Shown: piece by piece, positions 1-54,011 of the stretch
How positions within the stretch are numbered: the stretch's first letter is position 1
Layout of the letters: each line of letters starts with the position of its first letter
IMG/VR virus record: IMGVR_UViG_3300033145_000425
Coordinates: 1 to 54,011 of that record
Source of the DNA: a virus
Taxonomy: Duplodnaviria > Caudoviricetes
Strand: one strand, 5' to 3'
Length of the DNA: 54,011 nucleotides
Notes under the pieces: generated by a model
Database searches by the model: none
Seen by the model: the letters and a program-made list of their open reading frames with translations, nothing else
What the model was told of the DNA's origin: nothing
Translations under genes and position numbers: made by a program

Positions 1-114
1 AATACTACCAAAATTCGTAAATTCATTGTGCCCTCCTTATGTACCAAAGTCTGTTATTATACCACCTGTTACGGTAACCGTGTTGCTATTGTTATCTTCA
101 AAACTTCCCGTCTG
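1..114. repeat. Terminal direct repeat, copy 1 (identical to 53898-54011); circular/complete contig signature
   Basis: First 114 nt (aatactacca...cccgtctg) match the last 114 nt exactly; the repeat falls inside coding sequence. Confidence 0.97.
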
Positions 115-1794
115 TCCAATGTTAGCACCTACCTCAAATCCCCCTGCATTGACATCGCCAACAAAATCTGCATCCCCATTATCCGACCTAATTTCAAAAT
201 TTTTCAATGCGGTTGCCCAACCCTGTAATACACCGACTCCACCATCCTCACGCAGATATACACGGTCTCCCGCAGCTTTTGAGTATACCGCGATGCCGGA
301 CAAAGTACCAGTTTGAATGTTGGTAGCGGTGAGGAGTCCTGTTACTATTTTGCCACCATCGATTATCGTCGTGTCACACTCACTGGTGCTCACCACGTCT
401 TTAGTAGCGAGATTGCCTTGGGAGGCGATGGTAGCTGCCTCATGGGTGCTGGTTACATCCGCATTTGCCTCTGCCGGGCCATTATTTAGGTTGAGTGCAT
501 TAACAGCATCCTCATCTACAGTCACAAGGTTGCCAGCATCAGTAAATTGGTCAATACCGGATGCACTAACTACGGTGAATGTGCCTTTGACCGCGAGCCC
601 GGAACCTGTCCAGTTCATATATGTAGTAGCATCACCAATGTAGAACTTTGGTTTACCGGCGTCCGAGTGGTCAATACCGAGTATAAATCCGCTCTGTGTG
701 TTGTCGTAGTCGGTTTTTCCTGCATTGATATAACAATCTGTCCCGCTCGATGCGAGAGTTATAGTTGTTGAGAACATGGTGCCGGAAGTCAGCTTATTTA
801 CTGTGAGGTCGTTGATTTTGGCGTCTGTGACGGCGAGGTTGGCTATCTGTGCCTCTTCCACTGCCAAAGCGGCTATCTGAGCCGTATCGACAGCGAGAAG
901 CCCGATTTTGGCATTAGTAACGGCAAGGTTACTTATTTTAGCCTCTACAATGGCCGCATCGAGTATATATGCGCTTCCAATGACCTGATTGGCGATGCTA
1001 TTCCACGCTACGTTGTGTGAGCCGGAATTATTCATACAAATGATGAAAGTGGTGTCATCACGGGTGGGCGCAGTATCAGACTTCTGATATGTGTTTACGG
1101 ACGATACAAGTTGCCAATATATGTACTTTTTATTACTATTCCCGGCAAGTATGGTGTATTTGTTGCCATTATAGTACAAACTATGACTATTCCACGCAAT
1201 CGATCCCGCTCCCGGAGTGTTGTCCGTCCATGTATCCCCATCGAGTATGGGTATTTTAGTGTATATCTTGGATGCAGTCACGGCAAAGTCCGCTATACTC
1301 GTGGCTGCCACACCAAGCGATATGCCCGATACGCCTGCTGTTGTAGATGGGTAGAAGTCCGACACCTCGCCAGACGTATTTACAGCCCGTATCCAGTAAT
1401 ACCGTGTCGTTTCGCCGAGCCCTATCGTGTCCAGGTACGTAATGCCCTTCTCTTTGGCTATCTTCACCGCAAGGTCGATGTCATTTGTCGTTGCCCTCCA
1501 CACTTCCATGTAGTCAAAGTCATAATCAGGTGAATTCTCCCATACCAGATTGATAGCATTGAGATACCCGGACGTGGTTAGCGTATCGGGCGTAGTCGGA
1601 GGAGGTTTTGCCCCCTCGATAACTATTGTGTTGTGGGCTGCATCCTCGATAGCCTGCCTGACACCATCTGAACCAACCGCTACCACCCTGACCTCGTATT
1701 TATGCCCCACAATGAGGTCATGTGTGATTACAGCCGTCCTGTCCCGTATAATACCCGTGCTCATAGCCATTTCTCCTGATATAGTCTGCGCCAT
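37..1794 (-). CDS. Tail fibre / C-terminal part of central tail-tip (gpJ-like) protein with FN3 domains; likely start 1764
   Basis: FN3-like motifs (LIVGHKYEVRVVAV; INLVW...YMEVWRA...RYYWIRAVNTSG), decapeptide repeats (AVTNAKIGLL/AVTDAKINDL), C-terminal VTVTGGIIT; ATG at 1764 overlaps the upstream TGA with AGGAG upstream. Confidence 0.75.
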   Translation of the reverse strand: MAQTISGEMAMSTGIIRDRTAVITHDLIVGHKYEVRVVAVGSDGVRQAIEDAAHNTIVIEGAKPPPTTPDTLTTSGYLNAINLVWENSPDYDFDYMEVWRATTNDIDLAVKIAKEKGITYLDTIGLGETTRYYWIRAVNTSGEVSDFYPSTTAGVSGISLGVAATSIADFAVTASKIYTKIPILDGDTWTDNTPGAGSIAWNSHSLYYNGNKYTILAGNSNKKYIYWQLVSSVNTYQKSDTAPTRDDTTFIICMNNSGSHNVAWNSIANQVIGSAYILDAAIVEAKISNLAVTNAKIGLLAVDTAQIAALAVEEAQIANLAVTDAKINDLTVNKLTSGTMFSTTITLASSGTDCYINAGKTDYDNTQSGFILGIDHSDAGKPKFYIGDATTYMNWTGSGLAVKGTFTVVSASGIDQFTDAGNLVTVDEDAVNALNLNNGPAEANADVTSTHEAATIASQGNLATKDVVSTSECDTTIIDGGKIVTGLLTATNIQTGTLSGIAVYSKAAGDRVYLREDGGVGVLQGWATALKNFEIRSDNGDADFVGDVNAGGFEVGANIGQTGSFEDNNSNTVTVTGGIITDFGT

Positions 1795-2342
1795 TCCGCT
1801 GTAGAATCGGGATTATTGCCCACGTTATGCCCTACTTTACTCACAAATACATGCCATTCTACATCACTGCTTGCCTTGTATAGTACCGCATCGTCAATAT
1901 CGTATGATACTGCTATATCCCATTCACCCATCCATCTAAGCGTGTCATCGATGAGCAGCCATGCCGGATTACCTGCGGATATTGCGCCGATTGGTATTAG
2001 CTCACCGGACAGCCCAATCACATATGTAGGTGTGGGCACAAGCCCCCCGGCAAGTGTAAGCCCACCGGGAAATGGGAGTGGTGTCACGAGAACGTTCAGG
2101 GTCGCTGACGGTGTAAGCGTACCCCCATAGATCCGATACCGTGTAGTAACGCGCGAGAGTGCTCCTGCGGAGGTCAGAGTTCCCCCTATCACCTTGGATA
2201 TGATAGGGGGTAGTCCTGAGTACACCCACGATGCCTGTTCCCTGTCCCCCACACTGAGTACGCCGTCGGCAACAGGATAGGTATTTAGCCCGGGCACACA
2301 CTGCAACACACTCCGGCGTTTGTTTTCTGTGTCAATCGCCAT
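1761..2342 (-). CDS. Virion-associated protein with C-terminal WxGxW..Y..DD.V (carbohydrate-binding-like) module
   Basis: Gly/Thr-rich beta repeats (GGTLTSAGAL, GGTLTPSATL); C-terminal LRWMGEW...YDIDDAV...NVGNNP. Confidence 0.5.
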   Translation of the reverse strand: MAIDTENKRRSVLQCVPGLNTYPVADGVLSVGDREQASWVYSGLPPIISKVIGGTLTSAGALSRVTTRYRIYGGTLTPSATLNVLVTPLPFPGGLTLAGGLVPTPTYVIGLSGELIPIGAISAGNPAWLLIDDTLRWMGEWDIAVSYDIDDAVLYKASSDVEWHVFVSKVGHNVGNNPDSTAEWRRLYQEKWL

Positions 2343-2860
2343 TAAGGTCCACTCACCATTTTAGCGCGTGTAAAGTCAACAGAGTCATCAGCAAGGGTTG
2401 CTTTGGCTATAACTGCCCCCGCATTATTGTTTATTTCCAGTAAAGTAGCGCTCGTAGTGGTCAAATTACGGAGTGTCATGTAGAGAAGCATGAGAGCATT
2501 GCGTAATGTGGGGGTCGCTGATGGTTGCCCCTGTGCTAACTCGGCAAGCGTAATATCCTCTGTGGGCGTAAATGTATGAATGACGTGGAGAGGGATATTA
2601 GCACCAGTCGTACTGGAGGTCATCTTTATGACCTTAAGGTCAAAATTCATCTCTGCCTGAGTAATATCAAGACTATACACCCCGGTTGCTTGAATCTCAG
2701 TCAACTCATTATCCATGTCGGAGAAATTACCCTTATCGTCAGAATCCTCCGAGTCTAACCCTGCGGCCCCACTGACATAGGCATCTGACCATTCACCATC
2801 ATATACAGGTGTTACAAGGACAAAGGCAACGTTCTTGGGCGCTCGAATATGAATTATCAT
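2342..2860 (-). CDS. Hypothetical virion-associated protein
   Basis: 172-aa ORF with GGAG RBS; stop overlaps the next start. Confidence 0.55.
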   Translation of the reverse strand: MIIHIRAPKNVAFVLVTPVYDGEWSDAYVSGAAGLDSEDSDDKGNFSDMDNELTEIQATGVYSLDITQAEMNFDLKVIKMTSSTTGANIPLHVIHTFTPTEDITLAELAQGQPSATPTLRNALMLLYMTLRNLTTTSATLLEINNNAGAVIAKATLADDSVDFTRAKMVSGP

Positions 2861-2870
2861 AATTTATCTC

Positions 2871-3725
2871 CTATTCTGTCCAGACTTCAGCAAACAACAC
2901 ATCCATATCAGTTTGTACTCCGTTTTTATTTCTTGTTGCAAAACCGAGAGGCATGGCAAGGTCCGGGAGTCGTGCTGTGTGCGTTGCCAGTAGAACATCA
3001 TCAACAATACACTTAACCGAAGTGCCTGCTGTTAATATCAACTCAACTGTATGATAAGAACCCTCTGCCATCTCAGCCGAAATAGCTGTTGTCTCAATAA
3101 TACCATCTGACGTGTTGAAATTAATTACATCATTATTACAATGTACACAAGCTTCAGGGTTGACAGTACCATAGAAATTTGCCGATAGAGGCGATTGGCA
3201 AAAACCAAATCCATATTCTCCTTCTGTGTCATCACACTGTATCCGTGTTCTAAAATGCAATTCATCTTTTAATAAATTGACAAAATCCCACACGAACATA
3301 CCCACTGTATTGATATAAGCATCATTATCACCAACTGACCCGGCGGTAATCTCACACCTTACATCAGTTGCACCAAAATGAACCCGCACAACAGCATCAT
3401 TATCTTCCACAACGTTCCATTTTGCCGTATCCGGGACGGCTAAAGACCCAACTGTGGCAAAATACTCATTCAGAGTTGGTTGCCCAAAACTACCCATAAA
3501 TGCTTTTTCTTTCCCAGTTAGTGTGCCGACTGCGGCGAGTGCATCAATAATATCCTTATGAGTCCCACTTGCCCCCATGAGGTTGGACTCGGTAGTAGAC
3601 AGGGATTGGTCTACATTCGTGTTCACCGTATCCACAACACTCTTCACGCCTGCAACATCTACTGCTACGCTGGCACCCGCCGGTGTTCCAACTCTCGCAA
3701 GAATTCCACCTGCTTTATCCGCCAT
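2871..3725 (-). CDS. Hypothetical protein; C-terminal beta-sandwich, possibly concanavalin/lectin-like
   Basis: YHTVELIL...VKCIVDDVLLATHT..LP pattern resembles LamG/ConA-like phage domains (inference). Confidence 0.45.
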   Translation of the reverse strand: MADKAGGILARVGTPAGASVAVDVAGVKSVVDTVNTNVDQSLSTTESNLMGASGTHKDIIDALAAVGTLTGKEKAFMGSFGQPTLNEYFATVGSLAVPDTAKWNVVEDNDAVVRVHFGATDVRCEITAGSVGDNDAYINTVGMFVWDFVNLLKDELHFRTRIQCDDTEGEYGFGFCQSPLSANFYGTVNPEACVHCNNDVINFNTSDGIIETTAISAEMAEGSYHTVELILTAGTSVKCIVDDVLLATHTARLPDLAMPLGFATRNKNGVQTDMDVLFAEVWTE

Positions 3726-3726
3726 G

Positions 3727-4236
3727 TCATCCTCCCGCCGTACAGGTTAGCTGATACGTAAATTCTATCTTATCACCCGACGCCACGGTAATCGCCGAGA
3801 ACACACTCCTATCCATGAGCGTACCAGCAGCAGCGGCATTGAACAATCCGTGCTCGGTAATCGCAAATGAACCGGCATAAGTGTTCGTAGCTACCGACTT
3901 GTAAATGTTAGCCGTCGCCCCCTCAATCTGCGTCCCCACATCACGTGCTTCCCCACATGGTGTCTGGAGCACTGTATCCGCTGCCGCCTCCACGTTCGTC
4001 CCGGTACCGGAGTCATGGTACTTAAAGTCAGAAAAGCTCGCTACGGAACTCTGAAGCGTATCTACAAGCGCGGCTACAAACGCATCCGTGACTACCCGCT
4101 TACAAACTACGCCGTAGTCTATTACAGTCCCATCTCCACGTATAAGACGGGCGGATAGATTGGATTGCCAGCGAACCCACCCTTTACCCATGACTTTGTT
4201 AATGATATCACCAATATATACTAACACCTGTCCCAT
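3727..4236 (-). CDS. Hypothetical virion structural protein
   Basis: Motifs SGTGT..EAAADT.L and ITEHGLFNAAAAGTLMDRSVF...VASGD.IEFTY.LT, typical of tail-fibre-proximal phage proteins. Confidence 0.55.
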   Translation of the reverse strand: MGQVLVYIGDIINKVMGKGWVRWQSNLSARLIRGDGTVIDYGVVCKRVVTDAFVAALVDTLQSSVASFSDFKYHDSGTGTNVEAAADTVLQTPCGEARDVGTQIEGATANIYKSVATNTYAGSFAITEHGLFNAAAAGTLMDRSVFSAITVASGDKIEFTYQLTCTAGG

Positions 4237-4358
4237 TATTCTTTCCCTCCTCGTATGATGTCCAATTTCTTGAACTGTTTCTTTCCCCTTTTCTTAATCC
4301 GTATGGAAAGTGTTTCGTGTTGTGCCGGTGCTTTTCTGTAAATTGTTGTCTTTGCCAT
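4236..4358 (-). CDS. Small basic protein (40 aa), not in the ORF track
   Basis: MAKTTIYRKAPAQHETLSIRIKKRGKKQFKKLDIIRGGKE*; fills the gap and its TAA overlaps the next ATG. Confidence 0.5.
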   Translation of the reverse strand: MAKTTIYRKAPAQHETLSIRIKKRGKKQFKKLDIIRGGKE

Positions 4359-4361
4359 AGC

Positions 4362-4613
4362 TTAATGTAGTCCATTTAGTCTGGATTCTAATCTCGTTAT
4401 CCGGTCTTGTACTGCTTTAAGATCGGACTTGTGTGTCTTTTGGTCGGATTTATACTCATTACTCCAGAGTTTATCGTCCTTAATCCCTTTAACAGTAGAA
4501 TAGAGGAAAGCGATGTATACTGTGTTGACAACAGACAAAATTAATAAGGCAAGCAGTAAACCGGCTGTACCTTTCTCCATTAGTGCGGCCAAGCTCATAA
4601 ATCCCATATCCAT
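4362..4613 (-). CDS. Small membrane protein, holin-like (one TM helix plus coiled-coil tail)
   Basis: Hydrophobic GLLLALLILSVVNTVYIAFLY followed by DRITRLESRLNG. Confidence 0.5.
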   Translation of the reverse strand: MDMGFMSLAALMEKGTAGLLLALLILSVVNTVYIAFLYSTVKGIKDDKLWSNEYKSDQKTHKSDLKAVQDRITRLESRLNGLH

Positions 4614-4616
4614 CTC

Positions 4617-7600
4617 CTATACGCTAACTGGTGTTGATTTATTGTCATCCTCAAGACTAATATATGTTTTTCCATCGAGTTCTACCTTATCGCCTTGCTC
4701 ATATCCTGCCCCATCAGCCAACTTCCCCTCCGCTGCCCATGTTCCCTGCCAATCAATATCTATCGCATCCACATCCCTGAACCATATCTCCCATGTGCCC
4801 CGGGTATTGCCCAACTCTACATCCCATGTCGCAAGGATACTGGACTCAAAAGTGCCGGTCTTGCGGTTTTCGGAGAATGTTTCCTGTAACTGGACATTGG
4901 ATGCTTTATTAATTAATTCCTTTACCGTCTCTGTTGTATCGCTGGGTGGCCTGATGGCGGGTTTGGATAAACCACCGTCCCATCCAGCTTCCGACTCAGG
5001 GTCACTTGGTACATAACTATCATACAGATCCGCATCATACTGTACCAGTGTCAATGTCCTCATAAGCTCTGAAGTACGGCTGATGTCTGTGATACGGTAC
5101 TTGTTGACTATTGTATCACTGTCATCACCAAATGAATATACATCATATTGCTGCGGAGGTACAGTCCACACAGTGCTATAATTTAGGCTATCCCGTGTTT
5201 CTCCCGTATTAAGGCTCGTGGTTTTGGTTATGCGTGTGCCACTTCTCCAGACTATGAGCTCATCATCGCCTGCCAGCGTAACTTCTCGGTCAAGCGTCAC
5301 CCGCGCCTGTTGCATCCAATCCGTAACCGCTGCCGCTTCCTCTACCTGTACCGCATCAAAATAAGCCGAACCCTCTCCGCCCAGCCATATCGTGAGAGTG
5401 GTTTGTCCGGGTTCCGTAGTCACAGTAAATTCGAGTCTTTCCCACGCATTCAGCCCCGCAGGATGTTTACTCGGATATGCGCTGCCTATCTTCGTCATAA
5501 TACGTAACGATGTGTCTGTGTGTGGGTAGGTGTAACATGACAGGGTGTATTGGGTAGAGGCCTTTAATCCTGTAATTGTCTGGCTAATACCACCGTTTTC
5601 AACGGCCCCAGTGTGGTAATAAGCCTTGTCGCCACTATATTTCCTCGCCGTGGAGATTATACGGGTTGCGGTTCCCCAATTAACCCAACTACTGAAGTCT
5701 GTTTCAAAGCTGGGATTGGATATGGGGTTTTCCTCATACTTCACAATACGCCCGCCACGCCCGGCATTCAACACATCATGCTGCACTTCCACCACATCTC
5801 CCGCCTGCGCCGCCAACGCATCTATATCCACGCCAAAAGATATTGCATTGTTAAGAAGTTCATTCCCCATGAGTATGAAACGCGCAGTAGCCCATGCCTG
5901 GTCAAATGTAGTAGTGCCATAAAGCGTTATAGTTACGGGTATACTGGGCATCTCGCTGCTGTCCCAGTCCTCCGTCCTCGCCGCCAGAGTCGTTTTCTCA
6001 TAGTTACGTTCCCGGTCATAGTAATTCGCCTCTATCATGTTTATCTTCTGATTGGATTCCATGAACTTCTGTACAAACGTACCGGTATGGATATTACCCA
6101 TAGTGAATAGCTGAGTGGCATCCGCTGCTTTGTCCGTAAACGCGTATATCTTAGACCCGACCGGATACACCATGCCCCGTCCCTCCTGACATACCCGCAA
6201 TATCGCATCCCAAGCGGTCATAAACGTATCAAACACTATATTGAGCTCATAGTCCAATGTCTCTATGTTGTCTGCCCATTCCCTGAATGATTCATAGTCA
6301 AGACGGTCTTTGTCCACACCACACCCGTATATTGCCTCTGCATCCTCATTGCCTGCTGTCGGGTACGCCGGGTGGTCAGGATGCCCCTGTGCAAGTATAT
6401 CATACACTGCCCATGCGTGATTGTCAGCAGGCCCCTCTACCCACAATCCGGTAGCCGTGAGCGTTATTTGCGTGGTCATAGCGCCATTTTCATTGATTGT
6501 GATGGTGCTATAGTCACTATCAAGATATAAGCGTTCAAAACCCATTACCTCGAACGCCACTTTACGGCTAATTTTGTACACACCATTATTTGCCCCACCA
6601 CTCACTACCGCACCGCTAATTGTAATAAACTGCCCTACCTGAAAATCATTCCAGTCGCCGTAGTATCCTTTGATGCGGATATAATTACCTGAAGCATAAA
6701 GTGTTATTTTGCTTGTAGTAAGTGTCTTTGCGTGTCGTGTATTATACACCCACACCTGACTCCTCTCCACATCCACCTGTACATCCAAATCTCCGCTGAT
6801 TTGCCCTGATGCCAGCGCTTTAATGCCGAGTAGGGGTTCACCGGGGTAGGTAAATCCGGGAGCCGACCTATCTGCATTTTCCTCTCCATAAACAACAGTT
6901 GCCACATTCGTCAGTTTTATAATAGATGGTGAACTTGCCGCTACACGTATCTCATATGTTTTGCCATATCCAAGTACCTCGTTTGCCTTTTTAGCGTTTA
7001 CAGATATGTGGAAATTCTGCGGTTTTGAGCGTGTTATTGCGCCTGCAGAAGGATCAGTATTCGTAATCTTATAATCTGTACCAGTGGCAAAGCCAAACTC
7101 AAAGTCAATCCAGCTTTCCGTATCACTATCTGTGTATTCTCTGTATTGGGCGAATACTCTACAAGAAGCATTCACCGTCTCTCCGGTTGTAGTCACCCCA
7201 TATAGCCCAAATGGGAATTCAAATATAAGTTGAATATCGTGTGCATTCGTTAATTTGAGACCCGGTTCATACCAATCGTCCGCAACCGGCATATTAGTGC
7301 CATATGGGTATTTTTTATCGTACCAACCCTGCGTGTCAACCCTAAAAGTGAAAATGTCATAGGCGGTGCCTGGAAGAGTAACATTGCCATACGCTTTTTG
7401 ATATTCTTTTTCGGACACCGCTTTGTCAAAAATAAGGTGAACAGTATGGGGGAGCATAGCTGGCGTAAGTACATACTCGTCTGCCTTTATCGTATAGGAT
7501 TCCCCTCGAAGAAGGAGCTGGTGCTCGTCCCAGCTTACCACCATAGCATCCGTATCTATTCGAAAATTAGCCGCTTCTTTAACAATTTCCGGGTAATCCA

Positions 7601-8474
7601 GATAAAGCATCTCGCCTAACACATAATGGGTATAAGTAACATCAAAATCCAATACCACCGTCTGTTCCGACAACCCTGGTCGCGTTTCCCATTCCACATC
7701 CTTATCAAAGTCCTCGATTGCCCGCCCGTCAATAGTTATATCATCATGGAAGGAAGCCATGCCCTTCCCAAATGGCATATCGGCAAGATAAGCTGCTACG
7801 GCTGGTATATTGTTTGGGTCTGGACCATTGTACACCAGCGGATAGACAAGTGTTGCTCCCAACATTGATGGATGTGTAAATTCCTCACCGCCGCCGACGA
7901 GACCTTCTATAGCATCAGATAGGGTAGCCACCCCGGTCCTCTCATCAACTTTATGTGCAGCTATCCCATACAGCGCATACAACATCTGCCTATCTCCGTC
8001 TATAGTAACATACCTGTTCTTCAGCGCCGGTCGTACCCGCGCCTTACCATAGATTATGGGCATAGGCAAACCATGAGCTGCTGTAGGGCTATTTCGATGT
8101 TGCCATGCGTATGATTCCGACATGGACTGGTTTATCTCTTTATCCTTGAGAAATAGTGAAATTGCAACACTTCCCAAGTATGCGGCGGCAGGTCCCCAAC
8201 CTGGTATGAAGCTCACCGCTGTCATTGCCGAATACCCAAGTAGCCGTTGCGATTGCCTATCCACGCCCGCAACCATAGGCATCACCACATACTCATCGGT
8301 ATCCGCTGGGAATATCTTATCCAGCGGCAGTGGAATGATTTCGCGGTTATAAGCAACCACACACTCACCGTCAAACCCCATATACTCTGATAAAGGCTTA
8401 CCTTTCTCCCAGACATACTCCTCTGTGGTAGCCCCACCAGTCAATGGATTTAGTATGTTAGTTATCTTGAACAT
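4617..8474 (-). CDS. Tail tip / host-specificity protein (lambda gpI+gpJ-like) with inserted carbohydrate-binding domain
   Basis: PMPIIYGKARV, DNHAWAVYDIL, LFTMGNI and GDVVEVQH motifs of J-like hubs; NPSFETDFSSW...YFDAVQVEE CBM4/9-like insert; follows the NlpC gene. Confidence 0.85.
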   Translation of the reverse strand: MFKITNILNPLTGGATTEEYVWEKGKPLSEYMGFDGECVVAYNREIIPLPLDKIFPADTDEYVVMPMVAGVDRQSQRLLGYSAMTAVSFIPGWGPAAAYLGSVAISLFLKDKEINQSMSESYAWQHRNSPTAAHGLPMPIIYGKARVRPALKNRYVTIDGDRQMLYALYGIAAHKVDERTGVATLSDAIEGLVGGGEEFTHPSMLGATLVYPLVYNGPDPNNIPAVAAYLADMPFGKGMASFHDDITIDGRAIEDFDKDVEWETRPGLSEQTVVLDFDVTYTHYVLGEMLYLDYPEIVKEAANFRIDTDAMVVSWDEHQLLLRGESYTIKADEYVLTPAMLPHTVHLIFDKAVSEKEYQKAYGNVTLPGTAYDIFTFRVDTQGWYDKKYPYGTNMPVADDWYEPGLKLTNAHDIQLIFEFPFGLYGVTTTGETVNASCRVFAQYREYTDSDTESWIDFEFGFATGTDYKITNTDPSAGAITRSKPQNFHISVNAKKANEVLGYGKTYEIRVAASSPSIIKLTNVATVVYGEENADRSAPGFTYPGEPLLGIKALASGQISGDLDVQVDVERSQVWVYNTRHAKTLTTSKITLYASGNYIRIKGYYGDWNDFQVGQFITISGAVVSGGANNGVYKISRKVAFEVMGFERLYLDSDYSTITINENGAMTTQITLTATGLWVEGPADNHAWAVYDILAQGHPDHPAYPTAGNEDAEAIYGCGVDKDRLDYESFREWADNIETLDYELNIVFDTFMTAWDAILRVCQEGRGMVYPVGSKIYAFTDKAADATQLFTMGNIHTGTFVQKFMESNQKINMIEANYYDRERNYEKTTLAARTEDWDSSEMPSIPVTITLYGTTTFDQAWATARFILMGNELLNNAISFGVDIDALAAQAGDVVEVQHDVLNAGRGGRIVKYEENPISNPSFETDFSSWVNWGTATRIISTARKYSGDKAYYHTGAVENGGISQTITGLKASTQYTLSCYTYPHTDTSLRIMTKIGSAYPSKHPAGLNAWERLEFTVTTEPGQTTLTIWLGGEGSAYFDAVQVEEAAAVTDWMQQARVTLDREVTLAGDDELIVWRSGTRITKTTSLNTGETRDSLNYSTVWTVPPQQYDVYSFGDDSDTIVNKYRITDISRTSELMRTLTLVQYDADLYDSYVPSDPESEAGWDGGLSKPAIRPPSDTTETVKELINKASNVQLQETFSENRKTGTFESSILATWDVELGNTRGTWEIWFRDVDAIDIDWQGTWAAEGKLADGAGYEQGDKVELDGKTYISLEDDNKSTPVSV

Positions 8475-8868
8475 ATCTATAATATCCCGCTATACGGCTT
8501 TTCAGTGCATCTACTCTCGACAATATAACTCCCGTACCTTTTGTTGTGTGAATTATCCTATTTCCCCCAATATACACGCCCGCATGGGTAATAAGTGTTG
8601 GGTGCATCCGCATCAGCACTACCAGTGGCGCATCTTTGTCCGCCGGTCTGTACACCTCTTCCCATTTTCGTGACTCTACAGCTTCCCCTGCAAGAGCATT
8701 AATAGCTTGGCAAGCGAACGCATCTACTGTAAAATCGGGTACAGGCGCCTTATACCGCTTAAACACTTCCATTACCAATCCCCAACAGTCGAGCCCGGTA
8801 TCCACGTTCCGGCCACCATCCACAAACTGCTTGCCAATGAGATTGTCCAATTTAGCCATAGACTCCAC
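8458..8868 (-). CDS. NlpC/P60 tail assembly protein (gpK-like)
   Basis: GLDCWGLV catalytic Cys motif; HAGVYIG..RIIH. Confidence 0.9.
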   Translation of the reverse strand: MESMAKLDNLIGKQFVDGGRNVDTGLDCWGLVMEVFKRYKAPVPDFTVDAFACQAINALAGEAVESRKWEEVYRPADKDAPLVVLMRMHPTLITHAGVYIGGNRIIHTTKGTGVILSRVDALKSRIAGYYRYVQDN

Positions 8869-10237
8869 CCGCTATGCCCGGACTTCCTCCGTAGTTCTGG
8901 GAGTTATTCCGTAGCTTACACGCCCCGAGCGTATGGTCACAATTCTCATACCCCACCGTTAATGTAATCTCGTTACCAGCACTCTCTGTCACCATCTCCT
9001 GCATCCCGGGCTCACTCCCCGTAAACACCCGTACATACTTATCATCCACGCCATAAAACCTGTTTGCCCTAAAAAACCCATCATTATACTTTGACCCGCT
9101 CACTATAAATCCTACATCAGTATTTAGACCTGCAGGATCGGAGGCGGTATAATCGCCAGCAGTAGCGCCCTCCACTAAACATATTCCGTCAAAGAAAGTA
9201 TAACCCGAATCTCCGCCCAGATAGATACGCGCGCCGATATATGATGCAGGTCCCATGTTCTCGATAACAAAGCGTACCCATTGATCCTTTTGTGGGATTC
9301 TTACCTCTCTGGGGCCAATAGATGAATATATGTAGGCGTCCGTCCAAAAGTATTCTTCACTACACCAAACCCAGCCAGACAAAGAGTAGTATTTGCCCTT
9401 TTCTACGGTAAAGCCTTGGGATATCCCTCGGGATGATTGACTTCCAGCTTCTTGTCGGTGCTTATAACTATAGCTCCCAAACTTAGACCGTTCACTTGAC
9501 CGCTCCGCAACCCAAGCGTTTCCGTCTATATCCCACCCGCTTAAATCATAATACTCAAAATCCCCATTGTGCAATAAATTACCTGGACAATACAGTCTTC
9601 CCCGTTGTAGGGAAAAGAGATCGAGAAGGCCACCATCGTTTACCCATACTGTGTTGTAGTCATCGCCTTTAGTAAAGGATATTTGGCTGCTGGTGAGGGT
9701 ATAGATATCAGAAGCCACTACATATCCACATAATGCCCCTGTAAACTTATGCCTGCAAAAACTTGGTACATACCTATCGCGCGGAAACCTCTTACTGAGC
9801 AAACTGGGAATACCGATAGTAAACACTACCGCATTGGCAACGAGTTCACAATTAAGTATTTCCACCAATTCATCAATAGCGGGTGTGGTTAAGTTAAGAT
9901 GGTCGGAGTGCACCACCATGAGCCGTACTGTGCTCCCTGTGAGTCCTCCGGTTTCTTTAATCTGTCCGCGTAGATTGCTACTTAAATCCACTTCACTTAT
10001 TTGCAGTCTGTATTCCGGGAACTTCCCGCTTGTCGAAACACTCAAGTCGTCCATGCTGAATGAAGTGGCATAATAGAGTTCTTCGTTAACGCCTGTCGGC
10101 CATCTCACATTGGAATTGTTATTAGCAAATCTTAAAGTAGTCTGGCCAGTAGTGATAATCTCTAACAGCCATATCCACGCACCACTACTCGCTATCTTAT
10201 TCTGCTCCGTTATATATCTGCTATCTAATACGTCCAT
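8852..10237 (-). CDS. Minor tail protein gpL-like with internal CBM4/9-like insertion
   Basis: CRHKF..LCGY and CDHTLGAC...NYGGSPGI Cys motifs of gpL; NLLHNGDFE...FFDGICLVEG insert; start moved to the ATG overlapping the upstream TGA. Confidence 0.8.
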   Translation of the reverse strand: MDVLDSRYITEQNKIASSGAWIWLLEIITTGQTTLRFANNNSNVRWPTGVNEELYYATSFSMDDLSVSTSGKFPEYRLQISEVDLSSNLRGQIKETGGLTGSTVRLMVVHSDHLNLTTPAIDELVEILNCELVANAVVFTIGIPSLLSKRFPRDRYVPSFCRHKFTGALCGYVVASDIYTLTSSQISFTKGDDYNTVWVNDGGLLDLFSLQRGRLYCPGNLLHNGDFEYYDLSGWDIDGNAWVAERSSERSKFGSYSYKHRQEAGSQSSRGISQGFTVEKGKYYSLSGWVWCSEEYFWTDAYIYSSIGPREVRIPQKDQWVRFVIENMGPASYIGARIYLGGDSGYTFFDGICLVEGATAGDYTASDPAGLNTDVGFIVSGSKYNDGFFRANRFYGVDDKYVRVFTGSEPGMQEMVTESAGNEITLTVGYENCDHTLGACKLRNNSQNYGGSPGIAGGVYG

Positions 10238-10614
10238 CAGACCTCTTCCAATACGAACTCTACCATCCACCAGAGGAAATTAGTATGAGGATGGGGTATA
10301 TATCTAACCAATCCCAGGAACCTTACATCATAATCGGTACTGTCCTCTGGGTTAGTCCATGTAAAACTATCCGAACCACCTACTACCGTATCGTCTACAA
10401 ATGCCTTGAGTGTGTCCTTATTAGTTTGTGACATCCATGTATAGTTCACTATCCACTTGTGCGGTATCCGAGTAAACCGTGCCCGGGAGGTAACATAACC
10501 CCCCTCTGATTGACTTCTTATCGCAGGATCATGCGCCATAGTATCTTCAAATTCACCCACAACCGGACTATGTAGCTCCGTACCACGCCTGTATAATGTT
10601 GGAAATGTTGCCAT
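10237..10614 (-). CDS. Distal tail protein (gpM-like)
   Basis: GGSDSFTWTNP...VRF motif; directly after the tape measure gene. Confidence 0.75.
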   Translation of the reverse strand: MATFPTLYRRGTELHSPVVGEFEDTMAHDPAIRSQSEGGYVTSRARFTRIPHKWIVNYTWMSQTNKDTLKAFVDDTVVGGSDSFTWTNPEDSTDYDVRFLGLVRYIPHPHTNFLWWMVEFVLEEV

Positions 10615-10617
10615 ATC

Positions 10618-13011
10618 CTATCTCCCCATCCCATCTCGGAAATTGGGATTGGTGTTCATTTCTTCCAATACTGTATTAATAATTAGCCCTTTAACCGATG
10701 ATTGTCGTCCTGTTTCGCGAAGATTCATGGGTCGCCCGGACTCATTTTTAATATTGATGGCTACCTTACTTAAACCCTGTGGCAGCATTTCCCCGTATGA
10801 GTTCCCACCTACACCAGTAGTCGGGACATCCGGTTGCTGTCCTCCAAACAAGCCCTTTAGACCAGCGGGGACAAGATCCCATAAAGTAGGTACTTTTGCT
10901 CCTCTGTCCACCCCCGTACCCGTCATAGCATAGAGCAAATCATTAGCCGCTATCTCTGCTATCATATGGTTGAATGAGTTTAATACCCCCAGAAACATAT
11001 CCTCCATAAAGTCCTTCCAGTTGGTGCCGGTTTTCAGCATATTCTCAAATGTGGATGCCCACTGTGAGCGGATATCTGTCAGTACGCCTACAAACTTACC
11101 ATGCCATTTGTCTATGTCCTCCTCCGACGGGTCGAACATTTCGGCAAGTGCTCTCCTCCACGCAACTGTCAATTCCCCTATTGCTATCCCACCCTTCTTC
11201 GCCGCTTCACCCGATGCTTCCCCAAGATTCGTCAGTTGGTCTGTCATCACTTCCACTGCAGGCGCAATAGGTTCTTTCATTATCAGGTCAATCATTTCTT
11301 TCAGGGTAGCTATTGCAGTATCAAGACCTTCAGCCCATTTTGCCGGTAATAGTTTCTTCGTCCACTCATCTGTAGTGCTAAGGAGTGCTTCCATATCCAA
11401 TCGGAGTTGGTTTATTGCCATTTTACCTATCTCTGCCGCTGCTTTCTTCCCCGATTCAGCTACATCTTTAAGTTGGGGTTTAGTGGATGTTAGTGGTTGG
11501 GCAAATTGCCCCAATCTATGCCCTGTGAGCATGGGTACATCCCCGTATCCAAGGTCAATGGCGTGCTGTTTCATTCTAAACGGCGCTGAAAGTAGTTCCC
11601 CATATCCTTTACCGGAGGTTTTAAGTAACCACCATACCCCTTTTACGACTTCATCAAGTATGCCAAATTTCTCATCAGCAAACTTAGATAGTGTCTCTCC
11701 AAACTCATCCAGAGATTTATTCAACACTCCGCCGTGTCTAAATGTGTCCTCCCATACAGTCCGAAAAAGATAGAGTGTTCCGATAACTACAGTAAATGGG
11801 TTTATTAATGACAATACTCCCGATATTAGTGAAATCATAATTGGAACTGCGACTGCGAGTGTACCAAGCACCGCCACCCATTTCAGGGTAGTGGCAATGG
11901 CCTCCGCATTGTTTTTAATATATTCCTCCACTAACTTTGCTTGCTCCATTAATCTTTCGGTTACTCTTATTAAAGCGGGGGCAAGCTGTTCTCCGGTTAT
12001 GATGGCAATCTTTTGCATCTGCCTCCACAATTTACCCATTTGCTCCGTAAGCGCCTTCATCTGTTTACCGGCGACCTTTTCGGTAACGCCGCCCGCATTC
12101 TTTATCTCGTCGGCATACTTCTTGATCGCTTCTGACCCCATATCAAACAATCGTATCTGACCAGCGAGCGCTCTCACCCCGAACAATGTTCTGAACACGA
12201 GATTTTTATACTCATCGGTTGTTCCTTTGAGTCTATCGCTTATATCCCCCATTATATCCACAAACGGCTTCATCTTGCCGGTAGTATCATATATTTCGAG
12301 ACCCAACTCGTATATCAGTCCTCTCATCGCCCCCATGGGCGCCATAAGATTTGCCATAGCGCGTCTTAACACCGTACCCGCCATACTCCCCTTTATACCA
12401 GCGTTGGCCATAATCCCAAGCATGGCAGAGGTCTCCGCAAGCGTGTTATTGGTCATCTTGGCTGTGGATGCGGCATATGACATCGCCCTGGACAGCACAT
12501 CGAATGTTTGATTGGAACTTATAACAGTCTTGGTTAGTTGATCGGCAATACTATCAATATTAGCGAACTCCAGACCGAATGCACGGACAATATCCACGGT
12601 GCCTTCCACGGTCTTGGCTAAATCACTACCCATTGCACGGGACAGCATGATGGTGGTATTAAATGCCTGCATCTGCTCAGTCACGGTTAGACCGGCGGAA
12701 CCAAGAAAATAGAAAGCCTGGGCGGTATTTGCGGCGGCTTTGTTCCATTGCACCGAAGCGTCCAGTGCCATATTAGACATTTGCTTGAATTGTGCCTCCG
12801 TAGTCTCGCTAACAGACGTGGCGTGGCGTATGGCCTTATCAAACTTACCAAATTCACGCGTAATAAGGGTTATAGAGCCTACTGCCGTTGCTCCAAATAC
12901 GGCAAATGTACGGGATAGGGTTTTAAGCGAATTGTTCGCACCCTTCATACCCTTATCCCATCCGCCAGTATTTAGCTTTAAATACCCTACTGCCGCGCCT
13001 ACATTAAACAC
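10618..13011 (-). CDS. Tail tape measure protein (TP901 family)
   Basis: 797 aa, Ala/helix-rich, signature ANAGIKGSMAGTVLR. Confidence 0.92.
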   Translation of the reverse strand: MFNVGAAVGYLKLNTGGWDKGMKGANNSLKTLSRTFAVFGATAVGSITLITREFGKFDKAIRHATSVSETTEAQFKQMSNMALDASVQWNKAAANTAQAFYFLGSAGLTVTEQMQAFNTTIMLSRAMGSDLAKTVEGTVDIVRAFGLEFANIDSIADQLTKTVISSNQTFDVLSRAMSYAASTAKMTNNTLAETSAMLGIMANAGIKGSMAGTVLRRAMANLMAPMGAMRGLIYELGLEIYDTTGKMKPFVDIMGDISDRLKGTTDEYKNLVFRTLFGVRALAGQIRLFDMGSEAIKKYADEIKNAGGVTEKVAGKQMKALTEQMGKLWRQMQKIAIITGEQLAPALIRVTERLMEQAKLVEEYIKNNAEAIATTLKWVAVLGTLAVAVPIMISLISGVLSLINPFTVVIGTLYLFRTVWEDTFRHGGVLNKSLDEFGETLSKFADEKFGILDEVVKGVWWLLKTSGKGYGELLSAPFRMKQHAIDLGYGDVPMLTGHRLGQFAQPLTSTKPQLKDVAESGKKAAAEIGKMAINQLRLDMEALLSTTDEWTKKLLPAKWAEGLDTAIATLKEMIDLIMKEPIAPAVEVMTDQLTNLGEASGEAAKKGGIAIGELTVAWRRALAEMFDPSEEDIDKWHGKFVGVLTDIRSQWASTFENMLKTGTNWKDFMEDMFLGVLNSFNHMIAEIAANDLLYAMTGTGVDRGAKVPTLWDLVPAGLKGLFGGQQPDVPTTGVGGNSYGEMLPQGLSKVAINIKNESGRPMNLRETGRQSSVKGLIINTVLEEMNTNPNFRDGMGR

Positions 13012-13288
13012 CTTTGCCTCCTCCTATAAACTTTAGCATATCCCACGTAGCTTCTGACCTCTGTTTCTTAACATCATCCAAAGTCTCGGTAAGTTCAAGC
13101 CCCTCAAGAGCTTCCTGTCCCTTATCTGAAAATGCCATACTAATACCGGCACCCACCCCATAGGCAATCATGGCTATATTCTGCCTTCTCAATGCATCAA
13201 GCTGCCTCAACCAGTATCCCCGTTGTCGCAACCCCATGTCGATAAGTTCGGACCAAGTAAACATTCCCGGAAAGGCCGCAGCTATCAT
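13004..13288 (-). CDS. Tail assembly chaperone, frameshift-extension part (gpT-like)
   Basis: In the -1 frame of the upstream chaperone; frame is open from the slippery site. Confidence 0.75.
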   Translation of the reverse strand: MIAAAFPGMFTWSELIDMGLRQRGYWLRQLDALRRQNIAMIAYGVGAGISMAFSDKGQEALEGLELTETLDDVKKQRSEATWDMLKFIGGGKGV

Positions 13289-13290
13289 AG

Positions 13291-13716
13291 TTATTTCGTC
13301 GCTGCGACCTTTGGGACGTTTTTTCCTTCTAATTCCTCATTGACAGTATCCATGAGCTCTTTTATGAGACGCATAAGTTTCCGCATACCGAGTTTGGCTA
13401 TTTCCGCTTTGTCCGCGTTTAACATATCGGCGGCCATCACTGATAGCTCTTCAAAGTTGTCTATATTATTAAATTCTTTGTTGAGCTTGGTTATCTGTTC
13501 TGCGCCCTTTTCTACATCGGCAGCAGAATTGGTTTTCTCAGCGACTTGCATGAGCCGGGTCGCTTTTTCCAACCTAACCTTGATATCGTCAGACTTTTCG
13601 GTGATTTTAGCCATCTTCTTGGCGGTATCCCGTGAAATGTCCTCGACGGTGTACGTTTTCCCACCTACTGTAACCTCAATAGGTTCACAAAGTTCATCAA
13701 TGTTAATTTTGGGCAT
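13291..13716 (-). CDS. Tail assembly chaperone (gpG-like)
   Basis: Lies between tail tube and tape measure genes; ends with a slippery site. Confidence 0.8.
   Translation of the reverse strand: MPKINIDELCEPIEVTVGGKTYTVEDISRDTAKKMAKITEKSDDIKVRLEKATRLMQVAEKTNSAADVEKGAEQITKLNKEFNNIDNFEELSVMAADMLNADKAEIAKLGMRKLMRLIKELMDTVNEELEGKNVPKVAATK
13318..13324 (-). other. Programmed -1 ribosomal frameshift site A AAA AAC
   Basis: GGA AAA AAC; the -1 frame reads KRPKGRSDEITMIAAAF without a stop into ORF 13004-13288. Confidence 0.8.
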
Positions 13717-13728
13717 AAATCCCTCCTT

Positions 13729-14286
13729 TTAAGCGTAAACTGTATCACCCCATACGTACCCGGCACTCCACAAAACGTTGCCTTTGTTTTTATCGGGGTG
13801 TGCTGTAAATGTCAACCCGTACACCCTTTGGTCGCGTAGATTGAAGACTACATCGAAATTGGCTTGCGGATAGGTGCGTTCCAACCGCATCCATGTCCCG
13901 TTGACAGCCGCTATGCCAGCCACTATTGGCTTGACGAACAGTGGCAGTCCATTATCATACATAGACACACCAGTCATTGCTGCTACGTTAATGGCTACTG
14001 CTACATCTTCGTCGACGGTGGGGGGATTTGTACCAGCGTCCGCAAGCAATGTAGCAAATGTCGCAGTTGTAATACGTGTAGCAGGCACAGTAATTGAGCA
14101 TTCCGAAATCCCCGATATAATAGTATCTACCGGTGTGCCCCCGGATATTGCCTCATAAACCTTGCCCGCTTCTGCCGAATTGAGCGTAAGCCGGACTTCC
14201 TCGAATATTTCCGATACGGTGGTTGCTCCCCAAGCAACAATGGCCGGTCCCAAATCTCTTGTTGGTCCCATTGTTCCGATTGCCAT
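13729..14286 (-). CDS. Major tail (tube) protein
   Basis: 185 aa; LGPA..W and F....QRVYGLTFTA motifs; canonical position. Confidence 0.75.
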   Translation of the reverse strand: MAIGTMGPTRDLGPAIVAWGATTVSEIFEEVRLTLNSAEAGKVYEAISGGTPVDTIISGISECSITVPATRITTATFATLLADAGTNPPTVDEDVAVAINVAAMTGVSMYDNGLPLFVKPIVAGIAAVNGTWMRLERTYPQANFDVVFNLRDQRVYGLTFTAHPDKNKGNVLWSAGYVWGDTVYA

Positions 14287-14300
14287 GTTATTCCTCCTTG

Positions 14301-14702
14301 TTAAGATGACATATTTGTTACTGTTACATCGATAGACATAGCAAATACATGCCGCCTACCGGATTCGTCCAGATCCACATAATATGGTGTTCTGCACACA
14401 AAATTACACACGTAGATGGGGCCACTGTCAATTACAGGCAAGCTTATCTGATGTGTTCCGTGCAGAAGATTAAACACGGTATAGGCGTTATCCCGCGCTG
14501 TGAAACGTGTAACCGCTCTCGCATAGGCTACGAGAGGTACTTGGCGTAAGTCAGTGAGGATACCATTGGCCAGACCAGGCGCAGGCTCCGCAATGACAAT
14601 ACACTCATCCTGTACATTGGAATCCGCACTTATCTCTATAAGGTCAGTTCCAACGGTAAATGAGGTGTTTGCTGCTATATAAGCGCATAATTCTTGTATC
14701 AT
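14301..14702 (-). CDS. Tail terminator / minor capsid-type protein
   Basis: Position; P..VDLDESGRRHVF motif. Confidence 0.65.
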   Translation of the reverse strand: MIQELCAYIAANTSFTVGTDLIEISADSNVQDECIVIAEPAPGLANGILTDLRQVPLVAYARAVTRFTARDNAYTVFNLLHGTHQISLPVIDSGPIYVCNFVCRTPYYVDLDESGRRHVFAMSIDVTVTNMSS

Positions 14703-14863
14703 ACGTTGACTTTCTCTGCTTTATTTTTCCGTCTTAGCAACCTGTTTATAGTAACCCGAGTTACATTAAACCGTTCTGCAATATGTCTCGATTTCACGCC
14801 CTGTAGGTATAGTACAGATATTCTGTCTGCCTGTTGTGCTGTTAAATGATTTCCTTTACTCAT
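14699..14863 (-). CDS. Small helix-turn-helix protein (54 aa), not in the ORF track
   Basis: MSKGNHLTAQQADRISVLYLQGVKSRHIAERFNVTRVTINRLLRRK...; ATGA overlaps at both ends. Confidence 0.7.
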   Translation of the reverse strand: MSKGNHLTAQQADRISVLYLQGVKSRHIAERFNVTRVTINRLLRRKNKAEKVNV

Positions 14864-15378
14864 AATCTTATTGCATTGGCCAGAATGTCCATGTACTCGA
14901 CTGCATTCCCGTAGAGCTTCTTTGACATGAAATATCTACCGGCGCCCTTTTGAGTCTTTCGCTCAAATGATTCGTGCTGTTTGGCGGCGTAGGGGGCATT
15001 AAACACAACACAGGCTTCATGGCTCGTGGGTACAATAGGAGTTCCACCATAGTTATTTGGCTGATATTTACCTGTTGCGCCCTCTCCGTGATTCACCGTT
15101 GTCCCCTTTTTCACCCCATCCACAAACAACGCCCCTGATGCCCGTAACTCACCTGCTTTTCTGTCATCCTTATATGGAGGCTCGCCGGGTTGCCTGGATC
15201 GCCGTATGGGTGTCGTAGGCACCCCTGTGACTGTATCCGTCATGAACTTGAGTCCGGCTAATGTCAATCCCATTCTGATACGTGCAGGCATTACCACCAC
15301 GTTAAGCCGTTCCATGTTCCGCATTACCTCGGACATATCCAGATGCATTTCTCTACTTCTAAGCGACATATACGTCAA
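14860..15378 (-). CDS. Tail completion protein (HK97 gp10-like)
   Basis: TP...GELRASG...VVFNAPYAAKQHE...YF motif. Confidence 0.8.
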   Translation of the reverse strand: MTYMSLRSREMHLDMSEVMRNMERLNVVVMPARIRMGLTLAGLKFMTDTVTGVPTTPIRRSRQPGEPPYKDDRKAGELRASGALFVDGVKKGTTVNHGEGATGKYQPNNYGGTPIVPTSHEACVVFNAPYAAKQHESFERKTQKGAGRYFMSKKLYGNAVEYMDILANAIRL

Positions 15379-15694
15379 AACTCCTTACAGTAAAATCTCT
15401 CGCTTTGTTTATCTTCATAATAGCGTGTTCAGCGCCATCAAATACTATTAAATCCTTATCCGATATTGTATTTGTTGCCCGTGTGGAGAACCCGGTCGTG
15501 ATAATTGTACGGGGTCTCATCCGCACCTTGGTATTACTCACTACCATTGTCCCTTCGGCATTCTGTATCCTGTACTCCCCATACTCTATGAATGCTTTCA
15601 CACTCACATCTTTGGGCGTTAATGGTTCTTGATGAGTATCCGTACCCTTATTCATGCGTAAGGTCACTGTATCTTTGAGATATGAACCGATCAT
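15359..15694 (-). CDS. Head closure protein
   Basis: 111 aa, beta-rich, canonical neck position. Confidence 0.6.
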   Translation of the reverse strand: MIGSYLKDTVTLRMNKGTDTHQEPLTPKDVSVKAFIEYGEYRIQNAEGTMVVSNTKVRMRPRTIITTGFSTRATNTISDKDLIVFDGAEHAIMKINKARDFTVRSFDVYVA

Positions 15695-15703
15695 AATTAC
15701 CTC

Positions 15704-16969
15704 TTATATCTCCTGAAGCTCAAGCCACACAGTCGCAGTATCCACACCAGCGGACTCCGATTTAGAATACGCCGATATTACTGCTCCCTGATTAAATATA
15801 AATTCTGTTCCTGACGGAGCGCTTACTCCAGTTCTTTTATGAGCAAGATTCTCACCTTCAATTTGTATATCCATAAAAGTAGTTGTCCCATCTGTGAGTT
15901 TTATGCGGAATTTCTCAGAAGCATCTGCCTCCACATGAACTCCGGTAATACGGAATGGCACGGATGCCGCACCACGTACCTGTACCGGAGCAGCAGTCCA
16001 TACATTTGCGCCATCGCCGGTATCAACATCAACACCAGTGAAATTATCCGGTTCCGTGGATATTGGGAACTCACCGTGTATGTTGGTGAATATGTGGTCG
16101 CCCACCTCATCATCTATATTAACCGTGTTGTGGTGAAATATGATGCCATTGAAATGCTGCTCATTACCTTCGTCGAGGTCGAGTGCTATTGCACATTCCC
16201 CTATATCAATATCATTAAACGCATTTTCATCCGAAGTTGCGCCTGTAATCTGGATTCCTTTAAGGCAATCGTGCATTCGTAAACCAGTAAAATTAGAGCA
16301 ACAATATTTATCTAAAAGTAGTGCCGTCATGAGCGTCCCGTTCTTGCCACGAAAATTACAATCAGTTACTTTTGCGTGTTTAGCAAGCGAGGCATGGTTG
16401 AGGCTCAAGGCTGTCTTAGCTGATGTCAAGTCCTCACCGACAAACTGACAATGGCTTACCCTTGCCGCCCCTTTTCTAATGCTCACACCATTATTGCCAG
16501 TGCCGAGATTAAAATTCAGGTCTATTAATGACGTGTAGCCGGTAAATTTCAATAGACTGGTAGCTCCGGCATGGTTATTCTTTATCTTCGTCCACGTCCG
16601 GTGGCTTCCCTGGACAATATAGTTGCCGGTGAAAGTGGGATTGCCAGTCATGTCAATATCATAGTAATTACTCCCTGTGTTTATCCCAACGAGAATAAGA
16701 GTACACTCATTAACATCGGTACTTGCGGCTGCTAAAGCCCCTTGGATCGTCGTGTATGCCGTGCCCCATGTAAGCCCATCACTATCATCCCCATTCGGGC
16801 TCACGCGCAAGACAGCCGTTACTGCTCTCCCTGCTGTGGACATCCCGCTGGTTTGGAGATTATTCGCGGCCTCAAGTCCAGTCGCCGCGTCATACGCCAC
16901 TATAGCGGCTGCACTGGCTTCCTGAGCCTCTGTCTGTGTCAGGGTCGGAACTCCACTTAAATTAATCAT
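15704..16969 (-). CDS. Right-handed beta-helix (pectin-lyase-like) virion appendage protein
   Basis: VSPNGDDSDGLTWGTAYTTIQGAL N-cap motif followed by Asn/Cys beta-helix repeats; start set to the ATG after AAGGAG. Confidence 0.7.
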   Translation of the reverse strand: MINLSGVPTLTQTEAQEASAAAIVAYDAATGLEAANNLQTSGMSTAGRAVTAVLRVSPNGDDSDGLTWGTAYTTIQGALAAASTDVNECTLILVGINTGSNYYDIDMTGNPTFTGNYIVQGSHRTWTKIKNNHAGATSLLKFTGYTSLIDLNFNLGTGNNGVSIRKGAARVSHCQFVGEDLTSAKTALSLNHASLAKHAKVTDCNFRGKNGTLMTALLLDKYCCSNFTGLRMHDCLKGIQITGATSDENAFNDIDIGECAIALDLDEGNEQHFNGIIFHHNTVNIDDEVGDHIFTNIHGEFPISTEPDNFTGVDVDTGDGANVWTAAPVQVRGAASVPFRITGVHVEADASEKFRIKLTDGTTTFMDIQIEGENLAHKRTGVSAPSGTEFIFNQGAVISAYSKSESAGVDTATVWLELQEI

Positions 16970-16979
16970 AGCTCTCTCC

Positions 16980-17387
16980 TTACGAGATTGATTGTATATA
17001 CGCCTGTAATTGTATCGTGGCGGCCGCAAGGACTCCTGCTGCCCCGGTTATGCCTACGCGCACATAAGGAGGTAAGGCATCGCCGAAGCGCATGAGAGTG
17101 CATCCATTGGTAGATATGGTTATTGGCGTTAGAGTAGCAGTCGGGTCAATAATAGACCTGATGTCATCCCAACCCACAGCATCCAAACTACCCTCGACGG
17201 TAAGGGTAATTTCATCTCCACTACCTAAACCAGCCACATCCGCCTGAACGAACAAATCCCGGCACCATGGGCAGAATATTTCGTCCGTATAGCCTGTCGC
17301 GCCTATCAGAGGCAGCGATATGGTTACATATTCCGGCCCAACATAGTTTAATGTCGGTGATGGCTTGGCTGTTCTTACTTCAATCAT
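16980..17387 (-). CDS. Hypothetical protein, jelly-roll-like, probably virion-associated
   Basis: LTVEGSLD..GW and PYVRV motifs. Confidence 0.5.
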   Translation of the reverse strand: MIEVRTAKPSPTLNYVGPEYVTISLPLIGATGYTDEIFCPWCRDLFVQADVAGLGSGDEITLTVEGSLDAVGWDDIRSIIDPTATLTPITISTNGCTLMRFGDALPPYVRVGITGAAGVLAAATIQLQAYIQSIS

Positions 17388-17399
17388 TGTCTTTCCCCT

Positions 17400-17657
17400 T
17401 TATTCCGGTGCAGCCATGTTAGAAGCGAAATCCTCAGCCATCTGCTCAGCATCGTTGAGCGTCTTGGCTGTCCACGGACCACGTTCCTCTTTGTAGGCAC
17501 AACTGCCTTTAGGTACTGTGGAGCCGATTCCGTACTTATTCTGTTTTCCATTACAGGTTACACGAAACATCTGCTCTTCCTCAATGAACACTATGCTCAT
17601 TTTAGGCACTGCTTTTTTCTTCGTGCGGGTACTTCTCTTCCCGGACTTGTTCATCAT
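17400..17657 (-). CDS. Hypothetical protein
   Basis: 85-aa ORF with GAGGAGG RBS. Confidence 0.5.
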   Translation of the reverse strand: MMNKSGKRSTRTKKKAVPKMSIVFIEEEQMFRVTCNGKQNKYGIGSTVPKGSCAYKEERGPWTAKTLNDAEQMAEDFASNMAAPE

Positions 17658-17669
17658 ATCCTCCTCTGT

Positions 17670-18155
17670 TTAGCTATCCGTCTCATCGGCAAGCTGATTA
17701 GTGTAAGCGTCGTAGTCTACGCTTTCATTCTCATTACGTGCAATATCAACCAGGTACACAGGCCTGTCCGTATCATAGTCCTGTAACAACTGTTGCACTA
17801 TCGGTGGTATAGGCAATTCCACAGAGTTATCATCCTTATACCGCTCCTTCACCACGCCTGCTGCTATAACCCCCTGCACCTGCAACCCCATGCGCAAATC
17901 AAGGTCGGGTTGATGCTGTAGCAGGAAAAAAGCCATCTCGCATTGCGCATCCTTTATGGGCTGGGCAGCGGTAGCGGATGCCGCGAGCGAATATTTCCCC
18001 GACAAGAGCCAGTTGTATGCGGTAATCAATGCCGGTATATTATCGTCTGCGTCATTCGTCCAATAGTCATCCCCATGAATCCGTCCCTCAAAATACGTAT
18101 TAGCTGCTTCTTCTGTCACCCAGCTATTCGTCCCTACTGTTATCGTGGCTGCCAT
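17670..18155 (-). CDS. Head-tail adaptor (family often labelled DnaT-like ssDNA-binding)
   Basis: GTNSWVT..AANTYF, ALITA, IKDAQCEMA and P.V..LL..Y motifs. Confidence 0.75.
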   Translation of the reverse strand: MAATITVGTNSWVTEEAANTYFEGRIHGDDYWTNDADDNIPALITAYNWLLSGKYSLAASATAAQPIKDAQCEMAFFLLQHQPDLDLRMGLQVQGVIAAGVVKERYKDDNSVELPIPPIVQQLLQDYDTDRPVYLVDIARNENESVDYDAYTNQLADETDS

Positions 18156-18159
18156 TATA

Positions 18160-19134
18160 TCACCCCTTCAGTGTTTTATATTCTGCCTTCACCATCATCT
18201 CGACCAAGTCTGTGAATTTCGTCTGTGCCTCCCACCCCAACTCTCTCTTGGCTTTTGACGCATCCCCCAATAACAACTCCACATCACTTGGGCGCTTGAA
18301 CTCTTCATCCGTCACTACACATTTTCTCCAGTCTAATCCGAGCTCGTCGAATGCCCATGCACAAAAATCCTGTACCGTATGCGTCTCCCCGGTGGCTATC
18401 ACATAATCTTCCGGCTTATCTGCCAGCAACATCATGTTCATAGCCTCTACATACTCTTTGCTGTATCCCCAATCCCTCTGTGCCCCAATATTCCCAAGAT
18501 ACAGTTTATCGGCTCTGCCAAGTTTTATCATTGTAGCGCCGTGTGTTATCTTACGTGTAACAAATTCCATGCCCCGCCGTGGTGACTCGTGATTAAACAA
18601 TATCCCGCTACATGCAAACATCCCATACGCCTCCCTGAAGTGCCTTGTAAGGTCAAATGCGGCTACTTTAGACACCCCATAGGGAGAACGTGGGTGGAAG
18701 GGTGTTTGCTCATTCTGCGGGGACACTGACACCTTGCCAAACATTTCCGAGGAACCGGCGAAATAAAATCGGCATTCCGGCTTCACGGTCTTAATGGCGG
18801 TGAGCATATTCAGCGTTCCGGTTATATTTATATTCAGGGTGGTGTGTGCATCCTCAAAGCTGTCAGCAACAAAGCTCTGTGCTGCCAGATGGTAACACTC
18901 GTCCGGCTTGAGCAGTTCTATCACACGAAACATACTGCCATAGTTCTCCACTGACCCGGCATGTAGAGACAACTTGCCACGCAGGTGATGTATCCTCTCC
19001 ATCCGTACACTTGGCTTCATGATAGCCGCTCTACGTACTACACCATGCACCTCGTAGCCGCGCTCCAACAATAATTCGGCGAGATAGCTTCCGTCCTGCC
19101 CGGTAATCCCTGTGATTAATGCTACTTTCCCCAT
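18160..19134 (-). CDS. gmd: GDP-mannose 4,6-dehydratase
   Basis: ALITGITGQDGSYLAE, LAAQSFV, SSEMFG, PRSPYGVSK, GILFNHESPRRG, RDWG. Confidence 0.96.
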   Translation of the reverse strand: MGKVALITGITGQDGSYLAELLLERGYEVHGVVRRAAIMKPSVRMERIHHLRGKLSLHAGSVENYGSMFRVIELLKPDECYHLAAQSFVADSFEDAHTTLNINITGTLNMLTAIKTVKPECRFYFAGSSEMFGKVSVSPQNEQTPFHPRSPYGVSKVAAFDLTRHFREAYGMFACSGILFNHESPRRGMEFVTRKITHGATMIKLGRADKLYLGNIGAQRDWGYSKEYVEAMNMMLLADKPEDYVIATGETHTVQDFCAWAFDELGLDWRKCVVTDEEFKRPSDVELLLGDASKAKRELGWEAQTKFTDLVEMMVKAEYKTLKG

Positions 19135-19139
19135 AGTTG

Positions 19140-20135
19140 TTATTCCTTAATCTTATGTTCCCAGTAGTCCAGTAAATCCACTAATGTTTGTGCTATCGGG
19201 ATTTTTGGTTGCCACCCGGTCAACTCTCGGCACTTAGTGCTGTCCGGTATCTGCACCGGGATATCTATTTTCCTAACAAAATTAGGATTGACTTCAAACT
19301 TAACCTTGTCCGTTAATCCTGCAAAGCCCATCATCAGATTCAGATAGCCACCTATCGTGTCGAGAGTATCGCCCCCGATATTATACGACTCACCCGGAGT
19401 AAATGTCTCCATGAGCATCTTGTATGCCCTGACACAATCCCTCACGTCCATCACGACCCGTTTACTACTCAATGTCCCAACGGCTATAACAGGCCTCTGT
19501 AGCTCTTTCTTTATCCGTACAATCTGGTACGCATCACCGGATATAGAAAACCTGAACCCGCGCCGTGGTCCTGTGTGAGAGAAAGCCCGGGTATTAAACA
19601 ACTGTAGCCCTTTCGACTGTGCCCTTTCGGTCACATATAAGTCCCCAGCCGCCTTACTCACCCCATACGGATTAACGGGTGCTATAGGAAAGCTCTCTGT
19701 GATCGGCTGATCATCTTCCGTCACTGCCCCATACACCTCGCTCGTGCTACAATTCATAAACTTACACGCTGGAGAATATTTCTCTATGAGGTCAACCAGA
19801 TTTATCGTGCCAAGCGCATTAGTGGCAAAGGTATACCTCGGTTGCGCAAAGCTTGTCGGAGGATGCGATTGGGCGCCAAGGTGATATATTTCATCGAACG
19901 TGATTTTAGAGAATATTCTATCCAATGACGCATAATTGCCTAAATCACCCTGTACCCATTCTATCTGACTGAACACACCGTCTGTCACCACATCCCTGAT
20001 ATCGTTCTCACGCCCATTAGATGCCCTTATAAGACCATAAATCTTCAGATCATATTCTGGTACACAATTTATAATACAGTTTGCCAGATGCGGCCCGGCG
20101 AAGCCTGTAATACCTGTTATGAGTATATTCTTCAT
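19140..20135 (-). CDS. Extended SDR, GDP-sugar dehydratase/reductase (Rmd-like GDP-4-keto-6-deoxymannose reductase candidate)
   Basis: ITGITGFAG, HLGAQS, STSEVYG, PYGVSK, RAFSHTGP, DVRDCVRAY. Confidence 0.8.
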   Translation of the reverse strand: MKNILITGITGFAGPHLANCIINCVPEYDLKIYGLIRASNGRENDIRDVVTDGVFSQIEWVQGDLGNYASLDRIFSKITFDEIYHLGAQSHPPTSFAQPRYTFATNALGTINLVDLIEKYSPACKFMNCSTSEVYGAVTEDDQPITESFPIAPVNPYGVSKAAGDLYVTERAQSKGLQLFNTRAFSHTGPRRGFRFSISGDAYQIVRIKKELQRPVIAVGTLSSKRVVMDVRDCVRAYKMLMETFTPGESYNIGGDTLDTIGGYLNLMMGFAGLTDKVKFEVNPNFVRKIDIPVQIPDSTKCRELTGWQPKIPIAQTLVDLLDYWEHKIKE

Positions 20136-20488
20136 CCCTTGCCATCCTTCTCTACCAATTTATTAATCAACTTACTCATTTTCACCCGTATAACATTGAA
20201 TTTCCGTACCCGTAATGATAATATGCCAGCTATTACCGGATCGCCATCCATCTTTCCGCTATGTATTGGCGCCTCATAATCCCATATCGTGCCATTTATT
20301 GTATACATCACATCGATTAACTCATCCCATAACAAATCTGGATGTTTCCTTTTCACCTCACTCACACCAGCGTTGAGCCGTCCCTCCTCCTTTATATCAC
20401 CATTATCCCGCTCCCTGTACAGTCTCGCAATCGTGTATTTGTCAATTAATTCCCCCGGCTGCATCTCCATTATAATTCCCCTCACCAA
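20132..20488 (-). CDS. Small helical protein (DUF6165-like), glycan-cluster associated
   Basis: GELIDKYTI...ING.IWDYE...N..RV.....IN pattern. Confidence 0.55.
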   Translation of the reverse strand: MVRGIIMEMQPGELIDKYTIARLYRERDNGDIKEEGRLNAGVSEVKRKHPDLLWDELIDVMYTINGTIWDYEAPIHSGKMDGDPVIAGILSLRVRKFNVIRVKMSKLINKLVEKDGKG

Positions 20489-21372
20489 GCTACTAATGTG
20501 TAAGGTTTACATGGTCTATACGCCTCGTCTTTCACCAAGCTGCCAGTCCATCTTCCCCACAGCACTATGTGATAATCCGGGCGTATAGAGGTCAGATATC
20601 TGTAAATCAAAAAAGCATCCATATATCTGTGATATGTTTCCACAATCAGTTTTGGCTTACACCGCTTTATAGTGTTCATAGCCCCTATCAGGCAGTCAAA
20701 CTCGCTGCCCTCTATGTCCAGTTTAATAATATCTATAGCCGGATTTCCATTCTCCGCGACAACAGAATCGACAGTTCTTATGTTTATATCCAGTTGTTTT
20801 CCATGCCCTTCCATTCTTCCGTGCACTGCCGACCCTTCCTTATTAAGGTGGAGTGTGTTTTTTGCATCAAGGCTACCCACCGCCTGATATATTTTTAATT
20901 TATCTTTATTCCCGAAGTTTTTGCGTAAAGCCTCCACCATAATTGGGAGTGGCTCAAAGGCAAAAACACGAGATGCACCACGATTAAAGCAATCAAAAGT
21001 ATAAAACCCCTCGAATGCTCCACCATCAATCACTACATCCCCCGGCTCTATTTGGAAAAACTGATAGGAATGTGCATTTATAGCAGGTGGGGCAAACGTG
21101 TTAAAGAACACCATTCTAATTACCTTTTCTGACACCTCTTGCGAAATATAAAGTTCGCCATCCGACCACTTGAAAGTATTCAGCCCTTGTCTCTTGCTCG
21201 GTTTGTATGAAACGCCGTGCAGCCTGCTAAAGCCGTCTACAGTTGCGCTAAGTGTAGCACCATCAGTTGTCACGCCCGTGGAAAACTTGTATAAGTCATC
21301 CGGCAGACTCACATTGGGTGGGCAATAGTCAAACTTAATATCCCCAAAACACCCCTCAGACAGCTTAGCCAT
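20482..21372 (-). CDS. FkbM-family methyltransferase
   Basis: VVIDGGAFEG, FAFEP, IKLDIEGSE..L.GA..TI....P.L. Confidence 0.9.
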   Translation of the reverse strand: MAKLSEGCFGDIKFDYCPPNVSLPDDLYKFSTGVTTDGATLSATVDGFSRLHGVSYKPSKRQGLNTFKWSDGELYISQEVSEKVIRMVFFNTFAPPAINAHSYQFFQIEPGDVVIDGGAFEGFYTFDCFNRGASRVFAFEPLPIMVEALRKNFGNKDKLKIYQAVGSLDAKNTLHLNKEGSAVHGRMEGHGKQLDINIRTVDSVVAENGNPAIDIIKLDIEGSEFDCLIGAMNTIKRCKPKLIVETYHRYMDAFLIYRYLTSIRPDYHIVLWGRWTGSLVKDEAYRPCKPYTLVAW

Positions 21373-22235
21373 TATAATCCCCCTACCGCCAACGCACCCA
21401 GCACTTGGCTATATGACATCTTTGGGATATGGGCATAGTGGCTATTCGGCGAACAGTTCACAATCTTAATCTTCTCCGGCTGATATTTAAAGTTCTTATT
21501 AAATCTTACGGTGCCTACTCCAACTCCAGTCGCTCGCTTTTCCCCTTTGAAGAACCCGGGATCATAGTACGTATCCAGCATCTTCTGTTGATTCCACCGG
21601 ATTATTTCCAGTTCCGATTTTCCTTTCATCGTTGGCTCCAAATATCCGTCTGCTCCAAAAAGTATAAGGTGCTCCACCTTTGCTTTAATCAATTCATCGA
21701 TAATGACTTCGAGTGAGATCGGATATGCTGGTCTACAAAGCAGCCTTGGCATTAGATACAGCTTATCCCGGAAGTCACCCAGCATCCAGTTTCTATCCGC
21801 CTCATTTAGCCATGTCATGGAGCATAGCGTGGTCATCAGTAAGTTCTTATTGTTGCGGAAAAGAAACTCCTTAATATCATGCACCCTAAGCGGCATATCC
21901 TGTTCCGACATGCAGAAAACAATATCGAAGCACTTGTTGACTTGGCTTAAAATTTGGTGTTCGATGGCGCTGAACCGATTAATCCCCATGTAGCAGAGGT
22001 CGAAGCTGTTAAAGCACTCGATCTGATCCTCAAGCTGCTTAATTGAGCCGCCGTTTAGCAACAGCGCTACGGTACGACCACCTATAACGTCGGTGAGTCG
22101 CTTAGTAGTTGCATCGTATTCCCGACCAATGCGCGCTTTCATGGTCGCGATTGACTTATGGTCAATGGGATATGTCCACCCTTCCGGTTTATTCAAATCA
22201 GGTGTCACGAGGAAATCTGTAGGTTTCTTGCTCAT
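21372..22235 (-). CDS. DUF115/Maf/CST-like putative sugar transferase
   Basis: LLLNGGSI, MGINRF, LILFGADG and IVNCSP motifs. Confidence 0.6.
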   Translation of the reverse strand: MSKKPTDFLVTPDLNKPEGWTYPIDHKSIATMKARIGREYDATTKRLTDVIGGRTVALLLNGGSIKQLEDQIECFNSFDLCYMGINRFSAIEHQILSQVNKCFDIVFCMSEQDMPLRVHDIKEFLFRNNKNLLMTTLCSMTWLNEADRNWMLGDFRDKLYLMPRLLCRPAYPISLEVIIDELIKAKVEHLILFGADGYLEPTMKGKSELEIIRWNQQKMLDTYYDPGFFKGEKRATGVGVGTVRFNKNFKYQPEKIKIVNCSPNSHYAHIPKMSYSQVLGALAVGGL

Positions 22236-23371
22236 GGGAACTCCTTACACATAGGGTCATCAGTATTTACGAATAACTTCTCACATTGAATATTATAATC
22301 ACCAATGCAGCACCGCGTTTTACATTTCTCGGGCGTATCGCCGTATAACAGTTGCCTATGCTTCTTCCCGCCCCAGATATCAGCTATTAACTGCGGATCC
22401 CCCGCACATGACCCCAGGCAATACTCCGGCCTGTAGAATTGGTCGTCACAGAAATAAACATTGGCATCCGGCGCAATATGTATCTTCAACGGTGCCCCAT
22501 AACATTGCCCAAACGGCTTGGAATGCGTGAAGTCCGCATTGAACTTGTGCATGACCGTGAACACGTTAAACTTGTCTGTAGCGAGCTTATGACACTCCTC
22601 GAACTGCTCAAATATGAGCTTCTGGTCGAACTCATCCACTTTGGTCTTATGGTTCTTCATACCCTGGTGCATCGTGTCCATTGGACGTACAATAAAGTCA
22701 TGTACGCCAATTTTCTTCGCTTTCTTACACGCAGTGAGTATCTCGTGCTGGTTCAACGGTGATATCAGAAATTTGTACCCCACCGAACAGTTCACTGAAC
22801 GCCTCACCATGTCCTGTAGATTCCACATCACCCACGAGAACAAGTCCTTGCCCTTTATCTTCTCGTATGTCTCGCTGGTGCCAGCATCCACACTTATCCC
22901 CACCCATCTTACATGCCTGCCAATAAGTTTGCTGTAGTCGTCATTATCATACGTACCATTACTAAGTAGCCCGGTGGTCAATCCCATCTCCGCGGCGTAC
23001 CCTATAATGCGCCCAAACATTGGATGCTGGGTCGGTTCACCACCACCTGCCCAGCAAATACTCTTTACGCCCCACCCCTCAAGGTAGTCAATTAGCTTAT
23101 ACACAAACTCCACCTCAAGCTCGTCCTTATGGCGACGATACATAGCCGAGTTACACCATGCACAATTCAGATTGCATTTGAGCGTCAGGTCGATACGGGC
23201 CTCTATCGGTGGCAGAAGCATATATCTCTTCGCTATCCGCTTGTAGTGTTCTGCGTAGAGCAGCCCTTTCCAGTTGTTGAAGCTATTGAACGTGTTCTTA
23301 TCAGACCATTCCCGGATGAATGTTTCGCTACCCTTATGTCCGTGATGCCCTGTGTGTCTTTCCTGTATCAT
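22232..23371 (-). CDS. Radical SAM protein with SPASM/twitch domain
   Basis: CNLNCAWC (CxxxCxxC), GGGEP, ISVDAG; C-terminal CYG...CDD...CKTRCC. Confidence 0.92.
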   Translation of the reverse strand: MIQERHTGHHGHKGSETFIREWSDKNTFNSFNNWKGLLYAEHYKRIAKRYMLLPPIEARIDLTLKCNLNCAWCNSAMYRRHKDELEVEFVYKLIDYLEGWGVKSICWAGGGEPTQHPMFGRIIGYAAEMGLTTGLLSNGTYDNDDYSKLIGRHVRWVGISVDAGTSETYEKIKGKDLFSWVMWNLQDMVRRSVNCSVGYKFLISPLNQHEILTACKKAKKIGVHDFIVRPMDTMHQGMKNHKTKVDEFDQKLIFEQFEECHKLATDKFNVFTVMHKFNADFTHSKPFGQCYGAPLKIHIAPDANVYFCDDQFYRPEYCLGSCAGDPQLIADIWGGKKHRQLLYGDTPEKCKTRCCIGDYNIQCEKLFVNTDDPMCKEFP

Positions 23372-23386
23372 GCCCTTTTCCTTGAA

Positions 23387-24037
23387 TTACGTTTGTCTTG
23401 AGCGTATTACAGGCAGTATACCTCTACCTGCGGGGTCTCTTCCGCACAATTCCCCGTGCAGGTTTAGAAACTCAATATGTCCACATACATGCACATCAAT
23501 CCCCTTTGTATTTAATCCATAGAATCGCTTTCTCCACCACTCTATAGGCATTACCGTCTTATGTATACCAAGATTGGCAGTGCTGGGTATTGTTGCGATG
23601 CAGTGGAATGTTTTCACTCGGGTAATTCGATATATTTCTTTTATTGATGCCATAACTGTCTCCGTTATGAGATGCTCCATTACATCAAATGAGAACGTAT
23701 AGTCGAAGGCATTATCATCGAACGGCATATCCCACAAGGGTGCTTCTGTAAATGAGCAGGCAGGAATAAACTCATCGTACTCATGCCCGGTCTTGCGTTT
23801 AGAGTTAAGCCCAGCCAACGATATATCTACCCCAGTGCAATTACGTCCATGGCTGCATATTACCCGCGTAGGGTCGCCGTGCCCACAACCTATATCCAGA
23901 AGTTTGTCGTCTGTTTGGGATGTAGCCACTATATACCCCACTATTTCACGCCAGTATCCAGTTGTATCGCAATACTCATTGTTATACATATAATCGTATA
24001 AGTGTTTTTCATACTCGCCATGTTTTTCCTGTGTCAT
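23387..24037 (-). CDS. Class I SAM-dependent methyltransferase
   Basis: LLDIGCGHG, GVDIS, MPFDDNAFDYTFSFDVMEH. Confidence 0.9.
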   Translation of the reverse strand: MTQEKHGEYEKHLYDYMYNNEYCDTTGYWREIVGYIVATSQTDDKLLDIGCGHGDPTRVICSHGRNCTGVDISLAGLNSKRKTGHEYDEFIPACSFTEAPLWDMPFDDNAFDYTFSFDVMEHLITETVMASIKEIYRITRVKTFHCIATIPSTANLGIHKTVMPIEWWRKRFYGLNTKGIDVHVCGHIEFLNLHGELCGRDPAGRGILPVIRSRQT

Positions 24038-24897
24038 GGGAATGTCTCCCTCTCCCGGTGCATCCCCATAGCAACATAGTTCTTACCAGTGACGAGGTGG
24101 CGTGACTCCTCCTGTGCTTTGGCTAAATCGCCAATCAAATCAAAGTTAAGTCCCCAGTGGTATCCGCGTTTCCCCCTCTCGTGCAACATATCCTTCTCTC
24201 TTTTTGTAGAGCCGTCTGTTCTGCTTTTTTTGCTTACCTCGTCCTCAGTCTCCTTTGTATGCGGCGCCCAATGGTCTATCAGTATTTCCGGGCAATACCA
24301 TACAAGACTGTAAAATCTCGCAACCGCTATGAATTCCACTTCCCAAACAACACGTTTATAGTCCGGGCAAAATATTGGCTTGTCTGGGTGCGCTTTATAG
24401 TGGTTTTTTATCACCCCGGAACCTATGAAGTGTGGGTTTCCGTATGAACTCTGCCATGGCCAGTGTTTTGGGTTATTTGCTATTTTTATACCAAGAATTC
24501 CATTATATGACACTATCTTTGGATGATGTTTGTCCCTTTTAGGGAATCTCAGCATCATAGTGTTTGCAGCAAGGGTGTATGTATCTTCATATACACCTAC
24601 ATCATCCCACAACCATTCAAACATGTCTGCTTCCGATGTTCTGAAGAACTCACCTATCATAAGAGGTGCTTTGGTATTATAGTCCTTAACTACCTCGATA
24701 TTGTACCACCCGTTGTTGCCAAAGCGCTTAAAAAAGAAGTCCTTCTCTTCTTCCGTATCGACCCAGTGAGTTAGATTTATGGATTCCATCTCCTTAACAT
24801 TAGCGAATGCGTGGTTTCTCGCTGCAATGACTCTCATCAGATTGCCTTGCGCCATAGTCTGTCTCTGAAAACTTCTAAAAAGTATCTGTAGTTTCAT
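24034..24897 (-). CDS. Divergent GT-A fold glycosyltransferase, paralogue of the adjacent GT2
   Basis: WLWDD; FCPDY..H and KRGYHWG align by eye with YCPEY..HFHP and AKGYLWG of 24908-25651. Confidence 0.55.
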   Translation of the reverse strand: MKLQILFRSFQRQTMAQGNLMRVIAARNHAFANVKEMESINLTHWVDTEEEKDFFFKRFGNNGWYNIEVVKDYNTKAPLMIGEFFRTSEADMFEWLWDDVGVYEDTYTLAANTMMLRFPKRDKHHPKIVSYNGILGIKIANNPKHWPWQSSYGNPHFIGSGVIKNHYKAHPDKPIFCPDYKRVVWEVEFIAVARFYSLVWYCPEILIDHWAPHTKETEDEVSKKSRTDGSTKREKDMLHERGKRGYHWGLNFDLIGDLAKAQEESRHLVTGKNYVAMGMHRERETFP

Positions 24898-24907
24898 TCC
24901 ATCTCCT

Positions 24908-25651
24908 TTATCGTATTCCTACTATATTAAGGTCTTTCCCCCACAAATATCCCTTTGCCTGCCGGGCTTTCCATATTTCATTATCCCACTTCTGCTTCTC
25001 ACCACGGTTTGCATAATGTGTATCATCCAAAGTCCCACCCGGGGCATTTGGATGAAAATGCTGCATTCTGGCTTCCTCACAAAAGGCAAATTTATTTACG
25101 AGTTTAGAATACATGCCCATTTCGGTATCAACATAGAACCGATAGTATTCAGGGCAATAAGCCTGTCCATCGGGGAATCGTTTATGAAATTTTCTACCTA
25201 CGAGTCTGAATCCATATTGGGTAATCGCCTCCGGCCAACTTGGGGGATAATTAGTGACATTGAGCCCAATAAGCCCATCGCCGTCCGGGAAGTGTTTATG
25301 TAGGGCATTGGCCGCATTGACAAGACAATCTACATCCAGAGCACAGTCATCACAGAGAAAAAGGATTAGCCCTGCATCACTCTGTTTAACAAAGTTATTC
25401 CAACACGTACTCACCTTGCTATAATCGGTCTGCTGGATAACTACACGGGCATCATGCCTGAACTGTTTGCTATATCTGGGCATTTCGTTGAAATCCGTCC
25501 ATAGGATATGCACACGAACATTTGGGTATCTACCGTTCAGGATGGACTCCACACAGACCGTCAATTTCTCTGGTCGATGAAGTGTGGGTATTGCAATGTC
25601 AATTCTTTTCACCCTACTCTCCTTTTGTTGACATAATGGCAAAGCAACCAT
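24908..25651 (-). CDS. Glycosyltransferase family 2
   Basis: IAIPTLHRPEKL..CVESIL, LFLCDDC, YVDTE. Confidence 0.85.
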   Translation of the reverse strand: MVALPLCQQKESRVKRIDIAIPTLHRPEKLTVCVESILNGRYPNVRVHILWTDFNEMPRYSKQFRHDARVVIQQTDYSKVSTCWNNFVKQSDAGLILFLCDDCALDVDCLVNAANALHKHFPDGDGLIGLNVTNYPPSWPEAITQYGFRLVGRKFHKRFPDGQAYCPEYYRFYVDTEMGMYSKLVNKFAFCEEARMQHFHPNAPGGTLDDTHYANRGEKQKWDNEIWKARQAKGYLWGKDLNIVGIR

Positions 25652-26181
25652 AATTCTTCTGGATTAACAATATGTGTATCTACTTTTTTATTATTTTGTT
25701 CCTTAAATTTCTTTTTCCACCATTGAATGGGCGCGATAGTTAAATGCACATTCGGATAATTTGGGTCATCGATTGTTGCGATGCAATGGAATGTTTCTAC
25801 TCGGGTAATTCGGTATATTTCTTTTATTGTTGCTTCCACCATTGTTGGAGGTATATGTTCCAGAACATCGACAGAGAAAGTGTAATCAAAAAAACTATCG
25901 TCAAACGGCATATCCCACAAGGGTGCTTCATAAAATGCCGAAGCTACTACTTCTGATGGTAAGCCACGTCGGGTAATATCTATACCTTTACAGTTGAAAC
26001 CACGTTCCCTAAGCCATAAAACGGTACTGCCGTGACCCGTGCCCATATCAAGTATATGGTCTCCTTTACGCGCCGTGTTTTTTATGAACTCGGCTGCATC
26101 TATTGCATAACCAGTGCGGGGATATGACCCTTCATATAACTCTAAATATTTCCTTCTCTCTTGTTCGGTTAATGAAAACAT
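25609..26181 (-). CDS. Class I SAM-dependent methyltransferase
   Basis: ILDMGTGHG, GIDIT, MPFDDSFFDYTFSVDVLEHI. Confidence 0.9.
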   Translation of the reverse strand: MFSLTEQERRKYLELYEGSYPRTGYAIDAAEFIKNTARKGDHILDMGTGHGSTVLWLRERGFNCKGIDITRRGLPSEVVASAFYEAPLWDMPFDDSFFDYTFSVDVLEHIPPTMVEATIKEIYRITRVETFHCIATIDDPNYPNVHLTIAPIQWWKKKFKEQNNKKVDTHIVNPEELWLLCHYVNKRRVG

Positions 26182-26915
26182 AGATAAGTTCCTCCGTGAG
26201 ATAAATCAGGCACATGCCTGGGATCCCTTTCGTGTATTTTCAGATGCCTTGCTAATTTTTCCTTATTATCAAAAACCCTACCGCATGTGCATTTAACCTC
26301 AATGTCTATTTCCTGCTTTTTTTTTTCATACAATATAAGAAATTCCGCGCAGTCAACTACTAACCACTTAATACTATTCACATTACGCCGACCGAACATT
26401 CCTCTCCACCAGTTCACCGGCTTCACGGTTAGATGCAACCCTTCTTTACAGCCACTCGGTTGTGTACTCACCACATGAAGTGTCTGCTTGCTCGTAACCC
26501 GGTATATCTCTGCGATAACATCTGGTATTAACTCTGGCGGTATATGTTCCAACACGTCCGCCGAGAATGTATAATCAAACTCATTATCCTTGAACGGGAG
26601 TGCCCACAGGGGGGCTTCGGTAAACATTTTAGAAAAGGTACTCTCATTAACACTGGACTTTACGCCCACGAGAGTTATATCCACACCGAAAATGCTACAT
26701 TTATTCTGTCGCAAATAGTCCACTGCCACACCGCGCCCACATCCCATATCCAGTATTTTATCACCCGGTTTAGCTGTCCACCGCACGTACTCGCTAATAT
26801 GCTTCTGGTAGCCGGTAGAGCCGTACTTCTGCGCATGTAACCGCATATATTTACCATGCTCAGCCTGTTCAATCTGTTTAAGTTTAGTGGATTCCACCCT
26901 CACTCCTCCGTTCAA
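26169..26915 (-). CDS. Class I SAM-dependent methyltransferase with C-terminal C2H2-like zinc finger
   Basis: ILDMGCGRG, LPFKDNEFDYTFSADVLEHI; CTCGRVFDNKEKLARHLKIH. Confidence 0.88.
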   Translation of the reverse strand: MNGGVRVESTKLKQIEQAEHGKYMRLHAQKYGSTGYQKHISEYVRWTAKPGDKILDMGCGRGVAVDYLRQNKCSIFGVDITLVGVKSSVNESTFSKMFTEAPLWALPFKDNEFDYTFSADVLEHIPPELIPDVIAEIYRVTSKQTLHVVSTQPSGCKEGLHLTVKPVNWWRGMFGRRNVNSIKWLVVDCAEFLILYEKKKQEIDIEVKCTCGRVFDNKEKLARHLKIHERDPRHVPDLSHGGTYLCFH

Positions 26916-27234
26916 TATCTACACCATCATACTTATAATCATATATTTCTATACATTTAACATCAGTGATAGCACTAAATTTATGCCAGGTGCCTAATGG
27001 AATCTCAAATTGCCGGACATCATCCAAGATTACTATAGTACATCCAGGTTTATCTAACCCCCATAGGGTCAGTTTAAGCCGACCGGCAATGAGATAGAAG
27101 ATATTACTTTTCTGTGCATGGCGATGTTCCGAACAATATCCACCCTTTTTAATCTCCAAGTAGTGTGTGGATGTCGTGCCATTACGAAATAGTTCGGTCG
27201 TCTGTCCCCATACTTTTTCTTCTGGCTGCATCAT
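26884..27234 (-). CDS. Cupin-domain protein (sugar isomerase/epimerase-like)
   Basis: EKVWG, CSEHRH..K.N.FY, IPLGTWHKF. Confidence 0.8.
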   Translation of the reverse strand: MMQPEEKVWGQTTELFRNGTTSTHYLEIKKGGYCSEHRHAQKSNIFYLIAGRLKLTLWGLDKPGCTIVILDDVRQFEIPLGTWHKFSAITDVKCIEIYDYKYDGVDIERRSEGGIH

Positions 27235-29348
27235 TTTCCACCATACCCCGCCATGAACATCGGTCTGGCCATAACAACTGCATCCTCTTTACCATTGCTT
27301 TTATTCACGGCTGCAAACTGGTCTATCCACCACTCAATAGGTTTCACAGTCATATGCAAAACCACACCATTCAATATACCATCAAACAGAGCCACCACAT
27401 TAAATGTCTTCCGTTTCGTTATTCTGAATATTTCCTTAATCGATGCCGATATCTTCTCCGTCGGTACATGCTCCAAAACGTCCGTAGATACCGTGTAATC
27501 GAATTGGTTATCATCGAACGGCATATCCCATACCGGAGCCCCGAAGATGCCGTGTAGGCCGTGTGGCACTCCCTCCAGTGATATATCCACGCCCATACAG
27601 TCAACACCCGCTTCCCGGAGCCCTATCACCGAAGTACAATCGCCACAGCCAATATCCAATACTTTATCACCTTTATTCATTGTTTTTAACACATGCTGGA
27701 TTAAGGGTTGGGCGCACTTCGATGGTCCCACATAATGCCCCTTATAGCTTAGCGACCAGCAATCATCGTACTTTTTCTTTTCCCTCTCTACAACCGGGTC
27801 TTTAATGCCAACTTTATTCCGATACATTCTACTTGCCTGTCTTTGCTCAATCACCGGATACCCCTCCTCCATCATAAGATCATAAATCTGACAATAGGAA
27901 GCAGGTATATTATAAAATTTCAACTGGCTTTCCCATTTACTGAGCACATCCGCCATCGTCTGCATTTCGATGCGATCAGGATGCTCTTCATTTAAACGCA
28001 CCCACGTATGAACAAATCTTCTAACCTTGTCGATGTTCTTCAGATATATTACCGCATTGGCAAGCTGTTTATCCGTTCTGCGCCCGTGTGTATACTTTTT
28101 CCAATCAATTTTATGCACCCCAAGATCAAAATCAGCATTGTCAAATATGGCAGGGTACTGATGTATAGATGAATCCACATCCAGCCACAGAATATTCCGT
28201 TTGGGATACTTCTCCATCATCCCAGCGATAAATTTAGCCTTGTACTGCGTGTTCTTTTGCCAAGAACCAAAACTCGATATGCCCTGTATGTCGTGCTCAA
28301 GTCCAAATAAGTGCAATTCCTTGATTAGGCGGTCCGCCTCTTTCTTATAACCGGTCTCACGTGTATAAAATGACACCACTATAGGTCTGTCAGGTTTATT
28401 AGAAAGTACCGTCCGCAGATCACCGAATGGGAAACACTTCAATCCAGACTTCCGGTTAAGATTTACTACTTTGATTCCAGCCTTTGCCAATACCGGTGCG
28501 AATCCTGTGATTTCCTTAATATACTTTGCGTAAACACTTTCGCCATAATCTAAGGGATACCCGGAGTGCCACCATTTCTGTTTACCGCTCTTATTTCCCT
28601 GCATATCAAAGCCCAGCAGATAAATTTCCTTTACACCCAACGCTGCTGCGAGATTCAGTGCACCGTAGCCGGAGTTATTTTTGAATGATAAATGCTTCGT
28701 AGTGCCAATCCTGTGATCTGTTCTGGAATCCACGCCAATTAAAGAGAAATCTGTGGGATAAATTGTCTTGGAGAGAGACATCCACGCCTTAAAACCCTTA
28801 TAAGACTCAAACTTCTTTCTGGACGCTTCCCCAAGTTTACCGAGCACGGCCCACCCAAACAACTGCGGGTCAACCCCAAATAGAATGCTGGGGTCAAGTA
28901 GTTCATAAGCACGATTAATACCAATTACAAGCTCGCCAGCTAAGCCATCAAGGTTGCACCGCTTCAGGCTTGGTCCACCCCCTATAATAAAACACCTTCT
29001 GCCTTTCCATGTGCCATCGGGGACATAGTTCGCAAAGATTTCTGGCCCAAGTGATGCCCGCTGCTCCTGCATCCGCAGTTTACGAGCCGCCATTACAGGT
29101 TTGCGACCAGCGGCGGCGGCGGCTAATTTACGAGCGGCTGCCTTTCGTCTCGGTAAATCACTTATAGTAAGTATCTTTGCCGGGGGTATATCGGGTAGCA
29201 ACTCAATAGGCTTTATTCTCCGCCCACGAGAAGGCAGGTTGCTTATAGTTATTAACTTTGGTTCTAATTCAGCCTTTTGTTTTACCATTTGCTCCTCAGT
29301 AGGTCGCTTACGTTCCCCTTTTTTCCGCATATCGGACATTCTCAGCAT
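27231..29348 (-). CDS. Tri-domain enzyme: DUF115/Maf-like transferase + nucleotide-diphospho-sugar GT + class I methyltransferase, with basic disordered N-tail
   Basis: CFIIGGGPSL..IGINR..NSGYGAL..IYLLGFDM; VSFYT..KAKFI..ILWLDVDS (DxD); VLDIGCG..MPFDDNQFDYTVSTDVLEH. Confidence 0.8.
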   Translation of the reverse strand: MLRMSDMRKKGERKRPTEEQMVKQKAELEPKLITISNLPSRGRRIKPIELLPDIPPAKILTISDLPRRKAAARKLAAAAAGRKPVMAARKLRMQEQRASLGPEIFANYVPDGTWKGRRCFIIGGGPSLKRCNLDGLAGELVIGINRAYELLDPSILFGVDPQLFGWAVLGKLGEASRKKFESYKGFKAWMSLSKTIYPTDFSLIGVDSRTDHRIGTTKHLSFKNNSGYGALNLAAALGVKEIYLLGFDMQGNKSGKQKWWHSGYPLDYGESVYAKYIKEITGFAPVLAKAGIKVVNLNRKSGLKCFPFGDLRTVLSNKPDRPIVVSFYTRETGYKKEADRLIKELHLFGLEHDIQGISSFGSWQKNTQYKAKFIAGMMEKYPKRNILWLDVDSSIHQYPAIFDNADFDLGVHKIDWKKYTHGRRTDKQLANAVIYLKNIDKVRRFVHTWVRLNEEHPDRIEMQTMADVLSKWESQLKFYNIPASYCQIYDLMMEEGYPVIEQRQASRMYRNKVGIKDPVVEREKKKYDDCWSLSYKGHYVGPSKCAQPLIQHVLKTMNKGDKVLDIGCGDCTSVIGLREAGVDCMGVDISLEGVPHGLHGIFGAPVWDMPFDDNQFDYTVSTDVLEHVPTEKISASIKEIFRITKRKTFNVVALFDGILNGVVLHMTVKPIEWWIDQFAAVNKSNGKEDAVVMARPMFMAGYGGK

Positions 29349-29362
29349 ATTTGCTCCATTTA

Positions 29363-29396
29363 TAAAACAGGGGAGCCGGTGGTGGCGACCCCCCTG
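29363..29396 (-). terminator. Intrinsic terminator after the major capsid gene
   Basis: CAGGGGGGTCG-N7-CGGCTCCCCTG stem followed by TTTTAT. Confidence 0.6.
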
Positions 29397-29419
29397 CCGG
29401 GCATTGCGTTGTAAAAAAC

Positions 29420-30481
29420 TTAGGCGGTCTTACAACGCACGATTTGTTTGAGTTCCCCGATTGCGGCACCATACCATTGCCACCCAACGGCGATATCCGT
29501 AAATGCTTCGATATCAAAATCGCTGAATACCGTCAAATCCATACGGTTTGCCGCTTGGATTTTCTTGCCGGGTATCATGACATAATAATCGGCGGTATTG
29601 GTGAACATAAGGGTGTATACGGGGCGCACATTATAGTTTAATTGAGTTGTGCTACTGGAGAACGGCTGTTGTACCATTCCGAGAGCGCGCTTGATTCGTC
29701 CGACATTCTGAATCGGCGATACAATTAAGAACTCGCTATTCGGCGTTACGCTCATCCCTAAATCCTGGAGACGTATCAGGATATTCTCACAAGCTTTGTT
29801 AATCGTGTTAATATCTCTGATAGGCACATAGTTCTCATTAGTGTTGGGAACAGCACCAGTAACAGCCTGCCATGAGAGGTCATAAGTTGTGGCTATGGCT
29901 TCAATTAAGTCATAATGATCCTGAGCCTTCGACTCAAAAGCCTTGTTCCTGAACTCAATAGCATTATCCTCAATCGTCCAGTATTCTTTGTTCATAAACA
30001 AACGCCTTGACCATCCAAGACCTGCACCATACATATCGAGTGTAACAGTGACCTTATCACCGGACATTTTATATATCTGTACCTTCTGGCCTTCGGGCAC
30101 AAGATTGAACCTCAACCCGGAGATAACATCGAGAATGTCGAAGCTATCTCGGTTGGAATTACGCAAGTCTATCATCTTAAAGGCTTGCTCCCAACCACTA
30201 TCGAAATATAATGTCTGGTGATATTTGTCAAGAACCTCTAATACACTTGCCGGAAAGTCCTGTGAAGTGGCGAATGCTTGGATAGCAGCCCGTCCGGCAC
30301 TCACATCGCCAGTGCTGTAAAACGCTTGAGCCGCTGCCCTGAAGGGGGCAGTTGTGGGTTGCACCAGAAAACTATTGAGCGCTCCCCTTATCATACTTCT
30401 CGCGCTGGGGTTTTCAATTCCACCCATGCGTTCAACGAGTCCCCAATCGGAGACTATTTTTCCTCTAAAGCTTTTCATCAT
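29420..30481 (-). CDS. Major capsid protein (HK97-fold likely)
   Basis: 353 aa after scaffold and decoration genes; VPEG..V..Y..YG pattern; followed by a terminator. Confidence 0.8.
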   Translation of the reverse strand: MMKSFRGKIVSDWGLVERMGGIENPSARSMIRGALNSFLVQPTTAPFRAAAQAFYSTGDVSAGRAAIQAFATSQDFPASVLEVLDKYHQTLYFDSGWEQAFKMIDLRNSNRDSFDILDVISGLRFNLVPEGQKVQIYKMSGDKVTVTLDMYGAGLGWSRRLFMNKEYWTIEDNAIEFRNKAFESKAQDHYDLIEAIATTYDLSWQAVTGAVPNTNENYVPIRDINTINKACENILIRLQDLGMSVTPNSEFLIVSPIQNVGRIKRALGMVQQPFSSSTTQLNYNVRPVYTLMFTNTADYYVMIPGKKIQAANRMDLTVFSDFDIEAFTDIAVGWQWYGAAIGELKQIVRCKTA

Positions 30482-30490
30482 TGTCTCCTT

Positions 30491-30883
30491 TTAGGCTACG
30501 ATTTCCATGGCGCCCATCCAATGGACAAGAACCGTTTCGTCCCCAACGGACGGTGCTTCAAGAACAATACCACAAAGATTAAGAGTACCTGCTGCGGATG
30601 TGACCTCATTGTTAACAACGTCAGCATACACCTTGCAACCCACTTGGAACTGCGCGAGATTGCCTGATGTAACTTCCACACAAGGTACTAAAATCTTAGC
30701 GGCCCAGTACACAACGACTACTTGTGCGTCTATAGCTACAGTTTCCACTACAACCCCCACTATATCCTCTACTGTCACTATCTGCCCAGCCGTGTAAACT
30801 TCCTCGGCAGTGAATTCAAGTGCAGCATACGGGGAGTTATTCGTGGAACTGCGTAATTTAAAGTCTGTTCCTCCAAGAGCCAT
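30491..30883 (-). CDS. Capsid decoration/cement protein (DUF2190-like)
   Basis: AGQIV.V..IVGV; F.VG.KVY.D....VT......CGIVLE. Confidence 0.7.
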   Translation of the reverse strand: MALGGTDFKLRSSTNNSPYAALEFTAEEVYTAGQIVTVEDIVGVVVETVAIDAQVVVVYWAAKILVPCVEVTSGNLAQFQVGCKVYADVVNNEVTSAAGTLNLCGIVLEAPSVGDETVLVHWMGAMEIVA

Positions 30884-30898
30884 AATATTTTATCCTTA

Positions 30899-32113
30899 CT
30901 ATTGCGTCTTCTGTGCTTCTTCAGCAGCTTTTCCACCCGGTATGAGCGGATTGAAACTCGGATCCATTTCAGCGGCAAGAACTTCTTCCCGGTCAGCGGG
31001 TATTTGCGATGCCTGTGGTATGGATTGCGTTTGCTTCTGACCTTCCACGGTAAGATTGTCCGGGAGCGTGAATGTCAAAGACTTGTCAGGGGCTTTATCA
31101 ACCTCTACCCCGAAGAACTTTGCCTCCTCCACATATTCTTTCACCGACGCATCCACAAATTTACCAACATCTGCCTTGAGAGTATCTTCATCCTCGGCGT
31201 CAGTGGAGAAGGTCTTGAGATTACGCTTAATGAATGCTTTCGCCTTATCATCAAGTTTACGCTCAGGGTCAGCTAATACGGCATCAAATATTGGAGCACT
31301 TTTGGATTGCATCGTATGCTGCTTCAATTTTTTATCGGTTTCAGCAATCGTGTTTTCCAATTCGGCTACCTTTTCATTGGCCGTATCCCGTTCCCTACCG
31401 ACTCGTGTTGCGGCTTCCTGTAGATTTGTTCGCACCTTTTTGTCGGCCACAACGTCCTCAATACTGAATAAATCAGATGGGCTTAGTTTGAGTTCTGCTA
31501 CTGCTGCTTTCACATCAGACTGGTTCACTTTATTATCTCCTATTTCGCCTGCGAATGCCTGCACGTAAGCCTGCACTGCACTCAACAGGGATGCACCCGG
31601 AAACCCGGGGATTTCGGTGTCGGAATTACCCAATGCAATCCCTGACACGGTTTTGATTGCGGTTGGCCAAGCCTGATGCCCGTCATGGCTGAATTCAATA
31701 TCAGCTTCAATACTTGCAATATCAAGTGGTCTGGACTTGAATTGTGGATATATGTAGATAGCTGCAAGTGTATTAAGACGGTTGCCTATTTGCCTCACGG
31801 CTTTACCAACGACTTCTCCTATTTGGTTTCTCCCGTCGTGGGAGTTTGTATTAGGATCGTGTTTATCGAATACCGCAGTGCCACTAATAAGTTTATCCGC
31901 TATTGCCTGTACTGCGGCTCGCATCCATTTGAATGGCACATTGCCAAAGCCCGGAAGTTTAAGATCGGCCTCACCCTCGTGCCCTATTGAATATAACCTT
32001 ATTTCGGGATGCTCCTCACGGGCTTTAAGATTCCTCAATGTGGATTCGTCAACCATTTCCTCAAGTTCTATCTGGCTCGCTGCTTGTATCTGAGCGCTTA
32101 GATACTGGCGCAT
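30899..32113 (-). CDS. Prohead protease/scaffold protein
   Basis: H...IGEV, SIE, GIAL...PGFPGA.L then coiled-coil C-terminus; lies between portal and capsid genes. Confidence 0.7.
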   Translation of the reverse strand: MRQYLSAQIQAASQIELEEMVDESTLRNLKAREEHPEIRLYSIGHEGEADLKLPGFGNVPFKWMRAAVQAIADKLISGTAVFDKHDPNTNSHDGRNQIGEVVGKAVRQIGNRLNTLAAIYIYPQFKSRPLDIASIEADIEFSHDGHQAWPTAIKTVSGIALGNSDTEIPGFPGASLLSAVQAYVQAFAGEIGDNKVNQSDVKAAVAELKLSPSDLFSIEDVVADKKVRTNLQEAATRVGRERDTANEKVAELENTIAETDKKLKQHTMQSKSAPIFDAVLADPERKLDDKAKAFIKRNLKTFSTDAEDEDTLKADVGKFVDASVKEYVEEAKFFGVEVDKAPDKSLTFTLPDNLTVEGQKQTQSIPQASQIPADREEVLAAEMDPSFNPLIPGGKAAEEAQKTQ

Positions 32114-33323
32114 TGCCTGCTCCTCCGGTTACTGTTGTTAATTCTGGTTTGTCAATAGTGGAGTCCACTGCCATTGGATTAAGTTTTGTACCAAACACTG
32201 TATTGTAGATTACCATGGCTTTCTGGAATAGTTCCTCATATGCCCCCATCCATGTGTTACGTTCTTTGTTCGTGGAGAGGACTATGAGTTCAATAAGGTT
32301 CTCTGCTGTGTCTCTATTGCTCAGTAGTTCAGGGTAGCCGAGGAAGTGTACGGGTATGCCGGTGGTGCCTGATATGGTCTTGACAAGCGACTGTGTTTCC
32401 TCCTTGAGGGTCGTGTATCCATCACCTTTCCACCCCACGAGCTCATATTTTACGTTTAATCCGCCAAGCACAAGTGCCTCACCTATTTTCCAGTTCTTCC
32501 CGTCAAGCCATGTATTTAATTCTTTAGAGGTTGTTTTATCTTCTGAAGAGAATGTGGGTGTGGGTGCAGCAAACAGTCTGTTTATCTTTCGCCAATCCAC
32601 AATAGCCTTATCCAAATCTTCCATCTCGCGGATAACAAAAGAGGTCTTGGGTGGCGTTTCATTTATCTTGGACGCACCCCCTCCAAACCGTTTATAGACG
32701 AAAAATTCAGGCGTCAAGTCAAACTTTATCCCAGGCTCACCACTACCAACGTATTCGGCTCTATTGTAATTAAAGAAATCCCAAGCTGGTGTATAAATTG
32801 TGTAATTGAATTGCCGCCATGGCACATGGACAACACGGATGTTCTCCGCCGTCTGATCCACGAGAAACCGTAATAGTATCTTCCCTTCTATCTCGGCCTC
32901 CTTCGCATACTCCTGTGGCATCTCCTCATCGAGATTATTAAACCGCATGAACTCTTTACACCATTCCAGTTCTTTCGTGGCATCTTCTTTGAAATCTTTG
33001 TGTTTTATCACTCTTACACCTGTACCTACCGAGAATGCTGTCCGCATATCGATGACGTTCTTTGCAATCATACATCCCCAGTCGGCAATATTGTCGTAGA
33101 GTTTACCGAGTTGTGTGACTTGCTTTGCGTAAGTGTTTAATCTGAAAGGAGTGCCAATATAGACTTTACCTGTGGTGGAGTCAATATTTGTGGTGATATC
33201 TGTGGATGCCTGTATTTGACTCATAAGATGGTGAAGTTGCCCTGTTACCAATTTATTATGTGCTATAAGTTGTTTGTGTGCGGATTTGTCGAAGTATTTT
33301 GCTATGAAGGGTGGTATGAGCAT
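32061..33323 (-). CDS. Portal protein
   Basis: 420 aa after TerL; ISGTTGIPVHFLG..SNR.TA motif. Confidence 0.85.
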   Translation of the reverse strand: MLIPPFIAKYFDKSAHKQLIAHNKLVTGQLHHLMSQIQASTDITTNIDSTTGKVYIGTPFRLNTYAKQVTQLGKLYDNIADWGCMIAKNVIDMRTAFSVGTGVRVIKHKDFKEDATKELEWCKEFMRFNNLDEEMPQEYAKEAEIEGKILLRFLVDQTAENIRVVHVPWRQFNYTIYTPAWDFFNYNRAEYVGSGEPGIKFDLTPEFFVYKRFGGGASKINETPPKTSFVIREMEDLDKAIVDWRKINRLFAAPTPTFSSEDKTTSKELNTWLDGKNWKIGEALVLGGLNVKYELVGWKGDGYTTLKEETQSLVKTISGTTGIPVHFLGYPELLSNRDTAENLIELIVLSTNKERNTWMGAYEELFQKAMVIYNTVFGTKLNPMAVDSTIDKPELTTVTGGAGNAPVSKRSDTSSEPDRT

Positions 33324-33338
33324 ACCGTGGTCTCCGAG

Positions 33339-33372
33339 TGTGGCATTCTGCTACATGTGGCATTTTGCAACA
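33339..33372. promoter_or_regulatory. Two abutting 17-bp imperfect palindromes (putative operators)
   Basis: TGTGGCATTCTGCTACA and TGTGGCATTTTGCAACA; third copy at 49435-49451. Confidence 0.6.
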
Positions 33373-33381
33373 TTCGGATAC

Positions 33382-33410
33382 ATGATATGGTACATTTTCT
33401 TTTTTGTCAA
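33382..33410 (-). promoter_or_regulatory. Sigma70-type promoter for the portal/head operon
   Basis: TTGACA-17 nt-TATCAT. Confidence 0.7.
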
Positions 33411-33493
33411 GGATTATTTTGGTGTATGTTGTGGTTGCAATACATTATTTGGATGATACTCCCTTTTATTTATTTGCCTCATTCTTTCTCCTC

Positions 33494-34981
33494 CTACGGT
33501 GTCACATCCCGTTTAGTAGTCCCAATATACACGCCTTCTCCCTCACTCATCTTCGCCACGACAAAATAACCCGCATCATCCATGCTATGATTGTTTTTGT
33601 CCACAGGTTTACCGTTCTTCACGGCATACATCAATATCTCCTGCCGGAAGTGTAGGCATATCCGATTAATTAGCATTTTAGGTGCACCGAGTACAGGACG
33701 TAATGCGGACTTCATTCGCTCTATACGCTCATCTATTTCTTTCTTAGGGATAACGGTCATCTTGGCATTGGGACACGCTTCCCGCCATTCTTGAATAAGG
33801 TCTGGACGCGAGTTATCCGGCACTATCTCACTAATCAACTTCCACCACGGGGCTTTCTTTGCTTTCTCAATCACCCGTGTGTTTGTAGTAGACTCCTCCG
33901 CCATCTGCATATAGAGTTCCGTAACCCGTATCCACGTACCCTTGCCGCCGAGTTCTGCCGGCGCTTCCTGCCATACGCCCACGCTAAACGGGTCAACGCC
34001 CCCAAAGTCTATGCTTAATACCACAGGCCTCTGGCGTAACGATACGCTAACCAAGTGCAACTTTTCATCCCACTCCTGCTCATACACTGTGTCGCCCATG
34101 CCAACTTTAATACACAGCCAGTCCCGTGCCAGCATGGAGTAGGACAGGGTATTGAGCTTTTCTATGAAGTCCTCTACGCTGTAATAACCGTCTGCTCCCT
34201 TCATCTGTTCGCCCGGGCAGAGTTCGTGGAGGGGGCATGTGGAGCACGAATAATCTTTACACGATGCCAGACATTCCCATATGCAATATTTATATATATT
34301 ATGTTTATGTGATTTAGCATTCGCTAACGCCCTGTCCATTTGCCCCATGACGTTATGATTGGTTGAGAACATACCCAGGGCTGCCTTGTGCCCGTATTTA
34401 GATGTGGGCTGTGAGAGTGCGGCTTGGTATACCTCTTCGTCTATTTCATCCACCTCATCCAGAAGTAATGCTTGAGGATGGGGGCCACGTACGGCTGTTA
34501 TACTCGCTGTGAGAATAGATACTTTGGATTTGTTAAGGAATTCTGCCTTCGTCTGCATGATATCCCGGATAAGGCGTGAGTTGAGTGGGTCGGTTTCATC
34601 GCGGAACGTCTTCATGGCTTCATAGGAGAGCAATGACTGGTCTTTACTGCCACCAAGTATTCGAGTCTCGTAACGAGCTTTACTGCAACTCTTTACCCAT
34701 GTGTTAAGACCGCCATATAGGAATGTTTTAGAGCCCGACCTACATGCCCATATAACATAGTACCGGGCGATGTCTCGCAGCACATCTGACACGGCTCTGA
34801 ATTGCGGCGTGTGGTCAGGGTTCCCGCACAGGTGTTTCGTCCCCACCACCGCTACTTGTAGGGCTGCCAGAAACTCCTTCACATCCATGTCCGTCTTCAT
34901 CCCCTCGTTCAGGTACTTGTTCAAAATCTGCGTCCTGAATTCTTCCTGTAGACCGCCTATCTCCTCCTGAGACATTTTCAT
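33494..34981 (-). CDS. terL: Terminase large subunit
   Basis: Walker A ACRSGSKT, Walker B LLLDEVD, nuclease motifs LSIDFGG and NHSMDD.GY. Confidence 0.92.
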   Translation of the reverse strand: MKMSQEEIGGLQEEFRTQILNKYLNEGMKTDMDVKEFLAALQVAVVGTKHLCGNPDHTPQFRAVSDVLRDIARYYVIWACRSGSKTFLYGGLNTWVKSCSKARYETRILGGSKDQSLLSYEAMKTFRDETDPLNSRLIRDIMQTKAEFLNKSKVSILTASITAVRGPHPQALLLDEVDEIDEEVYQAALSQPTSKYGHKAALGMFSTNHNVMGQMDRALANAKSHKHNIYKYCIWECLASCKDYSCSTCPLHELCPGEQMKGADGYYSVEDFIEKLNTLSYSMLARDWLCIKVGMGDTVYEQEWDEKLHLVSVSLRQRPVVLSIDFGGVDPFSVGVWQEAPAELGGKGTWIRVTELYMQMAEESTTNTRVIEKAKKAPWWKLISEIVPDNSRPDLIQEWREACPNAKMTVIPKKEIDERIERMKSALRPVLGAPKMLINRICLHFRQEILMYAVKNGKPVDKNNHSMDDAGYFVVAKMSEGEGVYIGTTKRDVTP

Positions 34982-35591
34982 TTATCATCCCTTTCAGCAG
35001 GGTAATGCGCTCATCCTGAGACACAGCGCCCAAGTTTATATTAAGCTCCTTAATATTCGCACTTCTATCTTTGCTCTTGGCGGCAGGCATGAACTCTGCC
35101 ACGAACTTGTGATAAGTTTCGAGGTATCTACGGTATTCAGCAATGAGTTTTGTCAACTCCTCTACATCTTTAACTACAATTCTGGGTGATAATTTTCCCC
35201 TCTCGTCTTTGACAAATGCGTTGTCAATCATCGCCTCTATTCTGTTCATGGCGTCTACAAGTCTTTGGGCGATGGGATCGTCTATCTTAAGTAGCGCCCC
35301 TACTTCTTTCTTCTCGGCAACTACCGCTGTATGGCTCGCTATCCGCTCATCCCAGTTAAACCACGTCGCCCACTTGCTTACCGATGTGGTGGAGCGATCA
35401 ACTATCCGCGCTACTTCCCGAAATGTGCGTCCGTAGCCGAGGTCACGGTAGACCTCATAAGCGTGGAAATGGTGTTTGCGTTCTACTCTGTCGGGTGCTC
35501 TTCCCTGCATATATCCTCCTTTTGTATGTCTCTTAGCTCTCCGCTCCGCTGCCACAGGGGCATCCATGAGGGATATGGTGGTAACATCCAC
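34815..35591 (-). CDS. terS: Terminase small subunit (HTH)
   Basis: AYEVYRDLG..RTFREVA...VSKWA..FNWDER; directly upstream of TerL. Confidence 0.7.
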   Translation of the reverse strand: MDVTTISLMDAPVAAERRAKRHTKGGYMQGRAPDRVERKHHFHAYEVYRDLGYGRTFREVARIVDRSTTSVSKWATWFNWDERIASHTAVVAEKKEVGALLKIDDPIAQRLVDAMNRIEAMIDNAFVKDERGKLSPRIVVKDVEELTKLIAEYRRYLETYHKFVAEFMPAAKSKDRSANIKELNINLGAVSQDERITLLKGMINENVSGGDRRSTGRIQDADFEQVPERGDEDGHGCEGVSGSPTSSGGGDETPVREP

Positions 35592-35652
35592 TCTTTTATA
35601 TCAAAAAGCGGGTTGCCGAAGTCACCCATTATGAAGTCCCAATCACGAGAGG

Positions 35653-35994
35653 TCATTGGTATGCTCCCTTTACCAGTTTAATAGCCTCCTTTAAATGCAC
35701 ACCACTTACCAACCACGAGTCTAATACCTCGATGAATGCGCCAATCCCGACGGGATGCTGGGCACAGAACAGTTCAATGTCAGGGAATGCTTTCCTTAAC
35801 TTCTTTTCGCTCACTGCTCCATGCTTACACGCCCATTGTATGAGCTCGTCATTCGACATGCCCATTAATTCTGGGTTCATTCGCCCGCCTCCTTTTCCAC
35901 TACTAAATGCTTGGTATCTATATCCTTTTTCGCCTCTAACACTTGGCGCTTCTGGGAATTCCAGTACAAATCCCCCTTCTTTGGATGCCCCCAC
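35653..35994 (-). CDS. Hypothetical protein
   Basis: 113-aa ORF on the coding strand. Confidence 0.45.
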   Translation of the reverse strand: MGASKEGGFVLEFPEAPSVRGEKGYRYQAFSSGKGGGRMNPELMGMSNDELIQWACKHGAVSEKKLRKAFPDIELFCAQHPVGIGAFIEVLDSWLVSGVHLKEAIKLVKGAYQ

Positions 35995-36046
35995 CTTTTA
36001 ATAATACGGGCTTTCCCAGTACCCCTAAACAAGTAGTCACGAGCCA

Positions 36047-36352
36047 TTATCTATTCTCCTCTATCTCCATGAGCATTCTGTTATACATGTTCGTTTCCTC
36101 ACGCCCAATATCAATGCAGTCTCGCAGTATATAATTAACCTGGGTGGCGCTAACACCACACTCCCGAACAGCCCTGCGCGTCACCTTCGCATCCTCCAAT
36201 AGATAATGCATCTGCGCTATTGCCCCTTCGAGTGACAATTCAATCGGCGTCTGTAGATCCTCCATGCGGTTGTCTAATATGGTGAGAAATATAAATGCCA
36301 TCACTATCATACCTAATACCATGCCCGATAGAAATATACATACCTGTTTCAT
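36047..36352 (-). CDS. Hypothetical membrane-anchored protein
   Basis: N-terminal TM segment; AAGGAG RBS. Confidence 0.55.
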   Translation of the reverse strand: MKQVCIFLSGMVLGMIVMAFIFLTILDNRMEDLQTPIELSLEGAIAQMHYLLEDAKVTRRAVRECGVSATQVNYILRDCIDIGREETNMYNRMLMEIEENR

Positions 36353-36417
36353 TACTTACTCCTTTCCGCTAAAAAATTTACTCCATAATTTAAATAATAG
36401 TAGTGTAAATAATTATA

Positions 36418-37029
36418 TTATCCACTTAATTGTTTAGCCGCCGTTTCCGCCAGCTTCTTTATATTTCTCTCGCCGTGCCCCTCAAGGACTTTATGCTTCC
36501 CTGTTCCGGTTTCGATTAAAACAGGTTTACCTATATGGTCCATATAACCATTTGTGGTATTTTCAATCTCAATAATACCCTTCAAGTATTCAGGATGCTT
36601 GTCCCTGGTTGCGAGGATTTTATAGTTATTAACAAACTCTTTTTGCATCCATTTGTCCATAGGCATGTGGCAGAACTCAGCCCAGCCGGTAGCCATGAGC
36701 CTCACAACGCTGTGTATGACCGGATCGCTGAATTGAACAGAGCAATATGACCCTTTAACCGACATTGCCCTCTTAACCGCTGCCCAGGCTAATACAGCAT
36801 CATTGTCCGTGTCGACTACCAGTTGTTCGCGGACGAGCGCGGCAAAGTTGTCTGATGGGTAAAATTTTGTCTGTTCCCGACATATTTTAGTAACGGCATA
36901 GACGAATTGCTCATCAGTCAAGTCTTTGAGCAGCATGAACCAGACTTTATGGGTTTTGGTATCCAACTTAACAGCGGAAAATGTTGCGGAAAATATCGCC
37001 AAGCCCTCTTTAAATGCTTTGTTTGTCAT
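36418..37029 (-). CDS. Helicase loader/inhibitor-like protein (DUF6475-like)
   Basis: W..LLKDL.DEQF..AV; AW..V..A....GSY.SV.F.DPVIH; follows the initiator. Confidence 0.7.
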   Translation of the reverse strand: MTNKAFKEGLAIFSATFSAVKLDTKTHKVWFMLLKDLTDEQFVYAVTKICREQTKFYPSDNFAALVREQLVVDTDNDAVLAWAAVKRAMSVKGSYCSVQFSDPVIHSVVRLMATGWAEFCHMPMDKWMQKEFVNNYKILATRDKHPEYLKGIIEIENTTNGYMDHIGKPVLIETGTGKHKVLEGHGERNIKKLAETAAKQLSG

Positions 37030-37797
37030 TTATTCCTCCTCCACTTCCATGTCAGGGTCAAGCCCACCTTCTTCTCCGAAATTAGTATTTTTAATCTGTC
37101 TTAATTGCTTATCGAGAGGGCTTTCTTGGTTATTATCCCCCCAAGTGATGTTATTTCTCAACCACGTCTTAAATCTCCTATTGATATCAAATACTTTCTC
37201 CATCTCCCACCGCTCTTTTTTACCACCAGGTTTTTTTTCTTTCCAGTATTCCATGAAATCAAATTTGTTTTTCAGTTCGCTGGGAGAGAATTTTTTTTCT
37301 ATTTCTTTAAAAAGGGATTCAAGTGTATCGTTAGATATACCTATATTTGAAGATGAAGAAGAAGATGAAGAAGAAGATGAAGAAGAAGGGGTTGGATTTT
37401 GGTTGGAGTCTTGCTTAACCTTTTGCTTAACCTTTTGCTTAACCAAATTAGGGTTGCCGCCAAGCTTTCCTGACTCCTTTCTTATATTCCTAAGTCTATT
37501 ATCTTCAATCATTCGCTTACAGTAAAGCACCCCCTCTTCATCTTCTTTTAAAACACCGTATAGAATGAGTTCATTTAGTGCCACCTCAAACGTTCTATGA
37601 TTCATCCTCAACAGTTTTATAACCGGTTTATAACCGTTCTTTGAGCCGTTTATGAGCAGTTTACCATACGTTTCTGATTGATGCATGAGACACATAAGAT
37701 TAATTAAAAGCCCCTGAGATGTCATTGAACACATCTGTAATTTTGTATTGCTTAACCAATCTTCTGGATAAAATTGAAAGCTCGGTTGTTGTCCCAT
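37030..37797 (-). CDS. Phage replication initiator / replisome organiser
   Basis: PSFQFYPEDWL...QG....L.C.M; KRM...G.LGGNP; internal iterons; start at the ATG overlapping the leader TGA. Confidence 0.8.
   Translation of the reverse strand: MGQQPSFQFYPEDWLSNTKLQMCSMTSQGLLINLMCLMHQSETYGKLLINGSKNGYKPVIKLLRMNHRTFEVALNELILYGVLKEDEEGVLYCKRMIEDNRLRNIRKESGKLGGNPNLVKQKVKQKVKQDSNQNPTPSSSSSSSSSSSSSNIGISNDTLESLFKEIEKKFSPSELKNKFDFMEYWKEKKPGGKKERWEMEKVFDINRRFKTWLRNNITWGDNNQESPLDKQLRQIKNTNFGEEGGLDPDMEVEEE
37348..37444. repeat. Iteron-like repeats (TTGCTTAACC x3, 12-bp period) and GAAGATGAAGAA tract: putative origin
   Basis: Copies at 37411, 37423 and 37435, plus a lone copy at 37748; lambda-O-like placement inside the initiator gene. 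Confidence 0.65.
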
Positions 37798-37892
37798 CAC
37801 TTCACCCCACAAAAGAAAAAGGCAGTAAATCCCGACCGAAAGAAATGAAGTATCATTTCTAATACGAAATCTACTGCCCTTAATTTATCCAT
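37797..37892 (-). CDS. Putative 31-aa leader peptide coupled to the initiator
   Basis: GAGGT RBS; MDKLRAVDFVLEMILHFFRSGFTAFFFCGVK*; TGATG overlap with the initiator. Confidence 0.5.
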   Translation of the reverse strand: MDKLRAVDFVLEMILHFFRSGFTAFFFCGVK

Positions 37893-37916
37893 AAAAAATA
37901 CCTCATCTCTTTCGGT
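37818..37916 (-). promoter_or_regulatory. Structured 5' leader with interleaved A-B-A'-B' stems
   Basis: 19-bp stem 37898-37916/37835-37853 and 17-bp stem 37865-37881/37818-37834; mismatches are G-U on the minus strand. Confidence 0.7.
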
Positions 37917-37922
37917 ACTTAC

Positions 37923-37951
37923 AGTATAAACACACGATTTGAAAAAGTCAA
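37923..37951 (-). promoter_or_regulatory. Sigma70 promoter for the replication genes
   Basis: TTGACT-17 nt-TATACT. Confidence 0.8.
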
Positions 37952-37969
37952 GCTTTAAAATCCAGGTCA

Positions 37970-39321
37970 TTATAAATCCAGCTTTCTCTGTTTCATTTCA
38001 AACTCTATCCGCTTATTTGCCATGTCTATATATTCCTGATTAGGCTCAAATCCGATGAATTGCCGGTTAGCTCGCAGGGCAACTTTAGCAACCGTGCCAC
38101 TTCCCATGAATGGGTCAAGGACTATACCATGTTCTGGACACCCCGCAAGTATAGGTGTCTCAACAAGCTCCTCTGGAAAGGTGGCAAAGTGTGCTTCTGG
38201 ATATGGCTGAGTCGTTATGTCCCATACAGATTTCTTTAGCCCGTATTCCTTACCTATTTGTTCCCAAACTCCGGGGGCAATATCACCTACACGTTGAGAT
38301 ATGAATAGTAGTAACTCATCTATATCAATGGACTCGTCTTTCCATACACAGCGTTTGTTGCGACCTTGTAACATGCGTTCCCTTGTTTTATCTTCATCTC
38401 TATTTTCTTGTGTAAATGCAGAATTACCCCCTTGCCTATCCGATGAATAATCTTTAGCTTTCATCAATCGTCTAACATCACCCTCGGGGTCCAAACTTGA
38501 ATCAAACTGTTGCTCAAACCAATACTTCCTCTGCTTAGTAAAGAAGAACACCTTTTCAAAGTCCACCGTGAACCTGTCCTTTGCCGAACTTGGCATACAG
38601 TTCCGTTTAAACCATATCAGCTCATTCCGTAGTATCCATCCTGCATCAGTCATGGCAAGGGCAAACCTTGATGGGATTTGGCAGAGTGATTTGGCGGGTA
38701 ATCCACATCTATCAGGTGCTTGTTTACCCATAAAATCTATTGTCCCTTTATTTCCCAGTTGTGTATTGCTTGCATTATCAGCTCCACCCCCACGATAATT
38801 AGCATTATAACTATCTCCAATATTAACCCAGCATGTCCCTGTCTTTTTCAGTACACGCTTAACCTCGTCAAATATCTGCATCAGGTGTTGGATGTATAGC
38901 TGAAAGGTTGGCTCAAGTCCAAGACTGCCACGCCATGCACCGCAGAGGGTGCAGAAATTTCCGTGCCCTTTATTCTGATTGAGATTAGTTTTCTTCATGG
39001 GCGCACCAATAGTTGTTTTGTGGCAACCCGGGTTATGATGTTTACGCTTAAATGTATGCCAGCCCGATTGCCCTGCAGGCAGCATTGTATCTCCCCACTC
39101 ATGCTCACAACTATTGGCAGTCCAACTCATCATCCCGCGATAGATCTCCATTGAAATATGAGATTCAGCATCCCATACAAGCGGTTCAAGCCCATAATCC
39201 CTGATTAAAGTCCCCAATAAGGAGGAGATGTAATAATACAATCAATAGATTCATCCGGTAATTGCTTTAAACCCGTTAAGGCATCGGTGCAAATAATCTT
39301 ATTTATCCACTCGTTGAGAAT
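37970..39321 (-). pseudogene. N4-C/N6-A DNA methyltransferase (beta class), frame broken by 5 extra nt after SPPYWGL
   Basis: 39321-39205 encodes ILNEW...[14 protein letters not shown]; RDYG...WVNIGDSY...HFATFP...VLDPFMGSGT resumes at 39202 in another frame. Confidence 0.75.
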
Positions 39322-39846
39322 TTAAACCACCCCCTTGCTGTGTTCTTTTTTATGACATTTTATACATAGAGTTATTAAATTTGTTGGCTCAAATCTTAAT
39401 TTAGGGAATCTACTCCATTCTTTGATATGATGAACATTGTAATTCCCCTTTGTATTTCCGCATTGTTGGCATGTATAATTATCTCTTTTAAGAATACTCT
39501 TGGCTAATTCTTTCCATGCAGACCGTGCATATTTTGATTGTCTTTCGGGCGAACATCCACCATTCCAATTAGGATTTTGTTTACCAGTTTTACCATACAT
39601 CCCATTTAATTTTCCCGATTGCCCCCAAATTTTAATCTTTCTTATTTCTTTCGTTGTACGTGTCTGTATATTATGTTTTTTAAGAAAGTACAAGATATTA
39701 TTTTCTTTACACCCCTGTTCATCAGCTATTTGTGAAGCTGATTTACCCTGTATTATATATTCATTATTGAGCCAATCTCTATCCCAATAAGATTTAGGTT
39801 TCCGCCAATGATGCCCTTTTGTAAATTGTCCTTTTTTATTTATCAT
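39322..39846 (-). CDS. HNH homing endonuclease with NUMOD3-like motif
   Basis: RDNYTCQQCG...VHHIK...NLITLCIKCH..EH; NGMYGKTGKQNPNWNGG; ATG 6 nt downstream of a -10 box. Confidence 0.9.
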   Translation of the reverse strand: MINKKGQFTKGHHWRKPKSYWDRDWLNNEYIIQGKSASQIADEQGCKENNILYFLKKHNIQTRTTKEIRKIKIWGQSGKLNGMYGKTGKQNPNWNGGCSPERQSKYARSAWKELAKSILKRDNYTCQQCGNTKGNYNVHHIKEWSRFPKLRFEPTNLITLCIKCHKKEHSKGVV

Positions 39847-39848
39847 AA

Positions 39849-39992
39849 TTATAATATACCATATTGTTGTATAAAAAGCAAGACATATCCCCAATATGGC
39901 GGCCTGGTAATCAGACAATCCACACTCTCATCGTCAAGCTGTGCCAATCCAGTCAGGGCATCCATGCAATGTATTTTGTTTAGTTCAAGCAT
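39849..39992 (-). pseudogene. Orphan N-terminal fragment of the DNA methyltransferase
   Basis: MLELNKIHCMDALTGLAQLDDESVDCLITRPPYWG, then runs into the HNH promoter. Confidence 0.75.
39853..39881 (-). promoter_or_regulatory. Promoter of the HNH cassette (likely leaderless mRNA)
   Basis: TTGCTT-17 nt-TATATT with TGn extension. Confidence 0.6.
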
Positions 39993-40454
39993 TCATTTCA
40001 CCCCGAACTCTTCCATAACAAAAAGCAAGAGCGCATAGGCATCGGCCTCGTTGTCATCAACAGGAGGTCGCCCGGTGATGCGTTCAAACCATGCCATCAT
40101 ATCAGGTTTTGAAGCATTGCCTTTGCCGGTAGCGAACTTCTTTATAGTTGCCGTATGAACCGCCATGTATTCCGCATCAATACTGGCAGCGGCTTCCATG
40201 GCACGAGTGGTGAGACCAACACAGATTTCGGTAGCGGCGCCCCCGCGATGATGTGCCCGCTCAAAGGCGATTACCTTAACATCAGACGGCGTGATTTCTT
40301 TGAGCCATTTATTAAACCGCAGAAACAAAATCCCATTTGATTCACCACGCTTTTTACTGAAGTCCTGGACACCACTTTCAATATTGCCTTCATATAAACA
40401 AGCCCAGCCGGTTTTGGTTGCACAATCGAGTGCCATAATATTAAAATTATTCAT
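39993..40454 (-). CDS. RuvC-like Holliday junction resolvase
   Basis: IMALD.AT.TGWA, AFE, IKKFATGKGNASK, DDNEADA. Confidence 0.85.
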   Translation of the reverse strand: MNNFNIMALDCATKTGWACLYEGNIESGVQDFSKKRGESNGILFLRFNKWLKEITPSDVKVIAFERAHHRGGAATEICVGLTTRAMEAAASIDAEYMAVHTATIKKFATGKGNASKPDMMAWFERITGRPPVDDNEADAYALLLFVMEEFGVK

Positions 40455-41206
40455 ATACCCTCCCTTGGATATTGATTCCATACTTTACCGTCAAGTACAG
40501 GCATTTTCACGAGTTTACCATCACCCGGCATCTGTTTCAAAAAGAAAGGCACACCTGCATCAGTGCATTGGTCACGCAATGAACGTATCCAGTCTATTTT
40601 ACAAGGACGGCGACTTGGGCCTGATTCGCAACCACATATTACCCAGTCAAGTTCCGCACCACATTCTGGTAAAAACCCGAAATCAATCGCCTCCAGCATC
40701 GGCTCAACACTGACAAACCGAACGGCCGTGGGAATCTGTAATAGAATCGGGATAAGTTCTTCAGCATCTTTTTGCGTGGATATTGAAACACCAAGATAGA
40801 GATTCGGGGTTAATCCCCTGATTGGAAGTTTAGAGTAATCTCCTTTAGGGTAATGAAATAAACCAGTAGACCATTCTAAAGCTCTTTTGGGTCTTTTTGT
40901 CAGAATTATAAATGTATGCCAATATGCCTCCGCCATGTAACCAAATACTCTTCCAATAAATCTCTCATCTACATCTTCGTGAAACAGATCGCTAATTGAA
41001 CACACAAATATGAGACATGGCTTTCGCCAACGCAAAGGCTGTTCGAGTCTGTCGGGGTAGCAATGAATATCGGTAAATTTTCGGTCGCCCCAGAATCGTT
41101 TTGCCATGCGCTCCGCATAACAATTTTTACAGCCCTCACGTATCTTTGTACAACCCGTTACCGGATTCCAGACCTTCTCTGCCCACTCAATCTTTGTAGT
41201 TCCCAT
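40451..41206 (-). CDS. DUF5131 (Gp37/Gp68) radical-SAM-like protein
   Basis: TKIEW..WNPVTGCTK...GCKNCYA, SDLFHE, LTKRP, WVICGCESG, VPFFLKQ. Confidence 0.9.
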   Translation of the reverse strand: MGTTKIEWAEKVWNPVTGCTKIREGCKNCYAERMAKRFWGDRKFTDIHCYPDRLEQPLRWRKPCLIFVCSISDLFHEDVDERFIGRVFGYMAEAYWHTFIILTKRPKRALEWSTGLFHYPKGDYSKLPIRGLTPNLYLGVSISTQKDAEELIPILLQIPTAVRFVSVEPMLEAIDFGFLPECGAELDWVICGCESGPSRRPCKIDWIRSLRDQCTDAGVPFFLKQMPGDGKLVKMPVLDGKVWNQYPREGI

Positions 41207-41208
41207 TA

Positions 41209-42114
41209 TTACACCCCCAGAGTTTTTTGGGAAGGAGAAAGACCGCCCTTGCCAAATAGCTTTTCAGCTTCTTCTTTTTGAGAGAGCTTCGGACTATCTT
41301 TCTTGTCTTTAGCCGTTGCTTTCGGTGATTCTGTAATCTCGCCTGTTTCGGTGTCGACATCAGCAGATTCGGTTTCGACTGTAGGGGCTATCAAATTTAC
41401 AAGGCTTTCGGTACGAGTTCTGCCATCATCAATAGGAGTATCAACAATCCCGGCAATCTGATTATCGTACTCGATAGCTTTCTCAAGATCAGGAGAACAC
41501 GGCAGATATTTAAAGAGACGACGGACAGCGGTTTTTCGACACATCTCAATGTAATCAGAGTTCCATATATAGTCTGTCTTTGCCCGTTTCCGAATAGCAT
41601 CGAGTTGCTCTTTTGTCATAAATTCATACTGTGGTTCATCTTTTTTAAACCATGCTATAGCATAAGCACCTATAATATTGCCGGGATTGCCGGTGATTAT
41701 TGGTTTATGAACGAGTTTTGGCTCAAGCCCGTATTCGATTTCAAATTCATCGTTTTCATGAACGATATGAGCCTCAATTTTTGAAACCGTACCGGAGCGT
41801 TTTGCAAGATCAATCATGCCCCTGTATCCTGGCATAAAGGTAGCTGTTTTCCCGTATGCGATTAAATAAGCATGTCCTTTGGCGGGTGTAAAGTCGAGCC
41901 CGAGCTCGGCGGCATTAATGATTGACGTAATGAGACTATTTTGCGTACACTCTAATAGCTTTGGCTCCCGGGAGATTGCCAAGAATGTGGACTTGATAAA
42001 TCGGTTGACGGGTACATGAGTTGGTAATAGTTCGCCGATATCGGGTTGTTTTGTGAGTATTAAAGCCTTGATGGTTCCAAACTTAGTGGTTACTACTGCT
42101 GTTGGTTTATTCAT
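41209..42114 (-). CDS. recT: RecT-family single-strand annealing recombinase
   Basis: AAELGL....GHAYLI.Y....GYRGMIDLA.RSG; W......M..KT..RRL.KYLP. Confidence 0.92.
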   Translation of the reverse strand: MNKPTAVVTTKFGTIKALILTKQPDIGELLPTHVPVNRFIKSTFLAISREPKLLECTQNSLITSIINAAELGLDFTPAKGHAYLIAYGKTATFMPGYRGMIDLAKRSGTVSKIEAHIVHENDEFEIEYGLEPKLVHKPIITGNPGNIIGAYAIAWFKKDEPQYEFMTKEQLDAIRKRAKTDYIWNSDYIEMCRKTAVRRLFKYLPCSPDLEKAIEYDNQIAGIVDTPIDDGRTRTESLVNLIAPTVETESADVDTETGEITESPKATAKDKKDSPKLSQKEEAEKLFGKGGLSPSQKTLGV

Positions 42115-42116
42115 AA

Positions 42117-42278
42117 TTATTCTCCTTCTTGAATTTCAGCGGCGGTTTTTGTGGCAAATCTAAAACCACAATTCGGACATAAGATAAGTTGCAGTGAAGC
42201 TTTTGCTTCGGCTTTTGCTTCCAAATCAGCAAGCACTTTCACCTGTTTATCAAGCTCTATACGATTAGCCTCATTCAT
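42117..42278 (-). CDS. Small protein with CxxC motif
   Basis: MNEANR...LCPNCGFRF; start overlaps the upstream gene end. Confidence 0.45.
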   Translation of the reverse strand: MNEANRIELDKQVKVLADLEAKAEAKASLQLILCPNCGFRFATKTAAEIQEGE

Positions 42279-43224
42279 GTGTTTTTCCTTTTCGGATACT
42301 CGCAACCCTCGATTTGCTTTCCTTGAGCACGGCATCGTAAACAGTGGGATACTCAGCTTTCAATAGTTTTGTATCCACCCTGTGTGCTGTCTGCTGGAAG
42401 TATGTGAATATACTTCCATTATTGAGTTTCACCCCTTCAGCATCACCCAGGTGAAGTAATATCTCGGCAAATATTGACCGCTCATCTTTTTCTACTGTGA
42501 GTCGCTCTTGTCTGAGCCTCATCCACTCATAAACAGTATTGCTATCAACCTCAGCGAAGCTTGCGGGTTGCCGTACTATCCTCTTGAATATTTCAATATT
42601 GCCGACTTCGCCTTTCGGAGGCGGAGTCTTGGTGAGCACATGGTCATTCCAGAACTGTTCACCACGTTCAATAATAGCGGTGATAATCGTCTCATTGCGT
42701 TCGACAAGATACATCTCCTCAGTAAGACCCCACTTGCCGAGTAGCACGGCTATATGAGCCTTCTTCCAGCCCGTACAGAGCATTTGTTGATGAACCTGGA
42801 GGTTGACACGGAACGGCACGTCGTCTGTCCCGGGTTCGCCCCATTCACCTGTTAATCCGGTTGTCTTGACTTCGACTATTTCATAGGGGTTACCATTTTG
42901 AATTGATGTATACCCATCAAGATTACATGCAAATATAGGATGCTCTTTGCAGATGAATCTCATTATTGAAGGATCGGTGTAAATTTCACACCCAAGTTCT
43001 TGTTTAGCAAACTCAATCAACGCCGATTCATATCGATGCCCGATTGACATTGACTTCGATTGTTTATCGCCTGGCTCCTGCTCAAATGTCTTTAATGCCC
43101 ACACATCTCCCGCCGTTTTAAATGGATCGAGGCTCTTGCCTTGCTCATCGGTGAATAGCGCTGCGATATCAGATGAGCCAAGAAACTTCTTGCGCTCTTC
43201 GCGTTGTTTGTCTATTATTGCCAT
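42271..43224 (-). CDS. YqaJ-like (lambda-type) exonuclease
   Basis: RKKFLGSSDIAA, GH..E, CNLDG, EVKT, QVHQQM. Confidence 0.9.
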   Translation of the reverse strand: MAIIDKQREERKKFLGSSDIAALFTDEQGKSLDPFKTAGDVWALKTFEQEPGDKQSKSMSIGHRYESALIEFAKQELGCEIYTDPSIMRFICKEHPIFACNLDGYTSIQNGNPYEIVEVKTTGLTGEWGEPGTDDVPFRVNLQVHQQMLCTGWKKAHIAVLLGKWGLTEEMYLVERNETIITAIIERGEQFWNDHVLTKTPPPKGEVGNIEIFKRIVRQPASFAEVDSNTVYEWMRLRQERLTVEKDERSIFAEILLHLGDAEGVKLNNGSIFTYFQQTAHRVDTKLLKAEYPTVYDAVLKESKSRVASIRKGKTHE

Positions 43225-43225
43225 G

Positions 43226-43453
43226 TTATCCTCCTGATAAGATTTCAAACTGGTGTGATGGTTGAATAATCAATACTTTAGATTCTTTCTTTCCTACCGG
43301 AAGAAGGATCCACTTTCTGCCGTGATATAAAGAACCGTGTTCCCGTACCCTCGCTCTGAAGGCAATAATATCACGGTAATATTCATTGGTTGGTTGATAG
43401 GCTTCTACCTTTTCATCTTCATCACGTACTACGATTACTTCATAAAGTCTCAT
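43226..43453 (-). CDS. Hypothetical protein
   Basis: GGAGGT RBS. Confidence 0.55.
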   Translation of the reverse strand: MRLYEVIVVRDEDEKVEAYQPTNEYYRDIIAFRARVREHGSLYHGRKWILLPVGKKESKVLIIQPSHQFEILSGG

Positions 43454-43498
43454 AATGATACCTCCTTTATTCCTGTGTCATTTTGTTGAATACTTCAG

Positions 43499-43690
43499 TC
43501 ATTCCAAGTTCTCTATAATCTGGTCAATATGCCGCATGAATGCTTTGTAGCTCTGCGCCATATCCTCGTTAATGGCGCATCTGAGGCAGTGCGGGTTGTC
43601 CCTATGGAGTAAATCAAAGTTAGCATCCTTCTTATCAGGTAGATTCGCCTCAAACACTGCCCCACAGACAACACACGTATATTTACTCAT
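43499..43690 (-). CDS. Small zinc-binding protein
   Basis: CVVC...CLRC. Confidence 0.55.
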   Translation of the reverse strand: MSKYTCVVCGAVFEANLPDKKDANFDLLHRDNPHCLRCAINEDMAQSYKAFMRHIDQIIENLE

Positions 43691-43932
43691 CCAGTTATCC
43701 TTTCTGCCGGTATGGCGTAAATCACAAATTCACCTTTATCATTTCTTCTCGAACGTGTGTCATTAATGAAAAAGTTGCCATTTTTGCTCAACCGAAAAAT
43801 CACATTTTGACCAGAAAGAGATACATAAGCCTTTAAAATATTAGCAATAACACTTCGCACTTTGTATTGTTCCGGCTTTAATACGACAAACTCACGCGGA
43901 ATAGTTCGTTTTAGCCGGTAATCGGGTCTCAT
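43687..43932 (-). CDS. Hypothetical protein
   Basis: Abuts or overlaps neighbouring genes. Confidence 0.45.
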   Translation of the reverse strand: MRPDYRLKRTIPREFVVLKPEQYKVRSVIANILKAYVSLSGQNVIFRLSKNGNFFINDTRSRRNDKGEFVIYAIPAERITG

Positions 43933-43933
43933 T

Positions 43934-44248
43934 TCAACTGTCCTCCTTGTCCTTGACTACTGGCTTGGCATATCCACGTTCGATTGCCACAGCCATCATC
44001 AGACGAGTGAAGGCATGAGCGAGATGGTCTTCGGCATCACCCTTATGTGCAAAATAATCATGTAAGTGGTTAGTAGCCCTGTGTATTTGATTATTCATGG
44101 ATAACTGCCATCCTTCGCCCTTCGGGTGCTTCTTCAGCCCCTCTTCCATGACCTTCTGTATCTCATCCACCACCTGATACGGCCATAGTTCCTCGGATAC
44201 TTTCACGTTCAGTTTAATTGTCTTTTGCATTTGTCCCATTGCCATCAC
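43934..44248 (-). CDS. dATP/dGTP diphosphohydrolase-like (DUF5664-like) protein
   Basis: V...G.KKH...W.......A..HL......D.EDHLAHA..RLMM. Confidence 0.6.
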   Translation of the reverse strand: MMAMGQMQKTIKLNVKVSEELWPYQVVDEIQKVMEEGLKKHPKGEGWQLSMNNQIHRATNHLHDYFAHKGDAEDHLAHAFTRLMMAVAIERGYAKPVVKDKEDS

Positions 44249-44595
44249 TCACTTCCCTCCTCATCGCCGTCCACGGCTTCGGCGCTGTCTTCTGCTTCAT
44301 CTCCCGGTGTGAGTGCTTTGATGGCCTCGGCTGCTGTAATTCCTGTACTTGCGAGCGCCTCTACTTCCTGCCTGTATGGGAAATTGGCTACATCTCTCAC
44401 TTGTACCCACTCGTTAATAACAGCCAATCCCTGCTCGACCGTTCTTGACCTTATGAACTGCGCCATAAACTGCTTGCGCTTAGCAATGCCCACATTCTTC
44501 TTTATAAGGTGCGCAAACGCCGCATCAAAGAGCTCGGTGGGCTTACCCATAATATCCTTGTCCACGTATACGATGTATCTCGTTTTTCTTGGCAT
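44245..44595 (-). CDS. Hypothetical protein
   Basis: GGAGG RBS; acidic tail. Confidence 0.55.
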   Translation of the reverse strand: MPRKTRYIVYVDKDIMGKPTELFDAAFAHLIKKNVGIAKRKQFMAQFIRSRTVEQGLAVINEWVQVRDVANFPYRQEVEALASTGITAAEAIKALTPGDEAEDSAEAVDGDEEGSE

Positions 44596-44618
44596 TTATT
44601 CCTCCGTTCTTATTTAAG

Positions 44619-44733
44619 TGAGGCGGGCAGGGATTTGTACCCTGCATGACTCGCCGGAAGGTTATTTATTCCGGTTACTACTATCCGGCTCCGTTTGTCT
44701 ACTAACAGCGTCTACCTATTCCGCCACCGCCTC
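44619..44733 (-). ncRNA. tRNA-like RNA with Leu-type D arm and T arm but no canonical anticodon arm
   Basis: Acceptor GAGGCGG/CCGCCTC-A; TGGCGGAATAGGTAGACGC; GCAGG-GTACAAAT-CCCTGC; ~60-nt central region. Confidence 0.7.
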
Positions 44734-44807
44734 ACAATTTATTTAAGAGATGAGTGCTCTTCTGGGAAATAGGGAACCCACCTGAAAGGTCGCCCATATC
44801 AGGACAC

Positions 44808-45050
44808 TCACCCCTGTTTAATTGATTGTTTAAACCCTGGCTTGAGATGTTCCCAAACCACACCTTCCTGCTCTAACACTTTCCTTTCCTTCTCAACTAA
44901 GGCGCCGAGAGCAACGGCAATGAAATTTGTCATACTCGGATACTTCGCGGTCAGGTAAATCACGCGCTCCATATCCTCCATCAATTCCGGTTTAAACCGA
45001 AACGTTTTTACTACACATGCAGTATTTTTAACCTCTGGACCCGCCATCAT
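44808..45050 (-). CDS. Ribbon-helix-helix DNA-binding protein
   Basis: [14 protein letters not shown]...[15 protein letters not shown]. Confidence 0.6.
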
Positions 45051-45445
45051 TCCCCCTCCAGTTCTTTCTCTGCTTGGGCAAGGAAATGGTTAATCCAATG
45101 CTGATTGCTATCACTATTAAATGTATCTTTATCTGGACAGCGATACGTCATGCTGTTAGCTGCTATTTCCAACGCCTTCTCAAGCACGGTTATTTTCTTA
45201 TTCCGCTCACGTTGTAGATGAACCAGCCCATTGATTGAATCCTGCCGTATCTTGATTTGCTCTTTATGGTTAGTATCTTTGGCAGCCGCATCGAGTATTG
45301 TTTGTCTGATAGTCTTATCCTGCTCAGCAATGTGAGCTTGGATGACATCGAGATGTTTATCAATTTCTGCATCACCGCCATAAAAACCCACAAGATACTT
45401 TACTGCGTCAAATCGTTCCCTTATCCGTTCCTGTGTGTCAGTCAT
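45047..45445 (-). CDS. Hypothetical coiled-coil protein
   Basis: LEKALE.A...CP...W...F..QAE. Confidence 0.5.
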
Positions 45446-45834
45446 TTCCCCTCCTTGTCAGGCTCATCATGGATGGAGCCGATACGTTTGGCTCCACTTA
45501 GAATCTCTACTATAGGCTCTTCAATAACCCTTCCACTCCAATCAGTTATAAAGAAGCCATTTTCATATTGCACCTCAAACTCTGCTCCTCCTCCATACCA
45601 CCCTCTATCCCCCTCAAACCACCATTCATTGCCGACCTTGATGCCTTGCCCCCATGAGTCATGTTTAATCCAATCCTGATAATGGTCTACCATATAGGGC
45701 GCAACCTCACACCAAATCTTCATATTAGTTGAATGTTCAATTATCATAACATTTTCATTTATTATTCGCCTTCGTTCATGCCCGACAATCTTCCCATCCC
45801 TAAGTAAGCATTTCATGTCTTCATTCTGTGCCAT
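45442..45834 (-). CDS. YopX-like protein
   Basis: FEGD...F.V.YENG.F...IGSIHDEP terminus. Confidence 0.55.
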   Translation of the reverse strand: MAQNEDMKCLLRDGKIVGHERRRIINENVMIIEHSTNMKIWCEVAPYMVDHYQDWIKHDSWGQGIKVGNEWWFEGDRGWYGGGAEFEVQYENGFFITDWSGRVIEEPIVEILSGAKRIGSIHDEPDKEGK

Positions 45835-46087
45835 CTTTCCCCTCCTTATCTATCATATCCTTAATTCTCTCTTGACATTCAAGCCATGCCACACATACCG
45901 CAGCCGATTGAATGATTTCTTTGTCAATTTCAGCATCTTTGCCTTCCAGAATTGCCTTCCCAATTTCCCCGACTTCCTCAATGAGTATTACAAGCCATTT
46001 GAGGTCAGAGTGATTCTGTTCACCCCATTTAGTATCTTGAAAAACTCTTTCCATTTGGATTAGTTTAAGAATGTCAGTCTGTGCCAT
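45821..46087 (-). CDS. MazG-like nucleotide pyrophosphohydrolase
   Basis: ER..QD.KWG.QNH...WL.IL.EEVGE...EIIQ.AAV.VAW. Confidence 0.75.
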   Translation of the reverse strand: MAQTDILKLIQMERVFQDTKWGEQNHSDLKWLVILIEEVGEIGKAILEGKDAEIDKEIIQSAAVCVAWLECQERIKDMIDKEGKDGTE

Positions 46088-46123
46088 CGTTAGTCCTCCT
46101 GTTCACAGCATTAATAGCACTTC

Positions 46124-46384
46124 CTAAAGTTTTGTAATCATAAGCCATTTCTGCAATCGGTATGACCAAGACTTGTTTTTCTTTTCTAACTCTTTTGCTC
46201 TACCCCTGCCATCCCATCCCTCTTTGTATGAGTCTTGTTTTGTTCTCCCAATAGTCGTAGCGATTAACTTAATACAGTCAAGATTAAACTCATCAAAGCT
46301 ACTAATCATGTCAAGTTCATGTAATATTTGTCGTGCTTTAATCTCATCAGGATGCACAACCCACTCACTTTCATTCTCTGCCAT
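46124..46384 (-). CDS. Hypothetical protein
   Basis: AAGGAG RBS. Confidence 0.5.
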   Translation of the reverse strand: MAENESEWVVHPDEIKARQILHELDMISSFDEFNLDCIKLIATTIGRTKQDSYKEGWDGRGRAKELEKKNKSWSYRLQKWLMITKL

Positions 46385-46387
46385 GTT

Positions 46388-47080
46388 TCACTCCTTTTTA
46401 AATATGTTTCCAGCTTGCTCTCCTATTATTATATTACCCTTTAATATCCATATGTAAGGATTATTTTCCCACCGCAACCCATCGCCTGACTTGACTGGCT
46501 TTCCATGGGCGGTGTTCCAATGGTCTGCAAAATTCTTATAAACAAGGCTTGTATAAGTTTTTCTAAAATATTCCTGACTTTCACTATCATCTAAAGTATT
46601 GGTATAATGTAGCATTAAATCATCATAGCTTAAATTTTGCACCCGCACACACCCAATCTCCTGCACATTCAGCCATGACCTGATAGCATCTTCTGGCATG
46701 GTTGCAGGGGAGCGCCAAGTAATAAAATTATGAACTTTAAGCATCCATTCAGGTGGTTCCTCATAATGTATAGTTACTTTTTGCCCATAATGATTAGGAA
46801 ACTTATACTCAACAGACCAATGGGGTGGGCAAATAGATTTCCCATGGGGTCGCCAAGTTTCCCGCAAGCCAAACAATCCGACTTGGTAGGGGCAAAGCAA
46901 TGGATTCCAATAATCAGGTTCATCGGATGTTACATAATACAGTTCACTATGATGGTTGTGTACTTCTGCTCTTTCCGGTGGCTGTTCCTTCATCACCCTC
47001 AACAGCACAATCTTATCGCCGGACTTCTTATTGGCGAGCATGGTTGCTTCGTCATTGGTGAGATTAATACACGATTTCAA
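46388..47080 (-). CDS. ASCH-like phage protein
   Basis: CPY.VG..LRETW; WRSP..MP..A.R..L.V....RVQ; F...W......W..NP.IW. Confidence 0.65.
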   Translation of the reverse strand: MKSCINLTNDEATMLANKKSGDKIVLLRVMKEQPPERAEVHNHHSELYYVTSDEPDYWNPLLCPYQVGLFGLRETWRPHGKSICPPHWSVEYKFPNHYGQKVTIHYEEPPEWMLKVHNFITWRSPATMPEDAIRSWLNVQEIGCVRVQNLSYDDLMLHYTNTLDDSESQEYFRKTYTSLVYKNFADHWNTAHGKPVKSGDGLRWENNPYIWILKGNIIIGEQAGNIFKKE

Positions 47081-47291
47081 TTTTACCTCTCCTTCCTCTC
47101 TCTCTAACCCAATGAATTACGTCAAGGATTCGTCTACCCTTCATCCATCGGGCAATAGGTGGAGCTTCAACAACCCTTGCATATTCAACGTTGTCTGAAT
47201 TAGTTATGATACCAAAGCAAGCATAAGAAAGCTCTATTCTCCATAGACAAGTAGTTGCTTCGTCATTGGTGAGGCAGAGTTTAGTTTTCAT
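47064..47291 (-). CDS. Hypothetical protein
   Basis: YACFGII...VVEAPPIARWM.G. Confidence 0.5.
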   Translation of the reverse strand: MKTKLCLTNDEATTCLWRIELSYACFGIITNSDNVEYARVVEAPPIARWMKGRRILDVIHWVRERGRRGKIEIVY

Positions 47292-47460
47292 GGTAATCGT
47301 TTCTTTGCAAAATTGTCTGATTTCATTAATTTATAGGTTAGTATTTTTGTTGAGTCAAACTCCTCAAGCTCGCCAAATACTTCAAAGAATAATTTACGCT
47401 TAGCTTTGCTAAGGGGTACGATAAGGGTATTTCCTCTGCGTATTTCATATCATCCACCTT

Positions 47461-48762
47461 TCATTCAGGACTTGTAAACACACCCTTGCTTACACTGTAT
47501 GGTATGACTTCAAGACCGAGGGCTTTGAGGAACTGTCTTGCGTGTGGTGATAGAACCTTTACAGGTGCATCATTTTTAATACATACAACTGTTTCTCCAT
47601 CCTCATCCTCATACGCCCGCATCACCACGCCATTCCGTGTAACCGTGCATTTGTCCTCCCAAAACTTCAGGACTTCGGCTTCGGTTGCGTGGCGTTCGAT
47701 ATTAGAAAGGTTCGCAGACTTACCATTGGCAAAGAAGGCAATATTACCTTCCACTTTACTTATTTCACGTAATTCATTTGGTGAATTATCAGGATAGCCA
47801 GCCATCACTATATCCCCAACCTTGTACTCTGGCTTGGCTGGCTCGACTATCCAACGAGGGTCTATCCAATTTTCATCAGCAAAAATAACAGCCTCTTTAG
47901 TATGTTTAGACATGAAATAATCACATGGAACAGGGTTGCGATATTCACCTGTAAATACCCACTTTTCCTTCTCACTACTTAATGCCAACTCAATAACCTC
48001 ACCCTTGACGTGCTCTGGCTCGACTATCCATTTTGCAATATCTTTAAGAGACCAGGAGTAAATCTTACCCTTGACATGCTCTGGCTTGGCTGGTTTGGCT
48101 GGCTCAAACTCATGGGTGCAGTCATCACATTCGTGGATACTCCAATCTTTACTTGCCTTCTCCGGTCCACCCACTATGCGGACAAATTCGAGGATGGGAT
48201 GTTTAACTGCATCACACACATAATAGCGAGCATAACCATCGTTAACATCATAAGAATATTTGTTTTCGGGGCTGCTATACTCACCGGTAAACTTAAATAT
48301 TGCCTTCTCACCTACTGTACAACCTAAAATTCTGCTTACAGAACAACTGCATTTACACTCAATCTCCTCACCCTTCATCCGTGCGATGCAATCCCCGAAC
48401 CAAGCATCATAGCCCCTGTCTATGATTTGCTCCAATAGGGCGACTTGGGCGACTTCGCATGTGTGGAAAGCGGGGAAATCTTTCTGCCCTTGCGAATAAC
48501 AGGCATCACGCCATGATTGGTTGCATATACTGAGGTTATTGTGCTCATACAAAGGACAAAGTGTATTGCTTTGGCATGTGTTTCCTATAGCATGACAATT
48601 ACTCTCAGTTGTGTTAAAAATACTGCATAATGCACAAGCATCATCGGTAAGTTTAAAGTTCTGATATGTCTTCTCTGTCCTGCTTGCCCCATCCACATGA
48701 TGATTAAGAGCATTTATCGCCCCCTCTTTCCACACTTCCTCGGTGATGTCAAATACTGTCAT
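47461..48762 (-). CDS. Mosaic hypothetical protein with a Cys-rich N-domain and repeated linkers
   Basis: CALC...CPL; repeated EPAKPE, EHVKG and FTGEY. Confidence 0.55.
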   Translation of the reverse strand: MTVFDITEEVWKEGAINALNHHVDGASRTEKTYQNFKLTDDACALCSIFNTTESNCHAIGNTCQSNTLCPLYEHNNLSICNQSWRDACYSQGQKDFPAFHTCEVAQVALLEQIIDRGYDAWFGDCIARMKGEEIECKCSCSVSRILGCTVGEKAIFKFTGEYSSPENKYSYDVNDGYARYYVCDAVKHPILEFVRIVGGPEKASKDWSIHECDDCTHEFEPAKPAKPEHVKGKIYSWSLKDIAKWIVEPEHVKGEVIELALSSEKEKWVFTGEYRNPVPCDYFMSKHTKEAVIFADENWIDPRWIVEPAKPEYKVGDIVMAGYPDNSPNELREISKVEGNIAFFANGKSANLSNIERHATEAEVLKFWEDKCTVTRNGVVMRAYEDEDGETVVCIKNDAPVKVLSPHARQFLKALGLEVIPYSVSKGVFTSPE

Positions 48763-49241
48763 GGTGATCCCCTTTCGTTTTCACAGGGTAAAAACTCTGT
48801 GATAGTCTCATATATTTCATCTTTCTCTGCGTTCATTAAAACCTTAGTATCATGGTCTTTATATCGCTGGGGCGTCCAGGCCGCATAATCTTGATTATAT
48901 TCAAGGGCTGAAGCGCTTTCTACAAAAAATATATGTCCTCTTTCTACCACTGTTTCAAAAATACCCTGCCCATGTTCAATAATACTATTTATATCATAGC
49001 TGTTGATTTTACTTTCCGGTACACTGGCTACATGAAACCAATCCCACCCATTTTCACTATATTCCCACTTGTTTGCATGGGAAATATGAACAAACTTATT
49101 GCCACAATTTTCCCTTAAGTCATGTTGCTCAAACCCAACAAGCTCATTATGAAAATAAAGCATAAAGTATGTCTCGCGGAGTGAAAAATATTCAGTATAA
49201 TATTTATCATAATAATATTTTGGATAAAGTTTCTTTTTCAT
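48759..49241 (-). CDS. Hypothetical protein
   Basis: 160-aa ORF with ATGA overlap. Confidence 0.5.
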   Translation of the reverse strand: MKKKLYPKYYYDKYYTEYFSLRETYFMLYFHNELVGFEQHDLRENCGNKFVHISHANKWEYSENGWDWFHVASVPESKINSYDINSIIEHGQGIFETVVERGHIFFVESASALEYNQDYAAWTPQRYKDHDTKVLMNAEKDEIYETITEFLPCENERGSP

Positions 49242-49316
49242 CGTTTTCCTTGCCCTGAGCGGGCATAAAATTCTGTGTGCGGTGTATATTCTTCGTAGGT
49301 TTGTCTCGTCTGGTAT

Positions 49317-49347
49317 ATAATATTGGATACACCCTCATTCTTGTCAA
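49317..49347 (-). promoter_or_regulatory. Candidate promoter for middle genes
   Basis: TTGACA with AATATT (17-nt spacer) or TATTAT (19-nt spacer). Confidence 0.45.
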
Positions 49348-49384
49348 GTAAAATTTTCATTCTCCCTTATCCCTTACCACATCG

Positions 49385-49521
49385 CTATTTGAAACCGCAA
49401 TCCCATTCCCACTTAAAGAGGCAATATCTCGAGGTGTGGCAAAATGCAACACTCACACTTGAAAAGCCCTATTTAAAACCAGCCACTTGAAGAGGCTATT
49501 TGAAGACCCCTATTTGAAGAC
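49385..49521. repeat. Cluster of seven YAYTTRAA direct repeats around a 17-bp palindrome
   Basis: CTATTTRAA x4 and CACTTRAA x3 in non-coding DNA. Confidence 0.6.
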
Positions 49522-49790
49522 AGACTATTGTAGCCGGAATTCGGACGGACAAACCGGGAAACGATTGAGTATTACACTACCACAATATAAGCGGTGTCAG
49601 CCATCCCCTGCCCTATTTTACATAGCAGAAGCATAATATGTCCATAAACGTCCATAGCTCCATCATAGAGACATTATTAGCCATTATTGGTGGGTTACTA
49701 TGTCCGGTGTCCCGATATGCTGTGCTGTACCCGTGCTATGCCCCTGGCAATGTGGATTAATGTATTGTGTTTGACATTGTGCAATGGGCA

Positions 49791-49820
49791 ATAAAAAGCC
49801 CGGACAAACATCACCCGGGC
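49791..49820 (-). terminator. Intrinsic terminator of the early operon
   Basis: GCCCGGG...TCCGGGC stem followed by TTTTTAT. Confidence 0.7.
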
Positions 49821-49927
49821 AGTTTACCCTTATTTATATGTGTTATGTTCAATCTCCTTTCGGTAACATCGGCAAGCAAAGGCCGATAAATAGAATTATG
49901 ATCACAATAATAATATGTGTCAACTGG

Positions 49928-50191
49928 TTATACCTCCTCTGCTTTGGTTAATGCTTCTTTTGCTGTTTGAACTGCTTTTTCATCATGACTTTGGAAAGCG
50001 ATTGCCTGTAACGCCTCAACAAGCTCGTCATGCAGGTTGACACAATGGACTATGTGTTCACGATACGCTTTAACCTTTGCTAAATTTGCATTTCTTATGA
50101 CACAAATTGGGTGATTGTTAGCATCATATATTTCGCTATGATGTTCAGTGTAATTTGTTACGGTAAATGGCGGTGTCGGTGTGTGTTTCAT
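49928..50191 (-). CDS. Hypothetical early protein
   Basis: MKHTPTP...HIVHCVNLHDELVEALQ, a common phage early-protein pattern. Confidence 0.6.
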   Translation of the reverse strand: MKHTPTPPFTVTNYTEHHSEIYDANNHPICVIRNANLAKVKAYREHIVHCVNLHDELVEALQAIAFQSHDEKAVQTAKEALTKAEEV

Positions 50192-50436
50192 TTGCTTGCC
50201 TCACTTTCTGCCTTTCTCTTATATAATTCCGGGTCCATAACCCACTTTTGCCGGTACTTTGGATTGCCACCGTGTTTAGTATTGAAATGAATCTGACATT
50301 CAATGAGTGTCATTCCCATACGGCCGTCAGTTGAAAGTACCTCTATTTTTTGTTTAGGAAAGCTATACCACCTTGGTATTTCAAATGTTACGCCGTCCCA
50401 TATAAGCTTTTGCCCTTTGTGAAAAGGTGACTTCAT
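50188..50436 (-). CDS. Hypothetical early protein flanked by 23-bp direct repeats
   Basis: Repeats at 50187-50209 and 50432-50454. Confidence 0.55.
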   Translation of the reverse strand: MKSPFHKGQKLIWDGVTFEIPRWYSFPKQKIEVLSTDGRMGMTLIECQIHFNTKHGGNPKYRQKWVMDPELYKRKAESEASK

Positions 50437-50452
50437 TTGCTTGCCTCACTTT

Positions 50453-50635
50453 CTACTTTTTATACTGTTCAGCGGTTACCATGATCGAAAAGTTAAATCC
50501 ATTGCGGTAAAAGCTTGTTTCAAATAGTGCGAATTGTTTTGCGTTTTGAAATGTTTTGCTCCAATTATGGATATTAATATCATCAAGGCCATTAATCATA
50601 ATAGCGTGTATCTCATGCAACTCTTTACTAATCAT
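50453..50635 (-). CDS. Hypothetical early protein
   Basis: ORF with RBS. Confidence 0.45.
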   Translation of the reverse strand: MISKELHEIHAIMINGLDDINIHNWSKTFQNAKQFALFETSFYRNGFNFSIMVTAEQYKK

Positions 50636-50639
50636 TGTC

Positions 50640-50984
50640 TTACCCTTTGGTTAAATAGTGTATGGCTATAGTCTGTGCGTCCATGCAAAGTAACTGGAAA
50701 CTACTCTGTGCCCGCCACAGACTGATTGTTTTCTTTAACAAGCCGATTGCCCAGAAGTATGCTGCCTCTTCACAATTTTGATTGATACGGTCTGCAATTT
50801 CTTGAGTTGTTATCTTAACGGCCCCTTTCATGGGTTGGTTATAATTAATTAATGCAAGTACTGCATTATACTTCTTTTCCTCTTTTTTTAAACATTCATT
50901 ACAAAGCCACTCATGAAACCACCGTGTTAATTCATCAATATCTTTTTGAAGTTCTTTTTTGCATTTACTACATTTACTTATCAT
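50640..50984 (-). CDS. Zinc-finger early protein
   Basis: CSKC...CNEC. Confidence 0.5.
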   Translation of the reverse strand: MISKCSKCKKELQKDIDELTRWFHEWLCNECLKKEEKKYNAVLALINYNQPMKGAVKITTQEIADRINQNCEEAAYFWAIGLLKKTISLWRAQSSFQLLCMDAQTIAIHYLTKG

Positions 50985-50996
50985 TGTACTTCCCTT

Positions 50997-51182
50997 TCAT
51001 AGAAGATTTATTTCATCATTTTTTATTGACAGTAGCCGGTACAGGTGTTCTCTTTTCTCCTGGTCCTCTGCCGTGACCGTAAATGGCTCACCCGCATCAT
51101 CAAAGAATGTGCGTGATGTGCCATTGTAACGGCTTGTTTTGAAGTATAGATAACACTGTTTTAATAGCTCTTTGTCAGTCAT
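50997..51182 (-). CDS. Hypothetical early protein (start revised to MTDKELL)
   Basis: ATGA overlap with the upstream small ORF. Confidence 0.55.
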   Translation of the reverse strand: MTDKELLKQCYLYFKTSRYNGTSRTFFDDAGEPFTVTAEDQEKREHLYRLLSIKNDEINLL

Positions 51183-51298
51183 ACTACACCGCCTTTCATG
51201 TTCAATACTCCGGTTATAATGTATGATATTAAGTGTATGCTGATATATAGCCAGGCAAAGCAGAGAAAACAAAGCCCGGTAAATGTCTTTAATGGCAT
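51179..51298 (-). CDS. 39-aa membrane peptide, not in the ORF track
   Basis: GGAGGT RBS; MPLKTFTGLCFLCFAWLYISIHLISYIITGVLNMKGGVV*. Confidence 0.5.
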   Translation of the reverse strand: MPLKTFTGLCFLCFAWLYISIHLISYIITGVLNMKGGVV

Positions 51299-51462
51299 AC
51301 TACCTCCATGGATTTATGTGAACTTAATTTATGTAATTCTTGTACTCTTTTAATTGATAAGCTCATCCCTTGTGATATTTCTTCATAAGTCCAGCCCCGT
51401 GTAAAATAAAGAATATCAAATAAATCCTGACGGATATTGTAATTCTTTATTATTTTACTCAT
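51289..51462 (-). CDS. 57-aa HTH protein (sigma70 region-4-like), first gene of the early operon; not in the ORF track
   Basis: AAGGAGGT RBS; ...LYFTRGWTYEEISQGMSLSIKRVQEL... Confidence 0.7.
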   Translation of the reverse strand: MSKIIKNYNIRQDLFDILYFTRGWTYEEISQGMSLSIKRVQELHKLSSHKSMEVVCH

Positions 51463-51501
51463 GTCAACCTCCTTGTATAGTGTTTATTCAATGTACACGT
51501 A

Positions 51502-51530
51502 AATATACAGTATAATATTGCACTTGTCAA
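51502..51530 (-). promoter_or_regulatory. Strong early sigma70 promoter
   Basis: TTGACA-17 nt-TATATT. Confidence 0.8.
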
Positions 51531-52148
51531 GTACTTTCTTTAACTATTATACATGTTTAGAGAAATAATCATAGTAGTAGTTATGTAAGGAATAACACAT
51601 GGTCAGCAGTTGTCAGACAACTAAAACAACAATGTGCACTATATATGGGAGGTACGAAGTAACAGGTCTTTTTAATTATTGTTCTCTAAATAGAACAGAA
51701 CGTTCTCTATAGTGATCAGCAAAATAGACTCTATATTATACTTTTACTATGCAACAGGGCAGGGAATAGAGGTGTATATCGTTACACTATTATTATTGCG
51801 TATAATATACATTATGTAAACTTAGCCCCTGGTGATCCTTATTCTATCAGCCTCCCTCCTATTATTAGTTTATTACACTTGGGTCAATTCCGCTTTTTTA
51901 TAATAAGCCCCTATGGAGTCCCACTTATCTACTGTTCACTTTCCCGTTTTTCCGACTTCCGGGGTAAAACCAGTATTAAAAGGGTAAGTGGTTTTGGGAT
52001 TAAGTTCAATAATATGTTCATTTATTTTTAGAATCTACCAGAAAGGTCTTGACAGAGAGCATTTTGAGGATTAGCTTATCAGCAGGAAACGCGAAAAAAG
52101 GTTTTTAAAAGTCAGCTTCTATTTATAATATATGGATGTTATTGGGCA

Positions 52149-52182
52149 ATAAAGATGGGCACCCGGTTAAGAGTGCCCTTTT
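52149..52182. terminator. Possibly bidirectional terminator ending the late/lysis operon
   Basis: GGGCAC..GTGCCC stem, with TTTT on the plus side and ATCTTTATT on the minus side. Confidence 0.55.
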
Positions 52183-52234
52183 GGCGTTAATTGAACGGAT
52201 TAGGGTATTTGGCTCCCATCTATACCTCCTTTGT

Positions 52235-52450
52235 TTAAACTGTGCCCTTCGGCGTTGCTGCGCCTTCTGTAGGTGACTCCGGTTTTTTTGGATTGAGTAG
52301 CTGGTCTATTATGTATATCTGGTTCTCAATCCCGTTGAGTTCCATCTGTGCTCTGCGCTGCAGGTCATCCCGGGCGTCAATGAGTTCTTCGCGTTTGGCT
52401 TTCATGCGGTCTTCCATGGAGGGTTCTGGTGTTGCTACAGGTTTGGTCAT
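52235..52450 (-). CDS. Hypothetical coiled-coil protein
   Basis: GGAGG RBS. Confidence 0.55.
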   Translation of the reverse strand: MTKPVATPEPSMEDRMKAKREELIDARDDLQRRAQMELNGIENQIYIIDQLLNPKKPESPTEGAATPKGTV

Positions 52451-52461
52451 TACTGCCCTCC

Positions 52462-52776
52462 TTACTTATTATCGCTGTGGAGGCCGTTAAACAGGCCATC
52501 TTTAATTGCCGAGAAGATATTATCGAGTAGGTCTACTACGAAGGGTTCGATAGTTTTATTCCATGCGCTACGTGTCCATCTCCATTTTGACAAACCCACA
52601 GTACAAGCCACCCCCGCGGTGTAACAGATGCCATATATGGGCTTATACACCCACTTGTTGTCGATGCGCTTAAGTATGTATCCGAGTAAAATCAGGCCGA
52701 TACCGGCGCCAATACCCTGTGGAGTGATTATGAGTGCTCCTGCGGCCTTTAATGCGCCGATGATTGTTGTTAACAT
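52462..52776 (-). CDS. Membrane protein, holin candidate
   Basis: Hydrophobic segments; start revised to MLTTIIG after AGGAG; near the endolysin. Confidence 0.5.
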   Translation of the reverse strand: MLTTIIGALKAAGALIITPQGIGAGIGLILLGYILKRIDNKWVYKPIYGICYTAGVACTVGLSKWRWTRSAWNKTIEPFVVDLLDNIFSAIKDGLFNGLHSDNK

Positions 52777-52787
52777 GATGTGTCTCC

Positions 52788-52967
52788 TTATTGAGGTGTT
52801 TTGTTGGTAGCGTAGATTGTAATATATGTGGGAGTGTCCTGAACTGTTACCCAACCTGTTCCAAAGCAGCCGTTACACGTTTCAATACGAATCATACTGT
52901 CGGTTGCCCATGTCCTGTCAGCATTCCCGGTTCCGCCACATATCGGACATTTCTCTGCGTGTGCCAC
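52788..52967 (-). CDS. DnaJ-type zinc-finger mini-protein (59 aa), not in the ORF track
   Basis: CPICGGTG...CNGCFGTG; GTG start with GGAG RBS. Confidence 0.65.
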   Translation of the reverse strand: MAHAEKCPICGGTGNADRTWATDSMIRIETCNGCFGTGWVTVQDTPTYITIYATNKTPQ

Positions 52968-52981
52968 AGTGTGTCTCCCTA

Positions 52982-53146
52982 TTAGTCTGTTAATGAGGAT
53001 AAATCAGAAATAAGTATTGCCCCGTGGCATAACTTCCCGTCCAGTACCCATACTCCAGTGACTGCTGTCCTAAATACTTGTATAACAGTCACCTCAATAT
53101 TATACTCCGCCCATAATACTTTATCCCAGATATTGAGCGTGCTCAT
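52982..53146 (-). CDS. Small beta protein (54 aa; possibly YodC/DUF2158-like), not in the ORF track
   Basis: AAGGAGG RBS; MSTLNIWDKVLW...VTGVWVLDGKL. Confidence 0.5.
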   Translation of the reverse strand: MSTLNIWDKVLWAEYNIEVTVIQVFRTAVTGVWVLDGKLCHGAILISDLSSLTD

Positions 53147-53161
53147 ACCGCCCTCCTTGGT

Positions 53162-53554
53162 TTATCCCTGCCACCGTGCTGGAATCCCCGGTCGGAGGTC
53201 GAGGTGGACAAAGGATTTGTAGTAGCCAATGCCGCCCCAATCGTTTATAAGGGCGACTCTATATATACTCAGAAGGCGTTTAGCGAACCCGGTACCCCAT
53301 GATGGGCGTATATCCGTGGCATATATCATATGCTGGGAGTTTTCCGAGCCGCCGACTTCCTCGTTATGGTTGTAGCATCGGTAGCCGGAGTTGATAATCA
53401 AGGCGAACCCGAGTTTCTGGCGTATCTGTTCGAGTTTTTCCATGTGATCAAAGAACCGCGGCGTGGGCTTCAGAGCGTCGCAGCATGGGCATTTACATTT
53501 TTCAAAACTAAAATGCTCGGTTATGTAGTCGATTTTGCTTGACAAGATGGACAT
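53162..53554 (-). CDS. Endolysin, peptidase M15A family
   Basis: INSGYRC..HN..VGG..NSQH...A.DI; GIG.Y..FVHLD.R. Confidence 0.9.
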   Translation of the reverse strand: MSILSSKIDYITEHFSFEKCKCPCCDALKPTPRFFDHMEKLEQIRQKLGFALIINSGYRCYNHNEEVGGSENSQHMIYATDIRPSWGTGFAKRLLSIYRVALINDWGGIGYYKSFVHLDLRPGIPARWQG

Positions 53555-53647
53555 ATATGATTACCTTTCGTTTTCCTTTCAATTAATGTACCTGTCCGCA
53601 GGAGTAAGGAGGCGTAAGCCGGCCGATAACCCTGCGGGCTTTTTTTA

Positions 53648-53923
53648 TTACCGGGTGTAGAGAACGTAGGGCATATGGTGTTCTATGAATATCCCGTCCA
53701 AATGTACCCATACAAAGCCGTCGGCAATGGTGACATAGCTGGCTGACACCACGGCGCCGGAACTGTGCTGGACAACGGCATGTACCTCACAGTCCAAATT
53801 ACTCCTAACCTTAAAAGTGTGAAAATCTATGGCATTCTCGTTCTGAATCTCCCCAGTTTGGTACTGTCCTACGCAGGAACAGAATACCAAGCAAATCAAT
53901 ACTACCAAAATTCGTAAATTCAT
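53648..53923 (-). CDS. Lipoprotein/secreted protein
   Basis: Signal-like MNLRILVVLICLVFCSC; AAGGAGG RBS. Confidence 0.55.
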   Translation of the reverse strand: MNLRILVVLICLVFCSCVGQYQTGEIQNENAIDFHTFKVRSNLDCEVHAVVQHSSGAVVSASYVTIADGFVWVHLDGIFIEHHMPYVLYTR

Positions 53924-54011
53924 TGTGCCCTCCTTATGTACCAAAGTCTGTTATTATACCACCTGTTACGGTAACCGTGTTGCTATTGTTATCTTCAAAA
54001 CTTCCCGTCTG
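53898..54011. repeat. Terminal direct repeat, copy 2
   Basis: Identical to 1-114. Confidence 0.97.

Follow-up and report, generated by a model that had tools for sequence, protein, structure and literature searches.

The window analyzed here (the whole 54,011-nt stretch) is a complete 54-kb phage genome, in which we identified a candidate leader unit that is read on the minus strand and precedes a replication-initiation gene. This gene (minus strand, 37030-37797) encodes a putative replication initiation/replisome-organizer protein of 255 amino acids and has its own Shine-Dalgarno sequence (GGGGTG, 37808-37803). The protein matches the PHROG replisome organizer/primosomal protein profile with an E-value of about 1e-4 (8e-5). 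Its orthologue in L009, one of two metagenomic contigs that share the leader unit (L008 and L009; initiator protein identity 63-67%), matches the PHROG replisome organizer at E 1e-8 and a DnaD-like loader at E 4e-6, and in L008 the organizer gene is followed by a DnaC-like loader (5e-39). The AF2 model of the protein has an N-domain with pLDDT above 90, for which the top VIA-align rows were a DnaB primosome (Z 7.4), a RepA_N initiator (Z 6.7; pSK41-type, PDB 4pta) and a DnaD-NTD (Z 5.8), all below 8; the best Foldseek match of the protein had an E-value of 0.017, and no RepZ/RepA (IncFII-like) Pfam match was found for it at E ≤ 1. These weak profile matches and middling Z-scores suggest that the protein is plausibly a DnaD/RepA_N-like replication initiation or replisome-organizer protein, in line with the earlier note on this DNA, which took the gene for a replication initiator.

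Upstream of the leader unit lies a gene encoding an N6/N4 DNA methyltransferase (minus strand, 37970-39241; PF01555, E 3.7e-42). Across the family of the downstream protein, 56 of 75 non-redundant loci show an overlap between the stop codon of an upstream ORF and the organizer start codon, suggesting that coupled translation is habitual for this gene. The genome has direct terminal repeats and the phage is lytic-looking; no integrase was found in the 54 kb, as the earlier note had reported, nor was a resolvase. Iteron-like sequences at 49384-49533 are better origin candidates than the repeats of the leader.

On the minus strand, direct reading of the sequence bore out the order of elements described in the earlier note. 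The unit begins with a sigma70-like promoter (37923-37951) that consists of a -35 element TTGACT (37951-37946), a 17-nt spacer and a -10 element TATACT (37928-37923), and that matches the consensus at 10 of 12 positions in a consensus scan. On its own, such a match does not exceed chance (a 3-kb stretch has 8 promoter-like sites, against 7.4 ± 2.8 expected); the promoter call is supported because the -35, the -10 and their spacing are kept in both homologous loci, where CTTGAC and TAT..T are invariant at a spacing of 16-17 nt between divergent flanks. Between the -10 element and the first arm, the motif TAAG(T/C)A (37916-37921) forms invariant columns in the three-sequence alignment. Transcription probably starts within this motif, at a position such as the A at 37916, which lies 7 nt past the -10 element.

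Four arms and a U-tract follow. Arm A (37898-37916), the 5' strand of helix A:A', holds the Shine-Dalgarno sequence GAGGT (37904-37900) in its 3' half. Arm B (37865-37881), the 5' strand of helix B:B', lies inside the A:A' loop and was recognized by inverted repeat and covariation. Arm A' (37835-37853) is the 3' strand of the first helix, recognized as the inverted repeat of the arm A 19-mer. Arm B' (37818-37834), the 3' strand of the second, is better conserved than any other leader block (GGATTT.CTGC). Directly 3' of the G+C-rich base of B:B' is the U-tract UUUUUCUUUU (37811-37820). The minimum free energy (MFE) structures contain in addition an inner hairpin, C:A' (37841-37860), in which 37860-37853 pairs with 37848-37841. 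This hairpin tops the B:B' helix in the terminator conformer; it has a 7-bp equivalent in L009 and is indistinct in L008.

A repeat search of the window recovered both inverted repeats, confirming the two interleaved helices that had been claimed. A:A' comprises 19 bp (17 Watson-Crick and 2 G.U) and B:B' comprises 17 bp (13 Watson-Crick and 4 wobble), with no other mismatch in either helix, which bears out the earlier note's statement that all deviations are G-U pairs on the minus strand. The leader folds with an MFE of -39.7 kcal/mol against -26.2 ± 3.2 for shuffled sequences (z -4.24; 0 of 200 shuffles as good). The only other match of the arm A 19-mer in the 54 kb is A' itself (opposite strand, 2 mismatches), where 0.04 would be expected by chance. 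As a repeated DNA site, B' is not enriched in the window (17 matches at ≤3 mismatches against 14.1 ± 3.8 expected).

The Shine-Dalgarno sequence in arm A precedes a leader ORF of 31 codons (minus strand, 37797-37892) that had already been described, the position of its ATG being corrected here to 37892-37890. Its TGA (37799-37797) shares its A with the ATG of the organizer gene (37797-37795), forming TGATG. GAGGT or GGAGT, 7-8 nt and then AUG occupy an invariant position in all three sequences, with an invariant U5-6 spacer, and arm B starts at +12/+13 from this AUG in all three. The ORF spans B and A' in the three leaders, and B' plus the U-tract in two of them (window and L009). In these two the ORF closes with TGATG, although they differ by indels of +1 and -4 nt. 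The L008 ORF has 20 codons and stops at the A'/B' junction; the initiator AUG lies 40 nt further and has its own ribosome-binding site (RBS), so the UGAUG coupling is not universal. The leader ORF reads B' in frame 0 in the window, in frame +1 in L009 and not at all in L008, which indicates that the constraint acts on the RNA and not on the peptide.

The leader peptides are hydrophobic in all three sequences, yet unconserved in frame or length, with no run of codons conserved among them before the terminator. Phe codons occur within the U-tract itself in the window and L009, in differing frames, and are absent from L008. The leader ORF has no Pfam or PHROG family match, and no canonical slippery heptamer for -1 frameshifting lies in frame on the U-run of the window sequence. 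Only in the window is the leader frame extended upstream to 57 amino acids (minus strand, 37797-37970), with an ATG at 37970 that overlaps the methylase stop as TAATG. We rejected this longer ORF as a conserved unit, as stop codons lie 7 (L009) and 16 (L008) codons upstream of the leader AUG. Neither the 31-codon nor the 57-codon frame should be annotated as a protein gene without further evidence.

To what extent the unit is shared was addressed with protein and RNA searches. Among the 14 loci first collected for relatives of the downstream protein, two carry the promoter-leader unit, L008 and L009. With a covariance model of the leader (R1), the three leaders score 118, 103 and 95 bits, and the next best match among 76 sources (656,890 bases) scores 26.9 bits. 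A further 79 loci of more distant protein relatives gave no R1 match better than E 3.5. All told, some 90 other loci with a relative of the downstream protein lack the leader. Folding of 11 other long upstream gaps in the protein family produced unrelated hairpins or terminators of the upstream gene, and not the leader. Pattern searches gave similar results: an 18-mer A/A' pattern matched two loci in viral contigs, both unrelated on inspection; a combined RBS-AUG...B' pattern matched none in viral contigs and three in genome contigs, all by chance; and the B' 17-mer matched 61 loci in viral contigs, none exceeding 26.9 bits with R1. No relative of the initiator protein was found in genome contigs, and a phage collection gave no DNA match and just two weak protein matches.

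The neighbours of the unit differ among the three loci. Upstream are the methylase in the window, another methylase and an 80-aa ORF in L009, and RuvC and an 80-aa ORF in L008; downstream of the organizer gene are DUF6475 in the window, a short ORF and a methylase in L009, and the DnaC-like loader in L008. The promoter-leader unit of about 150 bp travels with the organizer gene while the neighbours differ. This bears on a reading that we consider quite improbable, namely that the unit is a discrete small-RNA gene of about 105 nt, or a promoter-proximal terminator overridden by a processive antiterminator so as to time the genes downstream, with an incidental mini-ORF. It would explain why a terminator-like hairpin with a U-tract lies no more than about 105 nt past a strong consensus promoter, and why the unit is about 1.5 kb before the packaging genes in the window. 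At 49923-49790 the genome has a second such arrangement, with a promoter, a transcript of roughly 100 nt and a terminator, so this phage may make short transcripts habitually. Promoter-proximal terminators are well known in lambda, where pR'-tR' acts with Q, and tR1, before cII-O-P, acts with N; as there, a terminator would stand soon after a strong promoter or before replication genes, with read-through as the regulated step. Unlike in lambda, no nut, qut or Q-like features were identified (the search for a Q-like protein being non-exhaustive), the leader has an internal antiterminator helix and a leader ORF, and the unit is linked to the organizer gene and not to late genes, as it stays with the organizer gene though a methylase (L009) or a DnaC-like loader (L008) follows. 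Moreover, the leader has an RBS and an AUG, and compensating indels keep its ORF open as far as TGATG, all of which speaks for a role of translation; covariation of A:A' would have no role in a plain promoter-terminator cassette.

Covariation was analyzed on a plain MAFFT alignment of the three leaders, in which 83% of the cells are paired; sliding the partners brings this to 57% or less. Changes on both sides were counted in nine pairs, a number that none of 500 shuffles attains (3.6 ± 1.4). Relatedness inflates this shuffle statistic; there are three leaders in all, two of which come from one metagenome project, and significance of the R-scape type is beyond their reach. Across the three sequences there are 86 Watson-Crick, 11 G.U, 1 A.C and 6 other pairs; the excess of G.U over A.C has a binomial probability of 0.003, with counts that are not independent between relatives. 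Both helices are kept through compensatory changes, and the outer half of A covaries with A' in both L009 and L008. The U-tract follows B' in all three leaders, coding or not (7 U in L009, 6U-A-4U in L008). The covariation and the wobble asymmetry on the sense strand, together with the differing reading of B', support the view that both helices are under selection in the sense RNA, as the earlier note had proposed from the G-U pairs.

These data also bear on the possibility that there is no regulatory RNA at this locus and that it encodes a small hydrophobic protein of 31 or 57 amino acids, type I toxin-like or a membrane peptide, or else that the inverted repeats act as DNA, as an operator, an origin or a single-strand initiation site. 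Taken together, we judge the peptide and DNA versions very unlikely. The hydrophobicity of all three peptides would suit the former, as would the 57-aa frame of the window, which is chained between two genes by TAATG and TGATG; strand-specific G.T pairs would equally suit a hairpin of single-stranded DNA. Against the peptide stand its lack of conservation (the frame over B', the 20 codons of L008, the extension absent from both relatives) and of Pfam or PHROG matches. This variation in frame and length, along with the failure to find an antisense promoter (see below), also separates the unit from type I toxin-antitoxin systems of the hok/sok or fst kind. As for the DNA, the arm sequences differ between relatives while the pairing is kept, unlike a protein-binding site, and the iteron-like origin candidates elsewhere are better; only a transcript would account for the conserved promoter, RBS, AUG and U-tract together.

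A search of the whole window against Rfam 15 gave no matches at gathering thresholds, the best sub-threshold match within 37700-38050 being to a miRNA model (23 bits against a gathering score of 98). No sigma70-like site with at least 9 of 12 consensus positions was found opposite the leader in any of the three sequences, in a consensus scan of a kind that misses weak or unusual promoters. Both searches had been suggested in the earlier note, and neither an Rfam family nor a promoter for an antisense RNA came out of them.

In stepwise folding of the growing transcript, A:A' comes first in all three leaders: it is the MFE structure once the transcript measures 72-76 nt and stays so until 92 nt (108 nt in L008). 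When B' is present, B:B' takes over in the window (-37.3 against -28.0 kcal/mol) and in L009 (-38.5 against -27.5 kcal/mol); in L008 the two states are close (-29.4 against -33.6 kcal/mol). The terminator-like B:B' hairpins of the three sequences have energies of -30.5, -33.0 and -24.0 kcal/mol. The interior of this stem measures 30 nt, far more than the 3-8 nt of textbook terminator loops, and a simple terminator scan made no call for it in the window. The earlier note had spoken of a pseudoknot/attenuator. The attenuator part gains from the conserved U-tract after B', whereas the full pseudoknot does not stand: on geometric grounds the complete 19-bp and 17-bp helices cannot coexist, because they are interleaved with no linker between A' and B', and we therefore read them as alternatives. 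A partial pseudoknot, in which A:A' is combined with an 8-9 bp GCAG/CUGC core of B:B' (-8.6 to -13.6 kcal/mol), seems sterically feasible and would blur the dichotomy of terminator and antiterminator. In the window and L009, folding leaves the downstream RBS free in both conformers, so that any control of translation by the switch would be indirect. The tail fold over the initiator RBS has z-scores of +0.9 (window), +0.7 (L009) and -2.1 (L008). We also considered B' as an anti-Shine-Dalgarno for the initiator and rejected it, as the pairing is not significant in the window or L009.

The analogy with IncI/IncB plasmids drawn in the earlier note has to be weighed against these folds. As outlined in PMC8053102, leader peptide-coupled initiators include IncI1 ColIb-P9 repY/repZ, IncB repB/repA, IncFII R1 tap/repA and IncI2 repR/repA, whose control is defined by a constitutive antisense RNA, IncI1 and IncB adding a short activating pseudoknot. 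Under an IncI/IncB-like translational control, which we regard as unlikely, translation of the leader peptide and a loop-to-tail pseudoknot would activate the initiator and an antisense RNA would inhibit it; in the pseudoknot, B would pair out of the A:A' loop with that segment of B' which immediately precedes the initiator RBS. Several features agree with this, including the overlap of a short leader ORF with the initiator AUG in two of the three sequences, a structured leader with the leader RBS in a stem, and a B arm held in the A:A' loop with its complement 10-25 nt upstream of the initiator RBS, which is the IncI1/IncB topology as described in PMC8053102. The conserved GCAG/CUGC core could, in addition, pair while A:A' stands, in a partial knot that seems sterically feasible. 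What does not agree is the result of the antisense promoter scan, a downstream RBS that is not covered by inhibitory structure in the window or L009 (in L008 the z-score is -2.1), a downstream protein of another fold family that is not RepZ/RepA-like, and the uncoupled L008. The alternative helices of 17-19 bp cannot coexist in full without a linker, the conserved terminator U-tract would have no role, and no Rfam antisense or rep-leader family was matched. What survives of the analogy is thus the coupled leader peptide, in two of three leaders, and not an antisense promoter, a clearly sequestered downstream RBS or a RepZ protein.

The reading that we favour, and to which we give about an even chance, is that of a cis-acting 5' leader RNA switch, a leader-ORF-linked transcription attenuator that would meter expression of the initiator gene. 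A constitutive-looking sigma70 promoter would yield a transcript that starts with arm A, 19 nt in which the mini-ORF has its RBS. A would pair with A' first, hiding the leader RBS, trapping B in the loop and blocking the full B:B' helix. When A is single-stranded, B:B' could form instead, with C:A' on top, and its G+C-rich base followed by the U-tract would constitute an intrinsic terminator (-24 to -33 kcal/mol) located 10-40 nt before the initiator start.

The ribosome is the favoured arbiter between the helices, because the RBS is the most conserved single-stranded feature of A. A ribosome moving in step with RNA polymerase would cover B, A' and B' and prevent termination, and in the window and L009 it would be delivered to the initiator AUG by termination-reinitiation at UGAUG. 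A lagging ribosome would keep A open while leaving B free, 12-13 nt past the AUG and at the edge of its footprint, so that the terminator could form. With no ribosome, A:A' would form and the polymerase would read through, with the leader RBS locked. The net effect would be a low, capped dose of initiator. We infer the termination by B:B', the antitermination by A:A', the decision by the ribosome and the coupling from sequence and folding.

Among known systems, the favoured attenuator model is closest in kind to E. coli pyrBI, a leader-peptide transcription attenuator whose leader ORF runs through the terminator, and more loosely to those of the trp/pheL type. Shared with the pyrBI type are a promoter-proximal intrinsic terminator, an alternative helix, and an RBS with a short ORF whose ribosome can block the hairpin; in the window and L009 the ORF also runs through the terminator to the structural gene. 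Unlike in leader-peptide attenuators, where overlapping neighbours compete (2:3 against 3:4), the helices of the leader are interleaved (1:3 and 2:4), a topology that to our knowledge has not been described for attenuators, and the leader RBS itself is inside the antiterminator arm. The leader further differs in having no conserved regulatory codon run or defined stalling signal, in its target, which is a phage replication gene and not a biosynthetic operon, and in showing no sequence or Rfam relationship to them.

Since both the absence of a ribosome and a tightly coupled ribosome predict read-through, termination under the favoured model needs either timing or another factor. Antisense-RNA-mediated transcription attenuation of rep leaders is known from pT181 and pSK41. 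It is likewise described for RNAIII/repR of pIP501 (PMC4981023). In an attenuator of the pT181/pIP501 type, A:A' would be the default pre-emptor and a factor acting in trans on A or A' would free B:B', the candidates being a countertranscript, a phage sRNA, an RNA-binding protein (e.g. ProQ/FinO-like) or the initiator itself. The timing problem of the ribosome model would then disappear, A:A' is the default co-transcriptional fold in all three leaders, which suits termination as the induced state, and such induced termination would parallel RNAIII and the repR leader of pIP501 (PMC4981023). By sequence and folding, the leader resembles those of pIP501, pT181 and pSK41 in having a terminator and a mutually exclusive pre-emptor just upstream of the initiator gene, and in that the quantity controlled is the dose of a rate-limiting initiator. 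It is unlike them in that no countertranscript gene is detectable, the three leaders having no antisense promoter in our scan, in its translated-looking mini-ORF, and in being carried by a lytic-looking phage whose genome has direct terminal repeats and yielded neither an integrase nor a resolvase. Nowhere else in the 54-kb genome is the transcribed strand unusually complementary to A, A', B or B', and the sole candidate sRNA found (49889-49790) places the leader at only rank 283 among 5396 target windows. Moreover, what is conserved in A without a pairing constraint is simply the RBS and AUG. On this balance, we consider a factor-driven attenuator rather unlikely. The short unit at 49923-49790 contains a 13-nt stretch that resembles arm A; we rejected it as a trans regulator and treat the resemblance as chance, because the single-stranded region of the sRNA prefers other targets, as the above ranking indicates.

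Finally, the terminated leader RNA of about 105 nt could itself be the copy-number signal, giving negative, countertranscript-like feedback on the initiator without an antisense gene, an idea that we consider most improbable. The free arm A of the terminated RNA would pair with A' of nascent leaders transcribed from sister genomes, and as such trans pairing leaves B outside any closed loop, the terminator could form. An accumulating short sense RNA would thereby raise termination in proportion to template number.

The leader is an element with covariation support that lies outside every curated RNA family. That leader RNAs control the dose of replication initiators is textbook knowledge for plasmids; for phages such control is poorly charted, and our literature search returned no phage replisome-organizer leader with attenuation among the matches listed. 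If the attenuator model holds, this leader would add a candidate class of cis-regulatory RNA to phage replication modules. It would also provide an unusually clean kinetic two-state RNA, in which an early helix and a stabler later one exclude each other by topology while sharing no nucleotides, and a small portable part with which the effect of ribosome loading against polymerase speed on termination may be tested.

Direct reading of the minus strand confirmed the promoter and the coordinates proposed in the earlier note for the arms A (37916-37898), B (37881-37865), A′ (37853-37835) and B′ (37834-37818), and placed the U-tract at 37820-37811, in the leader preceding the gene for a 255 amino acid protein (37797-37030); the single correction concerns the leader ATG, which lies at 37892-37890. 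A:A′ comprises 19 bp and B:B′ 17 bp, and every deviation is indeed a G-U pair, six G.U/U.G wobbles being the sole non-Watson-Crick pairs in the minus-strand RNA. The 133-nt leader stretch folds at -39.7 kcal/mol, and dinucleotide shuffles average -26.2 ± 3.2 kcal/mol (z = -4.24), with none of 200 folding as well. The only near-match to arm A elsewhere in the genome is its partner A′ (0.04 matches expected). The leader occurs once in the window. The promoter consensus match taken alone is not significant (8 sites in 3 kb vs. 7.4 ± 2.8 expected), and the promoter and terminator were both called from consensus and energy alone.

Searches with the 255 amino acid protein identified four loci in viral contigs, ten in metagenome contigs and none in genomes, and the 260 nt upstream were compared for all 14. 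A homologous leader is present in two of them, the metagenome contig loci L008 and L009 (protein identity of 63-67% over the full length). Both carry a promoter (CTTGAC, a 16-17 nt spacer, a TAT..T -10 box, and then TAAG) followed by arm A, which contains GAGGT or GGAGT, and by an AUG behind a run of five or six U; arm B begins 12-13 nt past the A of this AUG and precedes A′, B′, and the U-tract. No similar leader was found upstream of the relatives in the other 12 loci, in most of which an upstream ORF runs into the start codon. In L003, which encodes a relative with 66% N-terminal identity, a small hydrophobic ORF (2819-2998) with no similarity to the leader studied stands in its place and stops 2 nt short of the initiator start. 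The three leaders were used to build a covariance model (19 A:A′ pairs; E-values are rough), which scored them at 118, 103, and 95 bits. Its best other match among 73 other sources, 61 of them seeded with the B′ motif, reached 26.9 bits, and nothing better than E = 3.5 was obtained in 79 loci of more distant protein relatives. Because these searches gave no further match, the leader family has three known members, two of them from one project, and is confined to one sub-clade of relatives of the protein.

The earlier note had suggested selection at the RNA level and proposed covariation in homologous leaders as a check, and both covariation and wobble asymmetry on the sense strand support this claim. 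In an ordinary MAFFT alignment, standard pairs occupy 83% of pair cells vs. 36-57% with the 3′ partners slid by 1-3 columns, and 9 of 36 pairs have changed on both sides among the three sequences vs. 3.6 ± 1.4 after column shuffling, with none of 500 shuffles reaching 9. Folded individually, the sequences form A:A′ helices of 19, 17 (one bulge), and 14 bp (4x4 internal loop), and B:B′ helices of 17, 16, and 14 bp; in the outer half of A:A′ nearly every position varies, with pairing retained. Over the three sequences, the two helices together count 86 Watson-Crick pairs and 11 wobbles, alongside one A.C and six mismatches of other kinds. This asymmetry of wobbles vs. A.C (binomial 0.003, with some wobbles common to the window and L009 by descent) points to the sense strand as the folded strand, since a wobble on one strand corresponds to an A.C mismatch on the other.

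The leader ORF of the window reads B′ (GGATTT.CTGC), the most conserved leader block, in frame 0, that of L009 reads it in frame +1, and the L008 ORF has already stopped before B′; the U-tract is coding in two sequences and non-coding in one. Given these differences, the constraint acts on the nucleic acid, not on the peptide. The RBS, spacer, and AUG are invariant in place in the three leaders, while the ORF spans 31 (window), 30 (L009), or 20 (L008) codons. Indels of +1 and -4 nt between the leaders of the window and L009 first shift the frame and then restore it, and both ORFs end in TGATG on the downstream gene start; in L008 the stop falls at the A′/B′ junction, 40 nt ahead of the start of the downstream gene, which has a GGTGG of its own. 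A 57 amino acid upstream extension was rejected as a conserved frame, being restricted to the window, as stop codons close the frame in both relatives. In the window alone, methylase, 57 amino acid frame, and 255 amino acid protein gene are chained by overlapping stop/start codons (TAATG and TGATG; 37797-39241, minus strand), and ribosomes on upstream read-through transcripts could therefore cross the whole leader.

The arms follow in the order A, B, A′, B′, separated by 16, 11, and 0 nt. Judging from A-form geometry, the full 19-bp and 17-bp helices would be unable to coexist in this topology, and A:A′ and B:B′ are thus alternatives; a partial knot via a GCAG/CUGC core (8-9 bp, -8.6 to -13.6 kcal/mol) may form. 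In growing transcripts of all three sequences, A:A′ is the minimum-energy structure from 72-76 nt to 92 nt (to 108 nt in L008). Once B′ is present, B:B′ topped by a small hairpin between segment C and part of A′ (37860-37853 with 37848-37841) wins in the window (-37.3 vs. -28.0 kcal/mol) and in L009 (-38.5 vs. -27.5 kcal/mol), and the two states of L008 differ little (-29.4 vs. -33.6 kcal/mol). On its own, the B...B′ hairpin folds at -30.5, -33.0, and -24.0 kcal/mol in the three sequences, and its G+C-rich base adjoins UUUUUCUUUU, UUUUUUU, or UUUUUUAUUUU. This combination resembles an intrinsic terminator signature with an unusually long interior, of which a minimal 6-bp version was also called in L009 by a simple scan. 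The leader Shine-Dalgarno is buried in A:A′, and arm A is free in the B:B′ state. The three leaders thus have a conserved promoter, two conserved interleaved sense-RNA helices, a terminator-like end, an RBS in the first arm, and a defined folding order.

We propose that B:B′ and the U-tract would terminate transcription, and that A:A′ would pre-empt this terminator and lock the leader RBS. Since the RBS is the only part of A conserved beyond pairing, the ribosome would be the arbiter between the two helices. A ribosome loaded before A′ is made and tracking the polymerase would cover B, A′, and B′, preventing termination, and in two of the three phages would be passed to the initiator AUG; a loaded but lagging ribosome would keep A open with B just outside its footprint, and the terminator would close. 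Without a ribosome, A:A′ would fold, giving read-through into a poorly translatable transcript. As two of these three routes give read-through, the weak point of the ribosome model, an additional factor that acts on A or A′ and decides termination is a serious rival. Factor-driven control of this kind operates in pIP501 (PMC4981023). The plasmid pT181 is a further example. Against such a factor, no antisense promoter, a search prompted by the earlier note, was found in the leaders of the window, L008, or L009, and no outstanding complementary partner to the leader was found elsewhere in the window genome.

A second promoter-proximal unit lies at 49790-49923 on the minus strand (TTGACA-17-CATAAT, 11 of 12 consensus positions). 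The transcript of this unit, a candidate phage sRNA, is non-coding and ~100 nt long; it carries a hairpin at its 5′ end, is A/U-rich and single-stranded in the middle, and closes with a strong terminator (10-bp G+C stem and UUUUUAUU). In the sense transcriptome, the best targets predicted for it lie at ~14.4-14.5 kb (z = -4.6) and 14.95-15.05 kb (z = -4.0), and the leader is not among them. The 686-nt non-coding stretch at 49242-49927 holds further consensus promoters at 49644 and 49347 and an array (49384-49533) in which a CTATTTGAAGA-like unit recurs about six times in direct orientation (spacings of 13-14, 28, 41, and 111 nt), a candidate iteron-type origin or operator array.

The 255 amino acid protein is likely a replication initiation protein or replisome organizer. 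It has no significant Pfam match; PHROGs gave replisome organizer/primosomal protein (E ~1e-4), and for the L009 orthologue both this annotation (1e-8) and DnaD-like helicase loader (4e-6). AlphaFold, run on an alignment of 44 sequences, modelled the N-domain with confidence (residues 10-110, pLDDT >90), and the best Foldseek rows were RepA_N-type plasmid initiators at weak E-values (0.017-0.085). VIA-align returned Geobacillus DnaB primosome protein (Z 7.4), a RepA_N 'MDR initiator' (Z 6.7), and DnaD-NTD (Z 5.8), standing among generic winged-helix proteins and all below Z 8 (the tool's 'middling'). The gene contains two perfect 12-bp tandem arrays within 37349-37444, one encoding KVKQ repeats (37411-37444, x2.8) and the other a poly-Ser linker (37349-37388, x3.3), both within the linker that joins two predicted domains and is modelled at low confidence. 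The arrays could simply encode a flexible linker, or they could be iterons of the kind that lambda O carries within its initiator gene.

The 54,011-bp record has direct terminal repeats and a completeness rating of 100% (IMG/VR); a small hairpin and the sequence after it, identical at 70-82 and 53967-53979 in the terminator scan, fit these repeats. The minus strand carries nearly all long ORFs. Read 5′ to 3′ on this strand, RecE-like and RecT-like recombination genes and a phrog_2045 gene are followed by a RuvC-like resolvase and an HNH endonuclease (profile matches), an N6/N4 DNA methyltransferase (39241-37970) as upstream neighbor of the leader, the 255 amino acid protein gene directly after it, a DUF6475 gene, two small ORFs, and the small and large terminase genes. 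The 203 amino acid DUF6475 protein (36418-37029) is a possible loader-like partner. In L008 (3777-4649) the organizer is followed by a gene for a DnaC-like helicase loader (5e-39), and in L009 (3698-5603) an 85 amino acid ORF, matching only the N-terminal part of the DUF6475 protein, precedes a 551 amino acid DNA methyltransferase. In agreement with the earlier note, which reported no integrase, tyrosine and serine recombinase profiles had no match anywhere in the window genome; no tRNA genes were found in the window.

According to PMC8053102, the IncI1/IncB scheme couples a leader peptide to the initiator and relies on an antisense RNA and on a short pseudoknot that initiator translation requires. 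Of these three elements of the analogy drawn earlier, the coupled leader peptide alone is seen, and this in the window and L009 only. The proposed Rfam search gave no family in the window at gathering thresholds, and no sequence or Rfam relationship of the leader to IncI1/IncB, pyrBI-type, or rep-leader systems was found. By analogy, its closest functional relatives would be leader-peptide attenuators with an ORF through the terminator, as in the pyrBI type, and Gram-positive plasmid rep-leader attenuators. Unlike both, the leader has interleaved 1:3/2:4 helices, an RBS inside the antiterminator arm, and a phage replisome-organizer context.

The protein family is large, with 424 relatives in IMG/VR confirmed by tblastn. 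In 56 of 75 non-redundant loci (L002-L017 and L082-L160), an upstream ORF of at least 20 codons has a stop codon that overlaps the start codon, mostly as ATGA and whatever the upstream gene; the gap is 0-12 nt in six, and 13 have no upstream ORF. These overlaps indicate that translation of the gene is usually coupled, an arrangement that the mini-ORF plausibly keeps behind a newly acquired promoter.
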